In this document: positions 1 to 24,000 of the stretch, piece by piece
How the letters are laid out: each line of letters begins with the position of its first letter
Numbering within the stretch: the stretch's first letter is position 1
Assembly (NCBI GenBank): GCA_963834685.1
Contig: CAWICW010000040.1
Span: 10,124 to 34,123, forward strand
Direction of reading: 5' to 3'
Length of the DNA stretch: 24,000 nt
From: an uncultured Actinomycetes bacterium
Lineage (GTDB): Bacteria > Actinomycetota > Actinomycetes > Streptosporangiales > Streptosporangiaceae
Translations under genes and position numbers: made by a program
Notes under the pieces: model-generated
Databases searched by the model: none
Told to the model about the DNA's origin: nothing
The model's input: the letters and a program-made list of their open reading frames with translations, nothing else

Positions 1-1262
1 GTCCACAGGGCCTGGATGGTGTACAGCGCGCTGCCGTCGGCCTCCAGGCACAGCACCGGCCGGTCCGGGGCGGCGACCGCCGCGCCGGTGGCGGCGGGCA
101 GGCCCTGGCCGATCGAGCCCCCGGTCAGGGTCAGCAGGCTGTGCCGGGCCGCGCGGGTCAGGGCGCGGGGCAGCGCGTAGCCCGAGGTGTTGGCCTCGTC
201 GGCCACGATGGCGTGCTCGGGCAGCGACACGGCGACCGTATTGGCCAGGCTGACCGCGGTCAGCGGTCCCGGCTCCGGGTCGGGCACGGCCAGGGGGGCC
301 CGGACCGGCTCGGTCCCGGCCGCGACACGGTCGGCGAGCAGGTCCAGCGCCGTCTCCACGTCTTGTCCTTCATCGGCCAGAACGGCCACCGAGCAGCCGT
401 CCGGGACCAGGTCGCTGCGCTGCCCGGGGTAGGCGAAGAACGAGACCGGGGAGCGGGCCCCGGCCAGGACGAGCCGACCCGGGGCACCCAGCTGGGCGGC
501 GGCCTGCTCGGCCAGGTAGGCCAGCCGGTCGACGGCCGGGACCCCGGCGCCGCGCTCCATCCGGGCCGGGAACGTCTCGGCCAGCAGCCGCACCCCGGTC
601 GCGGCGCTGACCCGGCTGGCCGCGTCCAGGCCACGCTCGGTCAGCGCCTTCCCGCCCAGCAAGAGCAGCACGGAGTCGCCGCCGGAGAGCAGATCGGCGA
701 CGGCCGCGACGTGGTCATCACCGACCGTCTCCGGCCCGGGCTGCGGCCGGGGCGGGGCGAGCGCGCCGCCGTCGCTCCACGACACGTCGGCGGGCAGGAT
801 CAGGGTGGCGATCTGGCCGCGGCGGGCCGCGGCCAGCGCGCGCATCGCGTCCTGGGCCAGGTCACGGGTGGTGCCGCTGGTGTGCACCCAGCCCGATACG
901 GTCCGGGCCAGGGCCTCGATGTCGGACTGCAGGGGCGCGTCGTAGCGGACGTGGCCGGTGGCGTGGGCCCCGACGATGGTCACCACCGGGCTGCCGGCCC
1001 GCCGCGCGTTGTGCAGGTTGGCCAGCCCGTTGGCCAGGCCAGGGCCGAGGTGCAGCAGGACCGCGGCGGGCCGGCCCGCGATACGGGCGTAACCGTCGGC
1101 GGCACCGGTCGCGACGCCCTCGAACAGGGCCAGCACCCCCCGCATCTGCGGCACGGAGTCCAGGGCGGCGACGAAGTGCATCTCCGACGTACCCGGGTTC
1201 ATGAAGCACACGTCGACGCCCGCCCCGGTCAGGCTGGCGATCAGCGCCTGAGCACCGTTCAC
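1..1262 (-). CDS. Thiamine-diphosphate-dependent enzyme, acetolactate synthase large-subunit-like (3' end lies beyond the left edge)
   Basis: It is absent from the ORF track because it has no stop inside the window. My reverse translation from GTG at 1262-1260 reads [35 protein letters not shown]...[28 protein letters not shown], an N-terminal ThDP Pyr-domain pattern. At the left edge it reads [45 protein letters not shown], the ThDP/Mg-binding region. The frame is open across all 1262 nt. The 695-aa plus-strand ORF 141..2228 is its antisense shadow. Confidence 0.85.
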   Translation of the reverse strand, partial: [420 protein letters not shown]

Positions 1263-1291
1263 CCGGCCGATCGTAGGCCACCGCGGGCCCG

Positions 1292-1427
1292 CCCGCGCCA
1301 GCGGGCCAAGCAGGCACCGCCCGCGCCAGCGGGCCAAGCAGGCACCGCCCGCGCCAGCGGGCCAAGCAGGCACAGCCCGCGCCAGCGGGCCAAGCAGGCA
1401 CAGTCCGCTTCAGCGGGCCGAGTGGGC
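1292..1427. repeat. 28-bp tandem direct repeat: four full copies (1292-1319, 1320-1347, 1348-1375, 1376-1403) plus a degenerate fifth copy (1404-1427) overlapping the stop codon of the dioxygenase gene
   Basis: The unit cccgcgccagcgggccaagcaggcac(c/a)g was read directly. Copies 1 and 2 are identical, and copies 3 and 4 are identical (AABB pattern, one base different). Each unit carries the hairpin GCCCGC-GCCA-GCGGGC. The copies are contiguous with no spacers. Confidence 0.9.
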
Positions 1428-2334
1428 TCCGGTCATCATGGCGGCCAGGTCGTCCGGGTGCAGGAACGAGGGCGGCGGCGGGGGCCCCCAGGCGAACAGG
1501 CCGCGGGCGCCCTCGAGGTCTTCCGGCGTCCACAGCTGGTCGTCGACGATGCAGTCCATGTCGGAGTAGTACTCGGAGAAGTTGCCCGCGGGGTCCTTCA
1601 GGTACCAGAAGAAGTTCGATCCCGCGTAGTGGCGGCCGAGGCCCCAGACGTGCCGTTCGGGCCGGCCCTCGAGCATGGCGCAGGCCCCGCGGCCCACGTC
1701 GTCGACGTCGTCGACCTGCCAGGACGTGTGGTGCAGGAAGCTCACCGGCGCGGCCAGGACCAGCACGTTGTGGTGGTCGGTCGAGCAGCGCATGAACGCG
1801 CCCACGCCCTTGATCCGGTCGCTGATCTTGAAGCCGAGCCCGTCGGTGAAGAACGACATCGTGGCCTGGGGGTCGGTGCTGCCCAGCACGGCGTGCCCGA
1901 GCTTGCGGGGGCGGACCCGGTCCGGGCGGGTGAAGCCGGGGGCCCGGCTGCCCTGCCGCTCGAACCGGCCAGGACCGTTGTAGGCAGTTGCCGGAATCGC
2001 ATCTTGAACAATCCGCGGGGCAACGTCCAGGCCGACGCGCACGCCGGTGACCGGCTCGGTCGCCTCCAGGCTGGTTTCCCGCAGAGCCGACGGGACACCG
2101 AGCCGGGTCAAGCCGGCCGCCGCGCGGGCCAGGTCGTCCGCGTCATCGGCGCCGACGCGCAGATCGATCAGCCGCCGGGTCGGCGCGGGCACCAGCCGCA
2201 GTTGGCGGCCGGCGTCGCAGGGTGCTGAACCACCCGCCCGCCTCCGGCGTGAGGCCGAACTCGGCGTAGTAGGCGGCCGTCTCCTCGACGTTCGGCACGC
2301 CGATGGTGACCGACCCCAGCCCGTGCAGGCTCAT
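1410..2334 (-). pseudogene. Two-domain VOC-superfamily extradiol ring-cleavage dioxygenase (catechol 2,3-dioxygenase-like), apparently interrupted by a 1-nt frameshift near 2216-2228
   Basis: ATG at 2334 is preceded by AGGAGG 4 nt upstream and gives MSLHGLGSVTIGVPNVEETAAYYAEFGLTPEAGGWFST, which then turns into junk and stops at 2143. The other frame continues CDAGRQLRLVPAPTRRLIDLRVGADD... into the 260-aa ORF 1410..2192. That ORF has VOC-type motifs: HAVLGSTDPQATMSFFTDGLGFKISD and HHTSWQVDDVDDVGRG. Confidence 0.7.
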
Positions 2335-2419
2335 CGCTCCTCCTGGTGATCCGTTGCCCTCACGGTAACTCCTGACCACGGGAACTGTGATGCCCGGCGG
2401 GGTGCTGGACCGCTGGCGA

Positions 2420-2433
2420 TACCCCAAGGGGTA
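2420..2433. promoter_or_regulatory. Perfect 14-bp palindrome TACCCCAAGGGGTA, a candidate CsoR-family operator in the divergent dioxygenase/csoR-like intergenic region
   Basis: Read directly. It sits 12 nt upstream of the GTG at 2445. It has the same ATACCCC..GGGTA architecture as the site at 2839-2854. From memory, AT-flanked GC-rich pseudo-palindromes of this type are what CsoR-family repressors bind. Confidence 0.6.
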
Positions 2434-2444
2434 CCCTGTCGGGC

Positions 2445-2717
2445 GTGAACGTGGACAGCGAGGAGCTCGGGGACGTGATCCGGCGGCTGCGGCGCGCGCA
2501 GGGCCAGGTCGGCGGCGTGATCCGGATGATCGAAGCGGGCCAGGACTGCTCGGACGTGCTGACCCAGCTGGCCGCGGCGGGCCGGGCCCTGGACCGGGCC
2601 GGCTTCAAGATCATCGCCAGCGGGCTCTGCCAATGCCTGCTCGACGAGCAGGCGGGCCGCGAGCAGGCCGCCGGCGAGCGCGCCCGGCTGGAGAAGCTGT
2701 TCCTCTCCCTGGCCTGA
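2445..2717 (+). CDS. CsoR/RcnR/FrmR-family (DUF156) metal- or thiol-responsive transcriptional repressor
   Basis: 90 aa. It shows the family pattern RLRRAQGQVGGVIRMIEAGQDCSDVLTQLAAAGRALDRAGFKIIASGLCQC. The size and helical-bundle signature fit the family. GTG start at 2445 (alternative GTG at 2451). Confidence 0.85.
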   Translation: MNVDSEELGDVIRRLRRAQGQVGGVIRMIEAGQDCSDVLTQLAAAGRALDRAGFKIIASGLCQCLLDEQAGREQAAGERARLEKLFLSLA

Positions 2718-2738
2718 CGCACCACGCTCCGTTCGGAA

Positions 2739-2786
2739 TGAAATCGGGGTTTCAGCACGCTAGAACCTAGTGAAATCCGGGTTTCA
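2739..2786. promoter_or_regulatory. Two copies of a TGAAA-N6-TTTCA inverted repeat (2739-2754 TGAAATCGGGGTTTCA; 2771-2786 TGAAATCCGGGTTTCA), 32 bp apart
   Basis: Read directly in the csoR-like/thioredoxin intergenic region. A further palindrome, CCGGGGAATTTCCCCCGG, lies at 2808-2825. Confidence 0.5.
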
Positions 2787-2838
2787 TCACCATGGGCGGG
2801 GACTAGACCGGGGAATTTCCCCCGGCTTGGCGTTGTAC

Positions 2839-2854
2839 ATACCCCTACGGGTAT
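2839..2854. promoter_or_regulatory. Palindrome ATACCC-CTAC-GGGTAT, a second candidate CsoR-family operator upstream of the thioredoxin gene
   Basis: Read directly. It lies 22 nt upstream of the ATG at 2877 and just upstream of the RBS AAGGAGG (2865-2871). It shares ATACCCC at the left and GGGTA at the right with the 2419-2434 site. Confidence 0.6.
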
Positions 2855-2876
2855 CCACGACGCAAGGAGGCGGACG

Positions 2877-3248
2877 ATGGCGACGGTCGAGCTTACGGCC
2901 GAAAACTTCAACTCGACGGTGAGCGGAGACGGCCTGGTTCTCGTCGACTTCTGGGCGGCCTGGTGCGGGCCGTGCCGGATGTTCGGGCCCATCTTCGAGA
3001 AGGCGTCCGAGCAGCATCCGGACGCGGTGTTCGGCAAGGTCGACACCGAGGCGCAGCCCGAGGTCGCGGCGGCGTTCAAGATCTCGTCCATCCCGACGCT
3101 GATGATCGTCCGCGACGGCATCGTGCTGTACGCGGAGCCCGGCGCGCTGCCGGAGTCCGCGCTGGAGCAGCTGATCACCAAGGCCACCGAGCTGGACATG
3201 AACGAGGTGCGGGCCAGCCTGGAGACTTCCGCCCAGAGGGCACAATAG
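2877..3248 (+). CDS. trxA: Thioredoxin
   Basis: 123 aa with the active site WCGPC in LVDFWAAWCGPCRMFGPIFE and the downstream SIPTLMIV motif. A strong RBS AAGGAGG lies 5 nt upstream of the ATG. Confidence 0.93.
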   Translation: MATVELTAENFNSTVSGDGLVLVDFWAAWCGPCRMFGPIFEKASEQHPDAVFGKVDTEAQPEVAAAFKISSIPTLMIVRDGIVLYAEPGALPESALEQLITKATELDMNEVRASLETSAQRAQ

Positions 3249-3253
3249 AGCCG

Positions 3254-4138
3254 CTAGGAGAGCACGCGGCGGCGGAAGTTGCGCAGCCCGATGGCCAGGA
3301 ACGCGGCGGCGAAGCCGATCACGACCGGGTAGATGACGTACAGGTGCATATGCGGCGCGTTGGTGAACGCGGCCCGCATCCCCTCGTTCACGTAGATGAG
3401 CGGGTTGATCAGCACCAACGTCTGCAGCCAGGGCCAGCCGCCCACGGTGACCGGCGCGAGCTTGGTCCACGAGTAGTAGGTGCCGCCCAGGAACGTGATC
3501 GGCAAGATGATGAAGCCGAACATCAGGCCGATGTTGCGCGGCTCGAAGCTGGTGCCGAGCACTAGGCCCAGGCCGGCCATCGCGATGCAGGCCAGCGGGA
3601 CGAAGGTCACGATGATCCACCAGTGCAGGGTCAGATGGGCCTGCACGCCGGGCGCGTGCACCACCGAGGCGATGGGCAGCACGATGATCGCGGACAGCAC
3701 GCCCTGGGCCGCGCCGGAGAACACCTTGGCCATCGCGACCAGCCAGATCGGGCACGGGGCCTGCACCCGGTCCTCGATCTCGCGGGTGAAGCCGAACTCC
3801 TGGGCCATGGCCAGCGCGATGGACTGCACGCCCTGGAACATGACCGAGATGCCGACCACGCCGGGGACCAGGATGGTCGCGAAGGCCGACTGCTCGACCG
3901 GCCCGTGGCCGCCGATGCCCTGCCCGATCTTCGGGAAGACGTACAGGAACACGAAGCAGAGCAGGAACGGCTGGATGAGCGTGCGCAGCACGAACTCCCA
4001 GATGTGCTTGCGCAGCACCACCAGGTCGCGCAGCAGCAGGGCGCCCAGCGCGGTCCAGCTGGCGGCGGCCACCGAGCGGGTGGGGCCGCCGCCGATCTTC
4101 GCGGCCGGGGCGCGCGGGGCCGTCGTTGACGTCGCCAT
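3254..4138 (-). CDS. ABC-2 type transporter permease
   Basis: 294 aa with about six hydrophobic spans (for example FLLCFVFLYVFP, ILVPGVVGISVMF, IIVTFVPLACIAMAGLGLVLG). Its start codon overlaps the stop of the upstream ATPase (TGATG at 4136-4140), indicating translational coupling. Confidence 0.85.
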   Translation of the reverse strand: MATSTTAPRAPAAKIGGGPTRSVAAASWTALGALLLRDLVVLRKHIWEFVLRTLIQPFLLCFVFLYVFPKIGQGIGGHGPVEQSAFATILVPGVVGISVMFQGVQSIALAMAQEFGFTREIEDRVQAPCPIWLVAMAKVFSGAAQGVLSAIIVLPIASVVHAPGVQAHLTLHWWIIVTFVPLACIAMAGLGLVLGTSFEPRNIGLMFGFIILPITFLGGTYYSWTKLAPVTVGGWPWLQTLVLINPLIYVNEGMRAAFTNAPHMHLYVIYPVVIGFAAAFLAIGLRNFRRRVLS

Positions 4139-5094
4139 CAGTCGCGCAGGTCCTTTCCGGTCAGGCTGATGAACACGGTCTCCAGGGTGGGCTCGGCGAT
4201 CGACACGTCGACCAGGTCGAAGCCCTCGCGTTCGGCCGCGAGCACGATCCGCGGGACCAGGCGGTCGGCGCCCTGCATATGCAGCTCAAGCCGGTCGTCG
4301 GCCACCCGGGTCCGGGTCACGCCCTCGACGTCCTTGGCCAGCAGCTCGGCCAGCCGGGCCGGGTCGCCGAGCGTGCGCACGGTGACGATGGTGTCGGCGC
4401 CGATGCTCTGCTTGAGCTCCTTGGGAGTGTCGAGGGCCAGGATGCGGCCGTGGTCCATGATCGCGACCCGCTGGCAGAGCCGGTCGGCCTCCTCCATGTA
4501 GTGCGTGGTGAGCAGGATCGTCTGGCCCTCGCCGTGCAGCTCGCCGAGCAGGTCCCACAGCGCGAGCCGACTCTGCGGGTCCAGCCCGGCGGTGGGCTCG
4601 TCGAGGAACAACACGCTCGGGCGGTGGAAGATGGCCCGGGCCACCATGAGCCGCTGGGCCATGCCGCCGGACAGGGCGTACACCGAGGCCTTGGCCCACC
4701 TGCTGAGCTGGAATTGCTCGAGCAGGTCGGTGGCGGTCTGCCGGGAGGCCTTGGCGCCCATGCCGAACAGCCGGCCGTGGAAGTACAGGTTCTCCCAGAC
4801 GGTGAGCTGGCGGTCCAGGGTGTTCTGCTGGGAGACGATCCCGCTCAGCTGCTTGGCCAGCGCGGGATGGGCCGCGACGTCGATGCCGGCGATGAAGGCG
4901 CGGCCGGAGGTCGGGACCACGCGCGTGGTGAGCATGCCGGCCGTGGTGGTCTTGCCTGCGCCGTTCGGTCCGAGGAGGCCGAAGATCTCCCCGGCGCGGA
5001 CGTCGAGGTTGAGCTTGTCCACCGCGGCGAAGTCCGTGCCCGGGTAGACCTTGGTCAGGTCCTTGGTGTGGATGACGGCGTCCGGCTCGCTCAT
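4138..5094 (-). CDS. ABC transporter ATP-binding protein (DrrA/ABC-2 exporter type)
   Basis: 318 aa with Walker A GLLGPNGAGKTTT, ABC signature LSGGMAQRL and Walker B VLFLDEPTAGLD. Confidence 0.93.
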   Translation of the reverse strand: MSEPDAVIHTKDLTKVYPGTDFAAVDKLNLDVRAGEIFGLLGPNGAGKTTTAGMLTTRVVPTSGRAFIAGIDVAAHPALAKQLSGIVSQQNTLDRQLTVWENLYFHGRLFGMGAKASRQTATDLLEQFQLSRWAKASVYALSGGMAQRLMVARAIFHRPSVLFLDEPTAGLDPQSRLALWDLLGELHGEGQTILLTTHYMEEADRLCQRVAIMDHGRILALDTPKELKQSIGADTIVTVRTLGDPARLAELLAKDVEGVTRTRVADDRLELHMQGADRLVPRIVLAAEREGFDLVDVSIAEPTLETVFISLTGKDLRD

Positions 5095-5107
5095 AGGTAA
5101 TCCAGCC

Positions 5108-5144
5108 TATGGCCTGCCGCGCCCGCCGGCCTCCGCCGGCCATA
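5108..5144. terminator. Nested GC hairpin (TATGGCC...GGCCATA enclosing GCCGGC-CTCC-GCCGGC) between the oxidoreductase remnant and the ABC operon start
   Basis: Inverted repeats read directly. There is no U-tract, so its function as a terminator or an operator is uncertain. Confidence 0.3.
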
Positions 5145-5162
5145 CACCAGGGGAGCCGGCGG

Positions 5163-5423
5163 CTACCGGTGGGCGCCGACCAGGTCGACGTGAATCCGGG
5201 CGGCGGGGGCGACGGTACCCGCCTCGTCGGACAACGGGCCGTAGGGGGTGCCGTAGACGGGGGTACCGGGTTCCTGGTGCCAGCTGTCGGCCAGCGATCC
5301 GGCGTCGACGGCGTCGTAGCCCATCGAGTCCAGGAACGCGGTCACCGCCGCCTCGGCCGCCACGCTGAGCCGGGCCACGGTGCCGCCGATCATGCCGCTG
5401 CCGATGATGCCTGCGGTTGTCAT
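5163..5423 (-). pseudogene. Remnant of an NADP-dependent (F420-reductase-like, COG2085-type) oxidoreductase with a large internal deletion
   Basis: The 86-aa ORF joins a Rossmann N-terminus, MTTAGIIGSGMIGGTVARL, almost directly to the family C-terminal segment, FLDSMGYDAVDAGSLADSWHQEPGTPVYG. As I recall, intact family members are about 200-220 aa, so roughly 120-130 central residues are missing. Confidence 0.55.
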
Positions 5424-5487
5424 GACCGCCGCAACCCCGGATCCCGCGCCGGCATTCCGGGCGCGCGATCCGGGGTGGCGGGCTGGG

Positions 5488-7056
5488 TCAGGCGCGGGGG
5501 CGAGAGCCGGAGGCCGGCACCGGAACCACGAGCTCGCCCAGGGACTCGCCGATGGCCTCGAGCTCGGTCACCGCGGTGATCTCGGCTGCGGGCTCGGCCG
5601 AGCCGGCTCGCGGGCGCAGGGTCAGGTAGCTGACCGCCACGCCGGCCGCCATCAGGGCGATCGTGACCAGCAGCCCGGTGTGGTAGCCGTCCAGGAACGC
5701 GTGCACGGGGTCGGCGCCGGACCGCAGCGCGGCGGCCCGGCGGGTGCTCAGCACGGCGCCGATCACCGTGATGCCGAGCAGCCCGGCGACCTCCCGCGAG
5801 GCGTTGAGCAGCGCGGAGGCGATACCGGCCTGCCCCGCCGGGGTGGCGGCCATGACCCCGTTGGTGAGCGGCACGTTCATCAGCCCTGCGCCCGCGCCGA
5901 ACAGCATGAACCCGGGCAGCAGGCTGGCGTAGCCGGCCTGCAGGCCCAGGCGGGCGAACAGGACCAGGCCGACCACCATGAGCAGCATCCCGAACGCCAC
6001 CGTGCGGTACGCCCCGGCCCGGGCCTGCACTCGCGGCGCGATCGCCGCGAACACCGCGACGCACAACGCCATCGGCACGAAGGCCAGGCCGGCCTTGACC
6101 GGCGAGAACCCGAGGGCCTGCTGCAGGTAGATCGAGGTGAAGAAGTAGATGCCGAGGATGCCGAAGGCCCAGATCATCATCGTGCCGGTGCCGCCGCTGA
6201 ACTCGCGGCTCCGGAACATGGCCAGGTCCACCATCGGGCTGGCCGTGCGCGACTCGATGACCAGGAAGACCGCGACGGCCACCGCCGCCAGCGCGAACGC
6301 GCCCACGATCAGCGGCGAGGTCCAGCCCCGGACGTTCCCCTCGATCAGCGCGTAGGTCAGCGCGAACAGGGTCACCGCAGAGGTGACCAGGCCGGGCAGG
6401 TCGAGCCGCCGCACCGCGGACTCCTCCCGGGATTCGCCCACGTTCCGCACCGCGATGGCGAAGGTGATCACGCCGACCGGGACGTTGATCAGGAAGATCC
6501 AGCCCCAGCGGACATGCTGGCTGATCAGGCCGCCCAGCACCGGGCCGGTGGCCAGGGCCAGCGCGCCGGCCGCGGCCCAGATGCCGATGGCCATGTTGCG
6601 TTCCCTGATGTCGCGGAACGTGGCCACGATGATGGCCAGCGTGGCCGGCATCAGCAGCGCCGCGCCGATGCCCTGGACGGCCCGGCTGGCGATGAGCGCG
6701 GTGCCGCTGCCCGCCAGCCCGGCGGCCAGCGAGGAAAGCGTGAAGACGGCCAGGCCGGCCAGGAACAGTCGGCGCCGTCCGTACACGTCGGCGAGCCGGC
6801 CCCCGACCAGCAGCAGCCCGGCCAGCGTGAGCAGGTAGCTGCTGACCACCCACTCCAGGCCGGCCACCGACAGGTGCAGGCTGCGCTGGATGGTCGGGAT
6901 CGCGACGTTGACGATGTTGTTGTCGAGATAGGTCATGAAGGCGGCCAGGCTCACGGCCGCCAGCGCCCACCAGCGCCTGGAGTCCTGGCGCCCCGTAGAC
7001 GGATCCGCTGACACGGTACTCGCTGACACGGCGATGTCCTTTCCCCTGGGGCTCAT
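5488..7056 (-). CDS. MFS transporter, DHA2 (EmrB/QacA, 14-TMS) drug:H+ antiporter family
   Basis: Motifs: [21 protein letters not shown] and [20 protein letters not shown] (MFS motif A), with many hydrophobic spans. I prefer the ATG at 7056, because the 13 codons from the GTG at 7095 have poor GC3. Confidence 0.9.
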
Positions 7057-7127
7057 GTACGCCGTACCTGTATGACGTTCATATACGTCGTACACGTACG
7101 TTGTAAATCGTTGCTTGTACGGCGTAT
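7057..7127. promoter_or_regulatory. Divergent TetR/MFS promoter-operator region with GTAC-rich inverted repeats
   Basis: GTACGCCGTAC (7057-7067) is the reverse complement of GTACGGCGTA(t) (7117-7127). Between them lie GACGT-N6-ACGTC and ACGTACGT. The region is locally AT-richer than its surroundings. Confidence 0.5.
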
Positions 7128-7136
7128 GGTTGTCAA

Positions 7137-7847
7137 GTGATGGATACGAACCCGCGATCGGAGGAGCCGGACGGCGAGCGGACGCGCCTCAGCAAGCGCG
7201 CCGTGGTCGACCGCGCGCTCAAGCTGGCCGACGCCGACGGGCTCGAGGCGTTGACCATCCGCAAGCTGGCCCAGGACCTGGGCGTCACCCCGATGGCGCT
7301 GTACTGGCATTTCCGCAGCAAGGACGACCTGCTCGAGGGCATGGCCGAGCAGGTCTGGAGCGAGATCGAGGTGCGCGTCGATCCGTCGGTCCCGTGGTGG
7401 GCCCAGCTTCAGGCCGGACTGGAATCCCTGCTCAGGGTGCTGCGCGCCCACCCGGCCGCGCCCCAGCTGGTACTCGAGCACGAAAAGCAGAACGAGGCGG
7501 CGCTGCGGGCCACCGAGGCCGCCCTGGAGATCCTGCGCGGCGCCGGGTTCGATCCGCAGCACGCCAGCGAGATCGCCCGCAGCACGCTGTGGACCGGGAT
7601 CACGCTGGTCATGAGCGAGGCCGGCTACCACCCGGAGCTATCGGAGGACGAGCGCGCCGAGCATCAGCGACGCACCGAGATCACCTTCGCCATGCTGCCG
7701 GTCGCCGGGTACCCGCGGCTGGTCGAATGCGCCGCGCCGATGTCCAGCTGCGACCCGGACCTGCACTACCGGCTCGGCGTCGAGCTGTTCATCGCCGGGG
7801 TCCGGGCCATGGCCGAGCGGTACGGACGGGACCCGGCTGGTTCGTAA
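7137..7847 (+). CDS. TetR/AcrR-family transcriptional regulator
   Basis: N-terminal HTH: LSKRAVVDRALKLADADGLEALTIRKLAQDLGVTPMALYWHFRSKDDLL. It is divergent from the MFS gene. The start is GTG 7137 or ATG 7140. Confidence 0.92.
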   Translation: MMDTNPRSEEPDGERTRLSKRAVVDRALKLADADGLEALTIRKLAQDLGVTPMALYWHFRSKDDLLEGMAEQVWSEIEVRVDPSVPWWAQLQAGLESLLRVLRAHPAAPQLVLEHEKQNEAALRATEAALEILRGAGFDPQHASEIARSTLWTGITLVMSEAGYHPELSEDERAEHQRRTEITFAMLPVAGYPRLVECAAPMSSCDPDLHYRLGVELFIAGVRAMAERYGRDPAGS

Positions 7848-8279
7848 CAGCGGGTACTGGTAGCGGATGAACCCGCTGAACCGGGCCACCTTGTCGTACA
7901 AGGCGCGGGCCCGCGCGTTGTCCTCCTGGGTGTGCCAGTAGTACCGGGTCGCGCCGTGATCGCGCGCCGCCCGGGCCACCCCCTCGAGCAGGGCGCGCGC
8001 CGCGCCGCGGCCGCGGACCTCCTCGTCCACGAACAGGTCCTGGAGGTAACACGCCTCTCCGCCCCAGAACGCGGGATGGAAGAAATAGTGCGCGATGCCG
8101 ATCAGCCGCCCGTCGAGGCGGGCACCGAGTCCATGCAGTTCGGTCCCGTGCCGCAGCCGCCGCCAGGTCACCTCGTAGGCCTCATCCGGGATCCAGTCCC
8201 GGTAAAACGCCTTGTAACCGCGGGCCAGCCCTTCCCAGGCGGACCGGTCGCCGGCCTGCAGCGGGCCGACCTCGATCAT
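7638..8279 (-). CDS. GNAT-family N-acetyltransferase (the ORF has a roughly 70-aa non-homologous tail antisense to the TetR gene)
   Basis: It carries the acetyl-CoA motif VDEEVRGRGAARALLEGVARAARDHG. ATG at 8279 follows GAGGAA. The recognisable GNAT fold ends near FIRYQYPL (about 7850), but no stop occurs until 7638. Confidence 0.8.
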   Translation of the reverse strand: MIEVGPLQAGDRSAWEGLARGYKAFYRDWIPDEAYEVTWRRLRHGTELHGLGARLDGRLIGIAHYFFHPAFWGGEACYLQDLFVDEEVRGRGAARALLEGVARAARDHGATRYYWHTQEDNARARALYDKVARFSGFIRYQYPLLRTSRVPSVPLGHGPDPGDEQLDAEPVVQVRVAAGHRRGAFDQPRVPGDRQHGEGDLGASLMLGALVLR

Positions 8280-8362
8280 GGTTTCCTCACCCGGCCAGCC
8301 TGACACACGCCAGGGTCCTCCTCGGCGGGACGCGCATCACGTCCGATCACCGGCAGGGTGAA

Positions 8363-8410
8363 CCACGGACCGTTCGGTCAAAATTAATCAATGATCCGAA
8401 CGGGCCGTGG
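8363..8410. terminator. 15-bp-stem hairpin (CCACGGACCGTTCGG / CCGAACGGGCCGTGG, 14/15 paired) with an 18-nt AT-rich loop, 2 nt downstream of the cbbX stop
   Basis: Read directly. The loop TCAAAATTAATCAATGAT is strikingly AT-rich for this window. The position fits an operon-end terminator for cbbLSX. Confidence 0.6.
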
Positions 8411-8412
8411 TG

Positions 8413-9408
8413 CTACGGGCCTGTGCCGAACACCCTGCTGACCCGGATGTCGTCGGGCTCGAGGCGGATGAGGTCATCCCTGCCGACCAGGGCGCCCGCG
8501 GCGACCAGGCGGCTGGCCTGGCGCAGCCGCATCCGGTCGATGGCGTTGCGGACGCTGCGGGCGTTGGCGAACCGGGGCTGGGCCATGCGCCGCGCCATGT
8601 ACTCGCGGAAGGCCTGGCGGGCCGCGGGCGAGAACCGGTGGCTCTCCTGGGCCACCATGAGGTCGGCGATGCGGACCAGCTCGTCCAGGGTGAAGTCGGG
8701 GAAGTCGATGTGGTGCGCGATGCGGGAGGCCATCCCGGGGTTGGAGGTGAAGAACGAATCCATCCGGTCCCGGTAGCCGGCCAGGATGACCACCAGGTCG
8801 TCGCGCTGGGCCTCCATGACCTGCAGCAGGATCTCGATCGCCTCCTGGCCGTAGTCGCGCTCGCTGTCGGCCCGGTACAGGTAGTAGGCCTCGTCGATGA
8901 GCAGCACCCCGCCCATGGCCCGCTTGAGCACCGCCTTGGTCTTCGGCGCGGTGTGCCCGACGTACTCTCCGACCAGGTCGTCACGGGTGACGCTGACCAG
9001 GTGGCCCTGGCGCAGGTAGCCCAGGTGATTGAGGATCTCGGCCATGCGCAGCGCGACCGTGGTCTTGCCCGTGCCGGGGCTGCCGGTGAAGCACATGTGC
9101 AGCGTGGGGCGGGACGCCTTGAGGCCGAAGCGGGCGCGGAGCTGGTCGACGAGGAGCAGCGCGGCGATCTCGCGGACCCGGGTCTTGACCGGGGCGATGC
9201 CGACGAGTTCGGCGTCGAGCTGGCCGAGGAGGCCGGCGATGGCCAGCTGCTTCTGCCAGGCGCCGAGGTCGACCAGGGCGTCGTCGGCGAGGGGTTCGTC
9301 CCGTTCCGGGCCGGGCGCGGCTTCGGGAGCGGGAGCTTGGGGAGCGGGAGCTTGGGGAGCGGGAGCTTCGCGGCCGGGGGCGGGCATGGCGAAGCCTGGC
9401 GCGGTCAT
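8413..9408 (-). CDS. cbbX: CbbX, AAA+ RuBisCO activase (red-type)
   Basis: It aligns closely with CbbX as I remember it: Walker [21 protein letters not shown], then [70 protein letters not shown] and [12 protein letters not shown]. The ATG at 9408 overlaps the cbbS stop (ATGA). The 427-aa track ORF over-extends into cbbS. Confidence 0.93.
9321..9369. repeat. 15-bp tandem repeat (cttggggagcgggag, about 3.3 copies) inside the 5' end of cbbX, encoding [16 protein letters not shown]
   Basis: Read directly. It keeps the reading frame (15 = 5 codons) and lies in an N-terminal extension ahead of the conserved CbbX core. Confidence 0.85.
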
Positions 9409-9836
9409 CCGCGGGGCTCTCCGTAACGCTGGCCGTGGGGCTGGCGGGCGGCGTAGGGGGACAGGGTGTAGCGGATGTGCCGGTCGCTGGCCTCCTGCCG
9501 CTCCAGCCGGAAGCCCGGCTCGTCCGGCGGGCGGTGCACGATGAAGCTCAGCGCCGTGGTCTGCCGGCCGTAGCTCGAGTCGTAGGCCGAGACCCGCACG
9601 TAGCGGTGCGGATAGGTGGCGCGGCAGGCGCGGATCTCGGCCAGCCCGGCCGAGGCGTCGGCGATGTCGAACATCGGCAGCCCCCACATCTCCCACAGGT
9701 TGTTACGGGGATGCGGGTCGTCGGTGAACTCGACCGCGACGGCCCAGCCCGCTTCGATGGCGTACTGGAGCTGGGCGGCGATCTCCTCGTCGGTCAGGTC
9801 GGGCAGGTAGGAGAAGGTGCCCTGGGTAATGCGCAC
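9405..9836 (-). CDS. cbbS: RuBisCO small subunit, red-type form I
   Basis: [57 protein letters not shown] matches red-type (IC/IE-like) CbbS. GTG start at 9836 with AGGGAG 6 nt upstream. It begins 16 nt after the cbbL stop. Confidence 0.93.
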
Positions 9837-9852
9837 GGCTGGCTCCCTGTGG

Positions 9853-11346
<1,494 letters not shown>

Positions 11347-11386
11347 CTATTGACTATTCCGGGGAGACCCTTAAGGAAAAGGTTGA

Positions 11387-12607
11387 TTATCGCGGGCTCT
11401 GGGTGGCCGGGAAACGCAGGCGCAGGAGGGCACCCTGGCCGGGGTAGCTCTTCACTTCGAGCGTGCCGCCCAGGAGTTCGGCGCGCTCGCGCATGCCGGG
11501 CAGGCCGTAGCCGGCCGGGCCGGTGCAGGTTGCGGGGCTGGTGAGGCTGGCCGGGCCGGCCGGGCTGGCGGGGGTGAAGCCCTTGCCGTCGTCCTCGATC
11601 TCGAGGGTGATCGTGTCGCCGTTGGTCAGCAGGCGCAGCCGGGCGGTACGGGCCTCGGCGTGCTTGACCACGTTCTGCAGCGCCTCCTGGGCGATGCGGT
11701 ATACGGCGGTGGCCACGTGGAGCGGCAGCTCGCAGGGGCGGGCCTCGGCGTGCACCTCGAGCTGCGGGATGGACCGGGCCAGGCTCTCCAGACTGGCGGC
11801 CAGCCCCAGGTCGTCGAGCACCGGCGGGTGCAGCCCGGCGATCGCGAACCGCGTCTCGTCCAGGGCCGCCTCGGCCAGCAGCTGGGCCTCGGCGATCTCC
11901 CGGGCGGCCACGTCCGGCGCGGTGGCCACCGCGTCCGCGGCCGCGGACAGGTGGAAGGACAGGCTCACCACCCGCTGGCTGATGCCGTCGTGGATCTCGC
12001 CGGCGAGCCGGCGGCGCTCGGTCTCCTGGGCCAGGACGATACGTTCGGCGAAGCGCTCCATGGCCTCCTCGCGCTGGGCCAGCATGCGGTGCAGCCGCGC
12101 GTTCTCGATGCCTCCGGCCATCAGGCCGGCCATCCAGCCGAGCAGCCGCACATCCGCATCGGTGAACTCGCGGCGCTGGCGCGTGTGCACGTTGAGCACA
12201 CCGACCAGGTGGTGCGGCTTGCCGAGGATCGGCACCGAGGCCATGGAGGTGAGATCCTCGCGACCCAGCGCGGGGATGTGCTTGTACCGCTGGTCGGCGT
12301 ACTTGTCGTGGGTTATGACGGCCGACCGGCCGTGCGCGGCGACCCAGCCCGACACGCCCTCGCCCATCTTGAGCTCGACCTGTCCGGCCATCTGGTGGAA
12401 CGGGGGGGTGGCGCCGCGCAGCACCAGCCGCTCGCCCGCTTCGTCGAGCAGGTACACGAAGCACACGTCGGTCTGCGTAGTCTCGGTGATCAGCGCGGCG
12501 ATGCCCTGCAGGATCTCCTCGAGGTCAAGGCCGGCCGATATCGTCTCGACGATCCGGGCCAGCAGGCGCGCCTCCCGCACCGGGTCGTCGAGGCCGAGCT
12601 GGGTCAA
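11387..12607 (-). CDS. Soluble GAF-domain sensor histidine kinase (GAF + HisKA_3 + HATPase_c, NarL-partner type)
   Basis: GAF-like N-terminus: DLEEILQGIAALITETTQTDVCFVYLLDEAGERLVLRG...GEGVSGWVAAHGRSAVI...LVGVLNVHT. H-box RRRLAGEIHDGISQ, N-box NVVKHAEA, G-boxes DDGKGF and GYGLPGMRERAELLGGTLEV. No hydrophobic TM span. The proposed TTG start at 12607 overlaps the regulator stop (TTGA), with an alternative GTG at 12580. The 555-aa track ORF over-extends. Confidence 0.85.
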   Translation of the reverse strand: MTQLGLDDPVREARLLARIVETISAGLDLEEILQGIAALITETTQTDVCFVYLLDEAGERLVLRGATPPFHQMAGQVELKMGEGVSGWVAAHGRSAVITHDKYADQRYKHIPALGREDLTSMASVPILGKPHHLVGVLNVHTRQRREFTDADVRLLGWMAGLMAGGIENARLHRMLAQREEAMERFAERIVLAQETERRRLAGEIHDGISQRVVSLSFHLSAAADAVATAPDVAAREIAEAQLLAEAALDETRFAIAGLHPPVLDDLGLAASLESLARSIPQLEVHAEARPCELPLHVATAVYRIAQEALQNVVKHAEARTARLRLLTNGDTITLEIEDDGKGFTPASPAGPASLTSPATCTGPAGYGLPGMRERAELLGGTLEVKSYPGQGALLRLRFPATQSPR

Positions 12608-13263
12608 TGGAAGATCCCCTCGCGCAGCGCCGCGGCGACCGCGCCGGCCCGGTCGGAAACGTCGAGCTTGCGGTAGATCCCGCGGACGTGGGTCTTGATC
12701 GTCTCCGCGCTCAGCGTGAGCTGGCCGGCGATGGCGCGATTCGACCGGCCGGAGACGATCAGGGCCAGCACCTCGCTCTCCCGCTGGGTCAGCCCGAGAT
12801 GCGCGCCCGGCCAGAACTCCCCGCTCTGCAGGCGGGCCGCGGACTGGGCCACCCGGGCGGCCAGGGCCGGGTCCACCAGCGTCTCGCCCTGGTGGATGCG
12901 GGTCAGGTACTCGACCAGCTCCATGCCCCGGACCCGCTTGAGCAGGAACCCCGACGCCCCGAGCCGGAGCGCCTGGTACAGGTACTGCTCGTCGTCGTAC
13001 ACGGTCAGGAAGACCACCTTGCACTCCGGGCGCCGCCGCAGGATCGCCGAGCACAGGTCCAGGCCGCTGTGGCCGTGCAGCCGGACGTCCAGCAGCACCA
13101 TGTCGGGCTCGACGTCGGCGACCAGCGCGATCGCGTCCTCTGGCTCGCAGGCCTCCCCCACGATCTGCACGTTGCCCTGGTAGGAGGACAGCATCGCGCG
13201 CAGCCCGTCAAGCACCATCTGGTGGTCATCGACGATCACCAAGCGTGGCGGTGACCTGTTCAT
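12604..13263 (-). CDS. NarL/LuxR-family two-component response regulator
   Basis: Receiver domain: LVIVDDHQMVLDGL, DMVLLDVRLHGHSG and VVFLTVYDD. The C-terminal LuxR HTH is LTQRESEVLALIVSGRSNRAIAGQLTLSAETIKTHVRGIYRKLDV. ATG at 13263 (the track start at 13359 is a GTG with a junk-looking extension). Confidence 0.9.
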   Translation of the reverse strand: MNRSPPRLVIVDDHQMVLDGLRAMLSSYQGNVQIVGEACEPEDAIALVADVEPDMVLLDVRLHGHSGLDLCSAILRRRPECKVVFLTVYDDEQYLYQALRLGASGFLLKRVRGMELVEYLTRIHQGETLVDPALAARVAQSAARLQSGEFWPGAHLGLTQRESEVLALIVSGRSNRAIAGQLTLSAETIKTHVRGIYRKLDVSDRAGAVAAALREGIFH

Positions 13264-13264
13264 G

Positions 13265-13329
13265 CCCGAAAGCGTACGTTCCCGGCCCCGGTTTCGGGAT
13301 CCCCCATCGTTCTCCCCCGGGCGGGGGAG
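13265..13329. promoter_or_regulatory. Palindromes in the divergent response-regulator / prk control region
   Basis: CCCGAAA-N20-TTTCGGG (13265-13298) abuts the regulator ATG. CTCCCCC-GGGC-GGGGGAG (13312-13329) is a 7-bp-arm palindrome. Both were read directly, and their function is inferred only from position. Confidence 0.35.
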
Positions 13330-13395
13330 GCACGCCGCCCCGCTAGTGCGTAGTTTCACAAGCAGGGAGTCCCGGACCTAGGGAGCGAGCGGCAG

Positions 13396-14328
13396 GTGCC
13401 CGAGAAGATGATGCGCATGCACCGCGCCCGCGGGCCGCGCCCGACGATGCTGGCCATCGCCGGGGACAGCGCCGCGGGCAAGACCACGCTGGCCCGCGGC
13501 ATCGTCCAGGCCCTGGGCGCCGAGCGCAGCACGTCGCTGTGCGTGGACGACTACCACCGGTACGACCGGGCCGAGCGCACCGGGCTGCCGTTCACCGCGC
13601 TGCATCCGGACTGCAACTACATGCAGATCATGGAACAGCACCTGCAGCTGCTGGCCATGGGCGAGCCGGTGCTCAAGCCGGTGTACGACCACTCGACCGG
13701 GCTGCTGGCCCGGCCGCGGCTGGTCGAGCCGCGGGAGGTGGTCATCGCCGAGGGGCTGCTGCCGCTGCACACCAGGCTGTCACGCGCCTGTTTCGACGTC
13801 ACCGTGTACGTGGATCCCGGCGAGCAGATCCGGCGGGAGTGGAAGGTGCGCCGCGACACCGCCGACCGCGGCTACACCCGGCAGCAGGTCATGGCCGAGC
13901 TCGCGCGGCGGGAACCGGAGTCCGAATCGTTTATCCGGCGTCAGCGGCGCGAGGCCGACATCACGGTCAGCTTCGGCCCGATCGACGGGCGGGAGGACCC
14001 GCCGAGGACGCCGCTGTCGGTCACGCTGCTGCTCCGGCCGACCATCCGGCACCCCAACTTCGCCAAGCTGATCGCCGAGGTGCCGCAGTCGGTGGCCCAC
14101 CTCAAGCTGATGCGGGACGCGGACGGGAGCCCGGTAGACGCGCTGCACATCCACGGGTACGCGCCGGAGGCCGAGGCCGAGGTGCTGGCCAAGGCGATCT
14201 GGTCCAGCCTCGGGGTGGACCAGGCGCTGCCGGACTGCCTGGGTCTGGTCGCGGGCGGGGTGCGGAGCGAGCCGTTGCGGCTGGCGCAGCTGCTGCTGCT
14301 GTACCACATCGTGCAGGACATCGCCTGA
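13396..14328 (+). CDS. prk: Phosphoribulokinase (cyanobacterial/plant-like PRK/uridine-kinase fold)
   Basis: P-loop IAGDSAAGKTTL, then CVDDYHRYDR, TALHP, KPVYDHSTGL, VIAEGLLPLH and WKVRRDTADRGYT follow the order I remember from Synechococcus-type PRK. The start is uncertain (GTG 13396, or ATG 13408/13411/13417). Confidence 0.85.
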   Translation: MPEKMMRMHRARGPRPTMLAIAGDSAAGKTTLARGIVQALGAERSTSLCVDDYHRYDRAERTGLPFTALHPDCNYMQIMEQHLQLLAMGEPVLKPVYDHSTGLLARPRLVEPREVVIAEGLLPLHTRLSRACFDVTVYVDPGEQIRREWKVRRDTADRGYTRQQVMAELARREPESESFIRRQRREADITVSFGPIDGREDPPRTPLSVTLLLRPTIRHPNFAKLIAEVPQSVAHLKLMRDADGSPVDALHIHGYAPEAEAEVLAKAIWSSLGVDQALPDCLGLVAGGVRSEPLRLAQLLLLYHIVQDIA

Positions 14329-14330
14329 GC

Positions 14331-15212
14331 ATGGTCACGCTGACCCAGCTGCACACGTTCCTGGCGGTGGCCGAGACCGGGTCGGTACGGGCGGCCGCTG
14401 AGCGGCTGGTGGTGACCGAGTCGGCGGTGTCGTCCTGCGTCACGGCGCTGCAGAAGGACCTCGAGCTGGCCCTGGTGGCCAAGAACGGCCGCGGGCTGCG
14501 GCTGACCGATGCCGGCCAGGTGTACGCCGGGTACGCCCGGGGCGTGCTGGGGCTGCTGGACGAGGGGCGTTCGGCGGCCGCGGGTGAGGCCGGCGGGGGG
14601 GTGCTCCGGGTGGCCGCCGTGACCACGGCCGGGGAGCAGCTGCTGCCCGGGCTGCTGGCCGGGTTCCGCCGCCGGTACCCGCGGATCGGCATCCACCTGG
14701 AGGTGGGCAACCGGGAGCGGACGCTGCGGCTGGCTGACGACCATCACGTCGACCTGGTGCTCGGCGGCCGGCCGCCGCAGGGTCCGGGATGGCCGCGGAT
14801 GATGGCGCACGCCGTCCGGCCGAACGAGCTGGTGGTGGTGGGGCCTGTGGGGTTGGCTCCGCCCTCCGCCGCAGACCTGGCGGCTCAGACCTGGCTGTTG
14901 CGCGAGCCGGGCTCGGGGACGCGCGCGACGACCGAGGCGTACCTGGAGGAACTGCAGATCGCGCCGGGCACGCTCACGGTCGGCTCCAACGTGGCCGTCT
15001 GCGAGTCCGTCGCCGTGGGTCTGGGAGTGACCCTGATCTCACGCGACGCGGTGGCGCGCGACATCGGCCGGGGCGTGCTGGCTGAGCTGCCCGCGCCCGG
15101 CACGCCGCTGCGGCGGGACTGGTGCCTGGTCTCCCGGGAGGGCCACCTGCCCGCGCCGAGCCGGCTGTTCGTCCGGCACGTCCGGCGGGCCGCGGGGTGG
15201 ACGGCGGCCTAG
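14331..15212 (+). CDS. LysR-family transcriptional regulator (CbbR-like by context)
   Basis: N-terminal wHTH: MVTLTQLHTFLAVAETGSVRAAAERLVVTESAVSSCVTALQKDLELALV. It has a LysR substrate-binding-type C-terminus. The ATG is 2 nt after the prk stop. The 557-aa track ORF is this gene plus an out-of-frame run over prk. Confidence 0.88.
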   Translation: MVTLTQLHTFLAVAETGSVRAAAERLVVTESAVSSCVTALQKDLELALVAKNGRGLRLTDAGQVYAGYARGVLGLLDEGRSAAAGEAGGGVLRVAAVTTAGEQLLPGLLAGFRRRYPRIGIHLEVGNRERTLRLADDHHVDLVLGGRPPQGPGWPRMMAHAVRPNELVVVGPVGLAPPSAADLAAQTWLLREPGSGTRATTEAYLEELQIAPGTLTVGSNVAVCESVAVGLGVTLISRDAVARDIGRGVLAELPAPGTPLRRDWCLVSREGHLPAPSRLFVRHVRRAAGWTAA

Positions 15213-15214
15213 TC

Positions 15215-15238
15215 CCGGGTGTTGCTGCCTTCACCCGG
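15215..15238 (+). terminator. Hairpin CCGGGTG-N10-CACCCGG, 2 nt after the LysR stop
   Basis: 7-bp GC-rich stem read directly. There is no clear U-tract. Confidence 0.4.
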
Positions 15239-15320
15239 CGGCTCCACTGGCGGGGGGAAGCGGGCCGGGGCGGCCGGAGTCAGGCTCGTGGTCACGCGCT
15301 CTTCGGAAGGGGCTAAAGAC

Positions 15321-15458
15321 ATGAACGGACCCAGCCTGGCTCCCATCCTCGTCCCGGTCACCGGGACGCTGCTGCTCATCGTGTGGCTGATCCTGGTCTT
15401 CCGGGCCGGCCGCCACGCCGACCGGCCCAGCGTCCGGTCCGGGACCGACCCGCGGTGA
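15321..15458 (+). CDS. Small (45 aa) single-pass membrane protein, function unknown, translationally coupled to the aldolase gene
   Basis: The ATG at 15321 has AAGGGG 8 nt upstream. The sequence MNGPSLAPILVPVTGTLLLIVWLILVFRAGRHADRPSVRSGTDPR has one TM helix and a basic tail. About 43 of 45 codons end in G/C, a GC3 bias like that of the real genes here. Its TGA overlaps the aldolase GTG (GTGA at 15455-15458). Confidence 0.5.
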   Translation: MNGPSLAPILVPVTGTLLLIVWLILVFRAGRHADRPSVRSGTDPR

Positions 15459-16483
15459 CCGCCATCGCGCTGACCGCGGCCGACCTGGTGCTGGCCGGCC
15501 GGGGCATCCTGGCCGCGGACGAGAGCGTGCCGACCATGGACGCCCGGCTGCGGCGGGCCGGGGCCTTGCCGGAAGCGGAGGCCCGGCGGGCGTACCGGGA
15601 GATGCTGGTCACCACGCCGGGCCTGAGCCTGGGGATCAGCGGCGTCATCTTGTGCGACGAGACGTTCCGGGCGCGGATGAGCGACGGGCGTTCGTTCCCC
15701 GAGGCGCTGGCCGACCGGGGACTGCTGCCCGGGATCAAGGTCGACACCGGGGCGCGGCCGCTGGCCGGCGCGCCCGGCGAGACCGTCACCGAAGGGCTGG
15801 ACGGGCTGCGGGCCAGGCTGGCGGAGTACGCGGAGCTCGGGGCCCGGTTCGCCAAGTGGCGGGCCGTGCTCCGGATCGGCGACGGGCGCCCGTCCTGGCG
15901 GGCCCTGCAGGCCAACGCGTACACCCTGGCCCGGTACGCGCGGCTCTGCCAGGAGGCGGGGCTGGTGCCCGTGGTCGAGCCCGAGGTGCTCATGGAGGGC
16001 ACCCACGGCTCGGGCCGCTGCCGGGAAGTGACCTCGGCCGTGCTCATGGTCACGGTTACCGAGCTGCTGGACATGGGGGTGGCCCTGGACGGCGTCGTGC
16101 TCAAGCCGAACATGGTGGTGCCGGGCGCGGACTGCCCGGAGCTGGCCTCCCCGGAGACGGTCGCGCAGCAGACCCTGGCCGCGCTGTGGTGCGTGGTGCC
16201 CGGGGAGATGGCCGGGGTGGCGTTCCTGTCCGGCGGGCAGAGCCCGGCCCGGGCGACCGCGAACCTGGCTGCGGTCCGGCGGCTCGGCGCGCCCTGGCCG
16301 GTGACCTTCTCCTTCGGCCGGGCCCTGGTCGACCCGGCGCTAGCCGCCTGGCACGGCGACCCGGCCCGCGTGGCCGCCGGCCAGCGGGCCCTGGCCAACC
16401 GGGTGGCCTGCAACGTCGCGGCGCTGCACGGCAGCTACACATCGGTGCTGGAGCCCAGCTACATGCTGGCCGGGTGCCCGTAA
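15455..16483 (+). CDS. Class I (Schiff-base) fructose-1,6-bisphosphate aldolase
   Basis: Motifs: GILAADES, LLPGIKVDTG, FAKWRAVL, VVEPEVL, VLKPNMVVPG (catalytic Lys region), VAFLSGGQS and FSFGRAL. I prefer the GTG at 15455 (342 aa), because the track start at 15383 adds a junk-like PGRPPRRP leader. Confidence 0.9.
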   Translation: MTAIALTAADLVLAGRGILAADESVPTMDARLRRAGALPEAEARRAYREMLVTTPGLSLGISGVILCDETFRARMSDGRSFPEALADRGLLPGIKVDTGARPLAGAPGETVTEGLDGLRARLAEYAELGARFAKWRAVLRIGDGRPSWRALQANAYTLARYARLCQEAGLVPVVEPEVLMEGTHGSGRCREVTSAVLMVTVTELLDMGVALDGVVLKPNMVVPGADCPELASPETVAQQTLAALWCVVPGEMAGVAFLSGGQSPARATANLAAVRRLGAPWPVTFSFGRALVDPALAAWHGDPARVAAGQRALANRVACNVAALHGSYTSVLEPSYMLAGCP

Positions 16484-17044
16484 CGCGGAGTCCGCGGCCG
16501 GGACAGTCACCTCGAACTCCACCCCGACCTCGTCCTTCAGCTTGAGCGCGCCGAAGAAGCCGACGTACGGCTTGATCCCGAGCGCCGTCTGGACCACCGT
16601 GGCCGAGCCGCGGTACCGGCCGGCCCCGGGCTCGGACACCTGCAGCCGGACCGGCTCGCTCTGCCCGTTGAGGGTGAATGTGCCCTCGATGGCGCCGCCG
16701 GTGGTGCCGAAGCGGACGATTTTCGAGGAGGCGAAGCTGGCCGTGCCGGTGCCGAGGATCCCGCTGATCTGCTTCTTGATGTCCGCGCGGTCCCGGTCGC
16801 TGAGCGGCTTGGCCCCGCCGGTGCCCTCGCGGACCTCCAGCGAGCCGAGGTCGAACTCGGCCTTCACCGTCGCCGCGGTGACGCCGCCCGCTTCCTCGTC
16901 CGGCACCTCGACCTGCGCCGACCAGCGGGTGATCTCGATGGTCAGGTCGTGGCCGGCCCTGGCCGCGAGGCCGGCCCGGCCGGTCTTGAGCACCACGCGT
17001 CCGTTGTCCGGTCCGAGCCGGAAGTTACCCGTAATAGCAGCCAC
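16340..17044 (-). CDS. YceI-family (polyisoprenoid-binding-like) protein; the ORF runs about 150 nt past the homologous end into the aldolase gene
   Basis: YceI pattern: FRLGPDNGRVVLKTGRAGLAARAGHDLTIEITRW...FTLNGQSEPVRL...ALKLKDEVGVEFEVTV. GTG start at 17044. The recognisable domain ends near 16498, but the first stop is at 16340. Confidence 0.78.
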   Translation of the reverse strand: MAAITGNFRLGPDNGRVVLKTGRAGLAARAGHDLTIEITRWSAQVEVPDEEAGGVTAATVKAEFDLGSLEVREGTGGAKPLSDRDRADIKKQISGILGTGTASFASSKIVRFGTTGGAIEGTFTLNGQSEPVRLQVSEPGAGRYRGSATVVQTALGIKPYVGFFGALKLKDEVGVEFEVTVPAADSALRAPGQHVAGLQHRCVAAVQRRDVAGHPVGQGPLAGGHAGRVAVPGG

Positions 17045-17138
17045 GGGCCCAACCGTACGGGCTCGGGCGGGCGGCGGTCCACTCGCGGTGCCTGCGGGAC
17101 CGGGTGTATCGCCTGGTATGCGGGGTAATGTGCCCGTT

Positions 17139-17156
17139 CCGGGACCCGGGTCCTGG
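17139..17156. promoter_or_regulatory. Palindrome CCGGGACCCGGGTCCTGG (perfect 12-bp core GGACCCGGGTCC) between the HTH gene stop and the YceI start
   Basis: Read directly. It could be a terminator for the HTH gene or an operator, since it has GGGAC-N4-GTCC half-sites. Confidence 0.3.
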
Positions 17157-17171
17157 GGGCAGGTTGCAGAA

Positions 17172-17741
17172 TTAAGGCAGCGGGAAGTCGCCGAACAGCT
17201 CGCGGATCCGGCGCAGGTCGCGCAGCCGCGGCTCGGTGGTGCCGCCGACCCAGCGGCTGACCGTCTTGACCGAGACCCCGAGCTGGCGGGCGGCGACCTC
17301 CATGGTCATGCCCTCGCGGCGCAGCGCGGCGGCCATCCAGTCGGCGAAGGCCGTCTCGTCTCCGTCCTGGCCGATGCCCAGCCCGTCCGCGCCGACCCTG
17401 CCGGGCTCCTGGGACTTGAGCAGCGAGGCCAGCGCGTCCAGGCCCGCCGGCGTCCCGATCTGGGCGCCGGAGCGCAGCACGTCGACCTCGACGTGGTCGG
17501 GGAAGATCCGGAAGGAAACGTTGATCGCGCCGGTCTCGCCGGCCGCCTCGAGCAGCGCCTGGGCGACGGTCTCGCCCACCTCGCGGTTATCGTCCTCGGA
17601 CAACGGCGACTGGGACAGGCAGCGGCGGACGAAGTCGCGGATGTCCGGGATAGACGACGGGCGCGCGGGGAATGTCTGCGACAGGACCACCACCGGTACA
17701 ACCTCGACCTTGTCGCTGATCAAGTCGGCACGATGCTCCAT
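17172..17741 (-). CDS. Regulatory protein with a C-terminal XRE/Cro-type helix-turn-helix and an N-terminal anti-sigma-kinase-like (RsbW-like, degenerate) domain
   Basis: The C-terminus MTMEVAARQLGVSVKTVSRWVGGTTEPRLRDLRRIRELF is a typical HTH_XRE. The N-terminus SIPDIRDFVRRCL...EVGETVAQALLEAAGETGAINVSFRIFPDHVEVDV resembles the HATPase_c_2 layout without the N-box Asn. The ATG at 17741 has GAGGGG 5 nt upstream. Confidence 0.6.
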   Translation of the reverse strand: MEHRADLISDKVEVVPVVVLSQTFPARPSSIPDIRDFVRRCLSQSPLSEDDNREVGETVAQALLEAAGETGAINVSFRIFPDHVEVDVLRSGAQIGTPAGLDALASLLKSQEPGRVGADGLGIGQDGDETAFADWMAAALRREGMTMEVAARQLGVSVKTVSRWVGGTTEPRLRDLRRIRELFGDFPLP

Positions 17742-18352
17742 CGCCACCCCTCGGGTCGGCCAAAGACGGTAAATCGCCCCGGTGGCCGCTGTCACCGGGG
17801 TATGACAATGAGGGTACGTGGAATATGTCCTTACGGACGAGTCGGAACGGATAGACAGTTGTGTCTAGCAGGGCGACTCTTCTGTCTTGAGATCTCCACG
17901 TCACAGGAATAGGCTGTCGTCACCGGTGATGGCGCCGTTGCCGTGAGCCGGCTTCTTGTGAGCATGTGATGAGCGGTCAGCGTGCCGGCGCATCTCGTCG
18001 GCGAGCTACTGGGGCACACCGAGAACGGGCTCGGGTGGCCCAGCAGTACCGCACTGCCCGGTCCATCTACCTCTGGGCGGCAACCGAAGGGGTGGCCGCA
18101 TTGGCATCCTCCGTCGCCAGGAGGTCGAGGATTCCAGCCGCGACACACGGTCGCGCTGTTGGTTCGCGGTTCATCGGCCCGGTAGTCCGGAAGCCTCCCC
18201 GCGCAGCCACGACGTGCCCCGCCGCGGTCCCGCACATGTCCGGTTGGTTATCGCGGACGTGCTCACCGTAGCGCCCCGCACCGACATTTCACGGAGGGAG
18301 GGAGCGGCGTTCCTCCCCGGCTCGAACGCCGGGCTGCACCGCCGCGATCTCG

Positions 18353-19396
18353 ATGACCCAGGCCGCGGAAGAGCCGGTCCTGCATATTCTCTGGATGAAC
18401 GGGGGCCTTGGTTGTGACGGGGACTCGGTGGCGCTGACCGCCGCGACCCAGCCGAGCATCGAGGAGATCGTGCTCGGGGCGCTGCCGGGACTGCCCAAGG
18501 TGGCGGTGCACTGGCCGCTGATCGACTTCGAGTGCGGGCCCGAGCAGGGCGCCGACAACTTCATCGAGTGGTGGCACAAGGCAGACCGGGGCGAACTCGA
18601 CCCGTTCGTCCTGGTCGTCGAGGGATCCATCCCCAACGAGGCGATCAAGTCCGAGGGTTACTGGTGCGGCTTCGGCAACAACCCGGCGACCGGGCAGCCG
18701 ATGACCACCAACGAGTGGCTCGACCGGCTCGCCCCCAAGGCGACCGCCATCCTGGCCGTGGGCACCTGTGCCACCTACGGCGGCATCCACGCCATGGCGG
18801 GCAACCCGACCGGCGCCATGGGCGTGCCGGACTACCTCGGCTGGAGCTGGAAGTCCAAGGCCGGCCTGCCGATCGTCTGCGTGCCGGGCTGCCCGATCCA
18901 GCCGGACAACCTGTCCGAGACCATCCTGTACCTGCTCTACCAGGTCGCCGGCCAGGCGCCGATGATCCCGCTGGACGAGGCGCTACGGCCCAAGTGGCTG
19001 TTCGACGCCACCGTGCACCAGGGCTGCGACCGGGCCGGGTACTACGAAGAAGGCGACTTCGCGACCGAGTACGGCTCGCCCTCGTGCCTGGTCAAGCTGG
19101 GCTGCTGGGGTCCCGTGGTCAAGTGCAACGTGCCCAAGCGGGGCTGGATCAACGGCGTGGGCGGCTGCCCGAACGTGGGCGGCATCTGCATCGCCTGCAC
19201 GATGCCCGGCTTCCCGGACAAGTTCATGCCGTTCATGGACAAGCCGCCGGGCGCGACGGTATCGACGACCGCTAGCGGCATGTACGGCACGGTCATACGC
19301 AGTCTCCGGAGCTTCACGGCCAAGACGCTGGACAAGGAACCGAAGTGGCGCGTGAAGGGCTCCGAACTCCGCACCGGCTACCAGAAGACGTGGTGA
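18353..19396 (+). CDS. hhyS: [NiFe]-hydrogenase small subunit, group 1h/5 (Hhy type), no Tat signal
   Basis: The N-terminus runs straight into the proximal-cluster motif: MTQAAEEPVLHILWMNGGLGCDGDS. It then has GTCATYGG, CVPGCPIQPD, HQGCDRAGYY, LGCWGPVVKCNV and GGCPNVGGICIACTMPGFPD. There is no RRxF twin-arginine leader. No alternative in-frame start exists back to the TAG at 18269. Confidence 0.93.
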   Translation: MTQAAEEPVLHILWMNGGLGCDGDSVALTAATQPSIEEIVLGALPGLPKVAVHWPLIDFECGPEQGADNFIEWWHKADRGELDPFVLVVEGSIPNEAIKSEGYWCGFGNNPATGQPMTTNEWLDRLAPKATAILAVGTCATYGGIHAMAGNPTGAMGVPDYLGWSWKSKAGLPIVCVPGCPIQPDNLSETILYLLYQVAGQAPMIPLDEALRPKWLFDATVHQGCDRAGYYEEGDFATEYGSPSCLVKLGCWGPVVKCNVPKRGWINGVGGCPNVGGICIACTMPGFPDKFMPFMDKPPGATVSTTASGMYGTVIRSLRSFTAKTLDKEPKWRVKGSELRTGYQKTW

Positions 19397-19403
19397 ACAT
19401 ACG

Positions 19404-21212
19404 ATGACCTCACTTGAGTACGGAGAGAGCACAGGCGCCGGCGACGCCGAACTCACCGAGATGACCTGGGATCCCATCACCCGGATCGTCGGCAGCCTGG
19501 GTATCTATACCAAGATCGACTTCAAGGCCAAGCGGGTCGCGGAGTGCCATAGCACCTCATCGATCTTCCGCGGCTACAGCATCTTCATGAAGGGGAAAGA
19601 CCCGCGGGACGCGCACTTCATCACCAGCCGGATCTGCGGGATCTGCGGTGACAACCACGCGACCTGCTCGGTCTACAACCAGAACATGGCCTACGGCGTC
19701 CGCCCGCCGCACCTCGGCGAGTGGATCATCAACCTGGGCGAGGCCGCGGAGTACATGTTCGACCACAACATCTTCCAGGAGAACCTGGTCGGGGTGGATT
19801 TCTGCGAGAAGATGGTGGCCGAGACCAACCCGGGCGTGCTGGAGATGGCCAACCACACCGAGGCGCCACACGCGGGCGACCACGGCTACCGCACCATCGG
19901 CGACATCATGCGCTCGCTGAACCCGCTGGAGGGCGAGTTCTACCGCGAGGCGCTCCAGGTGAGCCGGTCCACCAGGGAGATGTTCTGCCTGATGGAAGGC
20001 CGCCACGTGCACCCGTCCACGCTGTACCCGGGCGGGGTGGGCACGGTCGCCACGGTGCAGCTGTTCACCGACTACCTGACCCGGCTGATGCGTTACGTGG
20101 AGTTCATGAAGCGGGTCGTGCCGATGCACGACGACCTGTTCGACTTCTTCTACGAGGCGCTCCCCGGATACGAGGAAGTCGGCCGGCGGCGGGTGCTGCT
20201 CGGCTGCTGGGGTAGCCTCAACGACCCCGAGTACTGCGACTTCACCTACCGGAACATGGCCTCGTGGGGCCGGAAGATGTTCGTCTCGCCCGGCGTGGTG
20301 GTGGACGGGCAGCTGGTCACCAACAGCCTGGTCGACATCAATCTGGGCATCAGGATCCTGCTCGGTCACTCGTATTACGAGGACTGGGAGGACAAGGAGA
20401 TGTTCGTCACCCACGACGAGCTCGGCAACCCGGTCGACCGGCGCCACCCGTGGAACCAGCACACGATCCCGCGGCCCGCCAAGCGCGACTTCGACGACAA
20501 GTACAGCTGGACCATGTCGCCGCGCTGGTTCGACGGGAAGGACTACCTGCCGCTGGACACCGGCGGCGGCCCGATCGCCCGGCTGTGGGCCACCGCGCTC
20601 GGCGGCCTGGTCGACTGCGGCTACGTGCAGTCCACCGGGCACAGCGTGAAGATCAACCTGCCGCGGACCATGTCCCGGCCGGAAACCACCTTCGAGTGGA
20701 AGATCCCGCACGACAAGCAGGGCCAGCCGCTGTCCAACGCGATCGAGCGGGACCGGGCCCGGACCTACTTCCAGGCCTACGCGGCTGCGCTCGGCGTGTA
20801 CTTCGTCGAGCAGGCGCTGGCCGAGATCCGGGCCGGGCGGACCAAGACCTGGGAATCATTCAACGTGCCCCAGGACGCGTTCAGCTGCGGGTTCACCGAG
20901 GCTGTCCGCGGCGTGCTGTCGCACCACATGGTGATCAGGGACGGGAAGATCGCGAACTACCACCCGTACCCGCCCACGCCGTGGAACGGCAGCGTCCGCG
21001 ACACCTACGGGACGCCCGGGCCGTACGAGGACGCGGTGCAGAACACGCCGATCTTCGAGGAGAACCCGCCGGATAACTTCAAGGGCATCGACATCATGCG
21101 CGCCGTGCGCAGCTTCGACCCGTGCCTGCCCTGCGGCGTGCACATGTACCTCGGCGGCGGCAAGGTGCTCAAGACGGCGCACTCGCCCACTGGTGTGACA
21201 CTGGCAATGTAG
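19404..21212 (+). CDS. hhyL: [NiFe]-hydrogenase large subunit, group 1h/5 (Hhy type)
   Basis: L1 motif TSRICGICGDNHA and L2 motif SFDPCLPCGVH, followed by a 22-aa C-terminal tail (the substrate for a maturation protease). At 602 aa, the size is typical of this group. Confidence 0.95.
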   Translation: MTSLEYGESTGAGDAELTEMTWDPITRIVGSLGIYTKIDFKAKRVAECHSTSSIFRGYSIFMKGKDPRDAHFITSRICGICGDNHATCSVYNQNMAYGVRPPHLGEWIINLGEAAEYMFDHNIFQENLVGVDFCEKMVAETNPGVLEMANHTEAPHAGDHGYRTIGDIMRSLNPLEGEFYREALQVSRSTREMFCLMEGRHVHPSTLYPGGVGTVATVQLFTDYLTRLMRYVEFMKRVVPMHDDLFDFFYEALPGYEEVGRRRVLLGCWGSLNDPEYCDFTYRNMASWGRKMFVSPGVVVDGQLVTNSLVDINLGIRILLGHSYYEDWEDKEMFVTHDELGNPVDRRHPWNQHTIPRPAKRDFDDKYSWTMSPRWFDGKDYLPLDTGGGPIARLWATALGGLVDCGYVQSTGHSVKINLPRTMSRPETTFEWKIPHDKQGQPLSNAIERDRARTYFQAYAAALGVYFVEQALAEIRAGRTKTWESFNVPQDAFSCGFTEAVRGVLSHHMVIRDGKIANYHPYPPTPWNGSVRDTYGTPGPYEDAVQNTPIFEENPPDNFKGIDIMRAVRSFDPCLPCGVHMYLGGGKVLKTAHSPTGVTLAM

Positions 21213-21373
21213 GCCCGTAGCGGGCGCCCGTCCCGCGAGCCAAAGGGCGCCGGCCCCGCCTGGACTGTGTTTTCCCCACAGACCCACCCCAGGCGCGACG
21301 AAGGAGCGACGAGGGAAGGCGGGGCCTCAAAAGGCGCCCGGAGGCGAGCGGGACACAACAAAGGAGTGTGAGG

Positions 21374-21931
21374 ATGGCCGCAGGCCACGATGCGCAAAAG
21401 GCGGGTGAGCGGGTCGAAGCGCTGCTCGCCGAGCTGGGGTCGCAGGCCGGGCCGCAGGTCGCCGCCACCGCGGAAGAGCTGGTGAGCTGCCTGGTCGATC
21501 TCTACGGCGCCGGACTGGCCGAGATCGTCAAGATCATCGGCGCGGACGCGGAGGCCGGCCAGCGGCTGATGGGCCAGCTGGCCGGCGATCCGCTGGTGGA
21601 AAGCCTGCTGCTGCTGCATGACCTGCACCCGCTGCCGGTCGCGGACCGGGTCCGGCGCGCGATCGAGGCAGTCATGCCGCAACTCGGCGCGCACCCGGGC
21701 GAGGTGGAGTTCGACGGCGTCGACGACCAGGGCGTCATCCACCTGCGCCTGGAGCGCGGCGGCCACGGCTGCGGGTCCTCCTCGGGAGCGGTTCAGGCGG
21801 CCATCGAGGAGGCGGTAATCGCGGCGGCGCCGGAGGCGGCCGGCGTCGACGTCGACGTCGTCGCCCCGGAACCGGAGTTGCCGCTGCTGCAGATCAGCCG
21901 GCACCCGACGGCGGTCCGGGGGGCCCGGTGA
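21374..21931 (+). CDS. NifU-like domain protein associated with the hydrogenase (possibly HhyE-like)
   Basis: The C-terminal half AIEAVMPQLGAHPGEVEFDGVDDQGVIHLRLERGGHGCGSSSGAVQAAIEEAV follows the Nfu/NifU C-terminal domain layout. The ATG at 21374 has AAGGAG 7 nt upstream (track start is GTG 21368). The gene ends in a GTGA overlap with the next ORF. Confidence 0.65.
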   Translation: MAAGHDAQKAGERVEALLAELGSQAGPQVAATAEELVSCLVDLYGAGLAEIVKIIGADAEAGQRLMGQLAGDPLVESLLLLHDLHPLPVADRVRRAIEAVMPQLGAHPGEVEFDGVDDQGVIHLRLERGGHGCGSSSGAVQAAIEEAVIAAAPEAAGVDVDVVAPEPELPLLQISRHPTAVRGAR

Positions 21932-22743
21932 CCACCGGGGCCGAGGTATCCGGGAGCGGAGCGGCCGGGGCCGGTCCCGCCGGGCTGCGGCGCTTCGTCA
22001 AGCGGCCGGCGGGCGTACGCCCGGGCCCGCCGCCGGGTCTCCCCGCGTCGATCCAGGAGGTCCTGGCCGCGCGGGCCGCGGCCCGCTCCGATCGCGATGC
22101 GGCGGAGGGCACCGAGCGGTGCGAGATGTGCCGCGAGGCGCTCGGCGAGCGGCACGGGCACGTCGTGGACCTGGAGAAACGGTCGCTGGCCTGTACCTGC
22201 CGCGCGTGCTATCTGCTCTTCACCCATGAGGGGGCAGCAGGCGGCCGGTACCGGGCCGTGCCGGAGCACGTTTACCACGACCCTGGCCGGCCGCTCACCG
22301 ACGCGGACTGGAACGAGCTGCAGATCCCGGTGGCTATGGCGTTCTTCTTCCACAACTCGGCGCTGGACCGCGTGGTGGCCGGCTACCCCAGCCCCGGCGG
22401 CGCGACCGAGTGCGAGCTGGACCTGGCGGCCTGGGACCGGCTGGCCGCCGCCCACCCGCTGCTGGGAACGCTGGCCCCGGACGTGGAGGCCATCTTCGTC
22501 AACCGCACCGAATACGGGAACGAGATCTTCCTGATCCCGATCGACGAGTGCTACTCGCTGGTCGGCGAGCTGCGGATCAAATGGCAGGGGTTCGACGGCG
22601 GCGCCGAGGCCCACGCGGCCCTGGCCACCTTCCTGGACAGCTTGCGGCGCCGCGCGGTGCCGTTGGAGGGCAGGAGAAACGACCCGGACCTCAGGCCCGC
22701 ACCGCGCCTGCCCGAGCTGGAAGAGCCCGGGAGAGGGCACTGA
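21928..22743 (+). CDS. Conserved hypothetical Cys-rich protein of hydrogenase clusters (I recall this family as DUF5947 but cannot verify)
   Basis: 271 aa with high GC3 and a GTGA start/stop overlap with the NifU-like ORF. It has a five-Cys cluster, CEMC-x22-CTCRAC. The globular-looking core is LQIPVAMAFFFHNS...IFLIPIDECYSLVGELRIKWQGFDGG. Confidence 0.7.
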   Translation: MTTGAEVSGSGAAGAGPAGLRRFVKRPAGVRPGPPPGLPASIQEVLAARAAARSDRDAAEGTERCEMCREALGERHGHVVDLEKRSLACTCRACYLLFTHEGAAGGRYRAVPEHVYHDPGRPLTDADWNELQIPVAMAFFFHNSALDRVVAGYPSPGGATECELDLAAWDRLAAAHPLLGTLAPDVEAIFVNRTEYGNEIFLIPIDECYSLVGELRIKWQGFDGGAEAHAALATFLDSLRRRAVPLEGRRNDPDLRPAPRLPELEEPGRGH

Positions 22744-22744
22744 C

Positions 22745-23464
22745 ATGGCGGACCTCATCTTCGGCTGCACGGGCGCGACCGCGGAACGGTACGCGGCGAC
22801 CCCGACGCTCACGTTCGCGCTGACCATCACCGAGCGTTCCGGCGTGCGGGTGCACGCCATCGCGCTGCGCTGCCAGATCCGCATCGAACCGCACCGCCGG
22901 CGATACTCCGCGGCCGAGGCGCAGCGGCTGCACGACTTGTTCGGTGACCCGTCGCGGTGGGCCGAGACGGTCAAGCCGATCCAGCTCGCCACGGTGACCA
23001 CGATGGTGCCCACGTTCACCGCGGTGACCGAGACCAACGTGGAGGTGCCGGTCACCTATGACCTGGAGGTGACGTCGGCCCGCTACCTGTACGGGCTGGA
23101 CGACGGCACGGTCCCGCTGCTCCTGCTGTTCAGCGGGACCGTCTTCGTGGCCAACGGCGACGGCTTCTCGGTCGAGCTGGTGCCGTGGAGCGCCGAGGCC
23201 TCCTACCGGATGCCGGTGAGCATCTGGCGGGAGCTGGCCGACGTCCACTTCCCCAACAGCGCGTGGCTGCGCTGCAGCCGCGAGACGCTGGACGAGCTGT
23301 CGGCGTTCAAGGCCAAGCGCGCCCTGCCCACCTGGGACTCCACCCTGGAGGCCTTGCTGGCCGAGGCCCGCCAGGCCGAATCGGGCGCTTTGGCGGCTGG
23401 CTCCGCCGCGGAGCCTGGGGCCGGCCCGGACCCGGACGATCCGGCGGAGGCGAGACAGCCATGA
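22745..23464 (+). CDS. Conserved hypothetical protein of hydrogenase clusters (I recall this family as DUF6084 but cannot verify)
   Basis: 239 aa, starting 1 nt after the previous stop, with high GC3. The sequence looks non-repetitive and globular (TLTFALTITERSGVRVHAIALRCQIRIEP...LLLLFSGTVFV), with an acidic/Pro-rich tail. Confidence 0.7.
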   Translation: MADLIFGCTGATAERYAATPTLTFALTITERSGVRVHAIALRCQIRIEPHRRRYSAAEAQRLHDLFGDPSRWAETVKPIQLATVTTMVPTFTAVTETNVEVPVTYDLEVTSARYLYGLDDGTVPLLLLFSGTVFVANGDGFSVELVPWSAEASYRMPVSIWRELADVHFPNSAWLRCSRETLDELSAFKAKRALPTWDSTLEALLAEARQAESGALAAGSAAEPGAGPDPDDPAEARQP

Positions 23465-24000
23465 CCGACGCGGGCGTGAACCTCGACGCGGTGCGCCGCA
23501 TCGCCGACGCCGTCCTCTACGAGGGTTACATCCTGTACCCGTACCGGGCCTCATCCCAGAAGAACCGCAGCCGCTGGCAGTTCGGCGTGGTCATGGCGCC
23601 CGGGTACGCCGCGGTCGATCCCTCGGAGAGCAGCGTCACCCAGTCCGAGTGGGTGCTCGAGCACTCCGGGCAGCCCGCCGTCCAGGTCATCCTGCGGTTC
23701 CTGCACGTTCAGCGGCGCAGCACCGAAGGCGCGGCGGGCGCCTGGGACGAGGCGGTGGAACGCGAGATCGAGTTCACCGCCGGTCCCGACGACCTGCTCG
23801 GCCCGGGCCTGGTCAGGGAGTTCTCGATCCCCGGCGGGGAAGATCGCGAACCATCCGCAGACGCGGGGATGGCAGTCCGGCACCGGGAACCCCTGGCCGG
23901 CCTGGTTTGCGTGCGCACCACCCCGGTGCCGGGCCCGTGGCGGGCGGTCCGGCTCCAGGTCAAGGTGGAGAACCGGACCACGGCCGAGCCCGCGCCCGCG
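23461..24000 (+). CDS. Conserved hypothetical protein, 5' part only (runs off the right edge)
   Basis: It is not in the ORF track because it has no stop in the window. The ATG at 23461 overlaps the previous stop (ATGA). 180 codons are open to the edge with high GC3: MTDAGVNLDAVRRIADAVLYEGYILYPYRASSQKNRSRWQFGVVMAPGY... Confidence 0.65.
   Translation, partial: MTDAGVNLDAVRRIADAVLYEGYILYPYRASSQKNRSRWQFGVVMAPGYAAVDPSESSVTQSEWVLEHSGQPAVQVILRFLHVQRRSTEGAAGAWDEAVEREIEFTAGPDDLLGPGLVREFSIPGGEDREPSADAGMAVRHREPLAGLVCVRTTPVPGPWRAVRLQVKVENRTTAEPAPA

Follow-up and report, generated by a model that had tools for sequence, protein, structure and literature searches.

When a two-component pair lies immediately upstream of the genes for form I RuBisCO, does it control them, and does it do so in the place of the LysR-type regulator CbbR? 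The question is raised by a stretch of 24,000 nucleotides from an uncultured bacterium of the Streptosporangiaceae (hereafter the window), in which a NarL-type response regulator and a GAF-domain histidine kinase sit co-directionally just 5' of cbbL. An earlier note, made from the letters alone, had described this arrangement, and the gene calls agree with it in strand and coordinates (Table 1). The note had also proposed that the pair takes the position usually held by CbbR, that transcripts may read through from the kinase into cbbL and that the sensor recalls the gas sensors DosS and DosT. Here we follow these proposals through the gene content of the cluster, its conservation in related genomes, its promoters and the sensor domain.

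Gene content of the cluster

The regulator has the makings of a NarL/FixJ-family protein: a receiver domain (Response_reg, E = 2.8e-24) with the acidic pocket and the Asp/Thr/Lys set (Asp12, Asp13, Asp59, Thr87 and Lys109 are all canonical in the translation), followed by a C-terminal GerE/LuxR helix-turn-helix (GerE, E = 6.2e-17). Its top solved relatives are VraR, DevR and NarL, and no NCBIfam equivalog matched it at or above its cut-off. Asp59 (codon 13087-13089) is the predicted phospho-acceptor. The kinase belongs to the HisKA_3 class (DesK/NarX type), having a HisKA_3 domain with the conserved histidine, then HATPase_c, and DesK as its top match by both sequence and fold; His206 lies within EIHDGISQ and is invariant across 15 homologues. 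In the AlphaFold2 model (mean pLDDT 78.6), as in the sequence comparison, it is the DHp/CA core that resembles DesK.

Several structural observations of the earlier note are borne out. The TGA stop of the regulator and the TTG start of the kinase overlap in TTGA, according to the gene calls; Pfam finds a single GAF domain in the kinase, and a Kyte-Doolittle scan of the kinase gives no transmembrane segment (highest 19-residue mean, 1.22).

Divergent from the pair is a prk-lysR-fba unit whose second gene, 1 kb from the pair, has CbbR as its best NCBIfam match (160 bits, below the equivalog cut-off of 450), so that a CbbR-type LysR gene, by best match although below the cut-off, is present within the cluster. 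The true start of fba is probably further downstream than 15383, its homologues in loci L085-L087 being 339 aa long.

Table 1 Features of the window discussed in the text
Feature	Position	Strand	Basis or remark
cbbX, AAA+ RuBisCO activase-like	8413..9408	-	Pfam AAA and AAA_lid_6; Mycobacterium plasmid homologue annotated CbbX
cbbS, RuBisCO small subunit	9405..9836	-	Pfam RuBisCO_small
cbbL, form I RuBisCO large subunit, 476 aa	9853..11283	-	Pfam RuBisCO_large and RuBisCO_large_N; NCBIfam 770 bits
Shine-Dalgarno of cbbL, GAGGAG	11290-11295	-	Precedes ATG 11283
cbbL promoter core TCAATAGACG, then 17-nt spacer, then CATGGT (11321-11326)	11321..11353	-	-35-like TAGACG at 11344-11349
LTTR-box-like AT-rich interrupted dyad TCAACCTTTTCCTTAA	11371..11386	-	Adjoins kinase stop; centred about -65 from predicted cbbL start
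Soluble sensor histidine kinase, 406 aa, TTG start	11387..12607	-	Pfam domains
Kinase HATPase_c	11402-11713	-	Residues 299-402; Pfam, E = 7.2e-15
Kinase HisKA_3	11816-12019	-	Residues 197-264; Pfam, E = 4.9e-14; His206 codon 11990-11992
Kinase GAF (GAF/GAF_2)	12107-12529	-	Residues 27-167; Pfam
NarL/LuxR-type response regulator, 219 aa	12604..13263	-	Pfam Response_reg and GerE; ATG start
TACGCT, -10-like hexamer	13271..13276	-	7 nt before regulator ATG; predicts a leaderless promoter for the pair
G/C composite element: dyad TCCCCCGGGCGGGGGA (13313-13328) and extra TCCCCC half-site (13300-13305)	13300..13328	.	Divergent prk/regulator intergenic region
TAGTTT, predicted -10 of the prk-lysR-fba unit	13351..13356	+	22 nt past the dyad
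prk, phosphoribulokinase	13396..14328	+	Pfam PRK; NCBIfam phosphoribulokinase, 355 bits against a cut-off of 236
CbbR-like LysR-type regulator	14331..15212	+	Pfam HTH_1 and LysR_substrate; ATG 2 nt past prk stop
fba, class I fructose-bisphosphate aldolase	15383..16483	+	Pfam Glycolytic

Linkage of the pair to Calvin-cycle genes

Orthologues of the kinase (56-77% identity) were surveyed in 80 species-level genomes. The regulator adjoins the kinase in 79 of these, prk is the gene next upstream of the regulator in 44 (37 co-directional and 7 divergent), and cbbL, cbbS or cbbX is found within 10 kb in 39. This linkage is kept across at least four gene orders (prk co-directional, prk divergent, LysR inserted and fba inserted) and occurs in Streptosporangiales, Micromonosporales, Mycobacterium, Euzebyales, Egibacteraceae and Trebonia. 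The layout of the window is another matter: of the 39 species loci with RuBisCO linkage, 34 have kinase and cbbLSX in convergent orientation, and the co-directional position upstream of cbbL recurs at only two, plus the window's own lineage, which keeps the exact gene order. This survey, which starts from the kinase, upholds the association with Calvin-cycle genes but not the generality of the arrangement from which the earlier note had argued. Judging by synteny, the evolution of the pair is bound up with Calvin-cycle genes, and its place upstream of cbbLSX is, as far as gene orders tell, a lineage-specific rearrangement.

A neighbour-joining tree places the cbb-linked state in every clade and in the outgroups, with the exception of a single Pseudonocardiaceae clade. 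In that clade, which accounts for 32 of the 80 loci, the pair is kept, its identity similar, and Calvin-cycle genes are missing from the 10 kb around it; it can therefore function without local cbb genes. Such loci, some in unrelated contexts (for example, beside an Na+/H+ exchanger or toxin-antitoxin genes), are what one would expect if the pair were a passenger that controls an unrelated regulon and owes its adjacency to genomic-island inheritance rather than to function. The plasmid-borne state of the cluster in Mycobacterium points the same way; the M. intracellulare plasmid, which carries the same linkage, was the only actinobacterial record in a plasmid search with region, kinase and PRK queries. 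We nevertheless regard a passenger as unlikely, since the linkage has outlasted all of the rearrangements listed above and spans several orders, and since adjacency to prk is conserved where adjacency to hydrogenase genes is not. For the latter reason a hydrogenase was also rejected as the real partner of the pair.

A predicted independent promoter for cbbLSX

The earlier note counted 103 nt from the kinase stop to the cbbL start, which fits the ATG at 11283. A longer, 490-aa cbbL frame from ATG 11325 was rejected as an artefact because that ATG belongs to a conserved CATNGT motif and reads CATC or CATT in close relatives. The short palindrome CCTTAAGG is indeed present at 11369-11376, and the gap is free of strong hairpins as had been reported: no terminator-like site was found in it on the relevant strand, and its RNA fold is no better than that of shuffled sequence (z = -0.33).

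Within this gap lies a module, comprising an LTTR-type box near -65 and then TCAATAGAC-N17-CATNGT, that is conserved in about 37 related loci. Its core is nearly invariant in these loci, whatever their gene order, with a single copy in each locus and none elsewhere; loci in which the kinase is convergent, or is not found on that side, have the module before cbbL too. Compared with 32 anchored loci, the dyad TCAACCTTTTCCTTAA keeps the register of their consensus, ttAA-N7-cTTgA, and the version in locus L059 is a perfect palindrome, TCAAC-N6-GTTGA. An apparent 12-nt deletion of the box in the window, obtained when its CTTAAG was aligned to the CTTAAG of L003 and L004, was discarded, as anchoring on TCAATAGAC shows the box intact and in register. 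An ECF-type reading of the motif (GGAAC...CGT) was likewise discarded, its spacing being about 32 nt. A metagenome scan with the promoter 14-mer AACTCTCAATAGAC gave 120 matches, of which 115 were chance hits in unrelated, mostly lower-GC DNA and four were real cbbL loci; in the one of these four long enough to assess, the pair is present and convergent.

As read from the sequence, the gap module is an independent cbbL promoter. Such a promoter is among the findings that the earlier note had itself set against read-through, and it therefore counts against that model. With no terminator in the gap, transcripts could run on from the kinase into cbbL, and to this extent the note's suggestion stands, but such read-through would be neither required nor the conserved mechanism. 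A stronger version, in which the pair stands in the place of CbbR, regulator, kinase and cbbLSX form one operon and RuBisCO is made mainly by read-through from the promoter of the pair, seems to us improbable. The five co-directional genes, the short gap lacking terminator and stable hairpin and the compact order kept in the window's lineage would suit it. It is opposed by the CbbR-like gene 1 kb away, by a gap promoter with an LTTR-type box that is also found where the kinase is placed otherwise, and by the scarcity of the gene order among RuBisCO-linked loci.

The same two features, the CbbR-like gene within the cluster and the LTTR-type box before cbbL, speak against the proposal that the pair has taken the place of CbbR; it appears to add to a CbbR-type regulator rather than to replace it. 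Compared with CbbR-controlled cbb operons, where the LysR-type activator sits at about -65 and -35, the window is alike in its CbbR-like gene, its AT-rich dyad near -65 and a core overlapping -35. It differs in the place of the LysR gene, which is not the immediate divergent neighbour of cbbL but the second gene of the prk-lysR-fba unit, with the pair in between. In most related loci a LysR homologue adjoins cbbL, co-directional and immediately upstream of it.

A predicted promoter of the pair and a candidate operator

At 73 of 81 loci a hexamer of the form TANNNT stands 6-8 nt before the start codon of the regulator, the figure for shuffled sequences being 1.3 +/- 1.0. The pair thus has what looks like a promoter of its own, apparently leaderless.

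In the divergent region between the regulator and prk lies a G/C-rich dyad, TCCCC-N6-GGGGA, centred about -42.5 from the predicted starts at prk, fba and gap promoters. Of 51 windows taken upstream of prk, 36 contain its strict form (2.4 per kb), whereas the remaining 1.49 Mb has only 10 matches (0.0067 per kb), an enrichment of about 360-fold upstream of prk; TCCCCCGGGCGGGGGA is the only perfect match in our window. The dyad also precedes fba in L007 and L020, two loci whose surrounding 10 kb lack a LysR gene, and gap in L084. At the same spacing from the dyad as the predicted -10 of the window, relatives have TAGGGT, TATGGT or TACCGT. Neighbouring ORFs of the extra matches outside prk regions had no Pfam matches, so these matches add no members to the regulon. 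An RNA hairpin or terminator was rejected as an explanation, for the dyad precedes the predicted -10, is found in divergent promoter regions and takes its orientation from the gene downstream. We consider the dyad a candidate operator, although the LysR protein or another factor may just as well be what binds it.

The earlier note knew of no characterised example of such a regulatory arrangement. A characterised precedent for a two-component system inside a cbb cluster is CbbRRS (CbbSR, CbbRR1 and CbbRR2) of Rhodopseudomonas palustris, which works on top of CbbR, adjusts the expression of form I RuBisCO and reports the intracellular energy and redox state (PMC6430793, PMC3018481); it is built from a hybrid kinase together with two receiver proteins (PMC3018481). 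Common to both is a two-component system encoded with form I RuBisCO genes. The present pair comes from a different phylum and has no sequence-family relationship to CbbRRS, and in place of the three-protein build it has a GAF-HisKA_3 kinase, in which Pfam finds no receiver domain, and one regulator, which bears GerE. The precedent, together with the co-occurrence of a LysR gene and the pair in most loci, would fit a mode of action in which the phosphorylated regulator mainly modulates CbbR at the cbbL and prk promoters, by protein contact or co-binding, and not through an operator of its own. We give this little credence: CbbRR1 and CbbRR2 are not known to have a DNA-binding domain, unlike the regulator here, whose GerE domain is complete, and the dyad lies at the position of a class II activator site.

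The sensor domain

In a profile search of the PDB, the GAF domain of the kinase matched 3e0y (E = 2e-22) and the PtsP GAF structures 3ci6 (E = 1.8e-19) and 3trc (E = 1.1e-12), and a Foldseek search returned 3trc and 3ci6 at TM 0.85 and an r.m.s.d. of 2.2-2.7 Å; the NCBIfam PtsP model matches kinase residues 16-181 (E = 3.2e-16). By likeness of both sequence and fold, the domain is thus a PtsP-type (EI-Ntr-like) GAF. The PtsP GAF binds glutamine and gates autophosphorylation of the phosphotransfer module attached to it (PMC4848567). While this is the best match on both counts, identity is only about 24-26%, and the PtsP domain sits on a PEP-dependent Enzyme I, whereas the one described here sits on a histidine-kinase core.

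The resemblance to DosS and DosT of Mycobacterium tuberculosis suggested by the earlier note holds for the general plan, a soluble HisKA_3 kinase with an N-terminal GAF and a NarL-family regulator (DosR, also DevR), and is detectable as homology in the ATPase domains and in DevR. It does not extend to the sensor. DosS and DosT have tandem GAF-A and GAF-B domains, whereas Pfam and the structural model agree on one GAF stretch here, leading directly into the DHp helix; in the PDB profile search DevS and DosT match the kinase in the ATPase domain only (3zxo, 3zxq), no DosS or DosT GAF structure is among the sequence or fold matches, and neither search found homology to the haem-binding GAF-A. The contexts differ as well, a dormancy regulon there and the Calvin cycle here. 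A haem-based sensor of O2, NO, CO or redox state that couples gas status to RuBisCO is accordingly very unlikely, the shared output half and the invariance of Cys49 and His141 in the GAF across homologues being outweighed by the single GAF and its PtsP-like matches, and Cys49 is not distinctive, since 3e0y has it at the aligned position.

Two further comparisons place the pair. RegB/RegA (PrrB/PrrA) of Rhodobacter is a two-component system that co-regulates Calvin-cycle genes with CbbR; it is a global, unlinked and membrane-bound redox system from another kinase and regulator family, whereas the pair is cluster-linked and soluble. Among structural templates, the HisKA_3-NarL systems DesK-DesR and VraS-VraR come first for the DHp/CA core and the regulator, but they are membrane sensors of envelope state without a GAF domain. 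A literature search found no description of the present regulator-kinase pair.

A proposed role for the pair

Because the pair stands beside CO2-fixation genes in many soil actinobacteria, it probably helps to control them. On balance, we think it slightly more likely than not that it represents an uncharacterised two-component family of the Actinomycetota that travels with the Calvin-cycle cluster and acts in trans as a metabolite-sensing co-regulator alongside CbbR. Under this co-regulator reading, the cytoplasmic kinase would sense a small intracellular ligand through its one PtsP-type GAF, autophosphorylate on His206 and pass the phosphate to Asp59 of the regulator, steps for which the canonical motifs are intact. 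Transcribed from its own leaderless promoter, as the conserved -10 element suggests, the pair would act on Calvin-cycle promoters, with the CbbR-type LysR protein working beside it at its presumed site, the LTTR box and core that precede cbbL in nearly all related loci. The most likely direct target of the regulator, given its position, symmetry and adjacency, would be the TCCCC-N6-GGGGA dyad, a step that, should the co-regulator reading be right, we put at about an even chance.

More tentatively, and with less conviction, the pair may serve specifically to regulate the half of the Calvin cycle other than RuBisCO in the Actinomycetota of soils, among them lineages with high-affinity-type [NiFe] hydrogenases beside form I RuBisCO. 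The PtsP-like GAF would then read a central metabolite (carbon or nitrogen status, or a Calvin-cycle intermediate), and the phosphorylated regulator would activate prk, fba and gap through the dyad at -42.5, leaving cbbLSX to CbbR. If this division of labour were true, it would be a two-regulator split not described for any autotroph.

The practical value of the finding is moderate, the two-component architecture being ordinary and its function inferred throughout. It does offer handles: the metabolite-type GAF is a candidate signal input, the dyad is a candidate operator, and cultured carriers are available for genetics (Planobispora siamensis NBRC 107568, Saccharopolyspora endophytica KCTC 19397 and Planosporangium mesophilum NBRC 109066), with the plasmid of M. 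intracellulare subsp. chimaera AH16 as a further carrier. Hardly any work has addressed how Actinomycetota control RuBisCO and the Calvin cycle, and the hosts of the pair are abundant soil bacteria whose CO2-fixation clusters often lie beside uptake hydrogenases. A role for the pair in these bacteria would show that the addition of a two-component system to control by CbbR arose here independently of CbbRRS and RegBA in the Proteobacteria.

Organization of the gene cluster

The regulator, kinase and cbbLSX genes lie in that order on the minus strand of the window, whose GC content is ~70%. The regulator stop and the TTG start of the kinase overlap in TTGA, the kinase contains no hydrophobic segment (the 19-residue Kyte-Doolittle mean peaks at 1.22) and a gap of 103 nt, counted to the cbbL ATG, separates the kinase from cbbL. 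No terminator-like site was found in this gap on the relevant strand, and its RNA folding is no better than that of shuffles (z = -0.33). The gene calls, domains and terminator and folding checks confirm all that the earlier note had stated as fact about the pair, the overlap and the gap. For cbbX, the first-ATG/GTG open reading frame (8413-9696; 427 aa) runs into cbbS; the likely start is ATG 9408, with an ATGA overlap with the cbbS stop, and a Pro/Ala-rich repeat precedes the AAA+ domain at the CbbX N-terminus.

Features of the cluster in window coordinates
Feature	Position	Strand	Remarks
Response regulator	12604-13263	minus	Response_reg and GerE domains
Histidine kinase	11387-12607	minus	GAF (27-167), HisKA_3 (197-264), HATPase_c (299-402)
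cbbL	9853-11283	minus	start ATG 11283, behind GAGGAG
cbbS	9405-9836	minus
cbbX	8413-9408	minus
Phosphoribulokinase (prk)	13396-14328	plus	divergent from regulator
LysR-type regulator (lysR)	from ATG 14331	plus	2 nt past prk stop
Class I aldolase (fba)		plus	third gene of set prk, lysR, fba
AT-rich interrupted dyad	11371-11386		TCAACCTTTTCCTTAA; flush against kinase stop codon
cbbL core	11344-11353		TCAATAGACG
CATGGT	11321-11326		17-nt spacer from core
G/C dyad at prk	13313-13328		sole perfect match in 24 kb
Extra G/C half-site	13300-13305
One-mismatch G/C dyad	15243-15258		TCCACTGGCGGGGGGA; between lysR and fba

The best NCBIfam match of the LysR protein is CbbR, the LysR-type regulator of cbb operons, at 160 bits, under the equivalog cut-off of 450. 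Because this CbbR-like gene also sits in the cluster, the premise that the pair stands in the place of CbbR was wrong. Beyond the aldolase, small and large subunit genes of a [NiFe] hydrogenase (18353-21212) and a NifU-like gene are found beside the Calvin-cycle genes (window 16340-21931), separated from them by a YceI-like and an HTH gene; two homologous loci (L086 and L087) keep the same order, and hydrogenase and cbb genes are joined on a Mycobacterium plasmid as well.

Conservation of the neighborhood

Relatives of the kinase number in the thousands, and the sources of the top ones (64-91% identity) are soil metagenomes and MAGs of Streptosporangiaceae, Micromonosporaceae, Pseudonocardiaceae and Egibacteraceae. 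For a species survey, a 15-sequence alignment was scanned against one genome per GTDB species, and the resulting 80 loci (56-77% identity) were scored by tblastn using the window's proteins; the survey is anchored on the kinase, and its figures are shares of kinase-bearing loci, not of actinobacterial cbbL loci. From the cbbL side, a metagenome search with the cbbL promoter 14-mer returned matches almost all due to chance.

The regulator lies immediately upstream of the kinase in 79 of the 80 loci and prk immediately upstream of the regulator in 44 (37 co-directional, 7 divergent), while cbbL, cbbS or cbbX is found within 10 kb in 39 and Calvin-cycle genes are absent within 10 kb in 32. In most of the 39 cbbLSX-linked loci (34), cbbX-cbbS-cbbL and the kinase converge (fba< >prk>regulator>kinase> <cbbX<cbbS<cbbL<lysR), 3 are co-directional with lysR separating the kinase from cbbL and only 2 share the window's arrangement, in which the kinase immediately precedes cbbL. 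Within the window's own lineage (kinase identity 86-91%), the order is exactly that of the window, fba<lysR<prk< >regulator>kinase>cbbLSX, and the gaps measure 72-100 nt. An annotated plasmid of Mycobacterium intracellulare subsp. chimaera carries cbbLSX, fba, the pair and rpe-tkt-prk together, adjoining hydrogenase maturation genes and with a LysR gene 9 kb off, and on an Egibacteraceae contig prk and the pair diverge, and fba and gap lie downstream. In a neighbor-joining tree, a single Pseudonocardiaceae clade, with varied contexts around the pair, takes in the 32 loci that lack Calvin-cycle genes, and the other clades and outgroups are all cbb-linked. The pair is thus genuinely linked to the Calvin-cycle cluster, and this linkage, retained through several rearrangements, is probably ancestral. 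The conserved neighbor is prk, placement upstream of cbbL is a local peculiarity, and, as in the Pseudonocardiaceae clade, the pair can exist apart from cbb genes.

Several individual loci showed further features. In the Pseudonocardiaceae clade (L010, L020, L022, L023, L027, L048, L052, L057), a folate/methionine C1 block encoding FTCD_C cyclohydrolase, formate-THF ligase, PfkB kinase, MetK, MetE and MTHFR is often found at a distance of 1-7 kb from the pair, and L020 has a class I aldolase gene with a G/C dyad right beside the kinase. L077 (8337-13976) carries the entire prk-regulator-kinase unit in tandem duplicate; compared with the window proteins, the two copies show ~64% identity for PRK and kinase and 73-74% for the regulator. 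An apparently decaying cluster in L003 (8191-12916) has intact lysR, regulator and kinase genes, lacks prk and retains, 1 kb downstream, a cbbL remnant (231 residues, 55% identity) with the TCAATAGAAA core still upstream.

Predicted promoter elements

Promoter signals in the window and its relatives were inferred from conservation. A TANNNT hexamer lies 6-8 nt 5' of the regulator start codon in 73 of 81 loci (shuffles, 1.3 +/- 1.0; TACGCT-TTCGGGC-ATG in the window), a spacing characteristic of leaderless transcripts, and the regulator transcript is predicted to be leaderless. The pair keeps this promoter even where it follows prk. At the regulator 5' end, L036 has GGCACGGACGGCCCCGCT in four copies, and in L021 the regulator is preceded by a long near-perfect palindrome.

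Alignment of the cbbL upstream regions, anchored on their common core, gave the consensus ttAA-N7-cTTgA, then aAActCTCAATAGACa-N17-GgCAt.GTg. The core occurs once per locus, upstream of cbbL only, in ~37 loci spanning every gene order, and reads as a putative sigma-70-type -35/-10 pair (TAGACG, 17 nt, CATGGT); the ATG at 11325 is replaced by CATC or CATT in relatives. The AT-rich dyad, a perfect TCAAC-N6-GTTGA in L059, is centered ~65 nt upstream of the predicted cbbL start, where LysR-type recognition sites canonically lie, and the window lineage keeps the entire module within the short kinase-cbbL gap. Together, the conserved core and AT-rich box indicate that cbbL has its own promoter, probably a CbbR-dependent one. 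The earlier note, which considered read-through from the kinase into cbbL plausible, itself named an independent promoter as a refuting result, and the conserved module points to one. A 15-nt near-invariant core, AAACTCTCAATAGACA, overlaps the cbbL -35 (window 11321-11386; ~37 loci) and is conserved far above what a -35 alone requires; it could be a CbbR activation site or a site of another factor.

A different, G/C element lies upstream of prk in nearly all cbb-linked loci: TCCCCC, 6-9 nt, the dyad TCCCC-N6-GGGGA and, ~22 nt on, a TAGGGT-like -10. Of 51 prk-upstream regions, 36 contain the strict dyad (2.4 per kb), vs 10 matches in 1.49 Mb elsewhere (0.0067 per kb), a ~360-fold enrichment. 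Divergent fba/prk regions often hold one copy per gene, oriented relative to its own gene, and the dyad is also found upstream of gap in L084 and upstream of fba in L007 and L020, where the pair is present and LysR absent within 10 kb; at fba and gap promoters, too, the element precedes a -10-like hexamer by ~22 nt. In the window, the dyad center falls at ~-42.5 from the predicted start of prk, as is typical for class II activators. The one-mismatch copy ahead of fba may mark an internal fba promoter, with one-mismatch dyads not enriched in the window overall (5 found vs 2.4 expected). The prk 5' region of L035 has ~7 tandem copies of a 16-nt unit.

Sensor domain of the kinase

When a 15-homologue profile was searched against PDB sequences, the kinase core matched DesK and VraS, and the GAF domain matched 3e0y (E 2e-22) and the PtsP/EI-Ntr GAF domains 3ci6 and 3trc; DevS and DosT were matched through their ATPase domains only. 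Foldseek with the AlphaFold model (mean pLDDT 78.6) likewise returned DesK for the core and the PtsP GAF for the sensor (TM 0.85, rmsd 2.2-2.7 A), and NCBIfam PtsP aligned to kinase residues 16-181. The proposed likeness to DosS/DosT therefore holds for the output half and not for the GAF sensor. Glutamine binding by the PtsP GAF controls autophosphorylation (PMC4848567). On its input side, the kinase resembles a sensor of small metabolites rather than of gases through heme. The GAF has many invariant polar and basic residues; the Pseudonocardiaceae kinases have these in common with the cbb-linked ones, which makes a shared signal probable.

Proposed role in carbon fixation

Besides its domain architecture and PtsP-like GAF, the pair has intact catalytic residues and a conserved linkage to prk, cbbLSX and fba, and conserved promoter-like elements are seen at the regulator, cbbL and prk. 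The kinase would read an intracellular metabolite and phosphorylate the regulator at Asp59, and the regulator, acting in trans, would join CbbR in controlling Calvin-cycle promoters. The most economical assignment would have CbbR bind the AT-rich box of cbbL and the NarL-type regulator bind the G/C dyad of prk, fba and gap, given their usual neighbors, the -65 and -42.5 positions and the dyad beside the pair where no LysR gene is near; the dyad might instead be a site for LysR or a third factor. Read-through from kinase to cbbL may occur in the window and would add a feed-forward link, but is not needed.

In Rhodobacter, RegBA is a known two-component input to cbb expression. The cluster-encoded CbbRRS of Rhodopseudomonas palustris responds to NAD(P)H and ATP by activating form I RuBisCO (PMC6430793). 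It comprises two receiver proteins along with a hybrid kinase (PMC3018481), an architecture unrelated to that of the pair. As no NCBIfam equivalog covers the regulator or kinase and no description of the pair was found in the literature, the pair is an uncharacterized member of an ordinary class, whose genomic association is new and well supported. Of the interpretation first offered, CbbR replacement, read-through as the mechanism and the analogy to DosS-like sensing find no support; what stands is a likely functional link between the pair and CO2 fixation.
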